A stretch of 55,182 bases of DNA, taken from positions 1 through 55,182 of the forward strand of contig CAYUOH010000013.1 of the NCBI GenBank assembly GCA_964446385.1, given 5' to 3'. The position numbers and the translations under genes were made by a program. The notes beneath the pieces are model-generated. The model searched no databases and had not been told where the DNA came from. It saw nothing but the letters and a program-made list of their open reading frames with translations. The DNA is from an uncultured Oscillospiraceae bacterium. Its GTDB lineage: Bacteria > Bacillota > Clostridia > Oscillospirales > Ruminococcaceae. Within the stretch, counting starts at the first letter, position 1. Each line of letters starts with the position of its first letter. This document shows positions 1 to 55,182 of the stretch, one piece after another.

Positions 1-15
1 GAGGGTTGGTTTGCC

Positions 16-345
16 ATGCGGCATATGGAGTTGGTAGACCTGATGTCGTACCACGACGAGTCTTATCTGGACTATAACGACCCTTCCTCCTCTGACGATA
101 GGATTGTTGAGAGCGTACTCAACCTGCAAGATTTGTGCTCCAGACTTATGGGGGGGAATATAACTAACCGTCCGAACAACATCCGGAAAACAGCGTATGT
201 TGTACCGGGCGAGATTCTAAACCTGACTGATCTGATGCCACAATACCGCGACGACCCAAAAGGAACTGCAAGCCTTGCCACCGAAATGCTCGCGCAAAGA
301 TTCATAGACTGTATCGATAAGTATCACCACGAGACAGGTAGTTGA
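16..345 (+). CDS. hypothetical protein (109 aa), no recognisable domain
   Basis: ATG at 16 preceded by a GAGGG SD-like motif; open frame to 345; no motif I can assign. Confidence 0.3.
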   Translation: MRHMELVDLMSYHDESYLDYNDPSSSDDRIVESVLNLQDLCSRLMGGNITNRPNNIRKTAYVVPGEILNLTDLMPQYRDDPKGTASLATEMLAQRFIDCIDKYHHETGS

Positions 346-567
346 TTACGCAACCTCTGGGTTTCCGCTTTTTGTACTGTTCGGTTCAGTATCAACGGCC
401 TTGTTGAAGACCTGTTTTTCTCCTAAATTAAGGATTATAGCCTGATCAGTCAGTCAAATCCGACCGGGAATGCCTTGGCGTACGTTTTTTATTATGATTC
501 GTCATTAAATATAAAAGGGAGTGTATGGTCAATCGGTCATTTACCGACAGTATCATACAAAAACACA

Positions 568-1938
568 ATGGAAAACATTCACAAACTCTCCAGAGGACTT
601 AAACTCCGCTACGGAATCGGCGACTTTGGTGTCGCGGTGATGACTGCGAGTCTTCAGTTCTACATGCTGCTATACTACACTGACGTGGTAAAGATCGATC
701 CGGGCATCGCAGGAACCTCCATGCTGGTTGGCAAGCTGACGTGGGATACGGTCAATGATGTACTGTTTGGATACATCTCCGATCGCACGAAATCCCGTTG
801 GGGTAGGCGCAGGCCATATCTGATGTTTTGCCCGATTCCACTCGCTCTGTCGTTTTGGCTCCTGTATTCACTTCCGCAGGGCATGAGCAATGCCACGGCT
901 TTTTTTGCTATCATCGGTTCGTTCGTACTCTTTGATACATTCCATACCATGATCACCATGGCATATCAGTCCATGAGCGCTGAGCTGACAACAGACTACA
1001 ACGAGCGAACGAGCCTCGCGACGGTACGTATGGTATTCTCAGTTATCGGCTACATATCGGGTGCCGCGCTCACAACCTTACTGGCATCTATGATTCGCGA
1101 CAACACGGGAACCTCTGATTCGGCAGCTTGGAGCAAGGTAGGTTTGATCTTCGGCGTACTCGCGGCTATTACGGTTCTCATCACAGGGTTGACGGTTCGC
1201 GAAAAGCCGGTGGTGAACGATAGTCCTACTAAAATGCCCCCGCTGCGTGCACTGGTCAGTACACTGGAAAATAAACCCTTTTTGCGCTTTGTGGTCATCT
1301 CCAGTATCATGAGTACTGCGTTTACGGTGGTGACCGCTATGCTCCCATACTATGTGATCTACCAGCTCAATATGGAAAGCACGATGTCTATCATCATGAT
1401 GCTCATGCTCGTGGTACTTGGCTTGTTTTTGGTACCTTGTCAGATGGTTGCTATGCGCATCGGAAAACACAAGGCATACGCTCTGGGCTTGACCATTGCC
1501 TGCGCGGCTCTACTAGTTTCGTTTTTTTTACCGCATCGAGAGACGATACTCATCTACGCCATTGCCGTCGTTGCCGGATTGGGTTTTTCCAGCCAATGGG
1601 TCTGCCCGCATAGCATGATGCCTGATGTTATTGAATACGACGAACTAGTTACACACGAACGTCGTGAAGGTATCTACTTCGGCATGTGGAACATGACCGG
1701 TAAAATCACTGGCGCACTGGGCATTGCGATCTGCGGTTGGGGATTGAAGTTATTTGGCTATGTGGAAGGCGTTGAGCAAACTGCCACCTCACTGTTTGGC
1801 ATCCGTCTCATGTTTTCCGTGCTGCCCGTCGTTCTCCTACTTGTGAGAGTGCTGCTTCTCATGCGCTATCCGATCAACCGGGAAACGCATGCGAAAGTGC
1901 TTGAGGAAATAAACAACCGCAATCAAAAGTTGCAGTAA
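568..1938 (+). CDS. MFS transporter, glycoside-pentoside-hexuronide (GPH):cation symporter family (MelB-like)
   Basis: N-terminus KLSRGLKLRYGIGDFG and the D..R..RWGRRRPY motif are typical of GPH symporters; about 12 predicted TM helices. The ORF-track start at 475 adds 31 non-conserved residues, so the ATG at 568 is more likely. Confidence 0.8.
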   Translation: MENIHKLSRGLKLRYGIGDFGVAVMTASLQFYMLLYYTDVVKIDPGIAGTSMLVGKLTWDTVNDVLFGYISDRTKSRWGRRRPYLMFCPIPLALSFWLLYSLPQGMSNATAFFAIIGSFVLFDTFHTMITMAYQSMSAELTTDYNERTSLATVRMVFSVIGYISGAALTTLLASMIRDNTGTSDSAAWSKVGLIFGVLAAITVLITGLTVREKPVVNDSPTKMPPLRALVSTLENKPFLRFVVISSIMSTAFTVVTAMLPYYVIYQLNMESTMSIIMMLMLVVLGLFLVPCQMVAMRIGKHKAYALGLTIACAALLVSFFLPHRETILIYAIAVVAGLGFSSQWVCPHSMMPDVIEYDELVTHERREGIYFGMWNMTGKITGALGIAICGWGLKLFGYVEGVEQTATSLFGIRLMFSVLPVVLLLVRVLLLMRYPINRETHAKVLEEINNRNQKLQ

Positions 1939-2182
1939 GTCCATACCATGTGAAGCATGCAATTTCGGGCCTCTTATTGTTAACCTGCTCCCCGAAAACA
2001 AAACCAATTGTGGAATGATGAGAAAAATTTCAGCTTATCTCTGAGTCTAAATAAAAGAAAAACAAAGGCACCCTACGTTTGATTTCGTAGAGAGCCTTTT
2101 TTTAGGGATATTCATTTACATCCCAAATCACGCTGGAATTGAATTCTACAGCAAATCTGTCCTCATTGACATTGACCTTGTG

Positions 2183-4192
2183 TTATTCCTGCGCCTGGGG
2201 CACCAGTTCACTAACATTTGCTTCCTTGTTTGTGTCCTGCTCAATTGTCTTCATTATGGATTCTTTAATACTTTGAACCCGGGCGTTCTCTTCCTTGTTC
2301 CCACTGTTGAAATTGACGCCGAGCTTTTCGCTGATCAAAAGCCCAAGAAGCATCTCAAAGGCATTCACAGAGCTGCCTTGTTCCTGTCCACCCATGTTGA
2401 CCACGGTCTTTGGGACAATGTCAATTTGTGATTTCTCGATGGCTGCGGTAAATTTGCTCATGACATCCTGCACGACCTGATACTGCGGTCCACCGTATGC
2501 GCGGACCTGCTCTTCGATGGCTATGGCCTTGCCTATGCCTACTCTTGCCTCGCGTTCAGCCTCAGCCTCGGCAATCGCCTTGATCTTTGATGCCTCCTGA
2601 AGAGATCTTTGAAAATCGGCCTTACCCTGGTTGCTCTGAATCTGAATATTGATATCCGATTCTGTAAGCAACCTTTGCTGCAGCGCCTTGGACTCGGCTT
2701 CTCTGAGTTCTTTTTCCTTGCCTGCGGCTTTTTCCTGCTGCGCATAGGTTTCTATTCGCTCAACGGCTATCTGTCTGTCGCGTAGCTGTGCAAGTATAAC
2801 TTCAATCTTGTTGTCATTGGAGGACGCGGAGGGTGTACCGATGAGCACTTCCTCGAGCTCCAGGTTGTAATGCGCAAACTTTGCCTTCATTTCGAGGGAC
2901 GAGGTATTTTGAATATCATTTCTTTCATGAATAAGCTGTATGAGCGTCTTTGTCTGGCCGATGTTTTTGAAATATGCGGAGACCATCGGGTCAAGCGTTT
3001 GATCAACGAGCTTCTTGATATCGCCGAAGCGCTGGATTACCAGAGGCGCTTTCTTGTAGTCAATATGCATGACCACGGAAAGCGGAAGCGACGGTTCGAA
3101 AGCATCCTTTGTGATAAGGCTGACTTCCCTAAGATTTTCGTCAAAATTATGCGAACCTGTCTGGTTGCTGATCCACTTGAGTATGATGTTCGTTGTCGGG
3201 ACCCTTATGATCATTCCGGAATAAGTATTGAAGGCATATTTACCCGGCATGAGCGGTTCACTCCAGACACCGCGGAAGCCCTTTTCGACAAGTTCACCGT
3301 GCTTATATTCGTCTCCTGTGGAGTCAACACCTTTTTCACCAATAAAAGATACAACCACACCGACAAATCCGACGTCGATAAGGGTCTTGTCGATGAATTC
3401 CACTGTCGCAAAAAATCTGTTGATAAAGTATGTACCTTCGACAAGCGTTTGATACTGTCTGCCACGGAATCCGCCCGCTTTGAGAAATTTCTCAGGATCC
3501 TGAAAATTGTTATGGTATGTTTCCGGATTGTCCGGGTTATCACCGACGGCAGGTGCGATAATATCCTGCCTGTTGAGTGAAAGACCGTCGTGGACTGTTA
3601 CGATTCCGACCTTATCATCACTGCCTTTGATAACGATAGGTCTGAAGCCGTCACGCTCCCTGAGTTGTTCCGCCATATTGATTATCGTAGACTCCTCAGA
3701 TTTTGTGCCCATAGGCAGATAGTAAATTCTGTCCTGTGTTATGATGACAAACTGCGCAAGATTAAATGCGTATGTACCTTCACGAACAATGCCGCGCTGG
3801 GGCCCTTTCTGGCCTCCGTTAAGTAAAAAAGCTTTGGCATTTTGAAAATTACTGCCTTCAGGGACGACTTTGCCCAGAGTCTGAATAGGTTCAAGAGGCC
3901 GTCCGTCCCGAGCGAAGACATAAGCGATCTGCCCTTGCGGCACAGTCACAAGCGGACAGAGGTGCACAATATACATTAGCGGAGACAGAAGATGCAGACC
4001 GCCTCTGATAATCTGTGGCTGGAAACCGGCTTCGCCATTAAGTGCGATGATCTGCTCGTTCAACGAGCCCTTTGTAGACCACCATTTTTCTACTATCGCA
4101 ATCTTGTTGTTAGGTACAATTCTTAGACCGATAAGCCAAAAGAATAGAACAATGCCGAAAACAATTGAAATTGTAAGCAACAAACCGTCCAT
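2183..4192 (-). CDS. flotillin-like SPFH/band-7 domain protein (YqiK/FloT-like), 669 aa
   Basis: N-terminal TM helix, SPFH domain, and a long Ala/Glu-rich coiled coil (AEAEAEREARVG...) typical of bacterial flotillins; AGGAGG SD 6 nt upstream of the ATG at 4192. Confidence 0.8.
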   Translation of the reverse strand: MDGLLLTISIVFGIVLFFWLIGLRIVPNNKIAIVEKWWSTKGSLNEQIIALNGEAGFQPQIIRGGLHLLSPLMYIVHLCPLVTVPQGQIAYVFARDGRPLEPIQTLGKVVPEGSNFQNAKAFLLNGGQKGPQRGIVREGTYAFNLAQFVIITQDRIYYLPMGTKSEESTIINMAEQLRERDGFRPIVIKGSDDKVGIVTVHDGLSLNRQDIIAPAVGDNPDNPETYHNNFQDPEKFLKAGGFRGRQYQTLVEGTYFINRFFATVEFIDKTLIDVGFVGVVVSFIGEKGVDSTGDEYKHGELVEKGFRGVWSEPLMPGKYAFNTYSGMIIRVPTTNIILKWISNQTGSHNFDENLREVSLITKDAFEPSLPLSVVMHIDYKKAPLVIQRFGDIKKLVDQTLDPMVSAYFKNIGQTKTLIQLIHERNDIQNTSSLEMKAKFAHYNLELEEVLIGTPSASSNDNKIEVILAQLRDRQIAVERIETYAQQEKAAGKEKELREAESKALQQRLLTESDINIQIQSNQGKADFQRSLQEASKIKAIAEAEAEREARVGIGKAIAIEEQVRAYGGPQYQVVQDVMSKFTAAIEKSQIDIVPKTVVNMGGQEQGSSVNAFEMLLGLLISEKLGVNFNSGNKEENARVQSIKESIMKTIEQDTNKEANVSELVPQAQE

Positions 4193-4482
4193 CGCGAACC
4201 TCCTAAAATATTTATTTGTCCCTTTGGTACAGCTGAATCATACGCTTTATTTATAGTACAGTCAATGTACGTTCATTAATGGCTGCGGAATTATTATTAA
4301 AGTTAATCCTGTTCGTCTTACTTTTTACGATAGCATCTAGAATCACATTGCTAAGCATTTCTTTTGATTTATATTTTGGATCTATTATTCAAATGAAGAG
4401 GATAAAGCACCAGAATATATTAATATTGCACAGATTAATTTGACATATAAGAAATATTTTATATATAATTCCGAAATATCCA

Positions 4483-4511
4483 TTGACATTCATAATAACA
4501 CATGCTACAAT
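4483..4511 (+). promoter_or_regulatory. sigma-A type promoter, TTGACA-17 nt-TACAAT
   Basis: Exact TTGACA at 4483-4488, 17-nt spacer, TACAAT at 4506-4511, in an AT-rich region about 350 nt upstream of ridA. Confidence 0.55.
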
Positions 4512-4670
4512 AAAAATGCTCCCCCAAAGGATAAAACCGAGTAGGTGAGTCGCCCCGGTAATCGGTAACGTGGTTTTAGAGCTTGAAACCTGCGAGGGCA
4601 ACACTCTATTACAAGGTTACAGCGGTCGTAGTTTTCGGATAGTTTTATGGTTATTCGGGAGTTGCGATCA

Positions 4671-4748
4671 ATGATTGGTTTCAGCACAATGATAGTAATA
4701 TCTGGATTGTGTAATATCAGATGGCTGAGCTTAGGGGTAGTAAAATAA
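4671..4748 (+). CDS. candidate 25-aa leader peptide MIGFSTMIVISGLCNIRWLSLGVVK (branched-chain rich)
   Basis: GGGAG SD 9 nt upstream; 10 of 25 residues are Ile/Val/Leu; lies between the promoter at 4483 and the intrinsic terminator at 4783, upstream of ridA. Speculative. Confidence 0.3.
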   Translation: MIGFSTMIVISGLCNIRWLSLGVVK

Positions 4749-4782
4749 GGAGAAGTGCACCATTGTTGTACGAACCTACTTA

Positions 4783-4832
4783 AGGGCACACCTTTTTCTA
4801 ATCAAATGGGTGTGCCCTAAGCTTTTTTGTTT
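4783..4832 (+). terminator. Rho-independent terminator / attenuator hairpin in the ridA leader
   Basis: 10-bp perfect stem AGGGCACACC...GGTGTGCCCT with a 16-nt loop, followed by AAGCTTTTTTGTTT; ends 35 nt before the ridA ATG. Confidence 0.7.
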
Positions 4833-4866
4833 ACTTGTCAGTATTGATTTTGAGGAGGTCAACTTT

Positions 4867-5238
4867 ATGGACAGTATATTTACACCAAATGCACCCGATC
4901 CAATCGGGCCGTATTCTCAGGCGATAAAAACTGGAAACATGCTTTTCTGTTCAGGACAGATAGCGATTATTCCGTCGAGCGGAAAACTGGCGGGAGAAGA
5001 TATAGAAACACAGACAAGGCAAATATGTGAAAATATCAAAAGCATCCTAAAAACTACTAATATGGACTTTAGGGATGTTGTTAAAGCCGTATGCTATTTG
5101 ACTTGTGCAGATGATTTTAAAAAATTCAATGACGTTTATGCCGAATACTTCGAATCTTCACCCGCGCGCTCGTGTGTGTTTGTTTCCGGTTTACCGAAGG
5201 GTGCAATAGTTGAAATTGAAGTAACTGCGAATAAATGA
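4867..5238 (+). CDS. ridA: RidA/YjgF family reactive enamine/imine deaminase
   Basis: MDSIFTPNAPDPIGPYSQAIKTGNMLFCSGQI is the canonical RidA N-terminus; GAGGAGG SD before the ATG at 4867. The ORF-track start at 4810 is upstream of the SD and unlikely. Confidence 0.85.
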   Translation: MDSIFTPNAPDPIGPYSQAIKTGNMLFCSGQIAIIPSSGKLAGEDIETQTRQICENIKSILKTTNMDFRDVVKAVCYLTCADDFKKFNDVYAEYFESSPARSCVFVSGLPKGAIVEIEVTANK

Positions 5239-5436
5239 AAAAGTAGAAAGTAGTAGGGATCAAATTCAAGTGTTTGGTAAATTAATCAAAATTATATACA
5301 CCGAAAACCCTGATAAATGATGTTGTAATAAAGACTGATAACTCATATAATTGAACAAATAAAAATATCAATGCAACACCGGAGACCCCAAGCAGTGCTC
5401 TGCATGTCCGTCCCGGATTTGATTTGCAGATACTTT

Positions 5437-5472
5437 AACTCCGCTGTGCTTACGGCGGAGTTTTGTGTTTTG
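5437..5472 (+). terminator. putative intrinsic terminator
   Basis: 8-bp stem AACTCCGC/GCGGAGTT with a 10-nt loop, followed by TTGTGTTTTGG. Confidence 0.4.
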
Positions 5473-5570
5473 GCAAATAAACTGAAGTCGACTATAACCG
5501 GAAATATCCATGAGCAAAATAAGACTTTCTGAAAATGACTTCAAAATCGTTGTTTCAAGGCGGTGATAAT

Positions 5571-6503
5571 ATGAATGAAATGAAGGAAGATTTAATCGCT
5601 CCATGCGGGATGAACTGCTCTTTATGCAGCGCTTATCAATTCGGAGAATATGATTTAAACAGACATGGGTTTCACAAAAAATACTGTTTAGGCTGCATTC
5701 CGAGGGGAGAAAACTGCACACATATGAGAGATGCGTGCGAATTGCTGGCAAAAGGTAGCATCCGTTTTTGTTATGAATGTAGAAGTTTCCCATGTAAAAG
5801 GCTGAAAGCATTGGATAAGCGATACTGCACGAAATACCATATGAGCATGATAGAAAACATCAACTACATCAAGGAATATGGAATTAAAAATTTCATAGAT
5901 AAGGAGCGTGACAAATGGCGCTGTCCGGAGTGCGGAGCGACCATATGCTGCCACAACGGACTATGTTTGAATTGTAATATAGATACGCTTATGACGAATA
6001 AAAAATACAGGTGGGAAACGGGTAAAAAACCGGAGACTGAAATTATGGAATCAACCAAGGAACAATTACTTAGAAATCCTGATACAGAGCCGACTAGCGA
6101 CGTTATTGCAGAGGCTCTTAAGGATGCAAATAACGTCTATATAAAGTTTATATCCGAACTTGCAAACCATGGTATTCAGATGGAATGGCGTTACTATAAC
6201 GACGGCAAGGCGTGGCTGGCAAAAGGACTTTATAAGTGGACAGGTGCAAGAGGAGGATATAAAGAAAATACTGTTTTTTGGTTATCGGTTTGGGACGGAT
6301 TTTTTAAAGTGGATATCTATTTCCCAGAAAAATCCCGTGCTGATGTATTGAGTCTACCGCTTGATCATAAGTTTAAACTTATTATAGCGGACTCAAAACA
6401 AATGGGGAAACTGAAATACTTCCCTCTTGTTTTTGAACTCTGTTCGGATGAAATGTTTAAGGCAGTTTTCCCACTTATTGATTTCAAGATAAGCTTAAAG
6501 TGA
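5571..6503 (+). CDS. DUF3795-like Cys-rich domain protein with a C-terminal extension
   Basis: Cys cluster CGMNCSLCSAY...CLGC...C..C..C matches the DUF3795 pattern and is shared with the 7405 paralog; AAGGCGG SD before the ATG at 5571. Confidence 0.6.
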   Translation: MNEMKEDLIAPCGMNCSLCSAYQFGEYDLNRHGFHKKYCLGCIPRGENCTHMRDACELLAKGSIRFCYECRSFPCKRLKALDKRYCTKYHMSMIENINYIKEYGIKNFIDKERDKWRCPECGATICCHNGLCLNCNIDTLMTNKKYRWETGKKPETEIMESTKEQLLRNPDTEPTSDVIAEALKDANNVYIKFISELANHGIQMEWRYYNDGKAWLAKGLYKWTGARGGYKENTVFWLSVWDGFFKVDIYFPEKSRADVLSLPLDHKFKLIIADSKQMGKLKYFPLVFELCSDEMFKAVFPLIDFKISLK

Positions 6504-6627
6504 TAGAATTGATTTAGAAGCTAAAAGAGTGAGAGCGGGAAAAACCAGTAAATTAATATTTCCATGTGCTCTATGTTTTGTTTCGTGATGGGATACCGGT
6601 TGTGGACAATGTAGTGAGGATAAAGAA

Positions 6628-7344
6628 ATGAAAAAATATCCGAGAACGGATAAATACGAAAAAAGTTGGATTAGTGAAAACTGGATGGGACCAAATCCGC
6701 TTTGGTTACTTGAGGAATTGTGCGAACACCTGGAATTAAAGCCAGGGATGAAGGTTCTTGACATGGGCTGCGGGAAAGGCATCACTTCAGTATTTCTAGC
6801 GAAAGAATTTGGCGTAACGGTATTTGCCAACGATCTGTGGATTGACCCGACGGAGAATTTTAAGCGCTTTGAGGAAGCCGGCGTAGCAGAATTGGTATTT
6901 CCTATCCATGCTGAAGCCCATACCCTCCCTTATGCAGAGGGTTTTTTTGATGTTGCAATATCAATAGACAGTTACCAATATTACGGAGCGGATGAACTGT
7001 ATTTTCCCTGTACATTTTCAAAGTTAGTAAAAAGCGGCGGTCAATTTGGCATCGTGGTTCCGGGTTTAAAGAAAGAATTTGAAAGAGGTTACCCTGATAC
7101 ACTTAAAAAACATTGGAATGGGGAGATGTTCAGCTTTCATAGCAAGAATTGGTGGCGTTTTCTTTGGGAAAAGACCGGAATTGCCGATATTATCGCATGT
7201 TATGATATTGAAGAACCTAAAGAATTATGGAAATCATGGGCAGAATGGGCAAAGGATAACCTCGGCTTTAACGATGTGGAATTTATAAATTCTGACAAAA
7301 ACGATGACATTGCTATTATTGTAATGAGTGCAATAAAAAAATAG
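6628..7344 (+). CDS. class I SAM-dependent methyltransferase
   Basis: Motif I VLDMGCGKG and downstream acidic motifs (FDVAISID) of Rossmann-fold methyltransferases. Confidence 0.75.
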   Translation: MKKYPRTDKYEKSWISENWMGPNPLWLLEELCEHLELKPGMKVLDMGCGKGITSVFLAKEFGVTVFANDLWIDPTENFKRFEEAGVAELVFPIHAEAHTLPYAEGFFDVAISIDSYQYYGADELYFPCTFSKLVKSGGQFGIVVPGLKKEFERGYPDTLKKHWNGEMFSFHSKNWWRFLWEKTGIADIIACYDIEEPKELWKSWAEWAKDNLGFNDVEFINSDKNDDIAIIVMSAIKK

Positions 7345-7404
7345 CCTGCTCCTCCGGAGTTATTTTTCAATATATATCATGACTATTTTTTACTGAGGTG
7401 AAAG

Positions 7405-7941
7405 ATGAAGAATTTCAACCGGCAAAATCCACTGTTTTCTCTTTGCGGTTTAAACTGCGGATTATGTTCTATGAAATTAGGCGGTTATTGTCCGGGGTGC
7501 GGACAGGGAAACAAGCCGTGCAAGGCTGCAAGATGCAGTATAGAGCATAATGTGGAATACTGTTTTCAATGCAATGAATACCCTTGCCCTATCTACGATC
7601 ATGCCGATGAATCTGATTCTTTTATAACGCACAGAAACCAAATGACTGATATGGAAAAGGCAAAACAAATCGGGATGGAAGCCTATAATGTAGAACAGAC
7701 GGAAAAAGTTGAGTTGTTGAATGTTTTACTATCGGAATATAATTCAGGCCGTGAAAAGACATTATATTGCCTTGCCGTAAATCTCCTTGAGGTTGATGAA
7801 ATTAAAAACGTACTGGAAAAAGGATCGGATTATTCTGAATTGACGGATATGTCCCTTAAAGAGAAAGCTGTCTATGTTTCAAATTATATACGTCAGTTAG
7901 CCCAAAAGAAAAATATAGAACTGAAACTTCGAAAGGTATAA
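7405..7941 (+). CDS. DUF3795-like Cys-rich domain protein (paralog of 5571-6503)
   Basis: LCGLNCGLCS...CPGC...C..C...CFQCNEYPC cysteine pattern parallels the upstream paralog. Confidence 0.6.
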   Translation: MKNFNRQNPLFSLCGLNCGLCSMKLGGYCPGCGQGNKPCKAARCSIEHNVEYCFQCNEYPCPIYDHADESDSFITHRNQMTDMEKAKQIGMEAYNVEQTEKVELLNVLLSEYNSGREKTLYCLAVNLLEVDEIKNVLEKGSDYSELTDMSLKEKAVYVSNYIRQLAQKKNIELKLRKV

Positions 7942-7985
7942 TTACTGTTTACTTAATATCTACTCGGCTCACAAGATGGCGAGCA

Positions 7986-8018
7986 CTAAACAAAGAAGGT
8001 GCCGGAATTAAATCCGGC
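7986..8018 (+). terminator. Rho-independent terminator
   Basis: 11-bp stem AAGGTGCCGGA/TCCGGCACCTT with a 6-nt loop, followed by a TTTTTT run. Confidence 0.7.
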
Positions 8019-8203
8019 ACCTTTTTTATATTCGAAATAAAGTCAGACGGGCACACTAGTGGAAAACAAATCTAATATATCGTGAATAATTATGATCATG
8101 CTGTTTTATAATTCTATATTTCAGTGTATTATTCTCAAGTAATCAACGTTATAATATATAGAATATATACTGCAATGATATTACCCGGGGATAGGTTATA
8201 AAC

Positions 8204-9610
8204 ATGGTTTTTAGCAGCATAACTTTTTTATTTTATTTTTTACCAGCATTATTCTTTTTATATTATCTGGCTCCCAAAAAGCTAAAAAACTTAATTATGA
8301 TAATCGGAAGCTTCGTGTTTTACGCATGGGGTGAAATAAGGTTTTTGCCGGTAATGCTGGCGTTGTCTGTCGAGGATTATATTTGCGGAAGACTTATGGA
8401 AAAAAACCGCGATAATGAAAAACGCAGGCGCCTGTTTATGCTGATATCGGTGATCAGCAATCTATCCGTATTGATTTTCTTTAAATATACAAATTTCTTT
8501 GTCGGTAATTTTTGTTCATTATTTGGAATTGAAAATATGGCGATCAATATAATACTCCCAATAGGAGTATCATTTAACTCATTTCAATCAATTTCTTATG
8601 CCATTGACGTATACAGGGGAACGACGAACTGCGAAAAAAGTTTCTATAATTACCTTACTTATACGACATTGTTTCCCCAGGTTATTGCCGGACCGATAGT
8701 TCGTTATGTAACGGTTGAAAACGATCTTGACGATCATAACATGACTGCTGACAGCCTTTCCCGCGGAATGCGCAGATTTATAATCGGCCTTGCAAAAAAG
8801 GTATTGATCGCGAATAATGTCGGCCTGCTTTGGAGCAATATATCATCAGGCGCTGCGGGTGAACCTTCCGTTTTACTGTACTGGCTTGGTATCACAGCCT
8901 ATTCCTTTCAGATATATTTTGATTTTTCGGGATATTCCGATATGGCAATCGGGCTTGCCCGTGTCTTCGGGCTTACTTTTGACGAAAACTTCAATTTCCC
9001 TTATATCGCAAAGAGTATAACCGAATTCTGGCGGCGCTGGCATATAACGTTAAGTTTATGGTTCCGCGACTATATATATATTCCGCTCGGTGGGAACCGC
9101 GTCTCGATAAAAAGACATATTCTTAATCTTCTTATTGTATGGGGGCTTACGGGTTTCTGGCACGGAGCTTCCTGGAATTTTGTCATATGGGGTCTGTATT
9201 TTGCGGTAATATTGATTTGCGAAAAATATTTTTTCATGAGTTTTCTGGAACGTTTACCGGCATTCCTTCGTCATATTTATACTATATTGCTTGTCATGAT
9301 AAGCTGGGTAATATTCTATTTTGAAGATATGGGCATGGTTATTGACTTTTTGAAGGGAATGTTCGGATTTAACGGGGTTCCCGCCCTTAACAGTCAATCG
9401 TTGTATTATTTGTTCGGTTACGGAATGATTTTTATTCTGGCGGCATATTTTTCCACCCCGCATTTCAGAAAAATAATCGATGCAACGGAAAAAAGCACAA
9501 GAAAATGGGTTTGGAGCGCGGCGACAGCGGTTTATATTTTAATATTCGTCTGCTGCATAGCTTATCTTGTAAACAGCACATATAATCCTTTTTTGTATTT
9601 CAGATTTTAG
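8204..9610 (+). CDS. MBOAT family membrane-bound O-acyltransferase (AlgI/DltB/PatA-like)
   Basis: Multi-TM protein with the FWRRWHITLSLWFRDYIYIPLGG motif containing the conserved MBOAT His; very AT-rich. Confidence 0.85.
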   Translation: MVFSSITFLFYFLPALFFLYYLAPKKLKNLIMIIGSFVFYAWGEIRFLPVMLALSVEDYICGRLMEKNRDNEKRRRLFMLISVISNLSVLIFFKYTNFFVGNFCSLFGIENMAINIILPIGVSFNSFQSISYAIDVYRGTTNCEKSFYNYLTYTTLFPQVIAGPIVRYVTVENDLDDHNMTADSLSRGMRRFIIGLAKKVLIANNVGLLWSNISSGAAGEPSVLLYWLGITAYSFQIYFDFSGYSDMAIGLARVFGLTFDENFNFPYIAKSITEFWRRWHITLSLWFRDYIYIPLGGNRVSIKRHILNLLIVWGLTGFWHGASWNFVIWGLYFAVILICEKYFFMSFLERLPAFLRHIYTILLVMISWVIFYFEDMGMVIDFLKGMFGFNGVPALNSQSLYYLFGYGMIFILAAYFSTPHFRKIIDATEKSTRKWVWSAATAVYILIFVCCIAYLVNSTYNPFLYFRF

Positions 9611-9620
9611 AGAGGCCTGC

Positions 9621-10748
9621 ATGAAAATTACCTTTAATAAAATATTCTTTTCGGTTTTTATATTGTTATGGTTTGCAGCCGTACTAATCAATATACTGAC
9701 TCCCTTTCGAAGTTACTCAGAAAACGAGAACAGATATTTTTCGAAAATCCCGGAATACAGCTTTGATACACTGATTAACGGGGAATTCATGAACAAGGTT
9801 AATGATTATGTAAATGACCAGTTTATCGCACGGGATAACTGGATAAGCGCCCAGAGCATGTTGGAATATTTCATCGGTAAACGTGAAAGCAATAACGTCT
9901 TTATATGCAAAGATTCTCTTATCGGTAAAATCGACGGACCCAATGAAGAATATATAAAGGATAATATAGCAGGCATATATGATTTTATTACTGCAACGGA
10001 AACGCCCGCAAGTCTTATGATAATCCCGGGCGCATCTGAAATACTGTCTCACAAACTTCCGTCGTTTGCCAGGGTTTGGGATCAGAAAGAGAAGATCGAT
10101 GAAATATATAATTCGATCAATTTCGCAAAATGTATTTCTGTCTATGAAACATTGTCAGATCACAAAGATGAGTATATCTATTACCGCACCGATCATCACT
10201 GGACGACATATGGCGCATACCTGGCATATACTGATTATTGCAATGCCTGTGGCTTAAGTCCGGCCGAATATGCCGCGGATAAAATAAGTAAGTCTTTTAA
10301 CGGCACTCTTTATTCGAGTTCCGGAGTAAGGTTTATTAATAGCGATACTATTGAAGCGTTTATCGTCGGATCCGATGCCTACTGCGATATTTTCGACGGA
10401 AATAATACACAACGATATGACAGCATATACTTCCCCGATTATCTTAATAAAAAGGATAAATACGCATATTTTCTGGGTACCAACCAGCCGGTTGTCACAG
10501 TATACGGAGATAATGTAAACGGACCCAGGCTGATTTTATTTAAAGATTCTTATGCTCATTGTATGGCACCGATGCTGCTTGAGCATTACAGTCAAATAAC
10601 TCTTGTCGATTTGCGGTATATTAACCGTCAGTTCGATTACTATTTTGACGTCAACGATTATGACGAAGCGTTGTTTTTATACAGTATTGATACTTTTGGC
10701 AATCAAAACGATATCAGTAAACTGAGCACCTATAAGAACGCGGATTGA
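9621..10748 (+). CDS. DHHW-motif family protein (AlgX/AlgJ/DltD-like partner of MBOAT)
   Basis: N-terminal signal-anchor, YRTDHHWTTYGAY (the DHHW signature); located immediately after the MBOAT gene. Confidence 0.75.
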   Translation: MKITFNKIFFSVFILLWFAAVLINILTPFRSYSENENRYFSKIPEYSFDTLINGEFMNKVNDYVNDQFIARDNWISAQSMLEYFIGKRESNNVFICKDSLIGKIDGPNEEYIKDNIAGIYDFITATETPASLMIIPGASEILSHKLPSFARVWDQKEKIDEIYNSINFAKCISVYETLSDHKDEYIYYRTDHHWTTYGAYLAYTDYCNACGLSPAEYAADKISKSFNGTLYSSSGVRFINSDTIEAFIVGSDAYCDIFDGNNTQRYDSIYFPDYLNKKDKYAYFLGTNQPVVTVYGDNVNGPRLILFKDSYAHCMAPMLLEHYSQITLVDLRYINRQFDYYFDVNDYDEALFLYSIDTFGNQNDISKLSTYKNAD

Positions 10749-10770
10749 CATTTATATTAGGAGGTTATTT

Positions 10771-11640
10771 ATGAGTACTCAATCAAAAAGGAACTTTTTC
10801 TATCGTGTTTTATGCGGTGCATTCATCGGTATCAGTATTATTGCGCCCGGTATAAGCGGAAGTATTATGGCGGTTATGATGGGAATATATGATGAACTTA
10901 TAGATATAATCTCAAATCCTTTCAGAAATTTTAAAAAAAATATCATTTACCTACTCCCCATGTGTATCGGTGCCGGATTAAGTATGGTTTTATGTCTTAA
11001 ATTGTTGAAATTCGTATTCGAATATTATCCTACGCCGGGATACCTGCTGTTTATAAGCCTGATTGCGGGCAGCTTCCCTGCAGTACTGCAGGAAGCAAAA
11101 GCAGACAAATTCAAAGTAAGATATATTTTCGGAGCGTTAATTGCCTTCGCATTTGCACTGACTATCGGTTTTCTGGCAAAGAACGATGTCGCTGTAACTG
11201 TTGATACGGCATCGGCAGGCAATACAGCAAGGATGGTATACCTATCTGCGAGCGGAGCTGTTGCGGGGATTGCAGGCATGATCCCGGGAATGAGCGTATC
11301 AATGATCCTTATGATGCTTAATGTGTATGAGCCTCTCCTTAATGCTGCCGCGGGATTTGATGTCATAACAATTTTTCCTGTCGGAATGTGCTTTGTAGTC
11401 GGAATGATCTTGTGTTCAAAACTTACTAAATTCATTTTTAGAAAATATCACGGCATCGGTTATTTTGCGGTTTTGGGTTTTATGTCAGGCTCGATTATAA
11501 GTATATTCCCCGGATTGCCAAACGGATTATTGGATTGGGTTCTGAGTATCATTGCTGTCGGTACCGGAATAGGTATTTCATATATATTTAAAATACTTGG
11601 TAAGAAAATCAATACAAGCAATAATTTACAAAATGAATAG
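10771..11640 (+). CDS. DUF368-like polytopic membrane protein (putative polyprenyl-phosphate translocase PopT-like)
   Basis: Two-repeat membrane protein with PGISGS and PGMSVS motifs in each half, consistent with the DUF368 family; assignment made from memory of the family motif. Confidence 0.5.
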   Translation: MSTQSKRNFFYRVLCGAFIGISIIAPGISGSIMAVMMGIYDELIDIISNPFRNFKKNIIYLLPMCIGAGLSMVLCLKLLKFVFEYYPTPGYLLFISLIAGSFPAVLQEAKADKFKVRYIFGALIAFAFALTIGFLAKNDVAVTVDTASAGNTARMVYLSASGAVAGIAGMIPGMSVSMILMMLNVYEPLLNAAAGFDVITIFPVGMCFVVGMILCSKLTKFIFRKYHGIGYFAVLGFMSGSIISIFPGLPNGLLDWVLSIIAVGTGIGISYIFKILGKKINTSNNLQNE

Positions 11641-11728
11641 TATGATCATTCGACTTTGACAGAAGGCTGGAGCAGACAGAATAGAAAGCAAACATACAGT
11701 ATATTGAAACATTGAAAGAAGAGAAAAC

Positions 11729-12283
11729 ATGGATGTAATTACAAATATAGATTTTTCTATATTGGATTTTATTTACACACATTTTTCATGCGAATTATTA
11801 GATTTTCTGATGCCGAGAATCACTTCTCTCGGTAATGCCGGTGTAATTTGGATATTGGCATCTTTAGTTTTAGTCTGCACAAAAAAATATAGAATGAACG
11901 GAGTTATAATGCTTATTAGTCTGAGTGTTGGTGCATTGGTGGGCAATATAATATTAAAGCCGCTAATCGCTCGTCCCCGTCCTTGCTGGATAAACGAAAC
12001 GATATCCTTGCTAATAAACATTCCAAGAGATTATTCATTTCCATCAGGACATACACTTTCATCAGTAATTGGGGCCGTTTCGTTTACTGTCGCTAACCGG
12101 AAATTCGGGCTTATTGCTATACCGCTTGCCGCTTTAATTGCATTTTCACGACTTTATCTTTATTTGCATTTTCCGAGCGATATTTTAGCTGGTATGGTGC
12201 TTGGCATAGTAATCGCGTACACGCTCTGGAAGATGCTTAACCCTCTATTAATAAAGCAGCAAACTGATAATTGCCCGAAATAA
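11729..12283 (+). CDS. PAP2 family phosphatase (undecaprenyl-diphosphatase-like)
   Basis: All three PAP2 motifs present: KPLIARPRP, PSGH, SRLYLYLHFPSD. Confidence 0.8.
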   Translation: MDVITNIDFSILDFIYTHFSCELLDFLMPRITSLGNAGVIWILASLVLVCTKKYRMNGVIMLISLSVGALVGNIILKPLIARPRPCWINETISLLINIPRDYSFPSGHTLSSVIGAVSFTVANRKFGLIAIPLAALIAFSRLYLYLHFPSDILAGMVLGIVIAYTLWKMLNPLLIKQQTDNCPK

Positions 12284-12435
12284 ACGCAGGGAGAAGATAT
12301 ACAGTAGTAATGGATTATTCAAATTATTAATCAGCCTAGTTATGAAGGTTTAGCCAAACTATTGAAAAGTATCAAACCTCAGGAAATACGGGAGAAACCG
12401 TTTCATATATTATCAATTTGTGATATAAAGCAACC

Positions 12436-12472
12436 CGCCCCGGGAGTCTATCCGACCGGGGCGAGTTTTTCT
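12436..12472 (+). terminator. Rho-independent terminator of the MBOAT-PAP2 operon
   Basis: Stem CGCCCCGG/CCGGGGCG with a 12-nt loop, followed by TTTTT. Confidence 0.65.
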
Positions 12473-12702
12473 TATTTCATTTGCGTTTATACTTCCTGTC
12501 AAGATGATGCCGATGATTGAACCTGCCAGGTAATCGGTGCAATCCTTACAAAAAGTCACATAAAATAATGAAAGGCAACTCCAAGAACTGCGCTCCCTCG
12601 TTTTTCTGTGGTGACTTTAGGGGTCAGGATATTTAATTGTCGAAAGAAAATATTGCGAGAATTTTGTAGCTTTGAACAACACTTGCGCTGTTAGATTCTA
12701 GT

Positions 12703-14121
12703 TTAAAACCCCTCGCTGATTATCAGATTACCATTGCCTGCGAATTTCGATGCTGCATCATACTTATGCCAAATCTGATATGTCACGCTGTAACCCTTGC
12801 AGGTAATCTTTACTGTATATCTTGCAGTGGGATCGTAGGAGAACATTTGATTAACATCTATGGAGAGATGCGTTTTTCCACCTCCCAGATCATCGTTGAG
12901 ATTAAAATACTGAATTTGTGTGATATCTAGAGGTACACCATTTCTACTTACTTCATAATCATAACTCAGGTAATGATTATTGCTTTTGGTGCGAATGTAA
13001 ATACTATAATGCCCCAAATTTGGTTGATCAATTTCTTCTACTCCGCCAAAGATATGACAGCTTATAGATCTCATTTCTTCCACAGGCCCGACAACGACTA
13101 AATCGAAAGCCATCCCGTCCATGTTATCTTCAAATTTAGCGTACTGGGTTTCATCTACAAATACCTTTTTCAGAGACCTGCAATCAACAAGAGGTGCGAT
13201 ATCAACAATCTGCGTACCGCTAATACACAATTCTTTCAACCGTGAAAGATTTTCGATGCCGGAAATATCTCTGATGGGATTTCCTGTAAGATCTAAATAT
13301 TCAATGTTGCGCAGTACCCAGAGCGGGCTCGCATCGGTAATCAGATTCGCTGCGACAGTAAGTTCCTTTAAATTCTTCAGTTGTGAAAAGTCGCTAACGC
13401 TTTCGATGCTGCCAAAATGTGCAGTACTCTCATTTCCGTGAAAAAAAACGGCCGGATTCTTCTGATGGTTCTCGTAGTCTATCTCTGTCCCAATGAACGA
13501 AGTATCACTGCGTTGTTCATCCACGCTTTCCCCATAAAGATAGACATGCTCAATATCCGACATTCGTCCGGAATATCCTAATTTTGCGAGCAGTGAATCC
13601 TCAGATACTTTCGCTCCGACCTGCGTGGCGAGAACTACAGTGAACGCAACTGTGAGCAATATGACTCCGCTTAGCCCCCAGGTCGTCCAACTAGCCGCGC
13701 GTTTTTGAGCAGTAGTAACCTGAAGATTCCGCATAAGTGTGGAAAAGACAAGTTTGTCCAGAAAGGCTTCCTCGGAAGCACAATCATGCCGTAAAATCCC
13801 TTGCTGCGTATTTAGCAGCAATCGCTGCGTGGGCGTAAGGCTGACTGGAGCAATATGCACAACCAAGAGAGGATTATTCATCTGAACAGCATATGTGATA
13901 GTTCGGTTGACCTCGTAGTTTTCTAATGCTGCAGGCGATAAAAGGAGCAAAACAAGAGCAGACTTTTTGATACGCATTTTATCAAAACGTGTACTCGGCC
14001 AGACTTCATATCCCTTATCCCGTAAAGCCAAGAGCACCTTCATTACATATTCACTGTCTTCCGGTGCGAACATCGCATAGACAAACGGTTTGCCATTTCC
14101 AGAATAAGGTTTGAACTCCAT
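12703..14121 (-). CDS. membrane protein: N-terminal divergent TIR domain, 1 TM helix, C-terminal leucine-rich repeats plus a beta-rich domain (472 aa)
   Basis: The N-terminus PFVYAMFAPEDSEYVMKVLLALRDKGYEVW aligns to the TIR fold but the FISY/CE motifs are degenerate; TM at about aa 148-168; internalin-type LRRs (LKELTVAANLITDASPL..LDLTGNPIRDISGIENLSRLKELCISGTQIVDIAPL); AAGGAGG SD 12 nt after the upstream gene stop. Confidence 0.7.
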   Translation of the reverse strand: MEFKPYSGNGKPFVYAMFAPEDSEYVMKVLLALRDKGYEVWPSTRFDKMRIKKSALVLLLLSPAALENYEVNRTITYAVQMNNPLLVVHIAPVSLTPTQRLLLNTQQGILRHDCASEEAFLDKLVFSTLMRNLQVTTAQKRAASWTTWGLSGVILLTVAFTVVLATQVGAKVSEDSLLAKLGYSGRMSDIEHVYLYGESVDEQRSDTSFIGTEIDYENHQKNPAVFFHGNESTAHFGSIESVSDFSQLKNLKELTVAANLITDASPLWVLRNIEYLDLTGNPIRDISGIENLSRLKELCISGTQIVDIAPLVDCRSLKKVFVDETQYAKFEDNMDGMAFDLVVVGPVEEMRSISCHIFGGVEEIDQPNLGHYSIYIRTKSNNHYLSYDYEVSRNGVPLDITQIQYFNLNDDLGGGKTHLSIDVNQMFSYDPTARYTVKITCKGYSVTYQIWHKYDAASKFAGNGNLIISEGF

Positions 14122-14132
14122 ATTCTCCTCCT

Positions 14133-15269
14133 TTACTCGGTCACTACCACTTCAAAGTTACCGGTAATTATATCCGAAACATAAGGCACCATATCAAGGC
14201 TTACATAGAGTTTCTGTAAGCCCGTCATTTCCAGAGCAGGTGATAAATCTGTAATACCGGTGTGTGAGAGTTTTAGAACTGAGATATTGTCCAAACCGGA
14301 AAGAGGCATCAAATCCTTAACATCATTACCGGAAAGATCAAGGTATGTTAGTTTGGTAAGATTCTGTAGCGCCGTCAAATCAGTAATGTTTTGATAACAG
14401 ATCGCCAGCTCATTGAGATTGATCAGTTTGGAAATGGCGGTCAGGTCGGAGATATCGCCACGCTGCACCGCTGTACCGCCGACGCAAAATGCGCCGTTCT
14501 GATAATCGATTCCGCTGCGAGTGGTTACAAACGCGTTTCCGCAACAGTAGAGAGCTTCACCGCTAGTCTGAGAGATAATAAGATCACGCATCATCGTACT
14601 GGACCAGGTGGTCATCTCAATGATCTGTGCGCTTTCTTCCGAATTGCCCGGGGTGACGGCCAAAGTCGTCGTGGTTAATCCGGGTTTCTCGCCAAACCAG
14701 CCGCGCATATATCCCAACAGTGCAACGCCGAATACTACAGCCAACGCGATACCGACTATTCCGACGATCAATGCTGTGTTCAGGTGTTTGGGGTTTGGAT
14801 CACGCTCAATTTCATAGCCTTCCTTGCCGTCTCCGATCAGTTCATTTTGCAACGCACCGGATTGAATGAGCCTTTCTGCGGTATCAGCAGCTATGCTACC
14901 CGCAGTAATATTTGTCGCGGGCGAAAGCTGCATCTTCATTCCCGGTGGCATCGGTGCGTCGTCCATGCACACACATGCCATCGTCTTTTTCGCATCAACG
15001 GCGAAATTGATTTCCCGCTCGCAGTTACGGTTTGTGTTGAAATTTTCTGACGGAAAGAATAGCACGACGGTAGCGTTTTCAAGATGATTGGCGATAAACT
15101 CTGCCCAGCGTGCGCCCGCCTCGATGCCTTCGTCGTACCAGACACGATATCCGCGTTTGTGTAGTTCCTCCGCAATCGGTAACACCGCAACGCTGTCCAC
15201 GTGTGCATAGCTGATAAAAATGAATGGTTTTTCTCCGCGGTAGACCGGAAACCTCGCTCTTGAAGCCAT
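14133..15269 (-). CDS. membrane protein: N-terminal canonical TIR domain, 1 TM helix, C-terminal leucine-rich repeats (378 aa)
   Basis: KPFIFISYAHVD...RVWYDEGIEAGARW...NCEREINFAV are the classic bacterial TIR motifs, including the putative catalytic Glu; TM IVGIVGIALAVVFGVALLGY; LRRs LTKLTYLDLSGNDVKDLMPLSGLDNISVLKLSHTGITDL. Confidence 0.8.
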   Translation of the reverse strand: MASRARFPVYRGEKPFIFISYAHVDSVAVLPIAEELHKRGYRVWYDEGIEAGARWAEFIANHLENATVVLFFPSENFNTNRNCEREINFAVDAKKTMACVCMDDAPMPPGMKMQLSPATNITAGSIAADTAERLIQSGALQNELIGDGKEGYEIERDPNPKHLNTALIVGIVGIALAVVFGVALLGYMRGWFGEKPGLTTTTLAVTPGNSEESAQIIEMTTWSSTMMRDLIISQTSGEALYCCGNAFVTTRSGIDYQNGAFCVGGTAVQRGDISDLTAISKLINLNELAICYQNITDLTALQNLTKLTYLDLSGNDVKDLMPLSGLDNISVLKLSHTGITDLSPALEMTGLQKLYVSLDMVPYVSDIITGNFEVVVTE

Positions 15270-15465
15270 TTTCCTTTACCTCAATATTATTAAAATCCTG
15301 TATATGATTGTCAATGGCTGAACAGATATGATATTGCATTCCACGGTGTAACCAAGTACATCATTTCAGAAGCGATATGTGCTCGCTCTGCTTTATGCAG
15401 ACATTCCACGAGTCTACCATAGCGTGCGTATATTTTTAATACTATTATATCTAGAAAAACTTATA

Positions 15466-15494
15466 ATTGAAAGGGTTGCACTTTAATGCTATAT
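15466..15494 (+). promoter_or_regulatory. candidate sigma-A promoter TTGAAA-17-TATATT for the HD/RyR operon
   Basis: Hexamers with a 17-nt spacer about 95 nt upstream of the start at 15590, in the divergent intergenic region. Confidence 0.35.
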
Positions 15495-15589
15495 TTCTGT
15501 TAAAAGAAATATTCACTTTTATGGTAGCTGAATAATAATCGTTATGTATTAATGTGGCACTAACCCGCAATAAGGAAGGAGTTCGAGAA

Positions 15590-17617
15590 ATGAGTTATCG
15601 CGCGCTCAATAATATGCGAAATAAGAATCTTGATAAGTATCATTTGGAACACACAGTCCGAATTCCCCCTTTACCTGAGACAAAACGGAATTATGGCAAA
15701 GAGGCACTGCTTTTTATCCGCGACTGCTGTGAAGACCTAAAATTTGACTATAGTACAGAATCACGCAGATCTTTTTCCGATTCTGACGGCAGAAGCGCCG
15801 GGAAAAACCAGATTCCATACAACATGGAGCGTGACCTGGATCGCCTCAGTTTTGAAGTGGCAATCGGGCGGTTTCTCTCCTCCGGTTCAAAGGAGGACGC
15901 ATTTGATATCTATTATTGCTACTGCGAGATTTTCAAGCCGTTTGGCACAGGTTATGATTCCACGGGGTTACTGCTGGAACTTTTGAGCGAGCACGAATCC
16001 AATGCAAGTTCGCTTCTTATGAAGCATCGTGACCATTATTCTCACAGCGTATATGTTTTCCTTATCGGGCTTGTCATCTACAAGAATCTATCTTCATTTC
16101 GGACAGCTTACAACAGTAAGTACGGATTTAAGGACAGCAAAGAAGCCTCGTGCCATTTTCTTGAGTATTGGGGACTAACCTCTCTGTTTCACGATGTCGG
16201 ATATCCCTTTGAAATCGCGCATCAACAGATGAAATCTTATGTATGCAAACTGGATTCGAATAACAACGACGCCTTCGGTTTTTCACCATATGTGTCATAC
16301 CGTAATGTAGACGAGTTTGCGTTATCCAGGCTCGGCGATTTAAACGATTTTTACGCAAAAGCTATCATCGAACGCCTTTGCGAGGGTTACCTAAGCCACA
16401 CGGACATCGAACCCTATTATGCAGAGCACCAGCTTCAAAAGGCCCTGAAGGATCGCGCGATCCATGAAAATCCGACAGAAAAGGATTACCTCTACATGGA
16501 TCACGCTTATTTCAGTGGACTAATTATGGCAAAGACCTATCTCAAGCGACACAAGGAAATTGACCGCTATGAAATGTTGCCGCCTGCGGTGCTGGATGCG
16601 TTATGTGCCATAATTCTGCATAACAGCCTGTTTAAATTTACCATGCGCTCTTTTTTACACACGCAGGAACCTCTGCGCCTCTCCGACGGGCAGCCCCTCT
16701 GTTACCTGCTGATGTTTTGCGATGAGTTGCAGTGTTGGGACAGAACCTCCTATGGGCAGAACAGCCGAAATGGTATTTACGCGTTTGATTTTGATCTGGA
16801 GTTTACGCGTGACGGAATGCGCTGGATTTACTATTATGACCAAAGTTACGAAAGAAAGGTATTGAATGCGAAGTCATACGCCGACATGCTCTATGATGGG
16901 TATAGGAAAAAAACAGGCGCAGTGCGGAACGGTCGCAGCAGGTTTGTGGACGACATAGATGAAATCACCTTCATCCGAGACATCGTTACAGCATTTGAAC
17001 CGAATGTGAATACGCCAGATCCCAGTGCAATTATAGAAACTCGTATCGAAAAAAAGCAGAAGCGCACGGGACTGTATCTTTCTGATAGCAATTATCTCAA
17101 CCTATATTCTTTTGCCCTCGCTCTTAACGGGCGCTACGCAGGTGCCAAAACTGTAGAGCAAATGAAAACAGCCTTTGAAGAAAACCTGTCGCTTGAATAT
17201 AAACTTTCCAATATTGCGCAAGCAAAGGGATTTGCCGCGCAGTTGGAGTCAATCGACTGTTTTTATACCGACCGAGCGGTTGATTATTTACCCGTGACCG
17301 ATTTTCATGCGCTTACACAGGAAAGGGGACACGAGAACGACCTTATGAAAATAGCCGTTGCGGAGCATGAACGCTGGTGCAAAGAGAAGTGCGCAATGGG
17401 TTGGGATTACGGCACCGCTCATGTTGAAGCTGACATACTGCCCGACGGCAGTAAAATGAACGACAACGAAATGCGCGAGCGCACAAGGCTGCACCACGAC
17501 ATAACTGACTTTGACCATCTGGATGCGCAGGAGCATTTTAAGGACTCCGATCCGATGGAACATATGCTGGAGTTGATTCGAGAATACGACGGGCTGACCA
17601 TTTATCGCACCGAATGA
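15590..17617 (+). CDS. HD-domain phosphohydrolase fused to a C-terminal RyR (ryanodine-receptor-type) domain, 675 aa
   Basis: HD signature H(RDHYSHS)...LFHDVGYP...D; C-terminus AEHERWCKEKCAMGWDYG...HHDITDFDHLDAQEH matches the RyR-domain consensus (HE.W...GW.YG). AAGGAAGGA SD before the ATG at 15590; the ORF-track start at 15554 is less likely. Confidence 0.7.
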   Translation: MSYRALNNMRNKNLDKYHLEHTVRIPPLPETKRNYGKEALLFIRDCCEDLKFDYSTESRRSFSDSDGRSAGKNQIPYNMERDLDRLSFEVAIGRFLSSGSKEDAFDIYYCYCEIFKPFGTGYDSTGLLLELLSEHESNASSLLMKHRDHYSHSVYVFLIGLVIYKNLSSFRTAYNSKYGFKDSKEASCHFLEYWGLTSLFHDVGYPFEIAHQQMKSYVCKLDSNNNDAFGFSPYVSYRNVDEFALSRLGDLNDFYAKAIIERLCEGYLSHTDIEPYYAEHQLQKALKDRAIHENPTEKDYLYMDHAYFSGLIMAKTYLKRHKEIDRYEMLPPAVLDALCAIILHNSLFKFTMRSFLHTQEPLRLSDGQPLCYLLMFCDELQCWDRTSYGQNSRNGIYAFDFDLEFTRDGMRWIYYYDQSYERKVLNAKSYADMLYDGYRKKTGAVRNGRSRFVDDIDEITFIRDIVTAFEPNVNTPDPSAIIETRIEKKQKRTGLYLSDSNYLNLYSFALALNGRYAGAKTVEQMKTAFEENLSLEYKLSNIAQAKGFAAQLESIDCFYTDRAVDYLPVTDFHALTQERGHENDLMKIAVAEHERWCKEKCAMGWDYGTAHVEADILPDGSKMNDNEMRERTRLHHDITDFDHLDAQEHFKDSDPMEHMLELIREYDGLTIYRTE

Positions 17618-17671
17618 TTTTCTGAATTTAATATAAATCCCTCTGTAAATGCGCTGTAGAAAGGAGTATGT

Positions 17672-19318
17672 GTGGGCATCCCGATTGTTGTCGGCGTAAC
17701 CGGCCATCGCTCACTGCGAACGCAAGATCTTTCGATGCTGCGCGCAGTTGTTTCAGCACAGTTGGAAAAGTTGATTGTTTCATACCCGAATTCCCAGTTT
17801 GTCATGTTGAATTCTATTGCATCCGGCGCGGATACTCTCTGCGCAATGGTCGCACTGGAACTGGGAATACGGCTGATTTGCCCGTTACCTATGCCGATTG
17901 AAGAGTATCGCAAAGATTTTACCGGCACGGACGCGACTTCATTTGATGCGCTGATTCTGCAGGCCGAGCGCCTTTTTGTTGTACCTGATAACGGTTTGTC
18001 TCCAAATCTTACGAGGGATGAGCATTATATGAACTCAGGCAGATACATCGCAAGGCACAGCTGCCTGCTTCTTGCTCTTTGGGACGGAATGCCCGCTAAA
18101 CCGGACGGTTGTGGAACGGCGGAGACTGTATCTTTTATGCTCGGTGCCAGCGACGAAGCGACTACCGGCTGCCTTAAAGCAGCGAACAATGGCGCGGTTC
18201 TCCACATATATACGCCTAAGCAAGGAGAAGAGTGCGAATTACAAAATCCATCTGTCCGTCTTCTGGAAAACGTACCGGGCTGTCTGAAAAACACGCTGGA
18301 GACAATAGATACATTCAACACAGATACAAGGAGAATAGCCAGCGACGTTAAAAAGACTGAGCCGCTCATAACAAAGGGTATCCTTTCCGAGATGCCGGAA
18401 GACATACAGCAGCTTCATGAGGTATATCAGACGTCAGATAGCCTGTCACTTCGGTTTCAGGCAAGATACTTACATGCGATCCGATATTTATCTATATTCG
18501 GCGCGATGCTGGTGCTATTTTTCCTACTCTACGACGAAATGGAGAGTAATTTGTTTTTAATTTTATACGGGCTGCTGATCCTGTTTTATGTGCTGACTTT
18601 CGTGAGAATTCGTAAAAGCCAAGCGCATGAAAAGTACCTTCGTTACCGTATGCTCTCCGAAACGCTTCGCGTGCAATTTTTTCTCTGCGCAGCCGGATCA
18701 AACGACAATGTAGCTGACGAATTTACCTGGACACAGAAGCAGGAAACTGCATGGATTAAGCAGACCATTTCGGCGCTGCTTATCGGTGAATCAGCAAGGC
18801 AATCGCTACCCGATGAAACGATTAATAAATTGTGGATTGAAGGTCAGCTTTCTTATCATGAAAGTGCATATCGTCGCTCCTTCGGTCAGCAACATATCCG
18901 TGAGACCACCGCAAATTGGGTGCTTGCTGCTACCTTTGCTCTCTTTATCCTTGTATTAGTGCTGGAGTTCACGTTTGATTCTGCCATGACAAAGACGCTG
19001 TTCCGGAAACCTTTCCCGCCTCTTATGCTCTATCACAGCGGACAAACGGTCACTCTCCGAAACCTTATGAAAATACTGCTCGGCACGGTTTCGGCTATAG
19101 CCGTGTTTTTCACTAATTATTACGGAAAACTCTCCTTGGGCAGAAAGAGTATCGACCATAACCGTATGGCTCACCTGTATGCCTCGGCGAAGGAACAGTA
19201 TGCATCCCAAAAAAATGATTACATGTCTCTTTTCATCGCGCTTGCACGCGAGGAGATCATCGAGATCGGCAACTGGTTTTCCTATAGCCGAGAGAATGCG
19301 CCTTCTTTTCAGATATGA
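17672..19318 (+). CDS. SLOG-like (LOG/DprA/YpsA-type Rossmannoid) N-domain fused to a C-terminal multi-TM (SLATT-like) region, 548 aa
   Basis: GTG start 5 nt after an AAGGAG SD; N-terminus IVVGVTGHR...SGADTLCAMVALELG...DGCGTAETV resembles the LOG-family GGxGTxxE and DprA GxD..AH motifs; four predicted TM helices after aa 250. Confidence 0.5.
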   Translation: MGIPIVVGVTGHRSLRTQDLSMLRAVVSAQLEKLIVSYPNSQFVMLNSIASGADTLCAMVALELGIRLICPLPMPIEEYRKDFTGTDATSFDALILQAERLFVVPDNGLSPNLTRDEHYMNSGRYIARHSCLLLALWDGMPAKPDGCGTAETVSFMLGASDEATTGCLKAANNGAVLHIYTPKQGEECELQNPSVRLLENVPGCLKNTLETIDTFNTDTRRIASDVKKTEPLITKGILSEMPEDIQQLHEVYQTSDSLSLRFQARYLHAIRYLSIFGAMLVLFFLLYDEMESNLFLILYGLLILFYVLTFVRIRKSQAHEKYLRYRMLSETLRVQFFLCAAGSNDNVADEFTWTQKQETAWIKQTISALLIGESARQSLPDETINKLWIEGQLSYHESAYRRSFGQQHIRETTANWVLAATFALFILVLVLEFTFDSAMTKTLFRKPFPPLMLYHSGQTVTLRNLMKILLGTVSAIAVFFTNYYGKLSLGRKSIDHNRMAHLYASAKEQYASQKNDYMSLFIALAREEIIEIGNWFSYSRENAPSFQI

Positions 19319-19595
19319 TTCAATCCAGGTCACGCGGTTGAGTCTAATCGAAGTGAAAAAGTTGATTGATCAGCAAATTAATGCTTATACCAGACAAGTA
19401 CTAAACTGTAAAACTATTACATACACTACGCTGTCACGGATTCCAGCCGGGTTGGACGTATTGCGGTATCTGATCGAATCAGGCACGAGCATTGGCCGGA
19501 TGACGGAGAAAACGTAAAAGATTGATTGAAGTTGACTATAATCATGCTATACTGGAAAAACAAAGGCCATAAAAAACGGTATAAGGAGTCAAAAA

Positions 19596-20081
19596 ATGAA
19601 AATATTGGTCCCTGTTGATGGTTCTTCCGCTTCTATTAATGCAGTTAAAAAGTCGATTAAGATAGCAAAGTATTATAATTTTTCAATAAAACTGATATCT
19701 GTTATTCAACCTGCAACCGCAAGAAGATATATGAGGAATGAAAGCCTCTGGCGTCAGACAGATGGATCAGCAATAACGGGTAGAAAAATGAAGTTTGATG
19801 ACGATGAATTCACTGGTAAAATGCAAGCAGAGGCAAACGAAATGTTGGATTCAATAATTTCTAAATTAAACTTTGAAGATGTTAAAGTTGAAAAAGAAAT
19901 ATTAGTGGGAGAGCCTCACGATAAAATTCTTGAAACAGCAGAAAATGAAAATTTTGATTTAATTATAATGAGCAACAGAGGATATTCTAGCATAAAAAAC
20001 TTCTTTTTAGGTTCTGTGGCACAAAGAGTAATTGCCGAGTCAAAGTGTCCTGTATTAATATTTCATTCCGATTTAGAATAA
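19596..20081 (+). CDS. universal stress protein UspA family
   Basis: MKILVPVDGSSAS...DLIIMSNRGYSSIKNFFLGSVAQRVIAESKCPVLIFH, the canonical Usp ATP-binding C-terminus; AT-rich. Confidence 0.85.
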   Translation: MKILVPVDGSSASINAVKKSIKIAKYYNFSIKLISVIQPATARRYMRNESLWRQTDGSAITGRKMKFDDDEFTGKMQAEANEMLDSIISKLNFEDVKVEKEILVGEPHDKILETAENENFDLIIMSNRGYSSIKNFFLGSVAQRVIAESKCPVLIFHSDLE

Positions 20082-20104
20082 GATATTTTATTTATTAAAG
20101 ACTA

Positions 20105-20144
20105 GGGGTTGTCGCAGTTCAAAAAAAGAACATGCGACAACCCC
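20105..20144. terminator. 12-bp perfect hairpin downstream of usp (possible terminator, weak U-tract)
   Basis: GGGGTTGTCGCA with a 16-nt loop and TGCGACAACCCC. Confidence 0.4.
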
Positions 20145-20398
20145 AGTTCTATTTAGATTATTTATGTATATACCAATATTTAGCCAATATAAAGACTCTG
20201 ATATATTACTTAAGAAGCTTTAATTCTTTCTGGCAATATGATATACTTTCGATGATTTGCGTGCTTACTGCGTACAAGATATTGACACTGAAAAGGGAAG
20301 ATCATAAGCTTGGTGAAAGGGCTGATTAATGATTAACATTTATCCGAAATATGCAGTTGTTAAACTATTGAACCAAGGTCATATATCAGGAGAGTAAA

Positions 20399-21448
20399 AT
20401 GAGGTTAAGCGAATTCTTCAATCAAATTATGGCGAATCCCATGTTATTGGTATCATCAATTCTGACGTTGGGTGTCGTGTTGGTGAATGGCTGGACGGAC
20501 GCCCCTAATGCTATTGCCACATGCGTTTCCACAAGAGCCATTAATGTTCGAAAAGCCATTGTTATGGCGTCGATATTCAATTTTCTGGGTGTTTTGGTTA
20601 TGACATCCGTCAACACCTCAGTCGCGTTTACCATATACAATATGGTGGACTTCGGCGGAGATTCACGAATCGCCCTGATAGCGCTTTGTGCCGCTATGGC
20701 TGCAATCGTCATCTGGGCAACGGCTGCCTGGTACTTCGGCATTCCCACAAGTGAGAGTCATGCTCTGATTGCCGGTATATCAGGCGCGGCGGTTGCTCTC
20801 CAGAACAGCTTTTCCGGTATTAATGGCAAGGAATGGATGAAGGTGATTTACGGCATAATCCTTTCCACAATTTTAGGATTTGTCCTTGGTTTTATTTCGT
20901 CCAAAGCAACCGTACTTCTGTTCAGCAAGAAGAACCGGCTTAGGACAGAGCGCTTCTTCGGAGGAGCGCAGGTTGCCGGAGGGGCAGCAATGGCATTTAT
21001 GCATGGTGCGCAGGACGGGCAGAAGTTTATGGCTATCTTCCTGCTCGGCGCAGCGATGGCTAAAGGACAAGCGGGCTCTACCAATTTTGTTGTGCCCATT
21101 TGGTTAATGCTTCTGTGTTCAGCGGTGATGGGACTCGGGACATCTATCGGCGGCTACCGTATTATCAAATCGGTTGGAATGGACATGGTAAAGCTAAAAC
21201 CCTATCAGGGCTTTGCGGCAGATTTTTCCGCAACTCTCTGCCTGCTCTTGTCTTCACTAACCGGTATTCCCGTCAGTACCACGCACACAAAAACGACTGC
21301 GATAATGGGTGTTGGCGCCGCCCGCCGAATCAGTTCTGTAAACTGGAGTATTGTAAATGAACTGGTGCTGACTTGGGTATTCACATTTCCCGGTTGCGGT
21401 ATATTAGGTTTTGGAATGGCGAAATTATTCATACTGATATTTGCGTAA
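20399..21448 (+). CDS. inorganic phosphate transporter, PiT family
   Basis: Polytopic membrane protein with the GWTDAPNAIAT motif (PiT GANDVANA-like), repeated in the second half. Confidence 0.85.
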   Translation: MRLSEFFNQIMANPMLLVSSILTLGVVLVNGWTDAPNAIATCVSTRAINVRKAIVMASIFNFLGVLVMTSVNTSVAFTIYNMVDFGGDSRIALIALCAAMAAIVIWATAAWYFGIPTSESHALIAGISGAAVALQNSFSGINGKEWMKVIYGIILSTILGFVLGFISSKATVLLFSKKNRLRTERFFGGAQVAGGAAMAFMHGAQDGQKFMAIFLLGAAMAKGQAGSTNFVVPIWLMLLCSAVMGLGTSIGGYRIIKSVGMDMVKLKPYQGFAADFSATLCLLLSSLTGIPVSTTHTKTTAIMGVGAARRISSVNWSIVNELVLTWVFTFPGCGILGFGMAKLFILIFA

Positions 21449-21460
21449 GGAGATATTATA

Positions 21461-22081
21461 ATGTCAAAGAAAAACAATGATTATTTTGAGCTGATGAAAA
21501 AGCACACCGCCTGCTGTGTTGAGGCCTCCAATCTTCTGGAAGGTATTCTGAGTAACTACAAGGCGGAGGAGATTGGCACCTACAGAGAACAGATGCACAA
21601 GATCGAACATACAGCAGATAAAGTTCAGCATGATATTTTAAACAAACTCGCTGTTGAATTCATTACGGTCATCGACCAGGAAGACATTCTTCGTCTGGTT
21701 CAGATTATTGATGACATTGCTGATGCTCTGGATGATGTTATCCTGAACATGTATATGTACCATATTGATAATATCCCGGAGAGTACCATATCTCTCTCCA
21801 AGGTTGTCAACAGATGCGTGAAGGAGATGCATGGCGCGGTATCAGAACTTAAAAATTACAAAAAACGTGAGTCAATACACGATCTTATCGTTAAAGTAAA
21901 CGATATCGAAAGCGAAGCGGATCGGGTATATCAAGAGGCGATATACAAACTTTTCGGTTCAGAAGTCAGTGGAAAGACGCTGCTAGGTACAAAAGCAATA
22001 TACGATGGCCTTGAGGGTTGCTGTGATTTGTGCGAGAAAGTCGCAGATGTCATTGAACAGGTTATAATCAAGAACACGTAA
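21461..22081 (+). CDS. DUF47 (PhoU-like) phosphate-transport accessory protein
   Basis: 206-aa helical protein with the HKIEHTADKV...ESEADRVYQEAIYKLF pattern typical of DUF47 proteins that pair with PiT. Confidence 0.8.
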   Translation: MSKKNNDYFELMKKHTACCVEASNLLEGILSNYKAEEIGTYREQMHKIEHTADKVQHDILNKLAVEFITVIDQEDILRLVQIIDDIADALDDVILNMYMYHIDNIPESTISLSKVVNRCVKEMHGAVSELKNYKKRESIHDLIVKVNDIESEADRVYQEAIYKLFGSEVSGKTLLGTKAIYDGLEGCCDLCEKVADVIEQVIIKNT

Positions 22082-22168
22082 GCCAAGAAAGTTTTCGGTG
22101 TTTTTGAGGGAAAAACCTGTGATCGCCTCAGGATACACTGATACATAAAAATTAGTTGCCGGATGCAG

Positions 22169-22210
22169 CAACGCCTCTCAGCCGTGATGGTTGAGAGGCG
22201 TTGTTATTAC
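22169..22210 (+). terminator. Rho-independent terminator of the pit-DUF47 unit
   Basis: 12-bp stem CAACGCCTCTCA/TGAGAGGCGTTG with an 11-nt loop, followed by TTATT. Confidence 0.55.
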
Positions 22211-22274
22211 TATTAATATAAAAAGCGGGACAGATTACTCCGCCCCGCAGGTTCGCTATATGATCGCCCTCTAA

Positions 22275-22484
22275 TTAAAGAGCAAAAACGTTTACCGCTC
22301 TGAGCTTGCGGCTGTTTTTTGGATCAGTCTCAGTTTCGAATGTGACTCTTTGGCCATCTTTCAAAGACTTGTATCCGTCAGATCTGATTGCGGAAAAATG
22401 CACAAATACATCTTCTCCACCTTCGTCGTTGGAAATGAAGCCGAAGCCCTTTTCCGCATTGAACCATTTTACTGTACCGTTCAT
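22275..22484 (-). CDS. cspA: cold-shock protein CspA family (69 aa)
   Basis: [17 protein letters not shown]...DVFVHFSAI, the canonical CSD RNP1/RNP2 motifs; GGAGGT SD. The ORF-track start at 22535 adds a spurious 17 aa. Confidence 0.9.
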
Positions 22485-22776
22485 TGGGTACCTCCGAAAA
22501 TAATATGTTGTACCCAGAAAAAAAGAAAAACCCACATACTTTGCATATCATTAAACAACTATGATCCGCATAAATTTGAGGTCAAAGCAATTATCTTGAA
22601 TACTATATTAAAATATCACAAGACATTCCATAAGTCAAGAAAAATAATATGCATAATCTCTAGAGAAAACGGCATAAACGATATTGCTATCGATTATGCC
22701 GTTTATTTAGAAATGATAAATTCTTATCCTGTCTCGCTAAAGGGGAGAGATGTCCTTTTTATCGAATAATGGAGAA

Positions 22777-24168
22777 TTATTTAACTTCCTTTTTATCGCC
22801 GATACTGAGGATAAGGTTAAGAATAATACCAAAAATAGCAGCGCCAGCAATACAAGGAACATTAATCCCAAAGAATGGTATGTTGCCGCCGAAGGCATAC
22901 TGCCCGCCGATACCAATAACCATAATCGATGCGATAACTGCTATATTCCTGGAACTGAACATATCGACCTTTTTTTCAATCATAATCGCGATACCCTGAG
23001 CTGCGATTGCGCCAAAGAGGTATATTTCAAGTCCGCCGATTACAGCAAGCGGAATTCCATAAATTACACTAATAAGAGGAGTAAAGAAGGAAATAACCAT
23101 CGCAATAACAGAAGCTGCGATAAGAACAGGTATGGAGAAAACTCTCGTTATGGCCATTGTGCTTATATTTTCACCATAGTTTGTACCGGCGGGACCTCCT
23201 ACGAATCCGGATATCATATCACAGAGTCCGTCACCGATTAGATTCTTGTGAAGAAGATCAGCTAGGTTATACTTTTTTTTGCCTTTCTTCGCAGCTAGAT
23301 CGTTTACATAGATGTCCAGCTGATATATATGTGCAGTGGACTCCGGTATAGTTGCTATCGCTATGGGCATAATCGCCGCAACAGCCGGCAAGGAAAATTT
23401 AGGCAAAGAAAATGCCGGAAGGGCAAAGATGCTTCCGTCGCCGAGCTTCCAAGTGGAAGCGGCTAAAACTTCGGCTGGAAGGTTGCGGAAAAGACTCATT
23501 TCAGAGCCTCCTATCATACATAGAACAGCGGCAAAGGCGCAACCGACAGCTGCACCCATAAGCAACGGGAGCTGTCCGAGAAAACCCTTGAGATATCTAG
23601 AGAAAAGGACTGTAGAAATTAGAGTTACAAGTGATACTGCCCATACCCAACCGGAAGCGATGATACCGCCATCAGCAGCAGGTGCCGCGTCTAGAAGTGC
23701 GTTTCCCGCCAGAGTAAGCCCGATAACCATAGCAATAGGCCCAGTAATTGTTGCCGGCAGAACTTTTTCGACCGCATTTCGTCCGGAATACTTGACAATA
23801 AGGCCGGCGGCGATCGACACAAGACCTGACGCAATTATACCGAACTGAGCTATCTGTATTGCCTCGGCCGGAAGTATACCATTTACTTTCGCAAATCCCT
23901 GTGCAGCGGCAAGACCCGATATAGCTGATAGATAAGAAAAGCTCGAACCATAGTACATTGGAATCTTTTTGCCTGTAATGAATACAAAACAAATGGTCGC
24001 CAGACCGCTGGCGAAGATGGTTGTGGATACCTGAAATCCAGTAATGAGTGCAACCGTAATAGTAGCCGGGAACATGACGATAACCTGCTGCAGAGCGTAA
24101 AGCAGAAGCTTACCTACAGGTGGTTTCTCATCTGGCAGATACCCGATGATTTCTTTTTCTTTTTTCAA
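22777..24168 (-). CDS. NCS2 family nucleobase (uracil/xanthine) permease
   Basis: Polytopic permease with NCS2-like organisation; TTG start with a GAGGAGG SD. Confidence 0.85.
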   Translation of the reverse strand: MKKEKEIIGYLPDEKPPVGKLLLYALQQVIVMFPATITVALITGFQVSTTIFASGLATICFVFITGKKIPMYYGSSFSYLSAISGLAAAQGFAKVNGILPAEAIQIAQFGIIASGLVSIAAGLIVKYSGRNAVEKVLPATITGPIAMVIGLTLAGNALLDAAPAADGGIIASGWVWAVSLVTLISTVLFSRYLKGFLGQLPLLMGAAVGCAFAAVLCMIGGSEMSLFRNLPAEVLAASTWKLGDGSIFALPAFSLPKFSLPAVAAIMPIAIATIPESTAHIYQLDIYVNDLAAKKGKKKYNLADLLHKNLIGDGLCDMISGFVGGPAGTNYGENISTMAITRVFSIPVLIAASVIAMVISFFTPLISVIYGIPLAVIGGLEIYLFGAIAAQGIAIMIEKKVDMFSSRNIAVIASIMVIGIGGQYAFGGNIPFFGINVPCIAGAAIFGIILNLILSIGDKKEVK

Positions 24169-24287
24169 TTTGCCTTTCCTCCTCTGTTTTGCGTAATTGA
24201 AGATATTATAAGTACTAGAATCCGATATTTCAATATATATTTATTTAAAGTGCTAATTGTCTTATGCGTTAAAGTGAAAATACTAAT

Positions 24288-25403
24288 TTATTCCTGAATA
24301 TGAGGATAGGTATAAATATCGTTTTTATAATTTCTCATAACAATCTCGTCATTAGTAACAGAAACAACATACTCCGGATTGATCGGAATCTTCCCGCCGC
24401 CGTGAGGGGCATCAATCACAAATTTCGGGACGGCGTATCCTGAAATATTACCGGTCAAATTCTTAATAATTTCAATCCCTTTTTCAACCTTAGTGCGAAA
24501 ATGCCCAAGTCCCTGGCTTAAATCACATTGGTACAGATAATAAGGCCGCACACGCATTTTGACCAGCTTTAAGAGCAGTTCCTTCATTGTCTCAGTATTG
24601 TCATTGATCCCGCGGAGAAGAACACTCTGGTTTCCCAGCGGGATTCCCGCATCAACGATATCGGCGCAGGCCTTGACAGAAGCTGGGGTAATCTCTTTGG
24701 GATGATTAAAATGTGTGTTGATCCAAATGGGCTGGTATTTTTTTAACATGCTTAATAGCTCGGGTGTGATACGCATAGGCAGGACAACCGGAACTCTGGT
24801 CCCAATACGAATGATCTCTACATGGTCAATCTTTCGTATTTTCGCGATAATATTTTCCAGCATTTCATCGCCCAGTGTAAGGGGGTCTCCACCGGATATA
24901 AGCACATCTCGTATTGCTTCATTCTTTGCAATATAATTTACCGCTTTGTCTACCTCTTCTGCGCTGATTGCATGATCTTCCTCTCCTACAGTCCGCCTTC
25001 TGGTACAATGCCGGCAGTACATAGAGCACATATGAGTAACTAAAAATAACACCCGATCCGGGTAACGGTGTATTATATTTTCTACCGGGCTATCCCGTTC
25101 TTCATCTAAGGGATCTGCCAGTTCATACGGAAGTACCTTTATTTCGTTTATTGTTGGTACCGCCTGCATCCGAATGGGACATTTAGAATCCACCGGATCC
25201 ATTAATGAAGTATAGTAAGGCGTGATTGCCATTCGAAAATTATTCAGACAGTTTGATATGTTCTCTTTCTCTTCCTCGCTTAAGTGGATTACCTTTTCAA
25301 GCTGATTAACTGTTGTAATTCTGTTTCTTAGCTGCCATTTCCAATCCTGCCACTCAGCACTGTGAGGCTCAGGCTCCAGAGATGCTTCCGTAATTTCTTC
25401 CAT
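24288..25403 (-). CDS. KamA family radical-SAM protein (lysine 2,3-aminomutase-like)
   Basis: CSMYCRHCTRRR is the CxxxCxxC radical-SAM cluster in a KamA-type context; 371 aa. Confidence 0.85.
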   Translation of the reverse strand: MEEITEASLEPEPHSAEWQDWKWQLRNRITTVNQLEKVIHLSEEEKENISNCLNNFRMAITPYYTSLMDPVDSKCPIRMQAVPTINEIKVLPYELADPLDEERDSPVENIIHRYPDRVLFLVTHMCSMYCRHCTRRRTVGEEDHAISAEEVDKAVNYIAKNEAIRDVLISGGDPLTLGDEMLENIIAKIRKIDHVEIIRIGTRVPVVLPMRITPELLSMLKKYQPIWINTHFNHPKEITPASVKACADIVDAGIPLGNQSVLLRGINDNTETMKELLLKLVKMRVRPYYLYQCDLSQGLGHFRTKVEKGIEIIKNLTGNISGYAVPKFVIDAPHGGGKIPINPEYVVSVTNDEIVMRNYKNDIYTYPHIQE

Positions 25404-25419
25404 TATTTATCCCCAGTAT

Positions 25420-26484
25420 CTAATTAAAATAAGAGTTCATATTGTATCTTTTTGTGGCACTATTGAGTATGTTCCATATCAATAACTCGTAGTTCATTCC
25501 GTTAAACTCAGCGATCATTGGAAAGTCACTATATCCCGGTGCCAAACCAGGCAAGGGATTAATCTCGATAAAATAGATCTTACCTTCCGGAGAAAGACGA
25601 TAATCTATTCGTGCAAAATCCTTACAGGATAAAACCTCATAGATTTTTCTTGACATATTAGTCATTTCGGTTTCTATTTCTTTGCTGATATTTGCGGGAG
25701 ACTCATAGTGAACAAATTTAGTATAGTCCTGCTTGACTTGATAACTGTATATATTATAGTTATTGCTTTGATTTGTGTAGCATATTTCCATTGGGGGAAA
25801 TATATGAGTGTCGTTGCCGTTTCCGAAAATGCCCACTGTAAATTCGCGACCGCTGATGTACTCCTCGACCAGGATGTCCTGTTTGTATAGACTTATGTCC
25901 TTCAACAGCAGTTCCTGCAGTTCTTTCCGGTTCGTAACAACCGCGACATCGGATATTCCTTTGCTTGATCCCTCTGCGTTTGGCTTAACAATCGCTGGAA
26001 AATCAAGTTTTCCGGTCAATCGGAGCTGCTGTTCCGCAGTGATTATTCGACCTCTAGGTACTCTAATATGGTATGTAGATAAGATTCGTTTTGTTAACGC
26101 CTTGTCCAGAGCAATGCATAGTGTTGTTTCATCCGAACCGGTATATGGGATATTATAGAAATTTAGCAACGCTGGCACTTGCGATTCACGGGCTCTTCCC
26201 CTCATTCCTTCCGCTATGTTGAAGACAATGTCAGGCTTATCCTCCGCCAGTTTTGTCGGTAACTCGTTACTCACTTCAAGTAAGGTGACACGACAGTTCC
26301 TGCTTTCCAGTGCCTCCTTTATAGCCCTAACCGTTGTAATATCATCATATTCCGCTTCGTTATCTTCGGGTTCTGAACCAGTTGATTGTGGCACTGTTTC
26401 CGCGTTGCGATTGCTTTTCTTCAAATTATACGTTATTCCTACATGAAGTAATCGCGGAGGGGTACACGTTTCTTTTTCTTCCAT
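25420..26484 (-). CDS. ATP-grasp ligase of the D-alanine--D-alanine ligase family
   Basis: Ddl-like N-domain plus ATP-grasp motifs (EEYISGREFTVGI, IEINPLPGL); co-directional with and 16 nt upstream of the KamA gene. Confidence 0.75.
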   Translation of the reverse strand: MEEKETCTPPRLLHVGITYNLKKSNRNAETVPQSTGSEPEDNEAEYDDITTVRAIKEALESRNCRVTLLEVSNELPTKLAEDKPDIVFNIAEGMRGRARESQVPALLNFYNIPYTGSDETTLCIALDKALTKRILSTYHIRVPRGRIITAEQQLRLTGKLDFPAIVKPNAEGSSKGISDVAVVTNRKELQELLLKDISLYKQDILVEEYISGREFTVGIFGNGNDTHIFPPMEICYTNQSNNYNIYSYQVKQDYTKFVHYESPANISKEIETEMTNMSRKIYEVLSCKDFARIDYRLSPEGKIYFIEINPLPGLAPGYSDFPMIAEFNGMNYELLIWNILNSATKRYNMNSYFN

Positions 26485-27312
26485 TTTGACGCCTCATTTC
26501 TGTGCAGTAATCCATACGGTATGTATCTTATGCTTATCTTATGTTCCAAATCTCATTTTGCAAAGAGTCTCTTCATTTGCGTACTGTTCAATTGTTTACA
26601 GCCGATATTGTTGCAGGTTTCCATGTCTGTACGGAGCTCTTAATTACTGACCTTTTCTGCTTTATTCGCTGTTTTGCACTTGTACGATATTCAGGAATTG
26701 TTTTTAATTTTTGCACCACAGGGCATATTCGCGTAACCTGCTATTCAATTATTTGGAGAATGCCATACAAAATTTTTCAGCTAATTCTATCTCATAATTT
26801 TTATCGCGTCAATAGAAAAAATTTCTATATTTTGGACTTCAAACAGAATTCAAATTATGTTCAGCAACAGAGCGGATTTCCGTTATGTTTTGTTGTTTGA
26901 GCTATGATGCAAATGATAGTTTTTGTTTACTGTTAAATATAAGAATGATTGACCTGATATTCGTTTATGCGTTCACAGCGGAGATGAGATGATATGCGAA
27001 TCAAGGGAGATGTTTAGCGTCTGAAAAGCTGAACGTGCAGATGGCAGACGGACACAGTGGGTCGGGTTTGCTTTGAATAGCATTGGTGAAAAAATACGTA
27101 AACCGTTGCTGACACGGAAAATCGGCATAGCCGGTAAAAACATACCAAACCATGCCGATATTATTTCTGAGATGGAAATCTAATATTTTGTCCCCGTTCA
27201 AAGGACGGGGCTGCTTAATTATGATTGAAGTTTCGATTATTATCACCCAACCAGTTTGCGGCACGAAAAAACAAATGCGGCCGTGGCAGGGTTTTAATGT
27301 GCGGTAATCATG

Positions 27313-27447
27313 TTACTTCGTTTTTGATGTGATCTTATTCAGCAGCATCGTGATTAGCACGATAAGGCCGATTACTACGAAAACACCGAGCATTCCGAGT
27401 CCCATATATCGGAGATTATTCACAAAAGCCATTGGGTTGAACTCCAT
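27313..27447 (-). CDS. small single-TM protein, OadG-like gamma subunit of Na+-translocating decarboxylase (44 aa; below the ORF-track cutoff)
   Basis: GGAGGT SD 12 nt after the oadB stop; MEFNPMAFVNNLRYMGLGMLGVFVVIGLIVLITMLLNK resembles the OadG N-terminal TM segment. Confidence 0.5.
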   Translation of the reverse strand: MEFNPMAFVNNLRYMGLGMLGVFVVIGLIVLITMLLNKITSKTK

Positions 27448-27459
27448 AGCGTACCTCCA

Positions 27460-28572
27460 TTACAGAAAGAAATTTAGCACAATACCGCCCGCGATGACAG
27501 AGGCGATCTGACCGGATACATTCACGCCGATGGAATGCATCAGGAGGAAGTTTTGACTGTCCTCCGCTTGCCCCATCTTGTGCACGATTCTGCCGGACAT
27601 CGGGAAAGCAGAAATACCCGCAGCACCTATCATGGGGTTGATTTTTTCTTTTGCGAAAACATTGTATAATTTGGCGAACAAGACGCCTCCAGCTGTGTCG
27701 AATATAAAGGCAAACAGGCCGAGTCCGAGAATCAACAGAGTGTCAGGCTTTAAGAACTGTTCAGCCTGCATCTGAGAGGCGATTGTCAGGCCCAGGAAAA
27801 GAGTCACAAGATTTGCAAGTACATTCTGTGCAGTCTCAGACAGCGAGTTCAGAACGCCGCATTCACGTATTAGGTTTCCAAACATGAGGAAACCAATCAG
27901 GGCAACGGATTCGGGTGCGATGACGCCGGCAAGGACGGTTATAATGATGGGGAACAGAATGCGGGTCGTCTTTGAGACTGAATTCTCTTTATAGGGCATA
28001 CGTATCAGGCGTTCTTTTTTTGTTGTCAGAAGCTTGATAATAGGAGGCTGGATGATGGGAACCAACGCCATATACGAATATGCGGCAACCATAATCGGTC
28101 CGATATATTGTGAGCCGAGCTTCATGGCGACCACTATGGATGTGGGGCCATCGGCCGCGCCGACTATACCGATGGAAGCGGCGTCATTTAGAGGGAAGAA
28201 CATCGAAGCTGTGCAGAGCGTGAAGAAAATGCCGAACTGAGCAGCCGCACCGAAAATCATGAGTTTCGGATTGGCCAGGAGCGGGCCAAAATCAATCATC
28301 GCTCCGATACCGATGAAAAGAATCAACGGAAACAGTTCATTTTCAATACCTGCTTTATATAGGGTACTCAGAACTCCGCTTGAACCGTTGACCGCCTGAT
28401 CCACAGCGCCGGATAATGGTAAATTGACCAGAATTGCACCGAACCCGATAGGGAGGAGGAGCGAAGGCTCCATGTTTTTCTTAATGGCAAGGTAGATCAG
28501 GGTTCCTCCAAGTGCCCACATAACAAGATGCTGCCATTGGATCTGAAGGATATACTTGTAAAAGATATCCAT
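27460..28572 (-). CDS. oadB: sodium ion-translocating decarboxylase beta subunit (OadB/GcdB/MmdB family)
   Basis: 370-aa polytopic protein with strong similarity along its whole length to the conserved beta-subunit family. Confidence 0.9.
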   Translation of the reverse strand: MDIFYKYILQIQWQHLVMWALGGTLIYLAIKKNMEPSLLLPIGFGAILVNLPLSGAVDQAVNGSSGVLSTLYKAGIENELFPLILFIGIGAMIDFGPLLANPKLMIFGAAAQFGIFFTLCTASMFFPLNDAASIGIVGAADGPTSIVVAMKLGSQYIGPIMVAAYSYMALVPIIQPPIIKLLTTKKERLIRMPYKENSVSKTTRILFPIIITVLAGVIAPESVALIGFLMFGNLIRECGVLNSLSETAQNVLANLVTLFLGLTIASQMQAEQFLKPDTLLILGLGLFAFIFDTAGGVLFAKLYNVFAKEKINPMIGAAGISAFPMSGRIVHKMGQAEDSQNFLLMHSIGVNVSGQIASVIAGGIVLNFFL

Positions 28573-28613
28573 TTAATGAATTTCCTTTCTGTTTATATTC
28601 GTGTACTTTGTAC

Positions 28614-30692
28614 TTAACCGAACAGAGAAAATGCCACAAAAAGCCCGGACATAAGGGAAGAGACAAGAGAAACTACGGTAATCTGCGTATTTATAGACGG
28701 ACCGGCCGTATCCTTAAACGGATCTCCTACCGTATCTCCAACGACAGCGGCCTTATGTGCGTCGGAACCCTTGCCGCCCTCGTTACCGGACTCAATGTAT
28801 TTTTTGGCGTTGTCCCACAGGCCTCCCGCATTGGACATAAACAAAGCAAAGAGAAGACCACTAATGATGTTGCCAAGGAGGAACCCTCCGATGGCAAGAG
28901 GTCCGCCGATGAAGCCAACCAGAATTGTCGAAATGATGGTCATAAGGCCTGCCGGAATGAGTTCCTTGAGTGCGCCTTTTGTCGCAATGTCGATACATTT
29001 GTTATATTCCGGCTGGACGCCATCCTTGCCTTCCTTCAGACCAACAATCTCATTGAACTGGCGATGAATTTCTGCCACCATTCGCTGCGCGTTCTTGTCA
29101 ACGCCGAGAATCAGCATCGCGGAGAAGACGGCAGGTATCGCTGCACCAACCAGAATTCCGAAGAAAACGACCGGATTCATAATATCAAACCCTGTGATCA
29201 GTGCCTTCCCGGCCGCCGAAAGAACTTCGTTCACTTCAGACATATAGGCGCCGAGAAGGGAGATAACGGTGAGGCCTGCCGCGCCGATGGCAAAACCCTT
29301 TGTCACAGCTTTTACCGTGTTACCGGCGCTGTCCAGTTCATCAGCAATCTGAATCGTATCATCGCCAAGACCGCCCATTTCAGCAAGGCCTCTCGCGTTG
29401 TCAACGATCGGGCCGTAGGCATCGTTGGATACAATCATACCCACGATGGAGAGCATGCCGACAGCTGCCATAGAGATGCCGAACATCGCGTACCCGTCGC
29501 CGAGCGGCGCGCAAAGCTTATATGCCGCAAGCGCGGAAATGGCGATTCCAACCATGGCCGGGAGCGAGGAGATAAAGCCATAGGAGATGCCGGACAGAAT
29601 GGTAAGCGCCGACCCAGAACGTGAAGCCTTGGCTACATAGCGAACGATCGGTTTGCTGTCATCCGTAAAGTAATCGGTTGTAATGCCGATGATCACGCCG
29701 ACAAGGAGTCCAACTGCAGAGGCGCCCCAAATGCGCCACGAAAAGCCTTCGAACAGGGCGGTTGCTACAGCTGTCAACACAAGGAAGATACCGGTCGTGA
29801 CATATGTGGAAGAGTTGAGCGCACGTGTCGGATTGCCATGTTTACCAATGCGCGCAGTGGCAATGCCAATGATGGAGGAGATAAGTCCCAGCGCCGCATA
29901 GCAGAACACCATCACCTTCGTCGCGCCACCCAGGGTCTGGGCGAGGACAAGTGCTGCAGTCATGGAGGCAACGTTGGAATCGAACAGATCAGCACCCATG
30001 CCGGCTACGTCTCCTACGTTGTCGCCGACGTTATCAGCAATTACCGCGGGATTGCGCGGATCGTCCTCAGGAATGCCAAGTTCTACCTTGCCGGTGAGAT
30101 CAGCTGAAATATCTGCTGTCTTCGTAAAAATTCCGCCGCCAGCTTTCGCAAACAGCGCCAGGGAGCTTGCGCCAAAGGAAAAGCCAAGCAGAATTGTCGC
30201 ATCGCCCACAATTGCCAGTACTGCGGCAACTCCGAACAGGCTAAAGCCGACCACCGCGAGACCCATGACAGCGCCGCCGCGGAATCCCACGAGAAAAGCA
30301 GGCTTGATCCCCTTCTGCGCCCCTTCCGCAGCGCGGGAGTTGGCGGAAGTGGCTACCAACAAACCGATTTTACCTGCAATCGCCGAAAGCGTTGTGCCAG
30401 CCAGGTAAGCTAATGTAATTTCAACATTATTTAGAATTTCACCCTTCCAGATGGGTGTCGGGAGCAGTACAAAAAGAATGACTGACGCTATCCCGGCGAA
30501 GATTGCAAGAATTTTATATTCTTTTGTCAGAAAAGCGTTGGCACCAGCCTTAATAAGAGCGGAAACCTCTTGAATCTTCGCGTTTTCTGTCTTCTGCTTT
30601 TTAACCCACATGTAGAGGTAAGCTGCAAATGCGAATGCGATGATCACAACTAAAAAAGAGAGTACATAGACATGCGGCAGTTTTAATTCCAT
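28614..30692 (-). CDS. hppA: membrane-bound K+-dependent H+/Na+-translocating pyrophosphatase
   Basis: GGG..G...A..G, DNVGDNVGD and GDTVGDPFKDT, the signature PPase motifs; AAGGAG SD before the ATG at 30692. The ORF-track start at 30812 is upstream of the SD. Confidence 0.9.
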   Translation of the reverse strand: MELKLPHVYVLSFLVVIIAFAFAAYLYMWVKKQKTENAKIQEVSALIKAGANAFLTKEYKILAIFAGIASVILFVLLPTPIWKGEILNNVEITLAYLAGTTLSAIAGKIGLLVATSANSRAAEGAQKGIKPAFLVGFRGGAVMGLAVVGFSLFGVAAVLAIVGDATILLGFSFGASSLALFAKAGGGIFTKTADISADLTGKVELGIPEDDPRNPAVIADNVGDNVGDVAGMGADLFDSNVASMTAALVLAQTLGGATKVMVFCYAALGLISSIIGIATARIGKHGNPTRALNSSTYVTTGIFLVLTAVATALFEGFSWRIWGASAVGLLVGVIIGITTDYFTDDSKPIVRYVAKASRSGSALTILSGISYGFISSLPAMVGIAISALAAYKLCAPLGDGYAMFGISMAAVGMLSIVGMIVSNDAYGPIVDNARGLAEMGGLGDDTIQIADELDSAGNTVKAVTKGFAIGAAGLTVISLLGAYMSEVNEVLSAAGKALITGFDIMNPVVFFGILVGAAIPAVFSAMLILGVDKNAQRMVAEIHRQFNEIVGLKEGKDGVQPEYNKCIDIATKGALKELIPAGLMTIISTILVGFIGGPLAIGGFLLGNIISGLLFALFMSNAGGLWDNAKKYIESGNEGGKGSDAHKAAVVGDTVGDPFKDTAGPSINTQITVVSLVSSLMSGLFVAFSLFG

Positions 30693-30957
30693 AAAAGCAC
30701 CTTCTCCTTCATTTAAATATCTGGTCAGTAAAAGGTTTTTGTCTTCTTCGATTCGCTTGTCCTCGGCGCAAAAAAAAAGAAACATATATTTTAGCTTCTT
30801 TGCACCGCACATACAAAACGGAATCGATTTCTATTTACATAGCCGGGAATCCCATAAAAAGAGGCACTTCTTTTAAACTACGTTATATATAGCACAAACA
30901 AAAATTGATTGCAAGCGCCCGCAAAATTGTTGAGGTGCTGTAATCATCAACAGATAA

Positions 30958-30992
30958 AGAAAACAGCCCGTCTTTATGACGGGCTGTTTCAG
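30958..30992 (-). terminator. Rho-independent terminator (minus strand) after the MFS gene
   Basis: 12-bp perfect stem AAACAGCCCGTC/GACGGGCTGTTT with a 5-nt loop and a T-rich tail on the minus strand. Confidence 0.65.
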
Positions 30993-31068
30993 TATATACA
31001 GATGAGACTACTCCATATGTTACTTACAAGCCCTGACTCGGTTTTCGCGCGTGCATGATATATGATCA

Positions 31069-32373
31069 TCAATACCCAGCTGGCTCTTTTGCGGAAACAC
31101 GCTTTACCAGCAGTAAAAACAACATCCCGATTACCAGGAATGCAATGATAGATCCAACAGCCCAGATAAGCCCGTATTGCTCGGCAAGTATCATTTCATA
31201 CCCATGGTTGACATACCAGTTGTTCGCTCGGAATGAAATGGTTCCGAATACAAGCGGGCCGATAAAAGTTGACGTACGTCCAGCAACTGAAAGGAAACCG
31301 TAAAATTCAGCGGATTTCTCCTGTGGGGCAAGCTGGCTAACCATCGTGCGGCTGACAGCCTGGGCGCCGGAGAGCGAAAAACCTGCCACAACGCCGATGA
31401 CATAGAACAACATAATATCCTTTATGAACAGCAGACCTGTGACGGAGGCGATTAATATAACAAGCGAGATAATAATGGCTTCCTTGCTGCTTTTTTTATC
31501 TGAAATCCGTCCAAAAAGTAAAGCGCCGAACGTACCGGAAAACTGTATAAGAATGACAAATATAATCAATTGAGTCTGTTCCATACCAAAAAGCGTGGCA
31601 CCGATTATGGCGGCAAAATCCATCAGCATCATAATACCATCGTTGTAAATTAAAAAGGCAACCGTATATTTGATGAATTCTTTATAATTGTTAACTGAGC
31701 GGAATGTATGCGCCAGTTTTTCAAATCCTAGGGCGATGACATTTTTATCTGCCGGAATATGTTCCGGTTCACTTTTTTCCTCTACCCAAAGGAAGGTAGG
31801 TATGGATGAGATAAGATAAACGGCGGCGGTAATTAAGAATGCTAACGGAATCATTTGATTGCCCACTATTTTTATGGGAACAAGCACAATAAGAAGGGCG
31901 ACGATACCGCCAATCATACCTAATGCCCAGCCCTTGCCCGATACGGTACCGATTGACTCGGGAGTGGAAACATCTGAAAGCAAAGAATCGTAAAATACCT
32001 GAGCGGCGCGATACCCGATTTCAGCCATGATGAAAAAGAAAACACCGATGAAAACGTCCCCTTCTCCGACAAAAAACAGAAGAGCTGTAAATATGACGGA
32101 AATTGCGGTGAATATAAGCAAGAATTTCTTTTTGGATTTGGTGAAGTCTGCAATCGTGCCGAGTATAGGTGATAATACAGCTACAATAACAGCGGCAGCT
32201 CCGACCGAAACAGCCCACAAACGAGTGCCTTCTGCGCCACCGACAACGACGTTTTTAAAGAAAGTGGAATATACCGCCAAGAGCACAACGGAGGCATAGG
32301 CGGAATTTCCAAAATCATAGAAATACCAGGAATGGCGAGATCTGTTGCCAGCTTCGACAGTTTTATTTCTCAT
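31069..32373 (-). CDS. MFS transporter, UMF1/Atg22-like family
   Basis: SWYFYDFGNSAYASVVL N-terminus and 12-TM organisation typical of this MFS subfamily. Confidence 0.8.
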   Translation of the reverse strand: MRNKTVEAGNRSRHSWYFYDFGNSAYASVVLLAVYSTFFKNVVVGGAEGTRLWAVSVGAAAVIVAVLSPILGTIADFTKSKKKFLLIFTAISVIFTALLFFVGEGDVFIGVFFFIMAEIGYRAAQVFYDSLLSDVSTPESIGTVSGKGWALGMIGGIVALLIVLVPIKIVGNQMIPLAFLITAAVYLISSIPTFLWVEEKSEPEHIPADKNVIALGFEKLAHTFRSVNNYKEFIKYTVAFLIYNDGIMMLMDFAAIIGATLFGMEQTQLIIFVILIQFSGTFGALLFGRISDKKSSKEAIIISLVILIASVTGLLFIKDIMLFYVIGVVAGFSLSGAQAVSRTMVSQLAPQEKSAEFYGFLSVAGRTSTFIGPLVFGTISFRANNWYVNHGYEMILAEQYGLIWAVGSIIAFLVIGMLFLLLVKRVSAKEPAGY

Positions 32374-32417
32374 GATAAACTCCTTAATAATTGCATATCT
32401 CAGTGTCCATTGTATCT

Positions 32418-32466
32418 AAAAATACTTGATAAGCATACATTGAATTAATATATATATCAAGTATTT
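32418..32466. repeat. 14-bp perfect inverted repeat AAAAATACTTGATA / TATCAAGTATTTTT (22-nt spacer) in a divergent promoter region
   Basis: Read directly from the sequence; lies between the MFS (-) and SRAP (+) genes. Confidence 0.4.
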
Positions 32467-32728
32467 TTTGATACATAAGGAGCAGGTTGAGCACCATACC
32501 ACCATGTATTCATTCAGTGAATTGATGCGGTTTCATCATGCCGTCTATGTCAGGATATAATGACAATGAGTGGTTTGACGCAATATGAAAACATGCCTCG
32601 CATGTAATTTCAGCAGGTTTTTAATATAAATGAGTTATTTTATTTGATATAATAAATAATCATATCAATGATTCGCATTAAATACGATTATAAGAAATTT
32701 GTGGTGTGAATAAACGGGGGACGTGGAT

Positions 32729-33307
32729 ATGTGCTGCAGATATTATTACGATGATAAGGATTTGAGCGAGATTCTGGAGAAGCTGGGCGTCATTCTGGAT
32801 GCCGGAGAAAAAATTCCTGAGGGGATCATTTCACCGGGAAGTGAGTCACTCATGATTACCGGCAGACAAAACAACCGAAGTGCTTCAGTAGCAACCTGGG
32901 GCTTTCCCGGCAGGGAAGACAAGCTCATATTTAATGCACGTTCAGAAACTGCACAGAATAAAACTATGTTCCGGAATGCGCTGGAAACAAGACGCTGCCT
33001 GCTTCCTGCAAAATGTTTTTATGAATGGGACAGTGATAAGAACAAAGTCACTTTTTCCGGTATAAATACGCAGGTAATATTCCTGGCCGGTCTATGGAAT
33101 CTTTACGGTAAAGAAATTCGTTTTACGGTACTGACCACTGCGGCAAACGCGTCGATGATACAGGTCCACGATAGAATGCCGCTTATGGTCGATTCTGACA
33201 ACATAGATTCCTGGCTTTTCGATACTGCCTTTGCGCATGAACATCTGAGACGCGAGATGCCTCCGCTCATAGCTCAGAGAGAATATGAGCAAATGACTTT
33301 AAAATAA
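32729..33307 (+). CDS. SOS-response-associated peptidase (SRAP/YedK/HMCES family), abasic-site processing protein
   Basis: Met-Cys N-terminus (catalytic Cys2), MCCRYY...; WGFP, LIFNARSE, CLLPA, FYEW and H..MP motifs conserved in SRAP. Confidence 0.8.
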   Translation: MCCRYYYDDKDLSEILEKLGVILDAGEKIPEGIISPGSESLMITGRQNNRSASVATWGFPGREDKLIFNARSETAQNKTMFRNALETRRCLLPAKCFYEWDSDKNKVTFSGINTQVIFLAGLWNLYGKEIRFTVLTTAANASMIQVHDRMPLMVDSDNIDSWLFDTAFAHEHLRREMPPLIAQREYEQMTLK

Positions 33308-33332
33308 AGACTATTTCAAAAGGTGAACACGA

Positions 33333-34562
33333 ATGAAAACAGCACGAATCTTTCCGTGTGTAATAATCAGTAAAAAGGGAGAACGCTGGACATCATCCGG
33401 TCACCCCTGGATTTACGCTTCAGATGTCATTGAACATCCGGAAAATCCGGAAAACGGCAGCCTAGTCGATGTAATATCCGAAAACGGCAAATATCTTGGC
33501 ACCGGCTTCTACAGCGGTATAAGTAAAATTTGCGTGCGTATTCTTTCCCGCGACGCAAACAATACGTTCGATACTAATTTCTGGAAAAGACGCATCGGCT
33601 ATGCACTGGACTACCGCAGAACGGTGATGAGGGATGATTTTTCCGCTTGCCGTATAATTTTCGGCGAGGCTGACGGTTTTCCGGGACTTACCGTTGACCG
33701 CTTTTCAAATATACTGTCGGCGCAGATTCTGTCTGCGGGGACCGACAGAATAAGGGATATAATTCTTCCGGAGATTGTCTATCAGCTGCGCGAATCCGGC
33801 GAAACGATAGACGGAGTATTCCTGCGCAACGACGTTTCCATACGTTCGCTGGAAGGCCTTCGCGAAGAAACCGGGTGGTACATGCTGCCCGGGGAAAGTG
33901 TTCCTGATTCACCGGTTACCGAAATATGCGAAAACGGTATTTACTATTCCGTAGATGTGGAAAACGGACAGAAAACCGGGTTTTTCCTCGATCAAAAATA
34001 CAACCGGCTTGCTGTCGCTAAGCTAGCAAAAGGCAAGCGCGTACTGGACTGTTTTACGCATACAGGATCATTTGCGCTGAACGCCGCGAAAGGCGGCGCG
34101 GAACATGTGACGGCTGTTGATATTTCCGCGTCTGCTGTCGAAATGGCAAAGAAAAATGCGGTGCGAAACAATCTTGACGATAAGATGGATTTTCTCTGTG
34201 CAGATGTCTTTGACCTACTTCCGCAGTTGGAAGCGGAGGGAAAACATCCCTACGATTTTATTATTCTGGACCCGCCCGCTTTTACAAAATCACGTAAAAC
34301 TGCCAAAAACGCCGAACGCGGCTACAGGGAAATCAACTACCGGGCGTTAAAGCTGCTGCCCCGTGGCAGTTATTTTGCCACTGCCTCCTGCAGTCACTTT
34401 ATGCCATCGGAGCAGTTTGTGAAAATGCTCCGGGCTGCCGCGGCGGATGCCGGAAAGGAACTGATGCAGATTGAGGCGCGTCAGCAGGCTCCGGATCATC
34501 CGATTCTCTGGAATGTTCCTGAGACCGACTATCTGAAATTTTATCTGTTCCGCGTAATATAG
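33333..34562 (+). CDS. rlmI: 23S rRNA m5C methyltransferase RlmI-like (PUA plus class I SAM methyltransferase)
   Basis: N-terminal PUA-like region HPWIY and C-terminal methyltransferase motifs (VLDCFTHTGSFAL, ILDPPAF). Confidence 0.8.
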   Translation: MKTARIFPCVIISKKGERWTSSGHPWIYASDVIEHPENPENGSLVDVISENGKYLGTGFYSGISKICVRILSRDANNTFDTNFWKRRIGYALDYRRTVMRDDFSACRIIFGEADGFPGLTVDRFSNILSAQILSAGTDRIRDIILPEIVYQLRESGETIDGVFLRNDVSIRSLEGLREETGWYMLPGESVPDSPVTEICENGIYYSVDVENGQKTGFFLDQKYNRLAVAKLAKGKRVLDCFTHTGSFALNAAKGGAEHVTAVDISASAVEMAKKNAVRNNLDDKMDFLCADVFDLLPQLEAEGKHPYDFIILDPPAFTKSRKTAKNAERGYREINYRALKLLPRGSYFATASCSHFMPSEQFVKMLRAAAADAGKELMQIEARQQAPDHPILWNVPETDYLKFYLFRVI

Positions 34563-34579
34563 TTTCGAGAGGTTATCCG

Positions 34580-35695
34580 ATGTCTGAGAAAGTTTATAAA
34601 CTGCTGATTATCAATCCGGGATCCACTTCCACTAAAGTAAGCGTTTTCGAAAACGAAAAGATGCTTTTTGAGCGGAGTCTTTTTCATGATTCGTCCGAGT
34701 TACTGCGTTATCCTAATGTTAATGATCAGCTTCCGTTCCGGTACTCGGTAATGATGGATATGCTTAAGATTGAAAAAATTGATCCCCAAGCCATTGACGC
34801 TGTGGTCGGACGAGGCGGAAGCGCCTGCACCCAGCTCAGCGGTATAACTATAATTGATCAAAAACTGGTGGACGATACTGTTGCAGCTGTCGGAGGCTCC
34901 GAGCATTCAGCCAAACTGGGGGTTATGATGGCCTGGGAGTTTTCTAAGGAACACCATGTCCCGGCTTACACCCTGGATCCGACAAATGTGGACGAGTTCT
35001 GGGAGCTTGCCAGACTTACAGGAATTAAAGGAATATACAGAACTTCACATTCCCATTTTCTTAATCAGCGTGCAGTTGCAAAATATCACGCCAAGGTACT
35101 GGGCAAACCTCTCGAGGAATGCAGTTTTATTGTCGCACATATCGACGGGGGAGTTACTGTCGGTGCTCATTACCACGGAAAGATGGTGGACGGGTGCATG
35201 GGTGCGGACGGAGAGGGCCCTTTTTCACCGACACGTATCGGATATGTTCCTGTTCTTCCGCTTCTGGATTATCTGGAAACGCATTCAATAGAGGAAGTCC
35301 GCCTTAAATGCTCGCGTGCAGGCGGATTCGTGGATTTATTCGGAACGTCGAATGCCGATACAGTTCATGGACTGGTTGAAAAAGAGGACCCGAAGGCAAT
35401 CATCGTCTGGAATACTATGATTTATCAGATATGCAAATGCATAGGTGAGATGAGCGCGGTGCTCAGCGGAAAGGTTGATGCTATCGTTCTTACCGGCGGC
35501 CTGGTCCGATTTAATGATATCGTGGACGGAATAAAGGAGCGCTGCGGATTTATTGCACCGGTTGCGGTTTATCCCGGAGAAATGGAGCAGGAGGCTCTTG
35601 CTATGCCCGCATTGAATGTGCTGCGCGGAGAGGAAATTCCAAGAGTGTATTCGGGCAAAAACGTCTGGGACGGGTTTGGAGAGCTAGATCTTTAA
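34580..35695 (+). CDS. buk: butyrate kinase
   Basis: LIINPGSTSTKVSVFE N-terminus and the acetate/butyrate kinase fold motifs; 371 aa. Confidence 0.85.
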   Translation: MSEKVYKLLIINPGSTSTKVSVFENEKMLFERSLFHDSSELLRYPNVNDQLPFRYSVMMDMLKIEKIDPQAIDAVVGRGGSACTQLSGITIIDQKLVDDTVAAVGGSEHSAKLGVMMAWEFSKEHHVPAYTLDPTNVDEFWELARLTGIKGIYRTSHSHFLNQRAVAKYHAKVLGKPLEECSFIVAHIDGGVTVGAHYHGKMVDGCMGADGEGPFSPTRIGYVPVLPLLDYLETHSIEEVRLKCSRAGGFVDLFGTSNADTVHGLVEKEDPKAIIVWNTMIYQICKCIGEMSAVLSGKVDAIVLTGGLVRFNDIVDGIKERCGFIAPVAVYPGEMEQEALAMPALNVLRGEEIPRVYSGKNVWDGFGELDL

Positions 35696-35789
35696 AAAAC
35701 ATGTTTGCCCGGACAGTCGTGCTGTTGTCCCGAGTTGTATTTTAATATAGTATATAATTATCATTTAAATAATAAGCGGAGGGATTACC

Positions 35790-36653
35790 ATGTTAGCAAG
35801 ACAACAGAGACGCTGGGCTCAGTTAACTATGGATACTGTCAGGGATATCGCTAAAAATACTACTTCGGAAATTATCTGGGGAGAAAACTTTTCACGCCCC
35901 AATCTTGTCACAAATGACAATCTGTCAGGTAAAACTATGAAATTCATATATGATGACGGAAGCGTCTGGAATTATAAATTCTTTGACGAGCGACATCTCC
36001 ATTGGGAGGCTCCGGACGGTACAACAGGCGACGATCTGTACAATGCCACAGTCTGTCCCGGTTTTAACAATGTGATTTTCTTTCATCATTACAGGGCATT
36101 CCTGGATCTTCCGCGCTGCGTTGATGTAATCATGGATCTTGAAACAGGTTATGCCATCCTGTTTGATGCATATTTGGGTAATCCGATCTGCCCCAGAGAG
36201 GTTCTGCATGATATCCGTTTCGGGCATATTGACGGAATAGAGACTCCCGAGGCAGCCGAGAAACCACATTTTACAAATGATCTTACCGGTAAATCCATCT
36301 ATTGGGCTCATGATGAGCGCGTACGCGGAATCCAGTACATTTTCTCTTCATGCCTGTATTATACTTACACTATGATAAACAAAGCGGAGAAAACCTGTTG
36401 GATGGCTACTAATCCCGCTGACTATATTATTGTCAAAGACGGCCTATATATCATGTCCGTTATCGAAGAGCGTCAGCCCGGTGTACAGCTTGTAATGCTG
36501 ATGAACCTGAATATAATGCGCGACGTACAAAGCTGCTTCGGATGCGGTGGTACCATCGATGAAGGCCCGCATCTTGAAACCTGGATGCACGCAAACCGCA
36601 AAGGCCGTTTCACAGATATGTGGTCGGATGTAACCGAAAATGAAAGAATCTGA
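35790..36653 (+). CDS. two-repeat calycin-like protein, MoaF / phenolic-acid-decarboxylase-like fold
   Basis: Two tandem segments (LSGKTMKFIYDDGSVWNYKF... and LTGKSIYWAHDERVRGIQYIF...) resemble the PAD/MoaF beta-barrel repeat; tentative. Confidence 0.4.
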   Translation: MLARQQRRWAQLTMDTVRDIAKNTTSEIIWGENFSRPNLVTNDNLSGKTMKFIYDDGSVWNYKFFDERHLHWEAPDGTTGDDLYNATVCPGFNNVIFFHHYRAFLDLPRCVDVIMDLETGYAILFDAYLGNPICPREVLHDIRFGHIDGIETPEAAEKPHFTNDLTGKSIYWAHDERVRGIQYIFSSCLYYTYTMINKAEKTCWMATNPADYIIVKDGLYIMSVIEERQPGVQLVMLMNLNIMRDVQSCFGCGGTIDEGPHLETWMHANRKGRFTDMWSDVTENERI

Positions 36654-37335
36654 TTTATTCGAGCCGATAAAAAAATATTTTACCGATGACGGATACAGTG
36701 GGGACGGCGAGGTCGGAAGTATAGATCTGTATCTTGAAAAGGACGGGTTAAGCACTGCCGTCGAACTTAAGAAAACACTGGATTTTAGATCGATACAGCA
36801 GGCTGCGCTGGACCAAAAAATCTGCGATTTCGTCTATATCGGGATTTTCAGGCCCAGGAACCTGTTTTCAAAAGTCGGAAGAGATAAGCTTTATCTACTG
36901 AAACGCCTCGGAATCGGGTTGATTTGCGTTTCTCCGCGGACCGAAAACGTGGAGGTTTTTAACGATCCTCTTGTCAGTGAAATATCCAATTTTCAGCAAA
37001 AGCACAGAGATAAGACGGAGGCAGTTAAATCAGAATTCAATAAACGCAGAATCAAGAGCAATACCGGCGGCGTTAACAAAACCGGACTGATGACAGCATA
37101 CAGAGAGGATTCCCTAGTCATTCTGTATGTTCTGAACATTCTCGGTGGCCGGGCTGAAAGTAAAACGGTAAGGTCGCTGACAAAAAATCCGAAGAGCACC
37201 GGTATTATGTACCGTAATTATTACGGCTGGTTTGAAAACGTATCAAAAGGCTTTTATTCAATTACCGACACCGGCTGTGCGGCACTGACAGAATACGCCG
37301 ATACTATACAAAAATTGACAGAGTCTTTGCAGTGA
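36640..37335 (+). CDS. conserved hypothetical protein; possible PD-(D/E)xK-like N-domain plus C-terminal winged-helix
   Basis: IDLYLEKD...AVELKK could be a D...ExK nuclease-fold motif; the C-terminal region looks like a wHTH; weak. Confidence 0.3.
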   Translation: MKESDLFEPIKKYFTDDGYSGDGEVGSIDLYLEKDGLSTAVELKKTLDFRSIQQAALDQKICDFVYIGIFRPRNLFSKVGRDKLYLLKRLGIGLICVSPRTENVEVFNDPLVSEISNFQQKHRDKTEAVKSEFNKRRIKSNTGGVNKTGLMTAYREDSLVILYVLNILGGRAESKTVRSLTKNPKSTGIMYRNYYGWFENVSKGFYSITDTGCAALTEYADTIQKLTESLQ

Positions 37336-37392
37336 GCCTGTTAGAATGTGATTATCAAGGTGCAGCATATAATATAAAGCGAGGTCTGTATT

Positions 37393-37776
37393 ATGAGTCT
37401 GATTAAAGGTATCCATCATGTTTCACTGAAATGTGCAAATGAAGAGGAATACGCGAAGGTCGTCAGTTTCTACGGTGATGTTCTCGGACTTGAGGTTGCG
37501 AGAAGCTGGAGTACAGGCATAATGTTCAAAGCCGGCGAAAGCCTTATCGAGCTTGCTTCCTCCGGAGGGGGAAATCTTGGAAGAGGCGTTATCCAACATT
37601 TTGCGTTTATGGTTGATGACGTTGATGCCTGTGTAAAGGCTGTTACCGGTGCAGGTTATGAGGTCTATGTCGGACCGAGAGATATCGAAATAAAATCGGA
37701 TCCCGTATTCCCGGCTACCATAGCCTTTTGCCACGGACCTATGGGCGAAGAAATCGAATTTTTCCACGAAAGATAA
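37393..37776 (+). CDS. VOC (glyoxalase/bleomycin-resistance/dioxygenase) family protein
   Basis: GIHHVSLKC...HFAFMVDDVD...EIEFFH metal-ligand pattern of VOC proteins. Confidence 0.75.
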   Translation: MSLIKGIHHVSLKCANEEEYAKVVSFYGDVLGLEVARSWSTGIMFKAGESLIELASSGGGNLGRGVIQHFAFMVDDVDACVKAVTGAGYEVYVGPRDIEIKSDPVFPATIAFCHGPMGEEIEFFHER

Positions 37777-37850
37777 TTATATCCCATTCGGGTGTTATGT
37801 TTCCCGGATGGGATATTGCTATAAAATCAGTTTTGTCGGAGATAGAAAAA

Positions 37851-38795
37851 ATGAAAAAGATCAGTTCGGAAGAATACATAAAGTTATTCTTCAGCCCGTC
37901 TGAAAAAAGTGAAATATCAACTGAAATTCTGCTGTCAGAGAAAGCGGATTTTTCTCTGCCGCTTAGGAATCCTGTTTCTCACAAATACAGTAACGGTCGG
38001 GCACTGATTATTGCGGGAAGTACCGGTTATGCAGGCGCGTCGGTTCTGGCGGCAAACGCGTGTGAGCGAAGCGGAGCAGGACTGACAACGCTGCTGGTTC
38101 CCGAAAGTATTTACAAAATTGCAGCCGTAAAGTGTGACGGATCCGTGGTTATACCTGTAAAGGCGAACAAAAACGGATGTTTTTCGCCTAAAGGTTTTGA
38201 TTTAGTAATGAATGCGCTTGAAAAAGCGGATGCCTGCGTCATTGGCCCGGGAATTCGGACGGGGAGCGACGCCGAAAAGATTGTCGCTGAAGTAGTGAAT
38301 AACAGTCCCTGCCCCGTAATTATTGACGCGGATGCTCTGACGGTATGCGGTCGTGATTCCCACCTGCTTGATGCCTGCAAATCAAAAATCATACTTACTC
38401 CGCATGAGGGCGAGTTTACAAGAATCGGCGGAGATTTATCCCGCGGCAGACTAGCCGGTGCTGAAGAATACGTAAAAAAACACAAAAATGCTGTTCTTGT
38501 CCTGAAGGGCTTCGGATCGATAGTCGCTGACGGAGAGAACCTGTATGTCAATCCGACAGGAAATCCCGGAATGGCAAAGGGCGGCAGCGGGGATGTTCTT
38601 TGTGGTATGATGTGCGCTCTGATTGCGCAGAAATATGATCCGGTGTTTTCTGCAAAATGTGCTGTATATCTTCACGGCCTGGCCGGGGATATGGCTTGTG
38701 CTGAAAAAGGGGAGTATTCGATAATTCCTTCTGACATAATTGACAAAATACCATATGCATTCATAAGCATAACCGAAAAAGAAACAATCAGATGA
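37851..38795 (+). CDS. nnrD: ADP-dependent NAD(P)H-hydrate dehydratase (YjeF C-terminal / NnrD)
   Basis: HKYSNGRALIIAGSTGYAGA, TPHEGEF and GGSGDVLCG motifs; start placed at the ATG with a GGAGA SD (the ORF-track start at 37728 overlaps the VOC gene). Confidence 0.8.
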   Translation: MKKISSEEYIKLFFSPSEKSEISTEILLSEKADFSLPLRNPVSHKYSNGRALIIAGSTGYAGASVLAANACERSGAGLTTLLVPESIYKIAAVKCDGSVVIPVKANKNGCFSPKGFDLVMNALEKADACVIGPGIRTGSDAEKIVAEVVNNSPCPVIIDADALTVCGRDSHLLDACKSKIILTPHEGEFTRIGGDLSRGRLAGAEEYVKKHKNAVLVLKGFGSIVADGENLYVNPTGNPGMAKGGSGDVLCGMMCALIAQKYDPVFSAKCAVYLHGLAGDMACAEKGEYSIIPSDIIDKIPYAFISITEKETIR

Positions 38796-38893
38796 TTGTT
38801 GAAGAGGGAAGACTTCTGGTTCAAAAGATTAAATAGCTTCTGCACGCAGGTAAACTTTCAGGGCGGTCAATAATATGACCGCCCCCAATTTCA

Positions 38894-39478
38894 TTATATT
38901 TTAAGTTTGAACATCCCGTGTCTGTTGCAGAAACAGTACAGATATCGTGTGCTGCTTATCTTGAAACGTGCCTCCGCAGGCCCTTCGGGATACAGTTTTT
39001 TTATTTCGCAGCCGTCGTCCTTTACAGCGGCGAAGAAAGATAAATAATGTTCTTTTGTCATTTCATGTTCTGAGGAAACATAATACTCATCCTCGGCAAT
39101 TCTTACTTTTATACTGTGAAAATCATCGGGATTTTCCGCCTCTTCAGACGGCAAGGTAATACCGCAGCAGCTGATTACTGCCTCACCGGTAGAAACTATA
39201 ACGTTTCCGCATACCGGGCATACGTGGAATTTCATCCTTATCATGTTGAATGATCGGTTGCTGTTCGTAACATTTTTTCCGGCAATCAGCTCGGATACTG
39301 AAAGCCCCAGAGCGGATGCAAGGGATTCCAGCAGAGAAATGTCGGGATATCCGCGACCGTTTTCCCATTTGGATACAGCCTTGTCGCTTACGTTCAGCAG
39401 TCCGGCGAGATTTGCCTGGGTCATGCCCCGGCTCTCGCGCAGTAATTTGATTATTTCTCCGGTAACGTACTGATTCAT
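38894..39478 (-). CDS. XRE-family HTH regulator fused to a complete desulfoferrodoxin (desulforedoxin plus superoxide-reductase domains)
   Basis: N-terminus LRESRGMTQANLAGLLNVSDKAVSKWENG is a Cro/C1 HTH; CPVCGNVIV...CCG is the desulforedoxin Fe(Cys)4 site; H..HEMTKEH...PEGPAEARF...CNRHG matches the SOR centre II ligand pattern (compare Dfx HPMEEKH...CNLHG). Confidence 0.75.
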   Translation of the reverse strand: MNQYVTGEIIKLLRESRGMTQANLAGLLNVSDKAVSKWENGRGYPDISLLESLASALGLSVSELIAGKNVTNSNRSFNMIRMKFHVCPVCGNVIVSTGEAVISCCGITLPSEEAENPDDFHSIKVRIAEDEYYVSSEHEMTKEHYLSFFAAVKDDGCEIKKLYPEGPAEARFKISSTRYLYCFCNRHGMFKLKI

Positions 39479-39708
39479 TTTTTCTCCCTAGAATGCTCCG
39501 TATGGATCCGATATAGCGCTGCAGATCCTCCGGAAATTTTGAAATGTGCCAGCGGTCGGCAGCGGCATGATGGTATATCAGCGGCTGCGTCATAATTATA
39601 TTATCACATTGACAATATATTAATGTATCCGGCAGATTCCAGGTACCTACGTTCAGTAGATATATAAAATCATTTCCCGAAAAAGGAAAGGCCACAGAAA
39701 CATAAAAT

Positions 39709-40569
39709 TTATACGTAAACCAGGAAAAGACCGACAAGAACACCTAAAAGAGTCATGAACGCGGGGGCTTTGGAACGCAGCATAAGGAAAGCTTCGGGCA
39801 TTAGCTCCCCGAAAACCACATACAGCATTGCACCTCCTGCGAAGCTGAGTGAGAAAGACAGCCACAGCGGGCTGAGCATACTCAGTGAATACCCACAGAC
39901 TGCACCGATAATTGTCGGTACGCCGGACAGGGCAGTAATGGCGACAGCCTTCCAGCTTCCCATTCCGCCGGAAATAAGAGGGACCGATACGGCCATGCCT
40001 TCGGGAATGTTGTGAAGGCCAATAATTACTGCTATCAGGAATCCGGTTCCTCCGGTAAGCGTAGCGGCGTCGCCCGCGTATGTGGCACCTATAACCATTC
40101 CTTCCGGCATGTTGTGCAGCGCTATCGCGAAAGCCATAACAACACCTGCAAGGAAAAGCTGGCGGTTGTTGTTTGTTCTGTACATGTGTTCGTAGTAATG
40201 GTCTGAGTGAATCAGCTCGTCCAGGTCGTCTGCGGTATGAGGATGCTCTTCCTGTTCCACATGTGAAAGCTCCGGATTGGTGTTTTTATCTATAAGCCAG
40301 TTAAGCAGATACACAACCCCGAATCCAACAGAAGTACCGGCCGCAACCAGCCAGATTGATATTTCAGATTCGGCTCCTGCGGGATGAAAAGCACTAGGCA
40401 GCATGTCAAAACATACAACGGACATCATTACTCCTGCAGCAAAGCTCAGAAGCAGACTGACCAATTTTGACGAGTCACGGCGTAAAATGGCACCGATAAG
40501 TCCGCCGAGGCCGGTCCCCAAAACTCCGGCAACGCCTGTAATTATAATTATTCCCCAGATCCTATTCAT
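39709..40569 (-). CDS. zupT: ZIP family metal transporter (ZupT-like)
   Basis: HNMPEGM and HNIPEGMA motifs in TM4/5-like helices, a His-rich loop, and about 8 TM. Confidence 0.85.
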   Translation of the reverse strand: MNRIWGIIIITGVAGVLGTGLGGLIGAILRRDSSKLVSLLLSFAAGVMMSVVCFDMLPSAFHPAGAESEISIWLVAAGTSVGFGVVYLLNWLIDKNTNPELSHVEQEEHPHTADDLDELIHSDHYYEHMYRTNNNRQLFLAGVVMAFAIALHNMPEGMVIGATYAGDAATLTGGTGFLIAVIIGLHNIPEGMAVSVPLISGGMGSWKAVAITALSGVPTIIGAVCGYSLSMLSPLWLSFSLSFAGGAMLYVVFGELMPEAFLMLRSKAPAFMTLLGVLVGLFLVYV

Positions 40570-40591
40570 ATATTACTCTCCACGTTTTGCC

Positions 40592-40635
40592 AGTTAGCCT
40601 ATGCTAACTGATTTCGTAGTTAGCATAGGCTAACT
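40592..40635. promoter_or_regulatory. duplicated DtxR/IdeR-type palindromic operator (two 18-bp sites, mutually reverse-complementary)
   Basis: AGTTAGCCTATGCTAACT (40592-40609) and AGTTAGCATAGGCTAACT (40618-40635); each has 7-bp inverted arms around TTAGC..GCTAA, resembling the DtxR box TTAGGTTAGCCTAACCTAA; located 23-66 bp upstream of zupT and about 180 bp upstream of the dtxR-like gene. Confidence 0.5.
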
Positions 40636-40810
40636 TGGCCGGAATGTCAAGGTATTATATACTTTTGTATAGAAATTGTTGTATTTGTGTCGACTACATG
40701 AAGGCTTCGTCCTATAATTAAGGAACAATATAATAAAACAGGGGACGTGTGTCATTGACCGCTGTGTTATGATGTTTTTAAATACCAAAATAATGCGGGA
40801 GATGAAATAA

Positions 40811-41185
40811 TTGCCTATTCAGGAATCCGGCGAAATGTACCTTGAGACTATCTTGGTTTTGTCCGGACAAAAGAAAACAGTCCGCGCTATTGATATTGTG
40901 GAATACATGAATTTCTCCAAACCTTCCGTAAGCCGTGCGCTTTCCCGTCTGCGTGCGGACGGGCTGATTGATACGGACAATGAAGGTTATATAACCTTTA
41001 CCGAAAATGGAAGAAGTCGCGCAGAAAAAATTTACAACCGCCACGTGGTTCTTGCGGACTTTTTTGTCAGACTCGGTGTGAATGCGGATACAGCATCCTC
41101 AGACGCTTGCAGGATAGAACACATAATCAGCGACGAAACATTCAACGCAATGGTAAAATACGCAAATTTACTGAAGAAAAAATAA
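40811..41185 (+). CDS. DtxR/MntR family metal-dependent transcriptional regulator
   Basis: EMYLETILVL...VRAIDIVEYMNFSKPSVSRALSRLRADGLI wHTH typical of DtxR/MntR; TTG start with a GGGAGA SD. Confidence 0.8.
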   Translation: MPIQESGEMYLETILVLSGQKKTVRAIDIVEYMNFSKPSVSRALSRLRADGLIDTDNEGYITFTENGRSRAEKIYNRHVVLADFFVRLGVNADTASSDACRIEHIISDETFNAMVKYANLLKKK

Positions 41186-41532
41186 CAGAATTAAGATAAA
41201 GGCTCACTATTTAGGTAGAGTGCTTTCACTAATTTATATAAACACCTCCTGTATGATTATAGTTTTTATGCGCTTAATACAATATAGCAGAAATTACTCA
41301 TCTGTTCATTGACTTTATTCAAGAGGTTTACAGAAGGCTGGATATTAAAATAGTGTTTAAAATTTGAAAAAACGGGGTGTTTTTCTGACTGAAACAGGCT
41401 TTTTCTCGGGATATGATTAGTTTTGTGATAAATAACAAAAACAGGAACTTTTGATTCCCAATTATCCCTCAATTAGTGAATTGAACTATTTTTTATTTCT
41501 GTTATCATTTAAGTATCAAAGGAGGTCGCCAG

Positions 41533-42111
41533 ATGAAACTTCTTGAAGAACGTATCCGCCGCGACGGAGAAGTGCTTCCAGGCGATATTCTCAAGGTCGG
41601 CAGCTTCCTTAATCACAGGATTGACACACGCCTTCTCGATAAAATGGGTGCCGAATTTGGCCTTTTGTATTCCGGAAGCGGTATCACCAAAATTCTAACC
41701 TTAGAAGCTTCGGGTATAGCTATCGCATCGATGGCTTCTCCGTATTTCGATTTCTGCCCTGTAATATTCGCAAAAAAAATTGCAGGAAAGAACGTATCGG
41801 GAGACGTTATTACATCTACTGTCGTGTCATACACAAAGGGTGTTACTTACAATATTACCGTCCAGAAGGACCTCATCAGTCCCGACGACACAATTTTGAT
41901 TATTGACGATTTCCTAGCTAACGGTGAGGCTCTAAAAGGACTTGTAGATATCGTAAACCAGTCCGGGGCTGCGCTTGCCGGCGCGGGTATTGCAATCGAA
42001 AAAGCATACCAGCCCGGCGGAGATCTTATCCGCGGCATGGGCATCCGTGTCGAATCCCTTGCCCGTATCAAGAGTATGGATGCAGAAAAGGGCATCGAAT
42101 TCTGCCGATAA
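41533..42111 (+). CDS. xpt: xanthine phosphoribosyltransferase
   Basis: MKLLEERIRRDGEVLPGDILKVGSFLNHRID... with the PRPP-binding loop IIDDFLANG; AAGGAGG SD. Confidence 0.9.
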   Translation: MKLLEERIRRDGEVLPGDILKVGSFLNHRIDTRLLDKMGAEFGLLYSGSGITKILTLEASGIAIASMASPYFDFCPVIFAKKIAGKNVSGDVITSTVVSYTKGVTYNITVQKDLISPDDTILIIDDFLANGEALKGLVDIVNQSGAALAGAGIAIEKAYQPGGDLIRGMGIRVESLARIKSMDAEKGIEFCR

Positions 42112-42346
42112 GGTAAACACAACTGAATACCGGTCGATATATATCGAATGATATGGTTTTGAAGTCTCTACCCGGCTACCGTAAATTGCCGGACTATCGA
42201 CACATTTATGCGCGGTGAGTTTTATTTTTCACCGGCGAATGTTTTTTTGATGGGTGGAGCTTTCAAAGTTCCGCCTTATTTGTTTTCACTGCCGCCCTAT
42301 ACGGTATGAAAAATATAAGTTCACTATAAATAGGAAGGAAAACAAA

Positions 42347-43588
42347 ATGAAAAAAGTATTAGCAGTTCTTCTTGCACTGGTTCTTTGCTTTTCCCTTGCC
42401 GCCTGCGGCAAAAAGGCCGAGGAACCCGTCCCTGCAGTAGATCCTGCCGCCCCTGAAAAAGAGGCTGATGCAGAACCCGAAAACACATTCAAGGCAGGTT
42501 TTATTTTCCTGCACGACGAGAACAGTACCTATGACCTCAACTTCATCAACGCCGCCAAGGCTGCTTGTGAATCTCTGGGCATAGAGTCCGTTCTCAAGAC
42601 CAACATTCCCGAGGGTCAGGAATGCTATGATGCAGCCTGCGATCTTGTCGATGCCGGCTGTGGCATCATCTTTGCCGACAGTTTCGGTCATGAGGACTTT
42701 ATGATCGAGGCTGCAAAGGAATTCCCCGAGGTTGAGTTCTGCCACGCTACAGGCACAAAGGCTCATACCGAAGGACTCAGCAACTACCACAACGCATTTG
42801 CCTCCATCTATGAAGGCCGCTACCTTGCCGGCATAGCCGCAGGCATGAAGATTAACGAAATGATTGATAACGGCGATATCACAGCCGAAGAGGCTCTTGT
42901 CGGTTATGTAGGTGCCTATACCTATGCCGAAGTTATGTCCGGTTACACCAGTTTCTTCCTCGGCATCCGCAGCGTATGCCCCTCCGCCGAAATGAAAGTA
43001 ACATTTACAGGTTCCTGGTATGACGAGACAGCTGAGAAGGAAGCCGCACAGAACCTTATAGACGACGGTTGCATTCTGATCAGCCAGCACGCCGATTCCA
43101 TGGGCGCTCCCACTGCCTGCGAGACCGCAGGAGTTCCTAATGTTTCCTACAACGGCAGCACTCTCTCCGCCGCCCCCAATACATTCATCGTTTCTTCCCG
43201 CATTGACTGGACTCCTTTCTTTGAATATGCCATTCAGAACGCTATGGACGGTACAGAATTCGAAGCTGACTGGACAGGTACAATTTCCACCGGTTCCGTT
43301 TGTCTTACCGATGTCAACACCAACGTAGCCGCCGAAGGTACCGTTGAGGCTATTGAAGAAGCTAAGGCCAAGCTCATTTCCGGTGAAATTCACGTTTTCG
43401 ATACCTCCACTTTCACAGTTGAAGGAAAGACCCTTGACAGCTATATGGCTGACATCGACACCGATGCCGCATATACAGGCGATACCGAGGTTATTTCCGA
43501 CGGTTACTTCCATGAAAGTGAATATCGTTCCGCACCTGCCTTTAATATCACTATTGACGGCATTACACTTCTTGATACTAAATTCTAA
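42347..43588 (+). CDS. BMP family (PnrA/Med-like) lipoprotein, nucleoside ABC transporter substrate-binding protein
   Basis: Lipoprotein signal MKKVLAVLLALVLCFSLAAC; BMP-family fold motifs; start at the ATG with an AGGAAGG SD (the ORF-track start at 42254 lacks one). Confidence 0.85.
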   Translation: MKKVLAVLLALVLCFSLAACGKKAEEPVPAVDPAAPEKEADAEPENTFKAGFIFLHDENSTYDLNFINAAKAACESLGIESVLKTNIPEGQECYDAACDLVDAGCGIIFADSFGHEDFMIEAAKEFPEVEFCHATGTKAHTEGLSNYHNAFASIYEGRYLAGIAAGMKINEMIDNGDITAEEALVGYVGAYTYAEVMSGYTSFFLGIRSVCPSAEMKVTFTGSWYDETAEKEAAQNLIDDGCILISQHADSMGAPTACETAGVPNVSYNGSTLSAAPNTFIVSSRIDWTPFFEYAIQNAMDGTEFEADWTGTISTGSVCLTDVNTNVAAEGTVEAIEEAKAKLISGEIHVFDTSTFTVEGKTLDSYMADIDTDAAYTGDTEVISDGYFHESEYRSAPAFNITIDGITLLDTKF

Positions 43589-43717
43589 TTTTATCTGTTA
43601 TGCAGAGGAAGGTCTGAAAAAGGCCTTCCTCTTGTATTGCTTTAAAGGGGAACCGGAGGGCATACATCCGGCTGCCCTGTGACGCAGTATTCCGCAATTT
43701 TCGAAGGGAGAAAAGAT

Positions 43718-45283
43718 TTGAATACAACTTCTTCAGCAAACGTAGCCGGCGCCACAAACGCGACGGTAAAAATGCGCAATATAACAAAAAGGTTCGGCTC
43801 AATCGTAGCAAACGACAAGGCTTGGCTTGATATATATAAGGGCGATATTCTTGCCATTCTGGGCGAGAACGGCAGTGGCAAGACCACACTGATGAACATG
43901 TTGGCCGGAATCTATTTCCCCGATGAAGGTGAAATCTACATCAACGACGAGGAAGTTGTCATAAGATCTCCGCGTGACGCCTACAGATACGGCATCGGCA
44001 TGGTCCACCAGCATTTTTTACTGGTAGATGTGCTTACAGCAGCGGAAAATATTATCCTCGGTCTTGAAGGCAAAGAAAAGCTTGATATGAAGGAGGTCAA
44101 CGCCAGAGTAAAGGACCTCTGTGACCGTTACGGCTTTGATATTGACCCCAACCAGAAAATCTACAGTATGTCGGTTTCGCAGAAACAAACCGTTGAAATA
44201 GTAAAGGCTCTGTACCGCGGTGCCGAAATCCTTATTCTCGACGAACCTACTGCTGTACTTACTCCTCAGGAAACAGAAAAACTTTTTGAAGTTTTACGCA
44301 ATATGCGCGCCGACGGAAGGACAATTGTTCTTATTACCCACAAGCTTAACGAAGTAAAAGAACTTTCCGATCGTGTGGCAGTTCTGCGCAAAGGCCAGTT
44401 TATCGGAGATATGCTGACATCCGAAACCACCGAGCAGGAAATGATCAACATGCTTGTAGGACATCCAATATCTCTAAGTATTAACCGCCCAGAGCCTGTG
44501 AACCCCAGACCCCGCATCCAGATTGACGGCCTTACAGTTCGCAGCATAGACGGCGTGCTCAAACTGGACAACGTGTCTTTTGTGGCGCAGAGCGGAGAGG
44601 TGCTTGGTATTGCCGGGATTTCCGGAAGCGGACAGAAAGAGCTCCTTGAGGCCATTGCAGGCTTGCAGCCTGTTGAAGCGGGCAGTATCCAGTATGTGAA
44701 CGACGACGGAACGAAGGAACAGATTATTGGCAAGGATCCTCTGGCAATTTCCGAGATGGGCGTTACGCTGTCTTTCGTGCCGGAAGACCGTCTCGGCATG
44801 GGCCTTGTCAGTGAGATGGATATCTCATCCAACATGATGCTGCGCAGTTTCAGAAAGGGTAAATCGGCCTTCCTTAACCTAAAGTTCCCGACGGACCTTG
44901 CGCAGGATGTCGTGAACAGGCTTGGGGTTGTTACCCCCGGCATCGACATATCCGTAGGTAAACTTTCCGGAGGAAATGTCCAGAAGGTTCTTGTAGGTAG
45001 GGAAATTGCCTTTGCGCCGACAGTCCTGCTTACAGCGTATGCGGTTAGAGGACTCGATATCAATTCTTCATATATGATTTACGACCTGATAAACGAGCAG
45101 AAGAATAAGGGTGTTGCGGTTATTTATGTCGGTGAGGATCTTGATGTTCTTCTGGATCTTTCAGACAGAGTTCTGGTACTCTGCGACGGCAAAGTCAGCG
45201 GAATTGTTGAAGGCAGAAACGCAGACAAGCAGGAAGTCGGACATATGATGACAAGTGTCGGAGGAAACGGTAAAAATGAATAA
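43718..45283 (+). CDS. ABC transporter ATP-binding protein with duplicated NBDs (nucleoside/sugar type)
   Basis: Two Walker A sites (GENGSGKTT; GISGSGQKE), LSGG signatures; probable TTG start after an AAGGGAG SD (the ORF-track ATG at 43679 is inside the SD region). Confidence 0.85.
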   Translation: MNTTSSANVAGATNATVKMRNITKRFGSIVANDKAWLDIYKGDILAILGENGSGKTTLMNMLAGIYFPDEGEIYINDEEVVIRSPRDAYRYGIGMVHQHFLLVDVLTAAENIILGLEGKEKLDMKEVNARVKDLCDRYGFDIDPNQKIYSMSVSQKQTVEIVKALYRGAEILILDEPTAVLTPQETEKLFEVLRNMRADGRTIVLITHKLNEVKELSDRVAVLRKGQFIGDMLTSETTEQEMINMLVGHPISLSINRPEPVNPRPRIQIDGLTVRSIDGVLKLDNVSFVAQSGEVLGIAGISGSGQKELLEAIAGLQPVEAGSIQYVNDDGTKEQIIGKDPLAISEMGVTLSFVPEDRLGMGLVSEMDISSNMMLRSFRKGKSAFLNLKFPTDLAQDVVNRLGVVTPGIDISVGKLSGGNVQKVLVGREIAFAPTVLLTAYAVRGLDINSSYMIYDLINEQKNKGVAVIYVGEDLDVLLDLSDRVLVLCDGKVSGIVEGRNADKQEVGHMMTSVGGNGKNE

Positions 45284-46385
45284 GCGCGATACTCCGTTAT
45301 TCCATATTACCAAGCGTAACGATTTCCCGTGGTACAAGGCCTGGCTTATCCGTGGCGCTGCAATTATCATCGCACTGGCGGCATGCGCTCTGGTAACCAC
45401 GTTGTTGACGGGTGAAAATCCCCTTGGAATTTACAAGACAATATTTGAAGGTGCTTTCGGTACTGTACGCAAGACCTGGGTCCTGGCCCAGAACATAGCG
45501 ATTCTGCTATGTATATCCCTTGCGGTCACGCCCGCGTTCAAAATGAAATTCTGGAACATCGGCGGCGAAGGACAGGTGCTTATGGGATGCCTTGCCACCG
45601 CTACCTGTATGATACTCATTGGCGACAAAGTTCCCGGCTGGTTTCTTATAATAATTATGTTTGTTTCCGCTGTTCTGTTCGGCGGAATCTGGGGCGCCAT
45701 TCCGGCACTCTTCAAGGCAAAATGGAACACAAACGAAACGCTGTTCACCCTAATGATGAACTATGTGGCGACACAGATAGTAGCCTATTTTACTATCAAA
45801 TGGGAGGTCCCGAAGGGATCGGGCAAAATCGGCATAATCAATCAGAATTCCGAGGCCGGATGGCTGCCAAAAATCGCCGGACAGAAATACCTTCTTAATG
45901 TTCTGGTAGTCGCAGGCCTATTAATATTAGTATATATATACCTGAAATATACCAAGCACGGCTATGAAATTTCCGTCGTCGGAGGCAGCGAGCGTACCGC
46001 CCGTTATGTAGGAATCAAGGTCGGGAAGGTAATAATAAGAACCATGTTCCTTTCCGGAGCTATCTGCGGCATCGCCGGATTCCTGCTTGTTGCTGGCACG
46101 GATCATACTCTTACAACGACTCTGGCCGCCGGGCGCGGTTTTACTGCGGTTATGGTTTCATGGCTGGCCCAGTTCAATCCGTTGATCATGATAGCATCCA
46201 GCTTCCTTCTCGCATTCCTCGGAAAGGGCGCGGGCGAGGTCTCTACAGTATTCGGGCTCAACCAGAGTTTTTCTGATATCCTCACCGGCATTATCCTGTT
46301 TTTTATTATCGGAAGCGAGTTCTTTATCACATACAAGCTTGTTCGCACAAAAACCGATGCCGGCAAAAAGGAGGTAGAAGAATAA
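45276..46385 (+). CDS. ABC transporter permease (BMP-system permease 1)
   Basis: Polytopic permease; ATG after a GGAGGA SD, overlapping the ATPase stop by 8 nt. Confidence 0.8.
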   Translation: MNKRDTPLFHITKRNDFPWYKAWLIRGAAIIIALAACALVTTLLTGENPLGIYKTIFEGAFGTVRKTWVLAQNIAILLCISLAVTPAFKMKFWNIGGEGQVLMGCLATATCMILIGDKVPGWFLIIIMFVSAVLFGGIWGAIPALFKAKWNTNETLFTLMMNYVATQIVAYFTIKWEVPKGSGKIGIINQNSEAGWLPKIAGQKYLLNVLVVAGLLILVYIYLKYTKHGYEISVVGGSERTARYVGIKVGKVIIRTMFLSGAICGIAGFLLVAGTDHTLTTTLAAGRGFTAVMVSWLAQFNPLIMIASSFLLAFLGKGAGEVSTVFGLNQSFSDILTGIILFFIIGSEFFITYKLVRTKTDAGKKEVEE

Positions 46386-47374
46386 TGTTCAGTTTTCTTG
46401 TTTCTTTTCTGCCTAGAGCCGTTATGCAGGGTGTTCCTCTTCTGTTTGGATGTGTGGGAGAAACCCTGACGGAAAAATCAGGCAACCTTAACCTAGGTAT
46501 TCCCGGAATAATGTATGTCGGCGGTATCAGCGGAGTTATCGGTGCGTTTATATACGAACAGAACGCTGTCGTAATGTCACCTTTCTGGACAATAGCAGTA
46601 CCTCTTTTGTCATCACTTACGGGTTCACTGCTTATGGGTTTGATTTACTGTTTCCTTACGGTATCGTTAAGGGCAAATCAGAACGTTACAGGTCTTGCCC
46701 TTACCACATTTGGCATCGGTATCGGAAACTTCTTCGGTGGTTCTCTTATTAAGCTGACCAACAGTGAGGTCCCCTCAATTGCCCTTTCTGCCACAAGCAA
46801 ATGCTTCAGCGCGTCGCTGCCTTTCGCATCCAAACTCGGCTGGTTCGGTAAAATTTTCTTATCATATGGATTCCTTGCTTATCTTGCCGTGTTATTGGCT
46901 GTACTTGCAGGCAACTTCCTTAATAAGACACGTACCGGTCTTCAGCTCAAAGCTGTCGGCGAAAATCCCGCTACAGCGGATGCCGCCGGTATCAACGTTG
47001 AAAAATATAAATATATCGCAACATGCATAGGAAGTATGATAGCTGGCCTCGGCGGACTTTACTATGTAATGGACTACGCCAGCGGCGTCTGGTCAAACGA
47101 CGCCTTCGGTGACCGCGGATGGCTGGTTATTGCTCTTGTCATTTTCACAATATGGAAACCTTTCAACGGTATCTGGGCATCATTCCTGTTCGGCGGTCTT
47201 TACATCCTTTATCTGTTTCTCCCAACAGGAACTAATCTAGCTGTGGGTGAGCTATACAAAATGATTCCCTACGCCGTAACCCTTTTGGTACTGATTATTA
47301 CCAGCATGCGCGACAGACGAGAAGATCAGCCTCCCGCAGCGCTGGGTCTCAGTTATTTCAGGGAGAATCGTTGA
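46385..47374 (+). CDS. ABC transporter permease (BMP-system permease 2)
   Basis: Polytopic permease; ATGA start/stop overlap with the upstream permease. Confidence 0.8.
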   Translation: MFSFLVSFLPRAVMQGVPLLFGCVGETLTEKSGNLNLGIPGIMYVGGISGVIGAFIYEQNAVVMSPFWTIAVPLLSSLTGSLLMGLIYCFLTVSLRANQNVTGLALTTFGIGIGNFFGGSLIKLTNSEVPSIALSATSKCFSASLPFASKLGWFGKIFLSYGFLAYLAVLLAVLAGNFLNKTRTGLQLKAVGENPATADAAGINVEKYKYIATCIGSMIAGLGGLYYVMDYASGVWSNDAFGDRGWLVIALVIFTIWKPFNGIWASFLFGGLYILYLFLPTGTNLAVGELYKMIPYAVTLLVLIITSMRDRREDQPPAALGLSYFRENR

Positions 47375-47597
47375 TGAGTTTTTCCACCGCCTTTTTTTGA
47401 TTTTGACGATACGCTTACCGATCCCGCTTTGGTAATATATAAAAGTATTATTCATGCTTTTGTAAAAGGCAGGTGCTCACGGCAATGTCCACGATTACTA
47501 TCGCTGGATAGCTTGAAGAGATACTGCTGAAACATCAATAATGTGTGAGCACCCTTTCCCCCGGGTGCTCATTTTTGAAAAATAACGGAGAAAAAGT

Positions 47598-48431
47598 ATG
47601 ATTGAAATTCTGTGCCCGATCTGTAAGGATCCTCTGATCAAAAACGAAGGCGCAATGAAATGTGAAAACGGTCACAGCTACGACATTTCACGTAAAGGAT
47701 ATGTTAATCTCCTGCCGTCGTCGGGTACCGGGCATCATGGTGATGACAGATTGATGGTAAAGGCGCGCACACATTTTCTTGATGGGGGATACTATGACAG
47801 GTTGTCCGCTGAAATATGCGGTATGGTACTCAGATTTCTTCCCCGCGGCGGGTCTCTTATCGATGCAGGCTGCGGAGAGGGTAAGTATACCGGTGACATT
47901 TTTAACACCCTGGCTGAGAATAATCTCGGGGCAGATCTAGTCGGTCTGGATATTTCAAAGGAAGCTATTAATGCCCTTGTGGCCCGGAACCGTGAGATAC
48001 GGGCATTTGTGGTGTCGACCTCCTCAATTCCAGTCGACGAAAACAGCGTTGACGTTCTTTTGAATGTATTTTCTCCTTTTTTCCCTGAAGAATTCTCACG
48101 TGTTCTGAAACCGGACGGAGTGCTGATACGGGTTGTACCCGATGTAAATCATCTCTGGGAACTGAAGAAGCTGGTATATGACACACCTTATAAAAATCCT
48201 ACTGCAGAGGCACAACTGGAGGGTTTTACCCTGATAGAATGTCGGGAACTTAAATACAAAATTAACATTACGGATAACGAGATTATAAACGATTTGTTTT
48301 TGATGACACCTTATTTTTACAAAACCGGTAAAATGGATCAGGAAAAACTGAAGAATGTCGATAATCTATCTGTTTCGCTTGAATTTGTGCTTTGTGTCTA
48401 CCTTCCCGGAGCAGACAGGGGTGATATATGA
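47598..48431 (+). CDS. rlmA: 23S rRNA (guanine-N1)-methyltransferase RlmA-like (Zn-ribbon plus SAM methyltransferase)
   Basis: CPICKDPL...C.NGH zinc ribbon, then the IDAGCGEG motif I. Confidence 0.75.
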   Translation: MIEILCPICKDPLIKNEGAMKCENGHSYDISRKGYVNLLPSSGTGHHGDDRLMVKARTHFLDGGYYDRLSAEICGMVLRFLPRGGSLIDAGCGEGKYTGDIFNTLAENNLGADLVGLDISKEAINALVARNREIRAFVVSTSSIPVDENSVDVLLNVFSPFFPEEFSRVLKPDGVLIRVVPDVNHLWELKKLVYDTPYKNPTAEAQLEGFTLIECRELKYKINITDNEIINDLFLMTPYFYKTGKMDQEKLKNVDNLSVSLEFVLCVYLPGADRGDI

Positions 48432-49072
48432 TGTACGAAGAAATTATAAACAAATGTCCTTTGTTCAGCGGGCTTTCGGGAGACAGCCTGCAGACAGCAC
48501 TCCGGTTTTTCAATGCTGTGGAAAAGAAATATCCTGCCGGACAGATTCTCAACCGTCCCGGTGAACCACTCAGTAATTTCGGGCTTGTTCTTTCCGGAAA
48601 CGTGCAGGTTTGTATGGACGATATCAACGGAACCAGGATAATTATGGCCGGTGTTGCGCCTGGCGAAACATTCGGAGAGTCACTGTGCTTGCTGAAACGC
48701 GAAGCAGACATCATAATAATCTGTGTCACCGAAACCGTTCTGCTGGTGATGAATACAGATTCTCTGTACAATAATTCCGGCAGCCCCGACGGTGCCGAAT
48801 TATCCAGACGCTTCTGTGCCATGTTGGCATCGCGTACTCTGAAGATGAATGACAGGATACAGTTATTGTCTCAGAACGGAATACGGGACAAGATAATCAC
48901 GCTACTTTCACAGTATGCTGTTCACGGCAGCGATGAGGTTTTTCTTCCTTTCAATAGGGAAACACTCGCTGTGTACCTTGGAGTGAACCGAAGTGCTCTT
49001 TCACGTGAACTTGGTAAAATGAGAGACGCAGGGATTATAGAATTTTGTAAAAACAGGTTCAAAATATTATAA
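48428..49072 (+). CDS. Crp/Fnr family transcriptional regulator
   Basis: cNMP-binding-like beta-roll (GETFGE) and C-terminal HTH (RETLAVYLGVNRSALSRELGKM). Confidence 0.85.
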   Translation: MMYEEIINKCPLFSGLSGDSLQTALRFFNAVEKKYPAGQILNRPGEPLSNFGLVLSGNVQVCMDDINGTRIIMAGVAPGETFGESLCLLKREADIIIICVTETVLLVMNTDSLYNNSGSPDGAELSRRFCAMLASRTLKMNDRIQLLSQNGIRDKIITLLSQYAVHGSDEVFLPFNRETLAVYLGVNRSALSRELGKMRDAGIIEFCKNRFKIL

Positions 49073-49144
49073 AAACGTTGCATATGCAACATAATAATGA
49101 TATATTTCTGTTATAATTACTTCAAAGAAATGGAGTGATTATTA

Positions 49145-50185
49145 ATGATAAAAAAACTATTTGCCATATTTCTTATGCTGACTGTGATTCTGAGCCTTTT
49201 CGCAGGATGCAAGAAGGAAGCTGTTCCTGCACAGCCCGAACCGGCCACCGATTCCGATAATTCTGCCTCAGCGCAGCCTGAGCAGGAGACCGAACCCGTC
49301 ACTATACATTTGGCCGGTCTCAAGGGACCGACGTCCATAGGTCTTGTAAAGCTGATGGAGGACAATGAAACCGGTACTACAGAAAATAATTATGAGTTTA
49401 CCGTTGCAGGAAGCGCAGATGAGATTACACCATCCCTGATTCAGGGAAAGCTTGATATGGCGGCACTGCCCGTGAATCTGGCATCGGTTCTATATAATAA
49501 AACCGAGGGTGATATTCAGATTCTTGCAGTGAATACCCTCGGAGTATTGTATATTGTAGGAAAAGGAACCGAAATCAACGGATTCGCAGACCTTGCCGGA
49601 AAAACGATTTACGCTACCGGTCAGGGAAGTACACCTGAATACAATCTGAGATATCTTCTTTCTCAGAACGGTCTGGATCCGGATAAGGACGTTACTATAG
49701 AGTTCAAATCCGAACCGGCAGAAATAGTGAATATTTTGTCATCCTCCGAAGAGGGTATTGCTATGCTGCCCCAGCCGTACGTTATCGCGGCATCCGCACA
49801 GGTTGAAGGGCTTGAAGTCAAATTAAGTCTGTCGGATGAATGGGACAGCCTCGAAAACGGCAGCATGATGGTTACCGGAGTTCTGGCGGTCCGCAGACAG
49901 TTTGTCGAAGAAAACCCAGACGTTGTAGAAAAGTTTCTGAAGGATTACGCAGCGTCTGTTGATTACGTAAACAGCAATGTTGACGACGCGGCGGAGCTTG
50001 TCGAAAAATATGACCTGTTCAAGGCTGCCGTTGCAAAGAAGGCAATTCTTCTGTGCAACGTTGTATATATAGCCGGAAAGGACATGACAGAACCTGTGGA
50101 AAAATATCTTCAGGTCCTGTTTGAAGAAAATCCCCAGGCAGTAGGCGGAAAGCTGCCGGACAGTGATTTTTACTATGAAGGTTAA
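49145..50185 (+). CDS. ABC transporter substrate-binding lipoprotein, NMT1/SsuA/TauA-like
   Basis: Lipobox LFAGC; periplasmic-binding fold of the aliphatic sulfonate / nitrate family. Confidence 0.75.
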   Translation: MIKKLFAIFLMLTVILSLFAGCKKEAVPAQPEPATDSDNSASAQPEQETEPVTIHLAGLKGPTSIGLVKLMEDNETGTTENNYEFTVAGSADEITPSLIQGKLDMAALPVNLASVLYNKTEGDIQILAVNTLGVLYIVGKGTEINGFADLAGKTIYATGQGSTPEYNLRYLLSQNGLDPDKDVTIEFKSEPAEIVNILSSSEEGIAMLPQPYVIAASAQVEGLEVKLSLSDEWDSLENGSMMVTGVLAVRRQFVEENPDVVEKFLKDYAASVDYVNSNVDDAAELVEKYDLFKAAVAKKAILLCNVVYIAGKDMTEPVEKYLQVLFEENPQAVGGKLPDSDFYYEG

Positions 50186-50927
50186 TGATATAGCAAAAAA
50201 AGTTATATTCACATCGCTGCTGCTTGCCGTATGGCAGGCGGCAGCGATGTTGGTTGATAAAAGCTTTCTGCTGGCCTCCCCGGTGCAGGTCGTAATACGC
50301 CTGTATGCACTTGTTGCGGAGCCCGGCTTTTTTTCATCAGTCTGGTCCAGTTTCTCCAAAATAGCTTTGGGATTTCTATTGGGCCTTGCCGCGGGTGTGC
50401 TTGGCGCCGTGCTGTCGGGACGATTCAGCTGGGTCAGGATGACGCTTAATCCTCTTTTTTCAGTTGTAAAATCTGTGCCGGTGGCGTCGTTTATCATTAT
50501 TGCTCTTGTATGGCTGTCTTCCGGCAGTTTGCCTTCCTTTATCTCATTTCTGATGGTTGTCCCGGTCGTTTATACGAATATCCTAGGAGGAATTGAGACT
50601 CTGGACCCGAAAATGAAGGAAATGGGATACCTGTTCAATGTAAGTCCTTTGAAAAAGCTAATATTTATCGATCTGCCTCAGCTTAAACCGCATATTACAT
50701 CTGCATGCAGGCTATCCATTGGTCTGGCCTGGAAATCCGGCATTGCGGCAGAGGTTATCGGACTTCCCTCAGGCTCAATCGGACGTATGCTGTACAACGC
50801 CAAGGTGTATTTTGAAACTGCAGATCTGTTTGCATGGACGCTTGTTATTGTTCTGGTCAGCGTAGTCTGTGAAAAGCTTTTTATTATGCTGATCGATCAT
50901 TTGTACAGGAGGCTTGAAAAACTGTGA
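50163..50927 (+). CDS. ABC transporter permease (SsuC/TauC-like)
   Basis: 6-TM permease with an EAA-like loop; the start may be the ATG at 50175 overlapping the SBP stop. Confidence 0.8.
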   Translation: MIFTMKVNDIAKKVIFTSLLLAVWQAAAMLVDKSFLLASPVQVVIRLYALVAEPGFFSSVWSSFSKIALGFLLGLAAGVLGAVLSGRFSWVRMTLNPLFSVVKSVPVASFIIIALVWLSSGSLPSFISFLMVVPVVYTNILGGIETLDPKMKEMGYLFNVSPLKKLIFIDLPQLKPHITSACRLSIGLAWKSGIAAEVIGLPSGSIGRMLYNAKVYFETADLFAWTLVIVLVSVVCEKLFIMLIDHLYRRLEKL

Positions 50928-51514
50928 ATGATATCATAATAAGCAACATCTGCAAATCTTTCGGTGAAAAGACTGTATTGAACAACCTTACTGTCAGCTT
51001 TCCGCAGGGGCAAAATACCTGTATTATGGGCCCATCCGGATGCGGAAAAACGACACTACTTAATATAATGGCAGGACTGCTTCAAAAGGACAGCGGAGAA
51101 ATAAAAAATATGCCCTGTGAGATTTCATTTGTCTTTCAAGAGGACAGACTCTGTGAGGAATTCAGCGCTGTTTCCAACGTAAAGCTTGCAGCAGACAAAT
51201 GTTATGACAGACAGAAGATTGAGTTTCTTCTTGAAAGTCTGGGAATAAACGATCTCAGCACCCCGGTGTCGGAATATTCCGGCGGAATGAAGCGACGGGT
51301 TGCAATTGCCCGTGCACTTTGCGCACCGTTCAGACTGCTGATGATGGATGAACCGTTCAACGGGCTTGACGGGAATACCAGATCAGAAACAGCACAGATT
51401 ATTAAGGAATATACCAGTGGTAAAACGGTGATATTCGTTTCACACGACCCTGATAACGCGAACTTTCTTGACGCGAAAATAATTGAATTTTCACAAATAA
51501 ACGGACAAAAATAA
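50924..51514 (+). CDS. ABC transporter ATP-binding protein (SsuB/TauB-like, single NBD)
   Basis: Walker A GPSGCGKTT, signature YSGGMKRR, Walker B LLMMDEP; GTG start overlapping the permease stop. Confidence 0.8.
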   Translation: MNDIIISNICKSFGEKTVLNNLTVSFPQGQNTCIMGPSGCGKTTLLNIMAGLLQKDSGEIKNMPCEISFVFQEDRLCEEFSAVSNVKLAADKCYDRQKIEFLLESLGINDLSTPVSEYSGGMKRRVAIARALCAPFRLLMMDEPFNGLDGNTRSETAQIIKEYTSGKTVIFVSHDPDNANFLDAKIIEFSQINGQK

Positions 51515-51590
51515 AACCCGGTTCATCCGGGTTTTTCTTTTGTCATACCTTATGCTACAATCAAAATAAGAAAAGAAGGAGGCTGCAGAT

Positions 51591-52835
51591 ATGGATAGAC
51601 ATAAAAAGGTAGGTCTTGTTCTTACCGGAGGCGGTGCACGCGGTGCCTATCATATAGGTGTGTGGAAAGCTCTTCGCGAGCTTGACGTTCATTTCGATAT
51701 AGTCACCGGGACATCGGTAGGCGCACTTGCGGGCGGCGTAATATGCGGGGGAAACTACGAACTGGCTGAGCAGCTCTTTTCAAATATCAAAAACAGTGAC
51801 ATTATGGATCTTCCCGACAACATTGACGAGCTTGGCGGATTTGTCAAATTTGTTTCAAAATACGGAGGCGTTGATACCACGCCGCTTAAGAGTATGCTTG
51901 AAAGCATAATAAACGAGGATGATATCCGTGCCAGCAATCTTGGTTTGGGGATGGTTATTGTAAGCCGGGACGGCCTTTATCCCGCTGAGGTGACACTTGA
52001 TACAATCCCTAAAGGCGAGCTCATCACATATATGTTGGCTTCAGCATCGATTTTTCCTTTTTTCATGTCCCAGAAAATAGATGGCAAAATGTATGTAGAC
52101 GGCGGAGTGTTCGACAATCTTCCCATTGGACTTTGTGAGGATATGGGCGCCGAAGAAATTATTGCCGTTGATCTGGGGTCTGTGGGTATCGATAAGCCGT
52201 ACAGAGGAGGGCTTCCGGTGAGGACAATTTATCCGAGCTGGCCTCTCGGAAGTATAGTGCAGTTTAACTCTTTAACTGCAAGACGGAATATCAAACTGGG
52301 CTATTACGATACCATGAAGGCTTACAGAAAATTAGACGGAATCAAATATACTTTCGGAAAGGGCGAAATAGAAAGTGAAGCGGAAGGATGGGATGAATCC
52401 GTAATAAAGGACTGTATTTCTTCTCTGCCTGGAATTGCACGCAAGGCGGTGTTCACACTTTTATCGTTGGAATATGATGCGCACCGAAATAAACGCAGAA
52501 TGCTGCTGGCCGGTCTGGAAAACGCAGCAAGGGTATTTAATGTTGATCCTACCGAAGAATATACTCCGAAAAGACTGAAGAGTATTGTTCTGGAACTTTA
52601 CAGCAGCGCCGCTCCTTTAAATATACAAATTAAAAAGGAGAAAGTATCCGCTGATATCAGCGGCAGCGCCGCAGCAGTAACAATGTGCGGCATGCTTCGG
52701 GAAAACAGAAAGAAAAGAGAAATAGCTGTTATGGCTGCCGCTATGCCACGTGAATTTGCCGCCGCCGCTTACATTTATTCAATGCTCGGACCGTATCCCG
52801 CTCTTGAAGCCGGAAATGAACTGGCCAAAATATAG
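51591..52835 (+). CDS. patatin-like phospholipase family protein
   Basis: GGGARGAYHIG oxyanion motif, GTSVG nucleophile elbow, DGG catalytic Asp. Confidence 0.85.
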   Translation: MDRHKKVGLVLTGGGARGAYHIGVWKALRELDVHFDIVTGTSVGALAGGVICGGNYELAEQLFSNIKNSDIMDLPDNIDELGGFVKFVSKYGGVDTTPLKSMLESIINEDDIRASNLGLGMVIVSRDGLYPAEVTLDTIPKGELITYMLASASIFPFFMSQKIDGKMYVDGGVFDNLPIGLCEDMGAEEIIAVDLGSVGIDKPYRGGLPVRTIYPSWPLGSIVQFNSLTARRNIKLGYYDTMKAYRKLDGIKYTFGKGEIESEAEGWDESVIKDCISSLPGIARKAVFTLLSLEYDAHRNKRRMLLAGLENAARVFNVDPTEEYTPKRLKSIVLELYSSAAPLNIQIKKEKVSADISGSAAAVTMCGMLRENRKKREIAVMAAAMPREFAAAAYIYSMLGPYPALEAGNELAKI

Positions 52836-52849
52836 AACGATAATAAGCA

Positions 52850-52884
52850 GAATGGCCAGCGGTAATATTTACCGCCGGCCATTC
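52850..52884. terminator. 13-bp (one mismatch) hairpin between the convergent patatin and MBL/rbr-remnant transcripts
   Basis: GAATGGCCAGCGG, a 9-nt loop, CCGCCGGCCATTC. Confidence 0.45.
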
Positions 52885-52897
52885 TACGTAGTTATGA

Positions 52898-52963
52898 TTA
52901 TTTAAAATATCTTTCGAGTAAGCCTTTGAGGGCTTTGCCGTGACGAGCCTCATCACGGGCCAT
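52898..52963 (-). pseudogene. 21-codon remnant (or mini-ORF) identical at protein level to the rubrerythrin C-terminus: [21 protein letters not shown]
   Basis: Translation of the minus strand gives [20 protein letters not shown], matching the last 20 aa of the rbr gene at 53829 with about 14 synonymous nucleotide differences; a GAGG motif sits 4 nt upstream of its ATG; it starts 12 nt after the MBL stop, in a different frame. Confidence 0.5.
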
Positions 52964-52974
52964 CTTGCCTCGGC

Positions 52975-53700
52975 TTATACAACATAGGTAAAATCATCCA
53001 TTGCCCGGACGGCCGGCAGACCTCTGGCGTTCAGCTCTGCACACAGCGTCAGAACACTGGGCAGAAACTCGTCGGAATAATGGGTCACGCAGACATTGCG
53101 AATGTTGCACTGCTCAAAAACCGGCAGATAACTGGTAGCCTCAAAGTGGGCCGCTTCGCACACAATCAGATCAAGCGGCAATTCCATGGCAGGCGCAGGA
53201 AAGTCAACGCTCGGGTGCTTGAGATCTCCGGTGAAGAGTACCGTTTTCCCCTCCGCTTCCACGATATAGGAAAAGGACTTGTGACAATGCATCGTTGCGA
53301 CAGCGGTCACTCTGAGTACACCATCGTCAAACACCGTGCCGGGTTGGGTTTCACGGTAGTGGATTTCCTTCTTTGCAACATTCAGGGTGACTGCCAGCCA
53401 GTCCCGGATGACCTGGCCGGCTTCCGGTATGGGAAGGCAAATGACCGGATCCGGTGTTCTGAAGTACCATGTGATCAGGTCCACGAATTGAATCAGACCG
53501 TTGGTATGGTCACCGTGCATATGGGTGATAAAGACGCCCTTCACCGCATCAACCGAGATATTTCGGGTACGCAGCGCATCGATGGCAGAGGTCCCCATAT
53601 CGATAAAATAGACGTTCCCGCCGGTCTCAAGCATGATGCATGAGCATTTGCGGTGAGGTTCCGGTACGCTATGGCTGCTGCCGATAAATGTGAGTTTCAT
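52975..53700 (-). CDS. MBL-fold metallo-hydrolase
   Basis: HMHGDHTNGL (HxHxDH) and downstream His/Asp ligands. Confidence 0.8.
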   Translation of the reverse strand: MKLTFIGSSHSVPEPHRKCSCIMLETGGNVYFIDMGTSAIDALRTRNISVDAVKGVFITHMHGDHTNGLIQFVDLITWYFRTPDPVICLPIPEAGQVIRDWLAVTLNVAKKEIHYRETQPGTVFDDGVLRVTAVATMHCHKSFSYIVEAEGKTVLFTGDLKHPSVDFPAPAMELPLDLIVCEAAHFEATSYLPVFEQCNIRNVCVTHYSDEFLPSVLTLCAELNARGLPAVRAMDDFTYVV

Positions 53701-53780
53701 ATTGCACCGCTCTTTTCTGTTTGTTCTGATAAATTTAGTTTAGGTTCTGCGGGGACGGATGTCAAGAAATCCGTGGACAG

Positions 53781-53814
53781 AAAAAGGTCAGCCCCTTGCG
53801 GGACTGACCTTTTG
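53781..53814. terminator. bidirectional Rho-independent terminator downstream of rbr
   Basis: AAAAA-GGTCAGCCCC-ttgc-GGGACTGACC-TTTT (9 of 10 bp stem). Confidence 0.6.
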
Positions 53815-53828
53815 AAATCACAGAACAA

Positions 53829-54413
53829 TTAGCCGAAGTAACGCTCCAGCAGACCCTTCAGAGCCTTGCCGTGACGGGCCTCGTCGCGGGCCATCTCATG
53901 AACCGTATCATGTATGGCGTCAAGGCCGTTCTTCTTGGCACAGGATGCCAGCTCGAATTTGCCGGCAGTTGCGCCGAATTCACAGTCAACGCGCCATGCA
54001 AGATTCTTCGCGGTGCTATCGGTCATATTGGGCTCAAGGTCTTTGCCCAGAAGCTCGGCAAACTTGGCAGCATGCTCAGCCTCTTCATAGGCGGCTTTTT
54101 CCCAGTAAAGGCCGATTTCGGGATATCCTTGGCGGTGAGCAATACGTGCCATGCAGAGATACATTCCTACTTCGCTGCACTCACCCTGGAAGTTAGCTTT
54201 CAGTTGTTCAAGGATATACTTCTTATCCTCTTCGCTGACATTAACGTTATCCTTGACGGTTTTGGCAAATACGCCGTATTCATGCTCTGCGGCAAGCTTT
54301 TGTTCACCCTTTACCTCCTCGAACATGGAAGAGGGTGCTCCACACTGGGGGCATTTCTCGGGGGGTTCGGGTCCTTCATAAATGTAACCGCAAACTTTGC
54401 ATACATACTTCAT
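53829..54413 (-). CDS. rbr: reverse rubrerythrin (N-terminal rubredoxin-like domain plus ferritin-like di-iron domain)
   Basis: [14 protein letters not shown]...CPQCGA is a rubredoxin CxxC pair, followed by E..EH di-iron motifs ([19 protein letters not shown]); AGAGG SD before the ATG at 54413 (the ORF-track start at 54506 adds an unlikely 31 aa). Confidence 0.85.
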
Positions 54414-54487
54414 TTCGGCTAACCTCTTTTCAAAAAATATGAATTTAAAAAAGGATATAATATTATATAAGCTAATCTTTTTTTGAA

Positions 54488-55182
54488 TTACGCTTTTCCG
54501 GCGCATCCAAGTACATCAACAAGCTTGTGACGTACAAGTTCCTTGATGTTGCTGCGGGCAGGTTTCAGGTATTCACGGGGATCAAACTTGTCAGGATTCT
54601 CAGCCATGAACTTGCGGATGGTGCCGGTCATTGCAAGACGCAGGTCGCTGTCGATATTGATCTTGCAGACGGAAAGTTCTGCGGCGTGACGAAGCTCATA
54701 CTCAGGGATGCCGATGGCGTCCGGCATTTTTCCGCCGAATTGATTGACCATTTTTACATATTCCTGGGGGACGGAGGAAGAGCCGTGCAGAACAATGGGG
54801 AATCCGGGCAGAAGGCGGGATACTTCTTCAAGAATGTCGAAACGGAGGGAAGGGGGAACAAGTATGCCCTTCTCATTACGTGTGCACTGATCCGGGGTGA
54901 ACTTGTATGCGCCGTGGCTTGTGCCGATGGCGATCGCAAGACTGTCACATCCGGTCTTGGAAACGAATTCCTCAACCTCTTCGGGACGTGTGTAGCTGGA
55001 AGCCTCGGCGGAAACCTTTACGTCGTCCTCAACGCCGGCAAGGGAACCGAGCTCTGCCTCGACAACAGCGCCGTGATCATGAGCGTACTCGACAACACGC
55101 TTGGTTTCGATGATGTTTTTCTCGAAAGGAAGAGAGGAGGCATCGATCATAACGGAGGTGAATCCGCCGTCGATGCAGCTCT
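54488..55182 (-). CDS. fba: class II fructose-/tagatose-bisphosphate aldolase (3' part; N-terminus lies beyond the window end)
   Basis: [22 protein letters not shown] and VLHGSSS motifs of class II aldolases; the frame stays open to the window edge. Confidence 0.85.

Follow-up and report, generated by a model that had tools for sequence, protein, structure and literature searches.

The 55,182-nucleotide contig analysed here (the window) carries two adjacent genes whose products join a TIR domain, one hydrophobic span and leucine-rich repeats (LRRs) in that order, and the question is what such a pair might sense and how it might signal. TIR-2 (14133..15269; 378 aa) is the upstream member of a two-gene operon and TIR-1 (12703..14121; 472 aa) the second; both ORFs are on the minus strand, as are all their features given below, exactly where an earlier note made from the sequence had placed them. 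The two are separated by 11 nt, with a Shine-Dalgarno sequence, AGGAGG, 6 nt 5' of the TIR-1 ATG. The TIR-TM-LRR order proposed in that note was confirmed by Pfam domains and hydrophobicity and, as judged from sequence conservation, is not a chance pattern, because the TIR-2 and TIR-1 families are both kept, at 30-99% identity, in dozens of metagenomic genomes. Beyond a divergent intergenic region (15270..15553) lie two plus-strand genes, one for an HD-like protein with a RyR domain (15554..17617; 687 aa, true start probably the ATG at 15590) and one for a SLOG-fold protein with SLATT-like hairpins (17672..19318; 548 aa). For each of the two transcription units the promoter-like sequence that matches best lies in the intergenic region, TTGACA-17-AATAAT on the minus strand (15314-15286) and TTGAAA-17-TATATT with a TG on the plus strand (15467-15495), each a consensus match only; in the window the two gene pairs are thus divergently transcribed and do not form a single operon. 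The functional unit is nonetheless the four-gene cluster and not the TIR pair alone. With modest confidence, we read it as a Thoeris-like NAD-derived signalling system in which a membrane receptor, with its sensor outside the cell, serves as the TIR generator, a reading in which we infer the topology, the catalysis and the defence role of the cluster.

TIR-2 comprises a predicted catalytic TIR domain (aa ~15-140; 14850..15227), a single TM helix (aa ~163-187; 14709..14783; Kyte-Doolittle peak 2.98) and a cap followed by about four internalin-type LRRs. The LRR ectodomain (aa ~271-378; 14136..14459) contains 22-aa repeats that begin at 282 and 304 and run to the C-terminus. Pfam TIR_2 is matched with 70.3 bits (E 2.7e-19), LRR_4 with 38.6 bits and LRR_8 in addition, and NCBIfam internalin models match locally. 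Both the FIFISYAHVD and NCEREI motifs are present, and the predicted catalytic residue, E86 (codon 15012-15014), is a Glu at the canonical W/C-x-x-x-E position of catalytic TIRs; its counterparts in the alignment are the Glu within the motif 'tEyEL' of a bacterial TIR domain protein of solved structure (7uxr) and that of 'YEL' in the TLR15/TLR2 TIR chain (7ylf). That TIR-2 retains this Glu had been noted before, and the observation extends to the whole family: E86, N82 and C83 are invariant in 27/27 full-length homologues, which are 30-98% identical. TIR-2 is therefore predicted, from sequence, to be an NAD+-cleaving or cyclising TIR enzyme.

TIR-1 has the layout pseudo-TIR domain (aa ~10-135; 13717..14094), single TM helix (aa ~145-170; 13612..13689), variable juxtamembrane or cap region, LRR domain (aa ~239-345; 13087..13407; repeats at 248, 270 and 292, a period of 22 aa) and an unclassified C-terminal beta-rich domain (aa ~346-472; 12706..13086). 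LRR_4 scores above its cut-off in both proteins (67.8 bits in TIR-1), and in both the LRR domain is short, with about four repeats. The earlier note would have given up its interpretation had the N-domains not folded as TIR; that of TIR-1 still does so, with a TIR_2 score above the Pfam gathering cut-off (30.3 bits, E 6.5e-7; cut-off 28), the TIR fold in an AF2 model (pLDDT 83) and an hhalign match to the TIR-2 family at a probability of 100 (E 3e-40). Neither the window copy nor 30 homologues has the catalytic Glu of NAD+-cleaving or cyclising TIRs. Its position is taken by T74 (13900-13902) in the window and by A, T, I, M, V or G across the family (Glu in 0/30 homologues), so the degeneracy first noticed in this one protein is a family-wide loss; the BB-loop region is also shorter by about nine residues. 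By sequence, TIR-1 is a conserved pseudo-TIR and a paralogue of TIR-2. The extra beta domain at its C-terminus, likewise proposed earlier, is present in the AF2 model as strands between 354 and 470 with pLDDT mostly >90. Together with the juxtamembrane cap it forms the two most divergent regions among TIR-1 paralogues of the same genome, which share 32-36% identity in the beta domain. We predict that TIR-1 is a sensor or specificity subunit.

The 548-aa neighbour has a cytoplasmic YpsA-like SLOG domain (aa 1-200; 17672-18271) and two 2-TM hairpins, at 269-311 and 417-480. Sequence-only searches with this protein recovered no SLOG assignment, and it is the AF2 model (pLDDT 89.7, pTM 0.89) that points to one: the best Foldseek match of the SLOG model is YpsA (2nx2; E 3.6e-5, TMt 0.62), and the remaining top matches, DprA, ShosA, Moco carrier protein and TM1055, are all SLOG members. 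The modelled domain has the Rossmannoid fold of the superfamily together with its Gly-rich and GxT/E-type motifs, here conserved as GVTGHR, SxAxGAD and CGTAE. The hairpins give sub-threshold matches to NCBIfam SLATT_3 (6.6e-5, 23 bits vs a cut-off of 45) and SLATT_4 (15 vs 55 bits), and 5/5 members of the family weakly match Pfam DUF4231, which we take to be a member of the SLATT clan. The protein is a predicted signal-gated membrane effector. The YpsA-like SLOG clade includes cADPR-sensing members, SLATT has been predicted to be a pore gated by ADPr derivatives, and TIR-SLATT neighbourhoods are known (PMC9503650).

The 687-aa neighbour is soluble, having no TM segment, and carries an R12-type RyR domain (17321..17614, plus strand). 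All eight members of its family match Pfam RyR (best 1.3e-15), and the family profile (A5) matches the RyR repeats in the PDB at E ~1e-36; the window copy scores 20.8 vs a Pfam cut-off of 27.4 bits because of an insertion. The His-x-x-Trp ... His ... Asp residues that go with the profile match in RyR/R12 domains (PF02026) are there as H605, W608, H647 and D664, the first two and the last invariant in 8/8 members of the RyR family and H647 kept in 6/8, and their spacing in relatives (0/+3/+25/+42) is that of H75, W78, H100 and D117 of RyDEP. These four RyDEP residues bind and cleave 2'/3'cADPR, and both activities were reported in 2026 for RyR domains of phage proteins (PMC13232231). The remainder of the 687-aa protein is marked by the invariant motifs RDHxxHS, FHDxGYPxE, DH, LHN and CDELQxWxR, with RDHxxHS, FHD, DH, H and D invariant in 18 diverse sequences. 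PF01966 (HD) is matched below threshold in 7 of these 18 members (best E 0.0043), and the region has no match among PDB sequences; the HD-like assignment is a tentative one drawn solely from the motifs and the sub-threshold matches. Some relatives fuse the HD-like and RyR regions to a weak, sub-threshold C-terminal SLOG-type match. We predict that this protein either hydrolyses the TIR product or serves as another receptor for it. The presence of a SLOG-fold and SLATT-like protein and of an HD-like and RyR protein as divergent neighbours strengthens the earlier idea that the TIR pair takes part in NAD-derived signalling.

The TIR-2, TIR-1, SLOG/SLATT-like and HD-like/RyR families recur together in many Clostridia. 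The cluster is conserved among those of the gut and rumen, where the family is abundant (Christensenellaceae, Lachnospiraceae, Ruminococcus and Oscillospiraceae). TIR-2 is single-copy, TIR-1-type genes are present in one to five tandem copies per locus, and at least one of the latter, and up to five in tandem, is adjacent in 13/13 loci with a close TIR-2 orthologue. A RyR or SLATT gene accompanies the TIR-2 family in 7 of the 10 orthologue loci with adequate flanks, and a TIR with a catalytic Glu is thereby linked to an effector with ligand-binding and toxic domains, as in Thoeris-type systems. Gene order varies: a SLATT gene lies opposite to and upstream of TIR-2, four to five TIR-1 genes and RyR in L001/L015 and L016, L004 reads RyR, SLATT, TIR-2, TIR-1 and L007 reads TIR-2, TIR-1, SLATT, two TIR-1 genes are found in L002, and more distant TIR-TM-LRR variants in L008 and L011 are also accompanied by RyR followed by SLATT. 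The association is modular and not obligatory. The TIR pair stands without RyR or SLATT inside the available flanks of the Lachnospiraceae/Ruminococcus loci L018 and L019; in L020 (Lachnospiraceae) it lacks SLATT-type and HD-RyR-family genes and adjoins another protein whose C-terminus is RyR-like; and in L013 RyR and SLATT have no TIR gene inside 7 kb. Each genome compared has different genes on the flanks, which indicates a patchy, island-like distribution. TIR-1 paralogues of one genome are 55-83% identical in the pseudo-TIR vs 28-54% in the ectodomain (83% vs 28-41% in L002), and this pattern of a conserved pseudo-TIR with diverging ectodomains suggests receptor-like evolution. It had been proposed that a catalytic subunit is paired here with a sensor or regulatory one, and the case for this is strengthened by the TIR-1-type genes that adjoin each close TIR-2 orthologue and by paralogues that keep the pseudo-TIR while diverging outside it.

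We propose that TIR-2 and TIR-1 insert N-in/C-out, so that the LRRs and the TIR-1 beta domain would face the wall or exterior, and that the diversified ectodomains bind a surface ligand, most plausibly damage to the envelope or a component of an adsorbing phage, with the TIR-1 paralogues as interchangeable specificity subunits. TIR enzymes require TIR-TIR association, and for this reason clustering driven by the ligand could bring together the cytoplasmic pseudo-TIR and TIR-2 domains and so assemble an active TIR-2 site. TIR-2 would then turn NAD+ into a cADPR-type messenger, which would bind the YpsA-like SLOG domain and make the membrane permeable through the SLATT-like hairpins, with abortive infection or arrested growth as the outcome. 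The same messenger may be bound by the RyR domain of the HD-like protein, and this domain might then switch on the HD hydrolase, making it a second effector; alternatively, its conserved His/Asp pair might cleave the messenger and provide a threshold or a reset. A bolder version of this proposal, which we put forward tentatively and hold to be possible but doubtful, is that the cluster is a bacterial pattern-recognition receptor: extracellular LRRs, diversified in pseudo-TIR arrays, would sense a phage or surface ligand at or before genome entry and activate a TIR enzyme whose cADPR-type product acts on RyR and on a SLOG-gated SLATT pore, with RyR glycosidase activity as the off-switch. If true, this would be a prokaryotic counterpart both of outside-in signalling by Toll-like receptors and of the animal TIR/cADPR-ryanodine-receptor axis.

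One alternative, unlikely in our judgement, is that the system is not immune at all and senses the envelope or environment through a host, dietary, cell-wall or neighbour-cell ligand, the NAD-derived messenger regulating the SLOG-SLATT channel and the HD-RyR phosphohydrolase for physiology and not for killing. The window would suit such a role, as its other genes are housekeeping and envelope genes (MBOAT, DHHW, PAP2, Usp, PHO4) and not a defence island, and PADLOC found no system-level match in it, with generic TIR-model matches for TIR-2 only. The system is also found on the chromosome in several Christensenellaceae and is all but missing from viral contigs, where there is one match each at contig ends; against this, the flanks vary in every genome and the gene content is modular. 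Host or surface ligands are the classical targets of internalin-type LRRs, yet paralogue arrays of variable copy number with fast-diverging ectodomains are typical of arms-race receptors, and SLATT, SLOG and TIR have so far been characterised in conflict systems.

Another explanation, which we rate as improbable, is that TIR-2 is itself the effector, clustering leading to bulk NAD+ depletion as in TIR-pAgo/SPARTA, AVAST-TIR and CBASS-TIR with no diffusible messenger, and that RyR and SLATT are an independent two-gene system. The loci in which each pair stands without the other (L013 on one side, L018-L020 on the other) and the divergent transcription in the window would fit such a division, as would the pAgo-associated TIR models among the best PADLOC matches of TIR-2; a survey of Thoeris systems also cautions that TIRs not yet verified may be effectors that deplete NAD+ (bioRxiv 10.64898/2025.12.03.692087). 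What argues for a shared messenger instead is that the four families co-occur repeatedly in varied orders and orientations, including with distant TIR-TM-LRR variants (L004, L008, L011), that TIR products are the known ligands of domains found in both neighbours, and that nothing in the RyR and SLATT pair is an evident source of a signal.

The Thoeris-like reading with an extracellular sensor depends on topology, for which the N-in/C-out orientation with outward-facing LRRs suggested in the earlier note is borne out as a prediction. TIR-1 and TIR-2 each contain one hydrophobic segment (~145-172 and ~161-190), a search for an N-terminal hydrophobic signal found none in either, and exactly one TM without a signal peptide is predicted in 27/27 TIR-2 and 29/30 TIR-1 homologues. 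Mean K+R counts are higher in the N-side than in the C-side flank (3.6 vs 1.4 in the TIR-2 family, 2.3 vs 0.8 in the TIR-1 family), so that one TM, no cleavable signal and N-side positive bias, the sequence features of a type II single-pass protein, are found family-wide. The LRRs of both proteins are accordingly predicted to lie outside. It is highly unlikely that the segment is a mere anchor or the topology reversed, with TIR and LRR both cytoplasmic (or TIR outside) and the LRRs sensing an intracellular ligand like those of NLRs. The flanks of the window proteins themselves have equal K+R counts (2 vs 2), the ectodomains contain several conserved Cys and the TM helix is poorly modelled by AF2, although the low-pLDDT helical segment of TIR-1 (144-169) is what would be expected of an isolated TM helix. 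A single span necessarily puts TIR and LRR on opposite sides, and 56/57 homologues have one hydrophobic helix of ~20-25 residues between the domains; the family-wide positive-inside bias places the N-domain inside, an N-terminal domain of ~140 residues without a signal peptide is unlikely to be translocated during membrane insertion, and TIR enzymes need cytosolic NAD+. Equally hard to credit is the idea that both TIR domains are pure protein-protein scaffolds, as in TLR/MyD88, which recruit the HD-RyR or SLOG-SLATT protein directly with no enzymatic step, given that 27 TIR-2 sequences, down to 30% identity, all keep E86 and the N-C-x-R-E around it and that the partners carry nucleotide-ligand domains (SLOG, RyR) and not TIR or death-fold adaptor domains.

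Among characterised systems, type VII Thoeris is a validated combination of TIR and SLATT (ThsB and ThsH) with a cADPR signal, type I uses a SLOG sensor (ThsB with the SIR2-SLOG protein ThsA), and type III has several TIR proteins and a SLOG-domain effector, its signalling uncharacterised (bioRxiv 10.64898/2025.12.03.692087). The cluster resembles type VII, and the TIR-SLATT neighbourhoods predicted by Aravind's group, in that a TIR with a catalytic Glu adjoins a SLATT-type 2TM-hairpin membrane protein, with the expected logic of a TIR product causing ligand-gated membrane damage. It differs from type VII in having a membrane-anchored TIR with a predicted extracellular LRR (the TIR sequences in the survey's supplement are short, ~130 aa), one to five accompanying pseudo-TIR paralogues, a YpsA-like SLOG domain at the N-terminus of the SLATT-like protein and a fourth, HD-like/RyR component. 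A SLOG domain as presumed receptor of a TIR-made ADPR derivative is shared with types I and III, and more than one TIR-family protein per system with type III, but the output here is SLATT-like and not SIR2 as in type I, and the extra TIRs, compared with both types, are predicted to be catalytically dead and membrane-bound. Membership of type III was considered and rejected, as NCBIfam ThcB4 matches the TIR region only, at 23.7 bits (E 1.9e-5) vs a cut-off of 220.

The likeness to animal Toll-like receptors is one of convergent architecture and not of orthology. Identity with them was rejected, as TIR-TM-LRR proteins without a signal peptide share no more than the parts list: order and orientation are inverted (type II, N-terminal TIR), there are about four internalin-type 22-aa repeats vs a horseshoe of 19-25, and TIR-2 is predicted to be an enzyme and not an adaptor-recruiting scaffold. 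Class 1 internalins were likewise rejected (43.8-56 bits vs cut-offs of at least 1050; no N-terminal signal); unlike those of Listeria, these proteins have an N-proximal TM anchor, about four repeats and no signal peptide, LPXTG or GW anchor. The Thoeris survey and related papers treat TIR sensors as answering infection inside the cell, and the systems tested in the survey were drawn largely from bacteria related to E. coli and B. subtilis (bioRxiv 10.64898/2025.12.03.692087). An outward-facing, fast-diversifying LRR on a membrane TIR generator would, if true, be to our knowledge a new outside-in mode of sensing in TIR immunity, possibly at the adsorption stage, and the nearest prokaryotic parallel to the logic of Toll-like receptors, arrived at with the topology turned round. 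The pairing of an inactive-TIR sensor with an active-TIR executor is also that of plant RRS1/RPS4, although here there is no NB-ARC/STAND module, the proteins are membrane receptors and not cytosolic NLRs, and the TIR-1/TIR-2 heterodimer is a prediction; the pair may offer a simple bacterial model for the sensor and executor TIR pairs of plant NLRs. The HD-RyR protein keeps the same His, Trp, His and Asp as phage RyDEP and other RyR (R12, PF02026) proteins, but its RyR domain is encoded by the host, in one chain with a large HD-like domain and in a cluster with TIR genes, and is not a viral anti-defence protein. With a host RyR domain beside a TIR enzyme, it becomes directly testable whether cADPR signals made by TIRs and the R12 domains of ryanodine receptors have the ancient link that has been proposed.

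The two open reading frames reported in the earlier note are both present on the minus strand: TIR-2, the predicted catalytic TIR-TM-LRR protein, at 14133-15269 (378 aa), and TIR-1, its neighbour of the same architecture, at 12703-14121 (472 aa). A gap of 11 nt separates them and an AGGAGG ribosome-binding site precedes TIR-1, so that they look like one transcription unit led by TIR-2. The proposed TIR-TM-LRR order was borne out, as Pfam TIR_2 matches (TIR-2, 70.3 bits; TIR-1, 30.3 bits; cut-off 28) and LRR_4 matches above cut-off flank a single strongly hydrophobic segment in each protein; the repeats have the 22-residue period of the internalin type. Membership of the internalins was ruled out by NCBIfam model scores. 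Full-length homologues were compared for both TIR-2 (n=27, 30-98% identity) and TIR-1 (n=30, 40-99%). N82, C83 and E86 of the TIR-2 NCEREI motif are invariant, and E86 lines up with the W-x-x-x-E Glu in solved TIR domains, in agreement with the claim that TIR-2 keeps the putative catalytic Glu. Profile-profile alignment of the two families runs through TIR, TM and LRR (probability 100%, E 3e-40) and marks them, on sequence grounds, as paralogues over all three; T74 of TIR-1 falls opposite E86, and the BB-loop region of TIR-1 has a deletion of ~9 residues relative to TIR-2. The catalytic column of the TIR-1 family holds A, T, I, M, V or G and never Glu, which fits its description as degenerate, yet the N-domain is the most conserved portion of the protein, and TIR-1 therefore appears to be a conserved pseudo-TIR rather than a decaying one. 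The extra C-terminal beta-rich domain ascribed to it is found at aa 346-472, confidently modelled but unclassified.

The divergently transcribed genes beside the TIR pair are members of the same conserved cluster, as determined from the neighbourhoods of homologues of TIR-2 and of a 548-aa SLOG-fold, SLATT-like protein (17672-19318, plus strand) with an HMM scan of 92 loci. Four families recur: the TIR-2 type in one copy, the TIR-1 type in one to five tandem copies, the 548-aa family (SLATT in the gene orders below) and an RyR-domain family (RyR), represented here by a 687-aa protein (15554-17617, plus strand). Orthology in the compared neighbourhoods was borne out by BLAST, gene order differs among loci and the flanking genes are different in each genome compared. 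For example, a Christensenellaceae chromosome carries SLATT<-(soluble TIR)<- ->TIR2->TIR1x4->RyR, while other loci read RyR->SLATT->TIR2->TIR1 (L004) or TIR2->TIR1->SLATT (L007), and in two (L008 and L011) more distant TIR-TM-LRR variants (402/1273 aa; 288/326/528 aa) adjoin RyR->SLATT. Among named relatives, Clostridiales and Christensenellaceae MAGs are the closest. Two Christensenellaceae loci (L001, 6487-7599; L002, 6535-7596) have, between the SLATT gene and TIR-2, a further TIR_2 protein (353-370 aa) in which no TM is predicted; the cluster can therefore take in a TIR component of a third kind.

The 687-aa reading frame has its listed start at a GTG (15554), but all homologues begin at the position of its M13, so the true start is probably the ATG at 15590, giving 675 aa. 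The protein is predicted to be soluble and ends in an RyR (R12) domain; Pfam RyR was matched by 8/8 family members, and the family profile matches PDB RyR repeats at E about 1e-36. Ligand residues in the family take the form His-x-x-Trp, His at +25 and Asp at +42, corresponding to H605, W608, H647 and D664 in the window protein. Its N-terminal 330 residues contain invariant RDHxxHS, FHDxGYPxE, DH, LHN and CDELQxWxR motifs and define a family of 836 representatives (E <= 1e-3), and an HD assignment is plausible but unproven: 7 of 18 diverse members gave sub-threshold matches to PF01966 (HD), and a sequence search of PDB matched nothing. Two relatives of this HD-like part (15851-16873), P0299 and P0319, combine HD-like and RyR domains with a weak C-terminal DprA/YAcAr (SLOG-type) match; such a three-domain fusion would hint, in the manner of a Rosetta stone, at a ligand shared by RyR and SLOG. 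The 548-aa protein was modelled with high confidence (pLDDT 89.7, pTM 0.89), and its N-terminal 200 residues match YpsA, DprA, ShosA, the Moco carrier protein and TM1055, all of them SLOG-superfamily folds. By sequence alone neither the family against PDB nor the SLOG part against Pfam gave a match, so the SLOG assignment depends on the structure model. Two 2-TM hairpins make up the C-terminal half of the protein, which weakly matches SLATT_3, SLATT_4 and DUF4231.

Starting from the observed domain architectures, the presence or absence of the Glu, the assigned folds and the recurring linkage of the genes, we propose, as the reading towards which we lean, that the cluster conducts Thoeris-like NAD-derived signalling via a membrane TIR receptor. 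The TIR proteins would insert N-in/C-out and their ectodomains would bind a ligand, which would drive association of the pseudo-TIR with TIR-2 and so activate it; TIR-2 would then produce a cADPR-type messenger and a SLOG-gated SLATT would damage the membrane, with the RyR domain either serving the HD-like enzyme as a second receptor or clearing the signal as a glycosidase. Support for the receptor idea comes from within-genome TIR-1 paralogues, in which the pseudo-TIR is conserved (55-83% identity) while the juxtamembrane cap (28-40%), LRR (40-54%) and beta domain (32-36%) diverge; those of L002 are 83% identical inside and 28-41% outside. The same parts could belong to a non-immune surface-sensing pathway, for which the housekeeping and envelope genes neighbouring the cluster and viral contigs essentially devoid of the system both speak; we consider this unlikely. 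The association of the TIR pair with RyR/SLATT is modular, with Lachnospiraceae/Ruminococcus loci holding the pair without these partners and one locus (L013) holding RyR and SLATT alone. It is more doubtful still that TIR-2 is itself the effector, through bulk NAD+ depletion, with RyR and SLATT as an independent two-gene system.

As to the membrane receptor that we favour, exactly one TM helix is predicted in 27/27 TIR-2 and 29/30 TIR-1 homologues, an N-terminal hydrophobic signal is absent from both window proteins and no homologue has a signal-peptide-like N-terminus. Mean K+R is higher in the N-terminal than the C-terminal TM flank (3.6 vs 1.4 for TIR-2; 2.3 vs 0.8 for TIR-1), a positive-inside bias that points to the N-terminal flank in both families. 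An N-domain of ~140 residues is not expected to be exported without a signal peptide, and a TIR enzyme requires cytosolic NAD+. Together these points predict a cytoplasmic TIR and an extracellular LRR, and make cytoplasmic LRRs very improbable; that the TIRs, with E86 invariant in TIR-2, are a scaffold and nothing else is equally hard to credit.

TIR proteins of Thoeris systems produce ADPR-derived signals, with a SLOG sensor in type I, several TIR proteins and a SLOG-domain effector of uncharacterised signalling in type III, and a SLATT effector responding to canonical cADPR in the validated type VII (bioRxiv 10.64898/2025.12.03.692087). The cluster would work like a Thoeris system. Type III membership was ruled out (23.7 vs 220 bits, NCBIfam model), and neither LRR nor RyR is mentioned in the text and examined supplements of that study. 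The YpsA-like SLOG clade has cADPR-sensing members, SLATT has been predicted to be a pore gated by ADPr derivatives, and neighbourhoods of TIR with SLATT have already been noted (PMC9503650; PMC7159879). RyDEP, phage RyR-domain proteins, bind or cleave 2'/3'cADPR via H75, W78, H100 and D117 (PMC13232231), and these His, Trp, His and Asp residues are kept in the RyR family of the cluster. PADLOC left TIR-1 and the RyR protein unmatched, gave generic TIR-model matches for TIR-2 and, for the 548-aa protein, a marginal, chance-level match to PD-T7-3 (E 0.015); because matches were absent, chance-level or generic, the cluster was assigned to no PADLOC system. TIR-2 and TIR-1 share the parts list of TLRs, but order and predicted topology are inverted, and the likeness is convergent and does not make them TLRs; in plants, RPS4/RRS1 offers a parallel to the pairing of an active with an inactive TIR gene. 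The literature searched yielded no account of bacterial TIR-TM-LRR proteins or receptors and none of host TIR+RyR operons; the original SLOG/SLATT paper (Burroughs et al., 2015), in which this neighbourhood may be mentioned, was outside that search. TIR-based nucleotide signalling is of a known kind; should the predicted mode of sensing be confirmed, it would be of a new one.

Carriage by phage was ruled out, as IMG/VR has one match each for the TIR-2 (L094, 8001-9134) and SLOG-SLATT (L095, 931-2574) families, each at the end of a predicted viral contig, from which the cluster may sometimes adjoin prophages. A compositional island was unconvincing: the cluster has 43-48% GC and most of the window ~45%, the low-GC stretch lying upstream at 4-13 kb. 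Directly adjoining TIR-1 are four plus-strand envelope genes (8204-12283) encoding an MBOAT O-acyltransferase (8204-9610), a DHHW/AlgX-like SGNH protein (9621-10748), a VCA0040-like undecaprenyl-phosphate translocase-like protein (10771-11640) and a PAP2 phosphatase (11729-12283); together they resemble a module for lipid carriers or for the O-acylation of a cell-wall polymer. A 669-aa SPFH/Band-7 domain protein (2183-4192, minus strand), ~8 kb upstream, is apparently unrelated. Elsewhere, some related loci adjoin known conflict genes: an AbiEii + HTH toxin-antitoxin pair (L011/L012, 9095-10467), which in L011 lies beside smpB, and in L006 (8138-12940) a module of bpMoxR/AAA + transglutaminase. 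No conflict genes of these kinds neighbour the cluster in the window.

In a Lachnospiraceae MAG (L020), a TIR2/TIR1-like pair without SLATT and HD-RyR genes is preceded by a 611-aa protein (8088-9923) whose C-terminus is RyR-like (hhalign probability 86) and whose N-part differs and is unannotated; the 552-aa unannotated protein downstream (13241-14899) was ruled out as a diverged SLATT protein (hhalign probability 0.2). In L018, gyrA abuts the TIR pair. Six further Clostridia loci (L047, L063, L073, L064, L039 and L049) have tandem arrays of two to four TIR-2-related proteins (~270-620 aa) with no RyR/SLATT nearby. Related Clostridia proteins, often in tandem arrays, commonly have an N-terminal TIR followed by one TM and a C-terminal domain that varies. 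Of 100 TIR-2-HMM matches with a recognisable betaA motif, 57 have one and only one TM helix behind the TIR, and gut Firmicutes may hold a large class of membrane proteins with an N-terminal TIR that is as yet unstudied.

Follow-up and report, generated by a model that had tools for sequence, protein, structure and literature searches.

The window analysed here, the whole stretch of 55,182 nucleotides, carries on its plus strand (15590..17617) a gene for a protein of 675 amino acids plus stop codon, referred to below as HD-RyR. Its open reading frame begins at an ATG (15590) downstream of an AAGGAAGGAG ribosome-binding site and runs to the last nucleotide of the stop codon at 17617; both this site and the first methionine, which is kept across homologues, support the gene boundaries given in a preliminary description of this DNA. 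An alternative start, a GTG at 15554, was ruled out, as the homologues start at the ATG-encoded methionine. The gene directly downstream (SLOG-4TM; 17672..19318, plus strand) encodes a YpsA-like SLOG domain (residues 1 to ~215), the fold of which we confirmed, followed by a four-TM module that resembles two SLATT units. On the minus strand, divergent from HD-RyR, lie two genes for TIR-TM-LRR proteins, so that the gene order reported in the preliminary description was right on both sides. TIR-TM-LRR protein 1 (14133..15269; 378 aa) has Pfam matches to TIR_2 (2.7e-19), LRR_4 and LRR_8 and a TM segment at ~161-179, whilst protein 2 (12703..14121; 472 aa) matches TIR_2 (6.5e-7) and LRR_4 (7.4e-19) and has its TM segment at ~146-164. 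Judged from the alignment alone, with no reference structure, E86 of protein 1 falls in the conserved Glu column and is a candidate catalytic-type Glu; in the same way the TIR domain of protein 2 appears degenerate, with Thr in place of Glu plus a deletion. The LRR domains of both proteins are presumably extracytoplasmic, which suggests envelope or extracellular sensing, unlike the known Thoeris sensors.

The divergent intergenic region (15270..15589) holds promoter-like sites that could serve both operons, recognised as consensus matches only: TTGAAA-17-TATATT with a TG on the plus strand (15467-15495; 10/12) and TTGACA-17-AATAAT on the minus strand (15314-15286; 11/12). The block from 12.7 to 19.3 kb has a GC content above that of its flanks, which consist of housekeeping genes and are not a defence island, and around it we found no integrase, tRNA genes, terminal repeats or meaningful flanking repeats. 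In PADLOC, the SLOG-4TM protein drew a weak PD-T7-3 match and, of the two TIR-TM-LRR proteins, only protein 1 drew weak ThsB/TIR matches; none of the PADLOC defence models matched HD-RyR.

The HD-RyR protein starts with a helical N-terminal extension (residues 1-129), followed by a catalytic core of the HD/PDEase fold (15977..16774, plus strand; ~residues 130-395) and a small alpha/beta linker domain (16775..17074, plus strand; ~residues 396-495), which AlphaFold2 predicts to contain both strands and helices and which has no family match. The core adopts the all-alpha HD fold in the predicted structure, with H152, H201, D202, H305, H344 and D378 as predicted metal ligands. The H...HD...D motif noticed beforehand is present and extends to H..HD..H..H..D: H152, H201-D202, H305, H344 and D378 are invariant among 35 homologues, and across 93 diverse representatives with pairwise identity of at most 50% their conservation is 96-98%, or 92-98% when D304 and N345 are included. 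Since a bare H...HD...D arises trivially by chance, the evidence for an HD domain is the fold taken together with this conservation. It was the predicted structure only that revealed the fold. No HD model in Pfam, NCBIfam or PADLOC (even at E <= 1), or in PHROGS, matches HD-RyR, and neither a search of PDB sequences with the family profile (E <= 10) nor phmmer found an HD protein; membership in the HD superfamily of metal-dependent phosphohydrolases is therefore assigned at the fold and superfamily level only. As modelled, the HD/phosphodiesterase-fold domain of HD-RyR is divergent and keeps its H..HD..H..H..D metal site intact.

The nearest folds of this core are cyclic-nucleotide phosphodiesterases, and the best-matching HD folds belong to small-molecule phosphodiesterases, among them the SidE-type enzymes that cut ADPR-ubiquitin. 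The link to class I cyclic-nucleotide phosphodiesterases (PF00233) is one of fold similarity alone, with no Pfam match. The PDEase_I signature HDxxHxGxxN is missing and HD-RyR carries HDVGYPFEIAHQ instead, so that the residues after HD read GYPFEIAHQ where PDEase_I has xxHxGxxN. Compared with both the HD superfamily and the class I enzymes, the family has invariant motifs of its own, namely RDHYSHS, HDxGYPFE, MDHAYFS, LHN and CDELQCWDR.

The C-terminal part of HD-RyR is formed by a degenerate first RyR-like repeat (17075..17323, plus strand; ~residues 496-578), which lacks the H..W ligand motif, and a canonical RyR repeat (17324..17614, plus strand; residues 579-675). Pfam PF02026 matches HD-RyR itself at residues 582-613 but, with 20.8 bits (E 4.6e-4), stays under its gathering score of 27.4; homologues of HD-RyR exceed that threshold (29.8-46.6 bits), many with precomputed PF02026 annotation. 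The preliminary description had named PF01966 and PF02026 as the models to check against; no model of the PF01966 type was hit. The RyR repeat fold was recovered by other routes. In hmmsearch the family profile found solved RyR repeats (Bt/human RyR chimera, E 2.4e-6; RyR3, 1e-5; RyR2, 1.2e-5), and Foldseek aligned ~200 columns of HD-RyR to the tandem RyR3 Repeat12 (848-1055). These profile and Foldseek matches, together with the HD fold and its conserved metal ligands, bear out the HD and RyR domains called in the preliminary description. For the tandem arrangement, hhalign of residues 529-561 against 638-670 gave P 0.0024, and a remote homologue retains an 'AIHARY' motif at the position of the first repeat, in a weak sub-alignment. 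Candidate ligand residues in the canonical repeat are H593, W596, R629/R633, H635, K651 and D652; the pocket residues H593, W596, H635 and K651-D652 are 69-83% conserved (H593 and D652, 78-80%), at the same spacing as in the phage proteins RyDEP and RyR Tad except for one loop insertion. By structural alignment and sequence comparison, HD-RyR has a tandem module resembling ryanodine receptor Repeat12 (R12), the second repeat of which keeps residues equivalent to those with which phage RyR proteins hold cADPR isomers. That the RyR part is such a tandem module had been missed before. When the RyR profile included a sequence of B. thetaiotaomicron, the 120 matches listed were near-identical Bacteroides RyR proteins of 100 aa, and the stand-alone Bacteroides RyR protein (3NRT) has no TIR gene nearby.

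HD-RyR has more than 1,900 homologues, and the family comprises 245 cluster representatives at E <= 1e-30. It is large, cellular and nearly missing from virus collections: tblastn with HD-RyR gave a single match in 50,697 phage records and IMG/VR held one locus, whereas genome contigs yielded 84 confirmed matches, from which 80 loci were kept. The extra regions of longer members (812-1,070 aa) contain no Pfam domain.

We examined the genomic context of the family using 51 well-flanked, non-redundant loci for the distance to TIR genes and 72 loci for the tally of partners. In 39 of the 51, HD-RyR has a TIR gene no more than three genes away, and in 30 the two are directly adjacent, frequently with intergenic gaps of 1-23 nt; the defence-type context that the preliminary description had named beforehand as a test is therefore there. 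Synteny between HD-RyR and TIR is retained at 25% identity and occurs in several gene orders, ruling out chance adjacency, and members of the family adjoin TIR genes in many bacteria, across deep divergence. In eight of the 51 loci, TIR, SLOG and a second RyR gene are all missing within the scored distances of three to four genes. The recurring partners in the 72 loci are soluble TIR (25), SLOG with or without 4TM (19), TM-X-RyR (19), TIR-TM with or without LRR (15) and PD-(D/E)XK (14), and scanning 89 unlabelled neighbours on the same strand with Pfam revealed no further dominant family, only scattered WD40, TPR, kinase, ABC/AAA_21 and PD-(D/E)XK domains. The family also adjoins or fuses with a SLOG domain: SLOG is immediately downstream in 19 of the 72 loci, sometimes as SLOG only without the TM module, HD-RyR-SLOG triple fusions are found, and some [HD-RyR][SLOG] pairs (L010, L028) have no TIR nearby. 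A more distant clade lacks SLOG altogether and keeps TIR. The family-wide conserved partner is thus TIR, not SLOG, a point that the preliminary description had not made. The tirE cluster of Enterococcus faecium, considered as a relative, was ruled out as a different, small three-gene locus.

Several of these loci bear on what HD-RyR does. Within the same TIR operons the RyR module is joined now to an HD domain, now to another module that contains TM segments; [HD-RyR][TIR] pairs are found duplicated in tandem; and in a [TIR-LRR][HD-RyR-SLOG] locus the HD domain is the sole recognisable catalytic output besides the TIR protein. Because of these three observations we favour an effector or output role. 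HD-RyR probably responds to an ADP-ribose-derived signal from the TIR proteins of its clusters, and our leading reading, to which we give about an even chance, is that it is a component of TIR-based, Thoeris-like nucleotide signalling, most likely an effector in which RyR senses the TIR product and HD is the output. The preliminary description had proposed either an off-switch or a nuclease effector; the effector half of this proposal is favoured, whereas a nuclease in particular finds no support, the closest folds being those of cyclic-nucleotide phosphodiesterases. Under the effector reading, a membrane-anchored TIR-TM-LRR protein with the candidate catalytic Glu would, once activated, convert NAD+ to an ADPR-derived signal, for example a cADPR isomer. 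This signal would enter the RyR pocket (H593, W596, H635, K651-D652) and switch on the HD domain, which could then cut a phosphoester substrate, with the nucleotide pool, a cyclic nucleotide or nucleic acid as candidates. In parallel, the same signal may act on the SLOG domain of the adjoining SLOG-4TM protein and lead to membrane damage, and the stimulated cell would arrest its growth or die. HD-RyR would then belong to a Thoeris-like immune system as a component not described before. Counting against this reading are the housekeeping genes in the flanks, the missing PADLOC match for HD-RyR, the eight loci mentioned above, the LRR domains with their suggested envelope or extracellular sensing and, as taken up below, the occurrence of TIR-LRR and SLOG-4TM without HD-RyR and the dyad shared with RyDEP.

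The main rival to this reading is that HD-RyR is a host signal-turnover enzyme, serving as an off-switch or reset: RyR would bind the TIR-made cADPR isomer and perhaps open its ribose-ribose bond, like RyDEP, and HD would cleave the ADPR pyrophosphate or otherwise destroy the signal, thereby limiting or ending the activation of SLOG-4TM. We think this unlikely, albeit well within consideration. Signal cleavage is possible because HD-RyR has equivalents (H593, D652) of the H/D dyad by which RyDEP, a RyR domain, acts as a cADPR glycosidase; yet among the phage RyR proteins tested, most of those that share these residues bind and do not cleave. The best HD fold matches, small-molecule phosphodiesterases including the SidE type, would suit such an enzyme. 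A TIR-LRR and SLOG-4TM system also occurs without HD-RyR, with a TIR gene at its place; since it is genomically complete in this form, HD-RyR is dispensable for it and could be an accessory, as turnover would predict, and SLOG-4TM alone is a predicted Thoeris effector type. Against turnover, however, the [TIR-LRR][HD-RyR-SLOG] locus and loci in which HD-RyR and TIR are the only components identified leave no other recognisable effector, unless the TIR protein itself depletes NAD. In the same operons the RyR module is also found on a TM module that does not look enzymatic, as though a sensor had been exchanged between outputs, and the Thoeris literature that we searched describes no host-encoded signal degrader.

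The ties to SLOG invite another reading, in which HD-RyR turns the TIR product into the ligand of SLOG, or forms a two-sensor complex with it, as one obligate unit. The triple fusions, the placement of SLOG immediately downstream (including the SLOG-only versions) and the pairs L010 and L028 without nearby TIR are what such a unit would produce, but the distant clade that keeps TIR without SLOG, the SLOG-4TM systems found with TIR and without HD-RyR, and the direct binding of the TIR product by known SLOG effectors make it improbable. Far less probable still is that HD-RyR is an anti-defence or sponge protein of a mobile element which neutralises Thoeris signals for a prophage or other element in the manner of RyDEP and RyR Tad. 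This idea draws on the fact that all RyR-domain proteins associated with prokaryotes and characterised so far are anti-Thoeris factors of phages, and on the GC-richness of the 12.7-19.3 kb block. The flanks of the block, however, lack integrase, tRNA and terminal repeats; the family is nearly absent from viruses on the counts given above; its members run in the same direction as the TIR genes to which they are tightly linked, apparently as one operon; and HD-RyR is a predicted 675-aa multidomain enzyme, not a small sponge.

Bacteria, plants and animals all have immunity driven by TIR-made ADP-ribose signals and, to our knowledge, the reception and termination of these signals are understood for only a few effector families. 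Should the effector reading be true, bacterial TIR signalling would gain RyR repeats as a new type of receptor and a divergent HD hydrolase as a new output; if the off-switch is true, HD-RyR would instead be a host-encoded enzyme that ends TIR signals, of which none is described in the Thoeris literature searched. The TIR-TM-LRR partners hint that envelope or extracellular sensing feeds the TIR signal. Whether cADPR acts directly on ryanodine receptors is an old question in calcium signalling, and a tandem R12-like module together with a TIR signal generator offers a simple, soluble system for the recognition of cADPR isomers by RyR repeats. We tentatively raise a broader idea, which we consider rather doubtful as it stands: the tandem R12-like RyR module may be a native bacterial receptor for TIR-made cyclic ADP-ribose signals, swapped between outputs (HD hydrolase, membrane module) as CARF and SAVED are, and the phage sponges and the animal R12/R34 repeats may descend from it. 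If so, there would be a structural and evolutionary basis for direct sensing of cADPR by RyR channels.

How, then, does HD-RyR compare with known systems? Its RyR module and R12 are alike in having paired RyR repeats in one two-lobed module, and R12 binds adenine nucleotides in a pocket equivalent to that of HD-RyR. In HD-RyR, by comparison, the pocket residues are kept in the second repeat only, the module is joined to a hydrolase and not to an ion channel, and sequence identity is ~14%. RyR-domain proteins of phages have nanomolar to sub-micromolar affinity for 2'cADPR, 3'cADPR and cADPR (PMC13232231; 10.64898/2026.06.04.730250; 2026 preprints), and RyDEP cleaves the ribose-ribose bond (PMC13232231), so the earlier remark that RyR domains have no known function in bacteria is outdated. 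HD-RyR shares the PF02026-type fold and the ligand residues H..W, H and K-D/D with RyDEP (PMC13232231) and RyR Tad gp68 (10.64898/2026.06.04.730250) and, like them, is probably tied by function to TIR/Thoeris signalling. The phage proteins, however, form small homodimers with a single repeat per subunit, block immunity by sponging or cleaving the signal and act against TIR systems, whereas HD-RyR is cellular, has 675 aa with HD, linker and a tandem module of degenerate and canonical repeats, and is encoded together with TIR genes.

None of the literature searched describes a RyR protein encoded by the host within a TIR operon. Thoeris effectors are not known to carry an HD or RyR domain, and neither term occurs in the available portion of the text and supplements of 10.64898/2025.12.03.692087. 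Among Thoeris systems the closest are type III, in which several TIRs are combined with a SLOG effector, and a predicted type called '4TM SLOG' (10.64898/2025.12.03.692087), with which our locus shares a SLOG plus 4TM protein; '4TM SLOG' operons tested in E. coli gave no defence. Islands with several TIRs (ThsB) and several different effectors have been described for Thoeris. From its genes alone, the HD-RyR locus is like Thoeris in placing TIR genes, here two divergently adjacent TIR_2 genes, beside proteins with domain types known to bind TIR-made ADPR derivatives; by analogy, the SLOG fold and the conserved RyR pocket make both proteins putative effectors of this kind. It differs in that its TIR proteins are single-pass membrane proteins with C-terminal LRRs, made up of the same domains as Toll-like receptors but in reverse order. 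Finally, like the CARF/SAVED fusions and SLOG-SIR2 ThsA, the family combines a small ligand-binding module with varied outputs in an operon with a signal generator; unlike them, its proposed sensor is a RyR repeat, and the literature searched describes no host immune protein in which such a repeat plays this role.

The HD-RyR gene, which runs on the forward strand from an ATG at 15590 to the end of its stop codon at 17617, encodes a 675-residue protein in which an HD-fold enzyme is joined to a tandem RyR module, and it is linked in genomes with genes for TIR and SLOG proteins. A ribosome-binding site, AAGGAAGGAG, lies 5' of the ATG. An in-frame GTG at 15554 was rejected as the start codon, since the N-terminus of homologues coincides with the Met of the ATG. 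A promoter-like site was found by sequence match upstream of the gene (15467-15495), and another, at 15314-15286 on the reverse strand, points towards the divergent TIR genes.

A fusion of HD and RyR domains had been proposed in the preliminary description. The fold, the conserved residues and the RyR profile bear this out, but a curated HD match and a Pfam RyR score above threshold were not obtained. Searching the protein against Pfam at E <= 1 gave a sub-threshold RyR match and no HD domain, NCBIfam, PADLOC and PHROGS gave no match, and the PDEase_I signature is absent. The AlphaFold2 model, built from an alignment of 35 homologues, is nevertheless confident (pLDDT 84.3, pTM 0.90). In a set of 93 cluster representatives, no two of them more than 50% identical, R147, D148, H149, H152, S153, H201, D202, G204, Y205, D304, H305, H344, N345, C377, D378, E379, Q381, W383 and R385 are each 90-98% conserved; among them, H152, H201-D202, H305, H344 and D378 make up the six-ligand arrangement that characterises binuclear HD enzymes. 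From the confident model, the conserved ligand residues and the silence of curated models, we infer that the HD domain is very probably an active metal-dependent phosphohydrolase of a lineage outside current models.

The Pfam RyR match covers residues 582-613 at 20.8 bits, under the cut-off of 27.4, whereas relatives score above it, and the family profile matches solved RyR repeats (E 2.4e-6 to 1e-5). Foldseek aligned about 200 columns with the tandem Repeat12 domain of human RyR3, hhalign matched residues 529-561 to 638-670 (P 0.0024), and a 25%-identical relative keeps the motif 'AIHARY' in its first repeat. On these grounds residues 496-675 are read as two repeats, the first degenerate and the second canonical, which together would be a single-chain equivalent of Repeat12. 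Candidate pocket residues are H593, W596 (H+3), H635 and K651-D652 (H635+16/+17), at positions 69-83% conserved across the family.

The function of RyR domains in bacteria had been described as unknown, a picture changed by two 2026 preprints on phage proteins. RyDEP, from a mycobacteriophage, acts as a glycosidase on 2'cADPR and 3'cADPR and opens them by means of H75 and D117; its W78 stacks against the adenine and its H100 against the phosphates. Other phage homologues bind these signals at nanomolar affinity and do not cleave them (PMC13232231). RyR Tad (gp68) sponges 3'cADPR, 2'cADPR and cADPR via H129/W132, K147/H154 and K170/D171 (10.64898/2026.06.04.730250). Pocket-residue spacings in HD-RyR are those of both phage proteins, bar one loop insertion. 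Given the phage work and the residue conservation, the HD-RyR pocket would most likely bind the ADPR-derived molecule that the TIR proteins encoded beside it make.

The neighbours are as first described, with a SLOG-TM gene downstream (17672-19318) and two divergent TIR genes (14133-15269 and 12703-14121, reverse strand). The SLOG gene begins 54 nt past the HD-RyR stop at a GTG five bases 3' of AAAGGAG, with no predicted terminator between the two; its product has four TM helices and weak tandem SLATT matches, and fits the '4TM SLOG' class of predicted Thoeris effectors (10.64898/2025.12.03.692087). Both TIR proteins cross the membrane once: a TIR_2 domain at the N-terminus is followed by the TM helix and then by C-terminal LRRs, whereas Toll-like receptors have these domains in the opposite order. 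In the alignment TIR1 (14133-15269) keeps a catalytic-type Glu (E86); TIR2 (12703-14121), which has Thr there and a deletion, may thus be a non-catalytic partner. GC content is 0.44-0.48 within the 12.7-19.3 kb block and 0.37-0.39 in its flanks, a difference that suggests horizontal acquisition. Those flanks hold cell-envelope and phosphate-transport genes, and the search for mobile-element signs around the block turned up neither an integrase nor a tRNA, and neither terminal nor flanking repeats. Elsewhere in the window, 2183-4192 (reverse strand) encodes a 669-aa protein with a single match in Pfam, to an SPFH/Band 7 domain.

A word-indexed search returned more than 1,900 homologues, and 245 representatives were counted at E <= 1e-30. 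Family members come mostly from Clostridia, Erysipelotrichales and Coriobacteriia MAGs and are scattered in other phyla. For gene contexts, ORFs were called in 92 loci and the window and labelled with locally built HMMs, and neighbours were counted in the 51 loci that were non-redundant and had three or more genes to either side. The preliminary description had made the context of orthologues a test, and it proved to be of defence type: a TIR gene lies within three genes of HD-RyR in 39 of the 51 loci and directly adjacent in 30. SLOG occurs in 13 and a second RyR-bearing protein within four genes in 18; at least one of the three is nearby in 43. Clustering of neighbours over 72 loci gave five recurrent partners, namely a soluble TIR (25 loci, mostly +1), SLOG with or without 4TM (19, mostly +1), a TM-X-RyR protein of about 450 aa (19, mostly +3), TIR-TM(-LRR) (15, mostly upstream) and a 405-aa PD-(D/E)XK protein (14, +2).

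Relatives at 57-85% identity share the layout [TIR-TM-LRR]n [HD-RyR][SLOG(-4TM)], and the 25%-identical member is likewise flanked by TIR-LRR genes and a SLOG-4TM gene. Lachnospiraceae-type relatives (34-43% identity) have [HD-RyR][TIR][PD-(D/E)XK][TM-X-RyR], in which neighbouring genes are often 1-50 nt apart. This four-gene operon, with a soluble TIR and PD-(D/E)XK_4, is seen at L054 9875-16435 and similarly at L056, L058, L059, L088 and L092; its last protein has TM helices at the N-terminus, a RyR repeat at the C-terminus and an unassigned domain between them. At L001 10105-17063, from a Christensenella MAG, HD-RyR is followed by a TIR-LRR_5 protein, a TIR-FHA-PP2C phosphatase protein and a Ser/Thr kinase of 1,094 aa that bears TPR repeats, a set that suggests phosphorylation control of the TIR system. 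At L011 5840-6301 and L012 4298-6230 a RyR protein of 153 aa, not fused to another domain, is encoded two ORFs upstream of HD-RyR, the intervening gene in L012 being annotated as a weak TIR_2 and methyltransferase protein. The crystallised 100-aa RyR protein of Bacteroides thetaiotaomicron (L094 6001-8355) has no TIR neighbour, and an unannotated 682-aa protein starts 4 nt after its gene. In one digester lineage (L006 12098-13470) the TIR/HD-RyR/SLOG-4TM cluster adjoins an AbiEii/HTH toxin-antitoxin pair, the sole clear defence-island neighbour among the loci viewed.

We give even chances to HD-RyR being an effector, in which the RyR module would act as sensor and the HD domain as output. This reading is favoured because one operon carries the RyR module on different N-terminal modules, because [HD-RyR][TIR] pairs duplicate together, being found also as tandem duplicates, because some loci hold only TIR and HD-RyR(-SLOG), and because islands that combine several TIRs with several effectors are already described. 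Its main rival, a host-encoded enzyme of signal turnover, is rather unlikely, although HD-RyR has a RyDEP-like H/D dyad, the nearest folds to its HD domain are small-molecule phosphodiesterases, and the SLOG-4TM system dispenses with it in one genome, where a window-like divergent TIR-LRR array and SLOG-4TM have a 370-aa TIR protein in its position (L103 1-8659).

HD-RyR-SLOG triple fusions of 745-824 aa also occur (P0159, P0168 and P0170 among others), with a C-terminal domain that is a homologue of the SLOG domain in the window (29% identity, E 2e-11). One follows directly after a TIR-LRR gene (L097 1555-3861); opposite it, in convergent orientation, is the gene for a 679-aa multi-TM protein that has a Rossmann-like motif. 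Obligate co-processing of HD-RyR with SLOG is improbable. The family is essentially absent from the virus collections searched, and we consider a mobile-element anti-defence protein very improbable.

The HD-RyR/TIR/SLOG system would be Thoeris-like in its working. However, no curated defence model recognises HD-RyR, the largest Thoeris survey consulted makes no mention of RyR or HD effectors, and in the literature searched RyR is linked to Thoeris only in papers on phage counter-defence. The strongest implication would be that RyR repeats are a candidate ancestral cellular receptor for cADPR-type signals.

What the first reader, a model, noticed from the sequence alone, without database searches (positions are those of the whole stretch)
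17672..19318. SLOG-like Rossmann domain fused to a 4-TM domain (putative ligand-gated membrane effector)
The N-terminal 150 aa carry LOG/DprA-like motifs (GVTGHR, SGADT..A..AL, DGCGTAETV). The C-terminal half has two pairs of TM helices, reminiscent of SLATT-type effectors that accompany nucleotide-sensing domains in conflict systems. The GTG start is only 54 nt after the HD-RyR stop and has a strong SD, implying co-transcription.
Basis: inference. Interest (0 to 1): 0.65.

Follow-up and report, generated by a model that had tools for sequence, protein, structure and literature searches.

The report
SLOG-sensor membrane effector of TIR system
This gene encodes a membrane protein that joins a nucleotide-sensing SLOG domain to four membrane helices of the SLATT pore-forming type, and it sits with TIR immune-signalling genes, so it is most likely the cell-killing or membrane-leak effector of an untested Thoeris-like defence system.

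Summary
ORF 17672-19318 (+) encodes 548 aa. It starts at a GTG, 5 nt after an AAAGGAG Shine-Dalgarno site and 54 nt after the upstream stop. All three quoted motifs and four hydrophobic helices are present.

- The AlphaFold2 model (pLDDT 88.9) has an N-terminal fold matching solved SLOG proteins (YpsA, DprA, ShosA, LOG, ThsA-SLOG).
- The family carries the YpsA-clade GxD motif (G52, D54).
- The C-terminal half is a divergent SLATT/DUF4231 homologue, not just a look-alike.

The family is large and unnamed, with about 10,000 50%-identity clusters and relatives in at least 488 species genomes. Of 46 well-flanked loci, 37 have TIR-like genes nearby, 32 have the upstream HD-RyR gene, and only 1 has neither.

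Two additional findings:
- The TIR partners look like receptors: TIR, then one TM helix, then LRR, WD40 or RHS.
- The upstream protein is a PDE-like HD hydrolase fused to a RyR Repeat12 domain. It keeps the four residues with which phage RyDEP binds and cleaves 2'/3'cADPR.

Best reading: a Thoeris-like pathway with a SLOG-gated SLATT membrane effector. This is a new variant of a known kind, and no function has been tested.

The parts
17672..19318 (+). SLOG-4TM (SLATT-like) protein, 548 aa, GTG start
   Evidence: The ORF and its translation. 193 full-length homologues. AF2 model with pLDDT 88.9 and pTM 0.88.
17660..17666 (+). Shine-Dalgarno AAAGGAG, 5 nt upstream of the GTG
   Evidence: Read directly from the sequence.
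17672..18271 (+). SLOG (YpsA-like) Rossmannoid domain, residues 1-200, predicted cytoplasmic nucleotide-signal sensor
   Evidence: Foldseek matches to YpsA, DprA, ShosA, LOG and ThsA-SLOG. Beta-alpha alternation in the model. Pfam YAcAr hits in 15/40 members.
17693..17710 (+). GVTGHR loop after strand 1 (residues 8-13), a Gly-rich loop with a conserved aromatic His12
   Evidence: At least 90% conserved. [quoted passage not shown]
17822..17836 (+). SGADT (residues 51-55) containing the invariant G52-x-D54 motif, the YpsA-clade GxD/E predicted nucleotide-binding signature
   Evidence: G52 and D54 are invariant in 40 sequences. The motif is defined in PMC6459960.
18104..18130 (+). DGCGTAETV (residues 145-153), a LOG-like GxGTxE loop
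   Evidence: G148 and A150 are invariant. G146, C147, T149 and E151 are at least 90% conserved.
18398..18691 (+). First 2-TM module (residues 243-340): cytoplasmic helix, TM1 (268-287; 18473-18532), invariant YDE turn, TM2 (293-313; 18548-18610), basic amphipathic helix. This is the SLATT/DUF4231-matching region.
   Evidence: NCBIfam SLATT_3 matches residues 250-333 at E 6.6e-5. Family-wide, 32/40 members match. Pfam DUF4231 matches residues 265-343. Hydropathy and model helices agree.
18812..19294 (+). Second 2-TM module (residues 381-541): long helix into TM3 (415-434; 18914-18973), variable outer loop, TM4 (462-481; 19055-19114), conserved NYYGKLSxxRK and LAREEIIExGNW cytoplasmic helices
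   Evidence: Hydropathy and model. SLATT_4 matches weakly at residues 464-523 and in 14/40 members. Conservation.
15554..17617 (+). Upstream partner: soluble HD (PDE-like) phosphohydrolase fused to a RyR Repeat12-type domain. It is 687 aa from the GTG, or 675 aa from the ATG at 15590 as called in databases.
17087..17614 (+). RyR/R12-like domain of the upstream partner (residues ~500-675 of the 675-aa form) with H593, W596, H635 and D652
   Evidence: Alignment to phage DyoEdafos RyDEP (gp78): H75->H593 in 26/27, W78->W596 in 27/27, H100->H635 in 26/27, D117->D652 in 21/27. RyDEP residue roles come from PMC13232231.
14133..15269 (-). TIR-TM-LRR receptor-like protein, 378 aa. TIR is residues 17-108 with N82-C-E84-R-E86. 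The TM helix is at ~165-187. The LRRs are C-terminal.
   Evidence: Pfam TIR_2 at E 2.7e-19 plus LRR_4/LRR_8. PADLOC and NCBIfam ThsB-like hits. TM helix with KD 2.98.
12703..14121 (-). Second TIR-TM-LRR paralogue, 472 aa, with a degenerate TIR in which the Glu positions are Asn72/Thr74. TM helix at ~148-168.
   Evidence: Pfam TIR_2 at E 6.5e-7 plus LRR_4. Pairwise alignment to the first TIR. TM helix.
15270..15553 (.). Divergent intergenic region with promoter-like sites for both transcription units
   Evidence: On the - strand, TTGACA-17-AATAAT (11/12) at 15314-15286. On the + strand, TTGAAA-17-TATATT with TG at 15467-15495. These are consensus matches only.

Best explanation
The gene encodes the membrane effector of a Thoeris-like, TIR-based signalling system.

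Shown: an N-terminal cytoplasmic SLOG domain of the YpsA-like clade is fused to a SLATT/DUF4231-type helical membrane domain with four TM helices. The gene is co-oriented and probably co-transcribed with an HD-RyR(R12) gene, and it lies next to two divergently transcribed TIR-TM-LRR genes. This linkage recurs across hundreds of genomes.

Inferred: on a trigger, the catalytically competent TIR converts NAD+ into an ADP-ribose-derived signal, such as a cADPR isomer. The trigger may be sensed outside the cytoplasm by the LRR, WD40 or RHS ectodomains. The signal binds the SLOG pocket formed by GVTGHR, G52-x-D54 and GCGTAE. The binding is relayed through the cytoplasmic helices to the TM helices, which oligomerise or open and make the membrane leaky. 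This stops growth or kills the cell before phage progeny are released.

Also inferred: the HD-RyR protein binds the same class of signal through its R12 pocket and hydrolyses it, either as a built-in off-switch or threshold setter, or as a second signal-activated effector.
For: SLOG fold: Foldseek matches YpsA, DprA, ShosA, LOG and the ThsA-SLOG/3'cADPR complex, on a confident model. The nucleotide-site motifs are invariant, including the YpsA-clade GxD/E motif (PMC6459960).

SLATT homology: SLATT_3 matches 32/40 members, SLATT_4 14/40 and DUF4231 25/40. hhalign gives 99.2% to a Caballeronia plasmid protein that passes the DUF4231 threshold and is itself followed by TIR and WD40 genes.

Topology: four TM helices, with basic residues on the cytoplasmic side.

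Gene neighbourhood: of 46 species loci with at least 5 kb on both sides, 24 have TIR-like plus HD-RyR, 13 have TIR-like only, 8 have HD-RyR only and 1 has neither. TIR domains were verified by Pfam in a sample. TIR-likeness of the remaining partners was shown by hhalign, at 99.1% and 93%.

Precedent: SLOG binds 3'cADPR in type I Thoeris. SLATT effectors (ThsH) respond to cADPR in type VII Thoeris. Type III Thoeris couples several TIRs to a SLOG effector (bioRxiv 10.64898/2025.12.03.692087). [quoted passage not shown]

HD-RyR partner: PDE-like HD fold, R12 fold and conserved RyDEP ligand and catalytic residues (PMC13232231).
Against: - No experiment exists for any member of this family.
- The window protein matches no Pfam or PADLOC model at threshold. 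Its SLATT_3 score is 23 bits against a cut-off of 45.
- No known Thoeris effector model matches.
- The two published candidates with similar domain content ('SLOG and 4TM') gave no defence in E. coli. They appear to be a different family.
- The window neighbourhood is housekeeping genes rather than a defence island.
- 9 of 46 loci lack a TIR-like gene within 8 kb.
- SLOG domains can also be enzymes, as in LOG, and the sequence cannot tell a sensor from an enzyme.
- No solved SLATT structure was available to test the membrane fold.
- Extracytoplasmic sensor domains are unusual for phage sensing.
Confidence: 0.6

Rival explanations
1. The SLOG domain is a membrane-anchored enzyme rather than a sensor. 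It would be a LOG-like N-glycosidase, or it would process or generate the signal, and the 4-TM domain would only localise it next to the membrane-bound TIR receptors. The toxic output would lie elsewhere, for example in HD-RyR.
For: The LOG-like GxGTxE loop and Gly-rich loop are invariant. The SLOG superfamily includes true enzymes such as LOG. Viral YpsA-like SLOGs have been proposed to degrade cADPR-type signals (PMC9503650). The TIR partners are themselves membrane proteins.
Against: The membrane half is homologous to SLATT/DUF4231 effector domains, not a simple anchor. It contains the most strikingly invariant residues outside the SLOG pocket: Y287-D288-E289, E432, R326, E330 and R333. Four TM helices plus about 200 aa of conserved cytoplasmic helices is more than anchoring needs. 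13/46 loci pair only TIR with this protein, which leaves no other candidate effector.
Confidence: 0.13
2. The protein is a membrane sensor or scaffold, and the real effector is the HD-RyR hydrolase. The SLOG-4TM protein would recruit or activate it, or both would act as parallel effectors responding to one signal.
Confidence: 0.12
3. The system is not anti-phage immunity. It would be an envelope or extracellular-cue signalling module, for example for kin or contact sensing, stress-induced dormancy or cell-division control, in which the SLOG-gated channel modulates ion flux reversibly.
For: The sensor domains are predicted to be extracytoplasmic (LRR, WD40, RHS after one TM helix). The window locus lies among housekeeping, transport and envelope genes. 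The closest solved SLOG, YpsA, affects cell division (PMC6459960). Acidic residues are invariant at the outer ends of TM1-3, which might suit a selective cation path. No homologue was found in the phage collection.
Against: Tandem arrays of 5-7 diversified TIR-TM-LRR paralogues (L004, L034) and patchy, horizontally spread distribution are typical of immune loci. The distribution spans Clostridia, Eggerthellaceae, Chloroflexota, Sumerlaeota, Methanobrevibacter and proteobacterial plasmids, and the cassette has a GC shift. In the held library's accounts of bacterial TIR signalling, all characterised TIR-plus-SLOG or TIR-plus-SLATT operons are defence systems.
Confidence: 0.12

Closest known systems
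Type I Thoeris effector ThsA (SIR2-SLOG) with ThsB TIR
   Same: A TIR gene lies next to an effector whose SLOG domain senses a TIR-made cADPR isomer. The BcThsA SLOG-3'cADPR structure is among the fold matches.
   Different: The output domain here is a 4-TM SLATT-like membrane domain, not a SIR2 NADase. The SLOG is N-terminal. No ThsA model matches. The TIR partners are TM receptor-like proteins.
Type VII Thoeris effector ThsH (SLATT) responding to canonical cADPR (Yirmiya et al., bioRxiv 10.64898/2025.12.03.692087)
   Same: It is a TIR plus SLATT-family membrane effector. The predicted action is oligomerisation into a membrane-breaching assembly.
   Different: ThsH is described as a SLATT protein in which the signal is thought to bind pockets between SLATT protomers. 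Here a dedicated SLOG domain is fused, there are four TM helices, and SLATT HMM scores are below threshold. Direct homology to ThsH was not tested, because no ThsH sequence was available.
Type III Thoeris (several TIR proteins plus a SLOG effector; van den Berg et al. 2024, as cited)
   Same: Multiple TIR-like paralogues are encoded with one SLOG-containing effector. Here there are 2, and in relatives up to 7.
   Different: No NCBIfam type III Thoeris model matches the SLOG-4TM protein. Only the TIR gives a weak ThcB4 hit, at 23.7 bits against a cut-off of 220. The effector architecture and the TM-receptor form of the TIRs differ.
'SLOG and 4TM' candidate Thoeris effectors (Streptomyces sp. 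GKU 895, Ca. Nitrospira nitrosa; Table S2 of 10.64898/2025.12.03.692087)
   Same: The same domain content, adjacent to a TIR gene. They were proposed as Thoeris effectors.
   Different: A proxy for that family was the gene upstream of a 60%-identical TIR in locus L094. It is about 361 aa, has a LOG-like GGGNSTMIAG motif and four compact Gly/Ala-rich TM helices, and shows no similarity to this family (hhalign prob 0.2%). The published candidates gave no defence in E. coli. This is analogous architecture, apparently with an independent origin.
Proteobacterial SLOG-DUF4231 proteins, e.g. WP_165106806.1 on Caballeronia sp. SBC2 plasmid pSBC2-4
   Same: It is a full-length remote homologue (hhalign 99.2%, E 6.8e-20, covering the SLOG domain through TM3). 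It is followed by TIR and WD40 genes.
   Different: Identity is only about 25-32%. It is annotated only as 'DUF4231 domain-containing protein'. It has no HD-RyR neighbour. It is equally uncharacterised.
Phage RyDEP / RyR Repeat12 (R12) domain family (PMC13232231), for the upstream partner
   Same: The same fold, and the same four ligand and catalytic residues that bind and cleave 2'/3'cADPR.
   Different: RyDEP is a small stand-alone phage anti-defence protein. Here the R12 domain is host-encoded, fused to a PDE-like HD hydrolase, and embedded in the TIR/SLOG operon.

Membership tests
SLOG superfamily (YpsA-like clade) | Rossmannoid alpha/beta fold superposable on solved SLOG proteins | tested here: met
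   Foldseek against the PDB: YpsA 2nx2 at E 5.8e-5 and TM(target) 0.62. DprA, ShosA, Moco-carrier protein, the LOG-like 1rcu and ThsA-SLOG 7uxs all match at prob 0.94-1.0. The model has pLDDT 88.9.
SLOG superfamily (YpsA-like clade) | GxD/E signature at the start of helix 2, and a conserved aromatic residue in the first loop (PMC6459960) | tested here: met
   G52 and D54 are invariant and lie at the N-end of helix 53-63. His12 in GVTGHR is at least 90% conserved.
SLOG superfamily (YpsA-like clade) | Match to a curated SLOG HMM above its threshold | tested here: not met
   The window protein has no Pfam hit. Pfam YAcAr matches 15/40 family members only weakly, with a best E of 3.6e-4.
SLATT / DUF4231 membrane effector domains | Hairpin of two TM helices flanked by cytoplasmic helices | tested here: met
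   TM1 and TM2 at 268-287 and 293-313, inside helices 243-290 and 293-316 and followed by helix 318-340. A second pair lies at 415-434 and 462-481.
SLATT / DUF4231 membrane effector domains | Sequence homology to SLATT-clan HMMs | tested here: inconclusive
   In the window protein, SLATT_3 scores 23 bits against a cut-off of 45, and SLATT_4 has E 0.017. Family-wide, SLATT_3 matches 32/40, SLATT_4 14/40, SLATT_1 4/40 and DUF4231 25/40. Transitive support: a remote homologue (hhalign 99.2%) passes DUF4231 at 30.9 bits against a cut-off of 24.7. That DUF4231 belongs to the SLATT clan is from my own knowledge of Pfam.
SLATT / DUF4231 membrane effector domains | Association with SLOG or SMODS domains or with nucleotide-signal generators | tested here: met
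   It is fused to SLOG. TIR-like genes lie within 8 kb in 37/46 loci.
SLATT / DUF4231 membrane effector domains | Signal-triggered membrane permeabilisation | not testable with these tools
   This needs toxicity and membrane-potential assays.
Thoeris (TIR-signalling defence systems) | A TIR-domain gene in the same locus as the putative effector | tested here: met
   In the window, two TIR_2 proteins at E 2.7e-19 and 6.5e-7. In relatives.
Thoeris (TIR-signalling defence systems) | A catalytically competent TIR (conserved Glu) | tested here: inconclusive
   The 378-aa TIR has C83-E84-R85-E86 where Thoeris TIRs in Table S1 show W/C-x-x-E. The paralogue has N72/T74 at these positions. The assignment is by sequence pattern only.
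Thoeris (TIR-signalling defence systems) | The effector belongs to a named Thoeris effector family (ThsA and the other named families) | tested here: not met
   No PADLOC hit and no NCBIfam Thoeris model. There is no similarity to the proxy of the published 'SLOG and 4TM' candidate.
Thoeris (TIR-signalling defence systems) | Phage-dependent signal production and anti-phage protection | not testable with these tools
   This is experimental.
RyR Repeat12 / RyDEP family (upstream partner) | R12 fold, with His and Trp bracing the ligand, a phosphate-binding His and a catalytic Asp | tested here: met
   Profile match to RyR3 R12 at E 9e-5. Foldseek to RyR3 R12, including AMP-PCP complexes, at prob 1.0. 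H593, W596, H635 and D652 align to RyDEP H75, W78, H100 and D117.
HD / PDEase metal-dependent phosphohydrolases (upstream partner) | HD-superfamily helical fold with H...HD...D metal ligands | tested here: met

The most novel reading that the evidence does not exclude
This is a membrane-integrated, Toll-like-receptor-style immune pathway of anaerobic bacteria and some archaea. Extracytoplasmic LRR, WD40 or RHS ectodomains sense a cue at the cell surface. Their cytoplasmic TIR domains make a cADPR-type signal. The signal opens a SLOG-gated SLATT channel. A host-encoded PDE-like HD enzyme, guided by a RyR Repeat12 domain, clears the signal. If so, the pairing of cADPR-type ligands with an R12 domain and a channel, long debated for animal ryanodine receptors, would have a prokaryotic counterpart. 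It would also be the first host-side signal-resetting enzyme for Thoeris-type signalling.
Probability: 0.25. Interest if true: 0.85.

Novelty: new variant of a known kind. Interest (0 to 1): 0.62.

Why it matters
The logic of a TIR signal generator plus a sensor-effector is established for Thoeris. SLOG-SLATT pairings were predicted from comparative genomics. So the basic idea is not new.

What is new:
- The family is very large, with about 10,000 50%-identity clusters and relatives in at least 488 species, mainly gut, rumen and digester Clostridia. It has no name, no model in Pfam, PADLOC or NCBIfam above threshold, and no experimental member.
- Its TIR partners have a receptor-like topology (TIR, TM helix, ectodomain) that points to sensing at the envelope.
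- It is frequently coupled to an HD-RyR(R12) protein that retains the residues phage RyDEP uses to bind and cleave 2'/3'cADPR.

The third point gives a directly testable hypothesis: bacteria encode their own signal-clearing enzyme for TIR signalling, analogous to ring nucleases in type III CRISPR. It also provides a bacterial context in which an R12 domain, a cADPR-type ligand and a membrane channel-like effector act together. For annotation, the result allows thousands of 'hypothetical proteins' to be labelled as SLOG-SLATT candidate Thoeris-like effectors.

Tried and rejected
- The Foldseek AFDB50 library was not available, so no predicted-structure neighbours were obtained.
- A sequence-profile search of the PDB with the family alignment found nothing meaningful. 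No solved SLATT structure could be used.
- Internal duplication of the two 2-TM modules: hhalign of residues 240-372 against 378-548 gave E 0.12 and prob 0.5%. It aligned only TM2-RKxxxHxKY with TM4-RKxxDHxKM. The idea is kept as a possibility, not a result.
- Retrieving the exact published 'SLOG and 4TM' effector: the exact Nitrospira TIR was not in the protein collection, and the contigs of its relatives were too short. A metagenome locus with a 60%-identical TIR served as a proxy. The conclusion that it is a different family therefore rests on a proxy.
- Burroughs et al. 2015 (PMC4678834) is not held. Its claims are cited second-hand through PMC7159879, PMC9503650 and PMC6459960.
- My iterated TIR HMM also labelled ~280-aa and >900-aa partners that Pfam does not call TIR. 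Profile-profile comparison showed their N-termini are TIR-like but degenerate. The neighbourhood counts therefore say 'TIR-like'.
- I first thought HD-RyR was more conserved than the SLOG-4TM protein. Over 37 loci the medians are equal, at 36.5% against 36.6%, because there are two HD-RyR subfamilies. I dropped that claim.
- The phage collection holds no homologue of the SLOG-4TM protein and one weak hit for the RyR domain.
- The literature search for DUF4231 plus TIR found no papers.
Full report
**1. The observation**

The window contains an ORF at 17672..19318 on the + strand, 548 codons, starting with GTG. The upstream ORF ends with TGA at 17615-17617. The gap 17618-17671 is exactly 54 nt. 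AAAGGAG sits at 17660-17666, five bases before the GTG. No terminator-like hairpin lies in the gap.

The three quoted motifs are present. GVTGHR is residues 8-13, SGADTLCAMVALEL is residues 51-64 and DGCGTAETV is residues 145-153.

A 19-residue Kyte-Doolittle scan gives four hydrophobic stretches at about 268-287, 293-313, 415-434 and 462-481, in two pairs. Basic clusters flank the ends expected to face the cytoplasm. These are RFQARYLHAIRY before TM1, RIRKSQAHEKYLRYR after TM2, RRSFGQQHIRE before TM3 and GKLSLGRKSIDHNR after TM4. The short TM1-TM2 turn is acidic (YDEMES).

The ORF is clearly a real gene. There are 193 full-length homologues at 35-76% identity, all unnamed or 'hypothetical'. 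In a 40-sequence alignment 31 columns are invariant. Homologues start at the same position (MGIPIVVGVTGHR), which supports the GTG start.

**2. What the protein is**

AlphaFold2 with the 40-sequence alignment gives a confident model, with pLDDT 88.9 and pTM 0.88.

*SLOG domain.* Residues 1-200 alternate strands and helices. Foldseek against the PDB returns only SLOG-superfamily proteins for this part. The matches are YpsA (2nx2, E 5.8e-5, TM 0.62 on the target), DprA from three species, ShosA, the Chlamydomonas Moco-carrier protein, the LOG-like TM1055 and the BcThsA SLOG domain bound to 3'cADPR.

The family's invariant G52-x-D54 lies at the start of the second helix, and His12 lies in the first loop. 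[quoted passage not shown] Aravind and colleagues describe the YpsA-like clade as the one that includes the cADPR-sensing members (PMC9503650).

No curated SLOG HMM reaches threshold. Pfam YAcAr is hit weakly by 15 of 40 members.

*Membrane domain.* Residues 235-541 are all-helical. Helices 243-290 and 293-316 carry TM1 and TM2. Helices 381-434 and 462-487 carry TM3 and TM4.

This half is homologous to SLATT/DUF4231. The window protein hits NCBIfam SLATT_3 at residues 250-333 (E 6.6e-5, 23 bits against a cut-off of 45) and SLATT_4 at 464-523 (E 0.017). Across the family, SLATT_3 is hit by 32/40 members (best 4e-7), SLATT_4 by 14/40, SLATT_1 by 4/40 and Pfam DUF4231 by 25/40.

There is also a decisive transitive link. 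A 577-aa protein on Caballeronia plasmid pSBC2-4 is annotated 'DUF4231 domain-containing protein' and passes the DUF4231 gathering score (30.9 bits against 24.7). It aligns to the family profile from the SLOG domain through TM3 with hhalign probability 99.2% and E 6.8e-20.

Whether the two TM pairs are a tandem SLATT duplication is unresolved (hhalign E 0.12).

*Conserved residues outside the SLOG pocket.* Y287-D288-E289 at the outer TM1-TM2 turn and E432 at the outer end of TM3 are invariant. So are R326/E330/R333 in the helix after TM2, S488/R491 after TM4, and the C-terminal LAREEIIExGNW motif.

**3. Size and spread of the family**

A profile search of 1.84 billion cluster representatives finds 9,989 proteins at E<=1e-3, 6,910 at E<=1e-10 and 2,187 at E<=1e-30.

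A scan of one genome per species finds relatives in at least 488 species. These are mostly Clostridia MAGs from gut, rumen and digesters. Others are Eggerthellaceae, Erysipelotrichaceae, Leptolinea (Chloroflexota), Sumerlaeota and a Methanobrevibacter.

More distant SLOG-DUF4231 relatives sit on plasmids of Caballeronia, Sinorhizobium, Agrobacterium, Methylorubrum and Streptomyces. No homologue was found in 50,697 phage records.

**4. Genomic context**

In the window the gene follows a 687-aa ORF at 15554-17617. Databases call this ORF 675 aa, from the ATG at 15590. Upstream of that lie two divergently transcribed TIR+LRR genes, at 14133-15269 and 12703-14121. The four genes have 44-48% GC against 37-39% in the flanks, which are housekeeping, transport and envelope genes.

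I called ORFs in 80 species loci and labelled them with HMMs seeded from the window proteins. Of the 46 loci with at least 5 kb on both sides:
- 24 have both TIR-like genes and the HD-RyR gene.
- 13 have TIR-like genes only.
- 8 have HD-RyR only.
- 1 has neither.

Three architectures recur:
- A five-gene operon: a ~280-aa protein, a ~390-aa TIR-LRR, a 1,000-1,280-aa LRR protein, HD-RyR, then SLOG-4TM. HD-RyR and SLOG-4TM often overlap.
- A TIR-WD40 protein of about 830 aa directly upstream of SLOG-4TM.
- Arrays of 5-7 TIR-LRR paralogues (L004, L034).

Pfam confirmed TIR_2 in sampled partners, including the TIR-WD40 and TIR-RHS forms. It did not call TIR in the ~280-aa and large LRR proteins. 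Profile-profile comparison shows their N-termini are nevertheless TIR-like, at 99.1% (E 1e-18) and 93% (E 3e-7).

**5. The TIR partners look like receptors**

The 378-aa window protein has TIR at residues 17-108, a strong TM helix at about 165-187 (KD 2.98) and then LRRs. The 472-aa paralogue has the same layout, with its TM helix at about 148-168.

Across the species loci, all 59 TIR+LRR ORFs and 37 of 45 other TIR-like ORFs have one hydrophobic helix at about residue 120-220.

The first paralogue keeps C83-E84-R85-E86, where Thoeris TIRs listed in Table S1 of Yirmiya et al. show W/C-x-x-E. The second has N72/T74 there and is probably inactive.

TIR needs cytoplasmic NAD+, so the likely topology is TIR inside and repeat domain outside. 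That is the logic of a Toll-like receptor with the domain order reversed. This is an inference; topology was not tested.

**6. The upstream partner**

The 675-aa protein has no TM helix.

*RyR Repeat12 domain.* Its C-terminal ~180 residues are a RyR Repeat12-type domain. The profile match to RyR3 R12 has E 9e-5. Foldseek matches RyR3 R12 crystal structures, including AMP-PCP complexes, at prob 1.0.

A May 2026 preprint shows that phage RyR-domain proteins (RyDEP) bind 2'/3'cADPR, and that the founding member cleaves it. In RyDEP, H75 and D117 form the catalytic dyad, W78 stacks on the adenine and H100 contacts the phosphates (PMC13232231).

I fetched RyDEP (DyoEdafos gp78, MN234187) and aligned it to the family:
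- H75 aligns to H593 (26/27 sequences).
- W78 aligns to W596 (27/27).
- H100 aligns to H635 (26/27).
- D117 aligns to D652 (21/27 Asp, 5 Asn).

So a host-encoded R12 domain with an intact RyDEP-like pocket, fused to a PDE-like hydrolase, is embedded in the TIR/SLOG operon.

**7. Mechanism**

*Shown:* the fold, the topology, the homologies, the conserved pockets and the gene linkage.

*Established elsewhere:* TIR proteins of Thoeris make ADPR-derived signals. SLOG binds 3'cADPR in type I. SLATT effectors respond to cADPR in type VII. Type III couples several TIRs to a SLOG effector. [quoted passage not shown]

*Inferred here:* the active TIR makes an ADPR-type signal. The cytoplasmic SLOG domain binds it. 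The SLATT-like TM domain oligomerises or opens and collapses membrane integrity. HD-RyR binds the same class of molecule and hydrolyses it, acting as an off-switch or threshold setter, or less likely as a second effector.

13/46 loci have TIR plus SLOG-4TM without HD-RyR. This argues that SLOG-4TM is the output and HD-RyR an accessory.

I put 0.6 on this overall reading. The rivals are a membrane-anchored SLOG enzyme (0.13), a scaffold for an HD-RyR effector (0.12) and non-immune envelope signalling (0.12).

**8. Comparison with what is known**

Nothing in PADLOC matches the protein, and no NCBIfam Thoeris model matches.

Yirmiya et al. list 'SLOG and 4TM' among 29 putative Thoeris effector types and tested two, from Streptomyces and Nitrospira. 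Neither defended E. coli. I examined the gene upstream of a 60%-identical relative of their Nitrospira TIR (locus L094). It is a ~361-aa protein with a LOG-like GGGNSTMIAG motif and four compact Gly/Ala-rich TM helices. It shows no similarity to the present family (hhalign prob 0.2%). The two therefore look like independent inventions of the same architecture, with the caveat that this rests on a proxy.

The closest true relatives are unnamed SLOG-DUF4231 proteins next to TIR and WD40 genes in Proteobacteria.

**9. Verdict**

The protein is a new, very large and uncharacterised variant of a known kind, a TIR-linked SLOG-sensor/SLATT-membrane effector.

Its context adds two features that I did not find described in the held literature. 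These are the receptor-like TIR-TM-ectodomain partners and the host HD-R12 enzyme with a RyDEP-like cADPR pocket. All functional statements remain predictions.

Noticed in passing
window 12703-15269 (- strand); also L004, L017, L025, L026, L034 and most other loci: The TIR partners have a receptor-like layout: an N-terminal TIR or TIR-like domain, one strong TM helix at about residue 120-220, then LRR, WD40 or RHS repeats. They are often in tandem arrays of 2-7 paralogues, of which apparently only some keep the catalytic Glu. This is Toll-like-receptor logic with the domain order reversed.
   Followed up: partly
window 15554-17617 (+), especially 17087-17614: The upstream protein is a soluble PDE-like HD hydrolase fused to a RyR Repeat12 domain. 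It conserves the four residues phage RyDEP uses to bind and cleave 2'/3'cADPR (H593, W596, H635, D652). That makes it a host-encoded counterpart of a phage anti-Thoeris enzyme, sitting inside a TIR operon.
   Followed up: yes
window about 12700-19320: The four-gene cassette has 44-48% GC against 37-39% in the flanking PAP2 and Usp regions. It is surrounded by housekeeping, transport and envelope genes rather than defence genes. This suggests a small horizontally acquired island.
   Followed up: partly
L040 9941-13253: Two SLOG-4TM paralogues (540 and 555 aa) lie in tandem, downstream of a TIR-RHS protein of 1,130 aa.
   Followed up: no
L026 11533-13095: A 520-aa protein directly downstream of the SLOG-4TM gene has a polytopic N-terminal membrane region, with several hydrophobic segments between residues 79 and 346, and a C-terminal TIR_2 domain (E 7e-19). 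This is a different way of placing a TIR at the membrane.
   Followed up: no
L099 (Methylorubrum plasmid pB146-1) 6001-8383: The tblastn match to this family's SLOG domain (30% identity, E 3e-7) spans 6001-6426. It overlaps a small annotated 'hypothetical protein' CDS (6178-6498), with no fused TM domain annotated after it. A TIR gene, a caspase-family gene and a second TIR gene follow immediately, which resembles type IV Thoeris with an extra SLOG component.
   Followed up: no
L094 2829-5426 (soil metagenome contig Ga0163163_10000077): This is a probable representative of the published 'SLOG and 4TM' candidate. It is a ~361-aa protein with a LOG-like GGGNSTMIAG motif and four Gly/Ala-rich TM helices, immediately upstream of a 463-aa protein with a C-terminal TIR. 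It is unrelated in sequence to the window family, so the architecture appears to have arisen by convergence.
   Followed up: partly
L010-L089, HD-RyR homologues: The HD-RyR partner comes in two subfamilies. One is ~660-710 aa and 58-80% identical to the window protein. The other is ~575-620 aa and only 25-37% identical. Both are found next to SLOG-4TM genes.
   Followed up: partly

Follow-up and report, generated by a model that had tools for sequence, protein, structure and literature searches.

Described systems related to the HTH-Dx-SOR protein

Little is understood of how strict anaerobes in gut and rumen sense oxygen and superoxide, and the sensors known from anaerobes (PerR, Rex, sigma-B and the Spx-like OseR) are all borrowed from other paradigms. 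A protein class that joins a helix-turn-helix (HTH) domain to a superoxide reductase (SOR) was defined in SORGOdb as HTH-Dx-SOR with 19 members, in which, as in the protein described here, an N-terminal HTH precedes the desulforedoxin (Dx) and SOR modules; this class is set by domain composition only (Lucchetti-Miganeh et al., 2011; PMC3116461). In the searchable literature, we found no experimental study of HTH-Dx-SOR proteins and no report on their function, operator, ligands or biochemistry. Two candidates for a characterised homologue were ruled out, as OseR of C. difficile is Spx/YusI-like and TrtA of T. denticola, an XRE protein of 104 aa, lacks a desulfoferrodoxin (Dfx) domain.

The closest counterparts of the predicted iron-binding part are the desulfoferrodoxins (2Fe-SOR), which bind two iron atoms and reduce superoxide to H2O2. 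Those of D. baarsii (2JI1) and D. desulfuricans (1DFX) share both modules, all nine ligands, the motifs H-x-M-x3-H and C-N-x-H-G and the fold. In contrast, the module described here shows only ~24% identity, is about nine residues shorter and has D-F-H instead of E-K-H as well as an acidic loop; besides, the protein carries an extra DNA-binding domain, and its relatives drift in their ligands. Lambda cI, P22 c2, the 434 repressor and DdrO share the HTH type and are dimeric regulators acting on palindromes at their own promoters, but the C-terminal part is here a predicted iron protein and not a LexA-like or peptidase-type domain. The concept of an iron centre that informs a DNA-binding domain is also realised in SoxR ([2Fe-2S]), PerR/Fur (Fe-His/Asp) and FNR, NsrR and RirA ([4Fe-4S]); this is a functional analogy only, as these regulators contain neither a desulforedoxin Fe(Cys)4 nor a SOR-type Fe(His)4Cys centre and belong to different HTH families. 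PutA, BirA and NadR likewise combine a catalytic-type domain with an HTH, and these three are proven enzymes. Finally, HppE joins an HTH_3-like domain to a mononuclear iron domain, but its HTH-like domain is no regulator.

The window analysed here, a stretch of 55,182 nucleotides from an uncultured Oscillospiraceae bacterium, encodes a new and unannotated member of the known but uncharacterised HTH-Dx-SOR class. The first-pass annotation of this DNA had implied that the architecture itself was novel, which has to be withdrawn in view of the naming of the class in 2011. New in our data are i) the loss of a catalytic lysine, ii) the drift of the iron ligands, iii) the non-conserved neighbourhood, iv) a conserved operator and v) a leader containing the relic of a chloramphenicol-acetyltransferase (CAT)-like gene.

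Fusion architecture and HTH domain

The HTH-Dx-SOR gene (38894-39478, minus strand) codes for 194 amino acids followed by a stop codon; it starts with ATG, has a GGGAG ribosome-binding site 6 nt upstream, and the N-terminus MNQYVTG of the protein corresponds to the family consensus. The initial description of this single ORF as an XRE/Cro-type HTH followed by both Dfx modules is confirmed by Pfam HTH_3, by alignments to PDB entries and by the predicted fold: HTH_3 covers residues 10-64, residues 81-193 align as Dx and SOR with residues 4-125 of Dfx, and both parts are connected by a linker of ~15 residues. Since the best 120 of at least 8000 matches in the homologue search are full-length relatives with 64-76% identity, the fusion is not a product of chance. 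An overlapping ORF of 186 aa (39183-39743) was treated as spurious, because its frame is neither that of the HTH-Dx-SOR gene nor that of the CAT relic.

A survey of such fusions, which had been proposed as a check, revealed relatives in the genomes of at least 543 species, most of these proteins being annotated just as “helix-turn-helix domain-containing protein”, and the HTH-Dx-SOR fusion is common in gut Clostridia. Carriers with cultured strains include Clostridium merdae Marseille-P2953, Romboutsia timonensis Marseille-P326 and Clostridium transplantifaecale Marseille-P8228. No canonical Dfx was detected at ≥35% identity in the DNA of the loci examined, a scope that is narrower than whole genomes. 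The idea that stand-alone compact Dfx-like matches are all gene-calling artefacts starting at an internal Met was rejected, as at least one of them (P0172) is a genuine 116-aa gene within a 47-kb contig.

The XRE/Cro-C1 HTH domain comprises residues 7-66 (39281-39460, minus strand) and was consistently identified by Pfam HTH_3, AF2, Foldseek and phmmer. Failure of HMM detection had been named as an outcome that would speak against this domain; HTH_3 (PF01381) matches residues 10-64 with E=2.7e-14 and 53.4 bits against a cut-off of 23, and the matches of HTH_31, HTH_19 and HTH_26 are likewise above their cut-offs. The AF2 model contains five helices in this part (H7-16 to H61-66) in the arrangement of the XRE/Cro-C1 fold, with TM-scores (target-normalised) of 0.79-0.87 to the P22 c2 and 434 repressor domains in Foldseek. 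Based on Foldseek and phmmer, these two and DdrO are the nearest solved HTH structures. The putative recognition helix SDKAVSKWENG (residues 31-41) is almost invariant throughout the family, and no other part of the protein is conserved as strongly.

The matches of Foldseek and phmmer also include HppE, HEPD and MPnS, which carry an HTH_3-like domain ahead of an iron enzyme domain. By analogy to the epoxidase HppE, the HTH-like domain could be a structural or oligomerisation element that does not bind DNA, and the protein a SOR variant with an N-terminal appendage. We regard this as highly improbable: the HppE matches deviate by ~13 Å rmsd across the whole chain, the HTH_3 match is well over its threshold, and conservation peaks exactly in the recognition helix.

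Desulfoferrodoxin module and iron ligands

The desulforedoxin-like module corresponds to residues 82-109 (39152-39235, minus strand) and the SOR (neelaredoxin-like) module to residues 114-193 (38900-39139, minus strand). With a single sequence as query, PF01880 (18.7 bits, cut-off 22.2) and PF06397 (11.1 bits, cut-off 23) match only weakly, and the equivalog TIGR00320 reaches E=1.2e-9, yet only 38.4 bits compared to a cut-off of 146.9; thus, none of the three curated Dfx thresholds is reached. The assignment to Dfx rests decisively on PDB alignments, family profile and fold: phmmer against the PDB aligns residues 81-191 with residues 4-123 of D. baarsii Dfx (E=1.2e-7), and the family profile extends over Dfx residues 4-125 with E=2.3e-15. 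In the AF2 model (pLDDT 88), Foldseek recovers the immunoglobulin-like beta-sandwich of SORs together with the Dx domain, matching 2ji1, 1dfx and 1y07 with E-values from 2.6e-9 to 5e-7 and TM-scores (target-normalised) of 0.71-0.78 over ~122 columns.

Alignment to Desulfoarculus baarsii Dfx, the check foreseen for the ligands, recovered nine of nine iron ligands. The candidate Fe(Cys)4 ligands C87, C90, C104 and C105 correspond to Dfx C10, C13, C29 and C30, and the candidate ligands of the SOR iron, H121, H138, H144, C184 and H187, which were further supported by Foldseek and a ligand table, correspond to H49, H69, H75, C116 and H119. Accordingly, the motifs CPVCG...CCG, HEMTKEH and CNRHG named in the first-pass annotation are all present. 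The centre I motif of 2Fe-SORs is C-x2-C-x15-CC (PMC11980386); here it reads C-x2-C-x13-CC, and with four aligned Cys we count it as this motif. For centre II, the published ligand pattern is H-x(19-27)-H-x5-H-x(40-63)-C-x2-H (PMC11980386), and we assign the protein to it with spacings of 16/5/39/2, which in part fall 1-3 residues below these ranges. Close relatives have C87, C90 and C104 without exception and C105 with at least 90% conservation. As optical signatures, a Dx centre absorbs near 370/495/560 nm and oxidised centre II near 640-660 nm.

The surroundings of the open iron site differ from a canonical SOR. The second-sphere catalytic pair E47-K48 of Dfx is replaced by D119-F120, so the catalytic Lys is missing; the same position is Lys in only 18 of 348 relatives and is dominated by Ala, Glu, Asp and Gly. 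Besides, the 12-residue loop ahead of the first His, which lies above this site, carries a net charge of -5 versus -1 in D. baarsii. Variant ligands among relatives include changes from His to Asp, CC to CH, His to Cys and Cys to Ser, up to the loss of the axial Cys. From these sequence features, the missing Lys, the strongly negative loop above the active site and the ligand drift of the family, a role as sensor-regulator appears reasonable.

As all nine ligands and the C-N-x-H-G motif are kept, the window protein could still reduce superoxide. It may therefore belong to the “trigger enzymes”, such as PutA or BirA, as a genuine superoxide reductase under its own control, whose HTH only tunes synthesis of the enzyme, for example by repression when the protein is reduced or idle and release when it is oxidised, which would provide a one-gene inducible defence without a wider regulon. 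We treat this enzymatic reading as a tentative one. It is in line with the predicted fold, which is that of 2Fe-SORs, and with the intact set of nine ligands that 34 of 74 species-level relatives share. Lys142 in H-x-M-T-K-x-H, almost invariant with 323 of 345 relatives, might stand in for Lys48. The SOR of Ignicoccus hospitalis is active although it has no canonical Lys. However, the loss of Lys48 combined with a loop charge that should repel the superoxide anion argues against catalysis, as do the scores of the module below every curated threshold. Moreover, a majority of the species-level relatives has altered ligand sets, so that catalysis is not the trait maintained throughout the family.

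A conserved candidate operator at the own promoter

By PWM and family comparison, we identified a candidate operator, the palindrome TCTACT-GAA-CGTAGG (39646-39660, minus strand), as the core of a 21-nt family motif (39643-39663). With 17.1 bits it is the sole PWM match of at least 11 bits in the 55-kb window and also its only zero-mismatch TCTACN5GTAGR site; hence neither the PWM nor the core palindrome scan found a second operator there. In 63 of 71 genomes, the family palindrome TCTACG-N3-CGTAGG is found right next to the -35 box in the promoter of the family gene. The motif AACTCTACGGAGCGTAGGTTG is over-represented upstream of family genes (p~1e-29), and ACTCTAC is found in 30/71 family upstream regions versus 8/367 upstream regions of neighbour genes. 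The family motif is located on the coding strand in 63/71 upstream regions, in 58 of them 33-75 nt before the start codon, and a TAnnnT hexamer follows 16-18 nt past the TTG (TTGnnn) closing the motif in 63/63 promoters, whereas conservation is absent from the DNA on either side.

In the window, this geometry predicts a family-type promoter P1 (39617-39645, minus strand) with the -35 box TACCTG (39640-39645), a 17-nt spacer and the -10 box TAATAT (39617-39622), read from the sequence by reference to the 63 orthologous promoters. Its -35 box is very poor (1/6), and many -35 boxes of the family are poor as well, which would fit with a dependence on an activator. The operator is centred at about -43 relative to the inferred start. 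Lambda cI bound at OR2 activates PRM from the same geometry, with the operator abutting the -35 box and its centre near -43. The promoter geometry is less certain here than in most relatives, because the operator is 164 nt away from the ATG and a stronger-looking promoter-like site P2 (39595-39623, minus strand; TTAATA-17-TATAAT, 10/12 in the consensus scan) is located downstream of it. P2 overlaps with an AT-rich inverted repeat (39591-39625) detected by an inverted-repeat search; both lack comparative support, may have arisen by chance in AT-rich DNA and are considered as secondary features only.

Further sites in 0.8 Mb of flanking DNA lie before genes with the same HTH or head an operon containing one (L065/L066), with a weak match of 15.9 bits in L030 as the sole exception. 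In metagenomes, 73 exact 19-mer matches were found, ~61 of them before an HTH-Dx-SOR gene and three before the same HTH with other C-termini; as the consensus was derived from self-promoters, this exact-match scan is biased towards them, and a wider regulon is neither excluded nor defined by it. The near confinement of the operator to promoters of genes with the same HTH would also be expected if the protein were a superoxide reductase regulating only itself. At the same time, the palindrome accompanies the HTH at a constant place in the promoter, also in proteins with another C-terminal domain, which adds to the case against a purely structural HTH. Where the recognition helix deviates, the two half-sites deviate symmetrically: SPKAVSKWE is paired with TCCAC/TCCAC (L068, L072, L073) and VTDKAVSRWE with TCTAT/TCTAT (L001). 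This covariation involves few lineages, with phylogeny as a confounding factor. The conserved palindrome on the own promoter supports the predicted DNA binding of the HTH-Dx-SOR protein.

Proposed mechanism of an autoregulating iron-based sensor

With modest confidence, we favour an autoregulating one-component transcription factor that uses the Dfx iron centres as input. In such a regulator, the Dfx module would bind iron at the Cys4 and His4Cys sites and supply the dimer interface, as in the homodimers of 2Fe-SORs. The dimer would set two HTHs on TCTAC-N5-GTAGG, with half-sites 10 bp apart, against the -35 box of its own promoter and, being placed there, would control its own transcription, by activation or repression and possibly with targets beyond itself. 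As signal, superoxide, O2 or peroxide might oxidise the solvent-exposed Fe(II)His4Cys centre, or iron might be lost; either event would alter the Dfx dimer and thereby modify DNA affinity or the interaction with RNA polymerase.

A more far-reaching version, which we put forward as speculative, assumes that the Dfx module is non-enzymatic and the input of a new class of direct superoxide or oxygen sensors in strict anaerobes. Here, the Fe(His)4Cys centre, with Fe(Cys)4 as redox relay, would switch a cI-like HTH on the conserved operator, and related subfamilies whose ligands differ (His to Asp, CC to CH, His to Cys) could be retuned to other signals. If this were true, it would be the first transcription factor that senses by SOR chemistry, widespread in Clostridia of gut and rumen, and a regulator built on the SOR scaffold would represent a different solution to oxygen perception in hundreds of Clostridia species. 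If the protein is instead an ordinary self-regulated SOR, the finding would be a neat but minor enzyme-repressor fusion. The defined 15-bp candidate operator, the predicted promoter geometry and the list of natural ligand variants offer a handle on the class and make its function directly testable.

Gene neighbourhood and leader

The neighbours NnrD (Carb_kinase), VOC (Glyoxalase), a ZIP transporter (ZupT) and a DtxR-like regulator were found as originally described, and the gene for reverse rubrerythrin is located at 53829-54506. The proposal that they form a functional cluster with the HTH-Dx-SOR gene failed, as 0 of 6 neighbours recur in 73 other genomes and the neighbourhood has no operator site in common. 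Synteny with NnrD, VOC and DUF2161 was seen in the nearest relative only and there in convergent orientation. There is no Pfam enrichment among 132 flanking genes, the commonest family being GNAT with 5/132. The absence of conserved neighbour or co-transcribed genes is expected of a self-contained unit and thus agrees with the enzymatic reading, whereas the absence of a linked electron-donor gene (rubredoxin, NROR) among the flanking genes weakens it.

The HTH-Dx-SOR gene is situated directly downstream of the ZIP transporter gene and close to the DtxR-like regulator. This would tie it to metal homeostasis if occupancy of the Cys4 and/or His4Cys site by Fe or Zn, and not the redox state, switched DNA binding. 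Heavy-metal P-type ATPases adjoining the family gene in 2-3 loci would fit such a metal-availability sensor, and so would the ligand changes (His to Asp, Cys to His, His to Cys), which are typical of metal-selectivity tuning. Nevertheless, we consider it unlikely: the ZIP/DtxR neighbourhood occurs in 0 of 73 other genomes, the closest relative has a CAT-like acetyltransferase gene upstream and not zupT, and zupT possesses its own DtxR-type tandem palindromes without the HTH-Dx-SOR operator.

The upstream region retains a trace of a different neighbour. Between the ATG and the promoter lies what is left of the 3' terminus of a CAT-like gene (39495-39593, minus strand): a stretch of 33 aa is 45% identical to the C-terminal end of the CAT-family protein (PF00302, E=3e-33) encoded ahead of the HTH-Dx-SOR orthologue in L155. 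The relic makes up most of the unusually long leader of ~130 nt, which is, judged from this similarity, the remnant of a deleted CAT-like gene. A riboswitch or other structured RNA was rejected, with no Rfam match at E≤1 in 38500-41300; one unrelated weak Rfam match was found elsewhere. At the other end of the gene, in the gap towards the convergently oriented NnrD gene, a GC-rich hairpin read from the sequence (GGGCGGTCA-tattat-TGACCGCCC, 38861-38884) is a candidate bidirectional terminator, which the terminator scan missed because its minus-strand T-tract is weak.

Domain architecture and fold

The gene under study (38894-39478, minus strand) starts with ATG behind a GGGAG ribosome-binding site and encodes a protein of 194 aa. 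Residues 10-64 match HTH_3 (Pfam, E=2.7e-14), with three related HTH models likewise above their cut-offs. In single-sequence HMM searches the C-terminal part is weak: PF01880 scores 18.7 bits, under its cut-off of 22.2, PF06397 gives no better than E=0.32, and TIGR00320, despite E=1.2e-9, stays at 38 bits where 146.9 are required. These low scores account for the label of public relatives, merely "helix-turn-helix domain-containing protein". Homology of this part to desulfoferrodoxin (Dfx) is secure: against the PDB, phmmer matched Desulfoarculus baarsii Dfx at E=1.2e-7, a profile built from 120 relatives improved the match to E=2.3e-15 over Dfx residues 4-125, and the AF2 model (pLDDT 88.1) resembles the 2Fe-SORs 2JI1, 1DFX and 1Y07 (Foldseek E=2.6e-9 to 5e-7; TM-score 0.71-0.78, target-normalised). 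The N-terminus of the model resembles P22 c2, 434 repressor and DdrO (Foldseek). In the alignment to D. baarsii Dfx all nine iron ligands line up, with C87, C90, C104 and C105 at Dfx C10, C13, C29 and C30 (centre I), and H121, H138, H144, C184 and H187 at Dfx H49, H69, H75, C116 and H119 (centre II). Since homology and ligands agree, the first-pass annotation was correct in describing a single ORF in which an HTH is fused to both Dfx modules with their iron sites.

The architecture is not new, as the class was named HTH-Dx-SOR in 2011 (SORGOdb, PMC3116461; Dx, desulforedoxin; SOR, superoxide reductase). Our full-text literature searches found no paper characterising any HTH-Dx-SOR protein, and two candidates for a characterised homologue, the Spx-like OseR and the 104-aa XRE protein TrtA, proved unrelated. 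The window protein is thus a new, unannotated and apparently uncharacterised member of this class.

A candidate operator at HTH-Dx-SOR promoters

By k-mer counting we compared 71 family upstream regions with 367 upstream regions of neighbouring genes. ACTCTAC was present in 30 of the former and 8 of the latter (p~1e-29), CAACCTAC in 21 and 5, respectively, and the enriched k-mers merge into AACTCTACGGAGCGTAGGTTG, a palindrome TCTACG-N3-CGTAG(G/A) followed by TTG. The motif occurs on the coding strand in 63 of the 71 genomes, ending 33-75 nt upstream of the start codon in 58, and all 63 carry a TAnnnT hexamer 16-18 nt past TTGnnn, while the DNA flanking the motif is unconserved. Based on this fixed geometry and the unconserved flanks, we assign the terminal TTG to the start of a -35 box, which the palindrome abuts with its centre near -43.

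Within 0.8 Mb of flanking DNA, each extra site of at least 14 bits stands either before a gene with the same HTH or at the start of an operon that includes one (L065/L066), the sole exception being one weak match in L030 (15.9 bits); the shuffled-DNA control gave 2 matches. Some of the same-HTH genes behind these sites have unrelated C-termini (L078, L080). An exact 19-mer scan of metagenomes yielded 73 loci, in which the next gene is HTH-Dx-SOR in about 61, the same HTH with a membrane-type C-terminus in three (L092, L097, L118) and a CAT-like gene in one; three are orphan remnants, one of them beside a Phd/VapC cassette, and five are cut by contig ends. Moreover, a changed recognition helix is accompanied by a symmetric change in both half-sites: SPKAVSKWE pairs with TCCAC/TCCAC (L068, L072, L073) and VTDKAVSRWE with TCTAT/TCTAT (L001). 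Together, enrichment, fixed geometry, site distribution and covariation provide good comparative evidence, short of proof, that the HTH binds the palindrome and that the gene is autoregulated. An HTH that does not bind DNA, as in HppE, conflicts with this operator evidence and is very improbable.

At L078, L080, L092, L097 and L118 the HTH type (VSKWE[NT]GRGxPD) and the operator/promoter arrangement are retained while the C-termini are unrelated, among them membrane-spanning segments and a zinc-ribbon-like CxxC pair. The HTH and its operator together seem to form a portable unit that has been combined with various input domains. Exact operator and promoter copies without a downstream HTH gene are found in L085, L099 and L110; in L099 a Phd/VapC-like toxin-antitoxin pair in opposite orientation fills the downstream space, suggesting that a gene was lost or replaced. 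In the near-identical loci L065 and L066, some 2.9 kb and two same-strand ORFs (166 aa and ~680 aa) separate the operator (3048-3068) from the downstream HTH-Dx-SOR gene, which may close an operon of three genes.

Promoter and leader in the window

The window carries a candidate operator at 39643-39663 (core TCTACT-GAA-CGTAGG, 39646-39660; 17.1 bits), and the 55 kb contain neither a second motif site of at least 11 bits nor a further zero-mismatch TCTACN5GTAGR site. Downstream follow TACCTG, 17 nt and TAATAT, an arrangement shared with the family; the -35 box is very weak. The distance of 164 nt to the ATG is unusual for the family and is explained by a relic. In L155, the locus of the closest relative, an intact CAT-family gene (PF00302, E=3e-33) stops 21 nt short of the orthologue, and the window leader retains the 3' end of such a gene at 39495-39593 (minus strand; MTQPLIYHHAAADRWHISKFPEDLQRYIGS; 45% identity over 33 aa, in an ungapped DNA alignment with the L155 gene). 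From the two loci, the ancestral order was operator-promoter, cat-like gene and HTH-Dx-SOR, and the window genome has lost the cat-like gene by deletion.

A second promoter-like site (39623-39595, TTAATA-17-TATAAT) is overlapped by an AT-rich inverted repeat, and neither of the two has comparative support. No Rfam family matches the leader. An overlapping 186-aa ORF (39183-39743, minus strand) covers the 5' third of the gene and the leader, CAT relic included, in another frame; it is very probably spurious.

Genomic neighbourhood

The neighbours are those named in the first-pass annotation: NnrD (Carb_kinase), a VOC protein (Glyoxalase), a ZIP transporter (ZupT), a DtxR-like repressor and, about 14.4 kb away, a reverse rubrerythrin (53829-54506, minus strand) whose rubredoxin-like domain (residues 34-63) precedes the rubrerythrin domain. 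Their reading as a functional cluster did not hold. Across the 73 other loci not one of the six flanking genes reappears, no Pfam family is enriched among 132 immediate neighbours (top family GNAT, 5/132), and the convergent NnrD-VOC-DUF2161 block is common to the nearest relative only (L155, 76% identity). The reverse rubrerythrin gene lacks the HTH-Dx-SOR operator. Between the promoter-like site and the start codon of zupT, and adjoining the divergent DtxR-like gene (40811-41185), lie two tandem perfect palindromes (40592-40635; AGTTAGC-N4-GCTAACT, 18-nt arms 100% complementary). These resemble DtxR boxes and look like DtxR/MntR-type operators, so zupT is probably under its own metal-dependent control. 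With non-recurrent neighbours and a probably separately controlled zupT, the "cluster" is incidental, and the loss of the ZupT/DtxR linkage leaves little support for HTH-Dx-SOR as a sensor of metal availability, which we consider unlikely. A universal stress protein gene is located at 19596-20081.

Departure from canonical superoxide reductase

Lys48 accelerates the reaction of canonical SOR with superoxide. Glu47 and Lys48 were the subject of a 2001 study by Lombard et al., which SORGOdb lists among its references. E47-K48-H49 is replaced by D119-F120-H121 in the window protein, and among 348 aligned relatives the Lys position is mostly Ala, Glu, Asp or Gly, with Lys in 18. The stretch of 12 residues leading up to the first His has a net charge of -5 in the window protein, compared to -1 in D. 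baarsii, and the family mode is -3 to -4. The module is more compact than canonical Dfx by about 9 residues, with a Cys spacer of 13 instead of 15 and His/Cys spacings of 16/5/39/2, slightly outside published ranges (PMC11980386).

The ligands themselves drift. Only 34 of 74 species-level members have the full CCCC/HHH/CH set; the last His is Asp in 15, and in 11 of these (L009, L015, L017, L019, L070 and others) the change, giving C-N-R-D-G, is coupled to a switch from CC to CH in the second Cys pair of centre I. Eight of the 74 have Cys for the last His (C-x2-C, not C-x2-H) and miss the first His, and several have lost the axial Cys and one His. H-x-M-[TS]-K-x-H is nearly invariant (Lys142 in 323/345). 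We interpret the family as a whole as conserving a metal-binding scaffold, not SOR catalysis, with the window protein in the subset retaining every ligand. That intact set, and an operator apparently confined to self-promoters, would suit a functional SOR that controls nothing beyond its own synthesis; this is our main alternative, which we hold to be possible but rather doubtful in view of the missing catalytic Lys, the acidic active-site loop and the ligand drift.

Proposed mode of action

We lean slightly towards HTH-Dx-SOR as an autoregulating one-component regulator. The Dfx module would bind iron and dimerise, the paired HTHs would sit on the -43 palindrome, and DNA binding would depend on whether the iron centres are occupied or on their redox state. 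Positive autoregulation of the lambda PRM type is attractive, given an HTH resembling cI/c2, an operator at -43 and -35 boxes that are often poor; repression by occlusion of the -35 box is equally possible. The first-pass interpretation as a superoxide or iron sensor-regulator is partly supported: it gains a conserved candidate operator for its HTH and loses its neighbourhood argument. The architecture is already familiar to specialists. The operator, the promoter geometry, the map of ligand variation and the dropped neighbourhood argument are the gains here, and a possible recruitment of SOR chemistry for sensing is now directly testable.

Distribution and related architectures

The first-pass annotation had asked how widespread HTH-Dfx fusions are. 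A protein search returned at least 8000 matches, the best 120 all full-length with 64-76% identity, and at least 543 genomes proved to hold a relative when one genome was scanned for each species. Among those listed, Oscillospiraceae, Lachnospiraceae, Ruminococcaceae and Peptostreptococcaceae account for most carriers, alongside a small number of Treponema, Sphaerochaeta and Schwartzia MAGs.

Querying with only the Dfx-like half gave 907 clusters (50% identity) at E<=1e-3, of which 406 reach E<=1e-10, including longer fusions and genuine stand-alone versions of 112-121 aa. One of the latter, protein P0172 (locus L156, 1501-1851, neighbours to 3351; 116 aa, 43% identity to window residues 79-194), is encoded within a 47-kb contig and has no operator upstream; next to it come an SDR gene and, as a gene of its own, an HTH of the same type. 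Some HTH-Dx-SOR proteins have apparent long C-terminal extensions (P0253, 488 aa; P0147, 356 aa; P0139, 324 aa; L062, 6001-7446), the one in L062 being SAM-dependent methyltransferase-like by eye.
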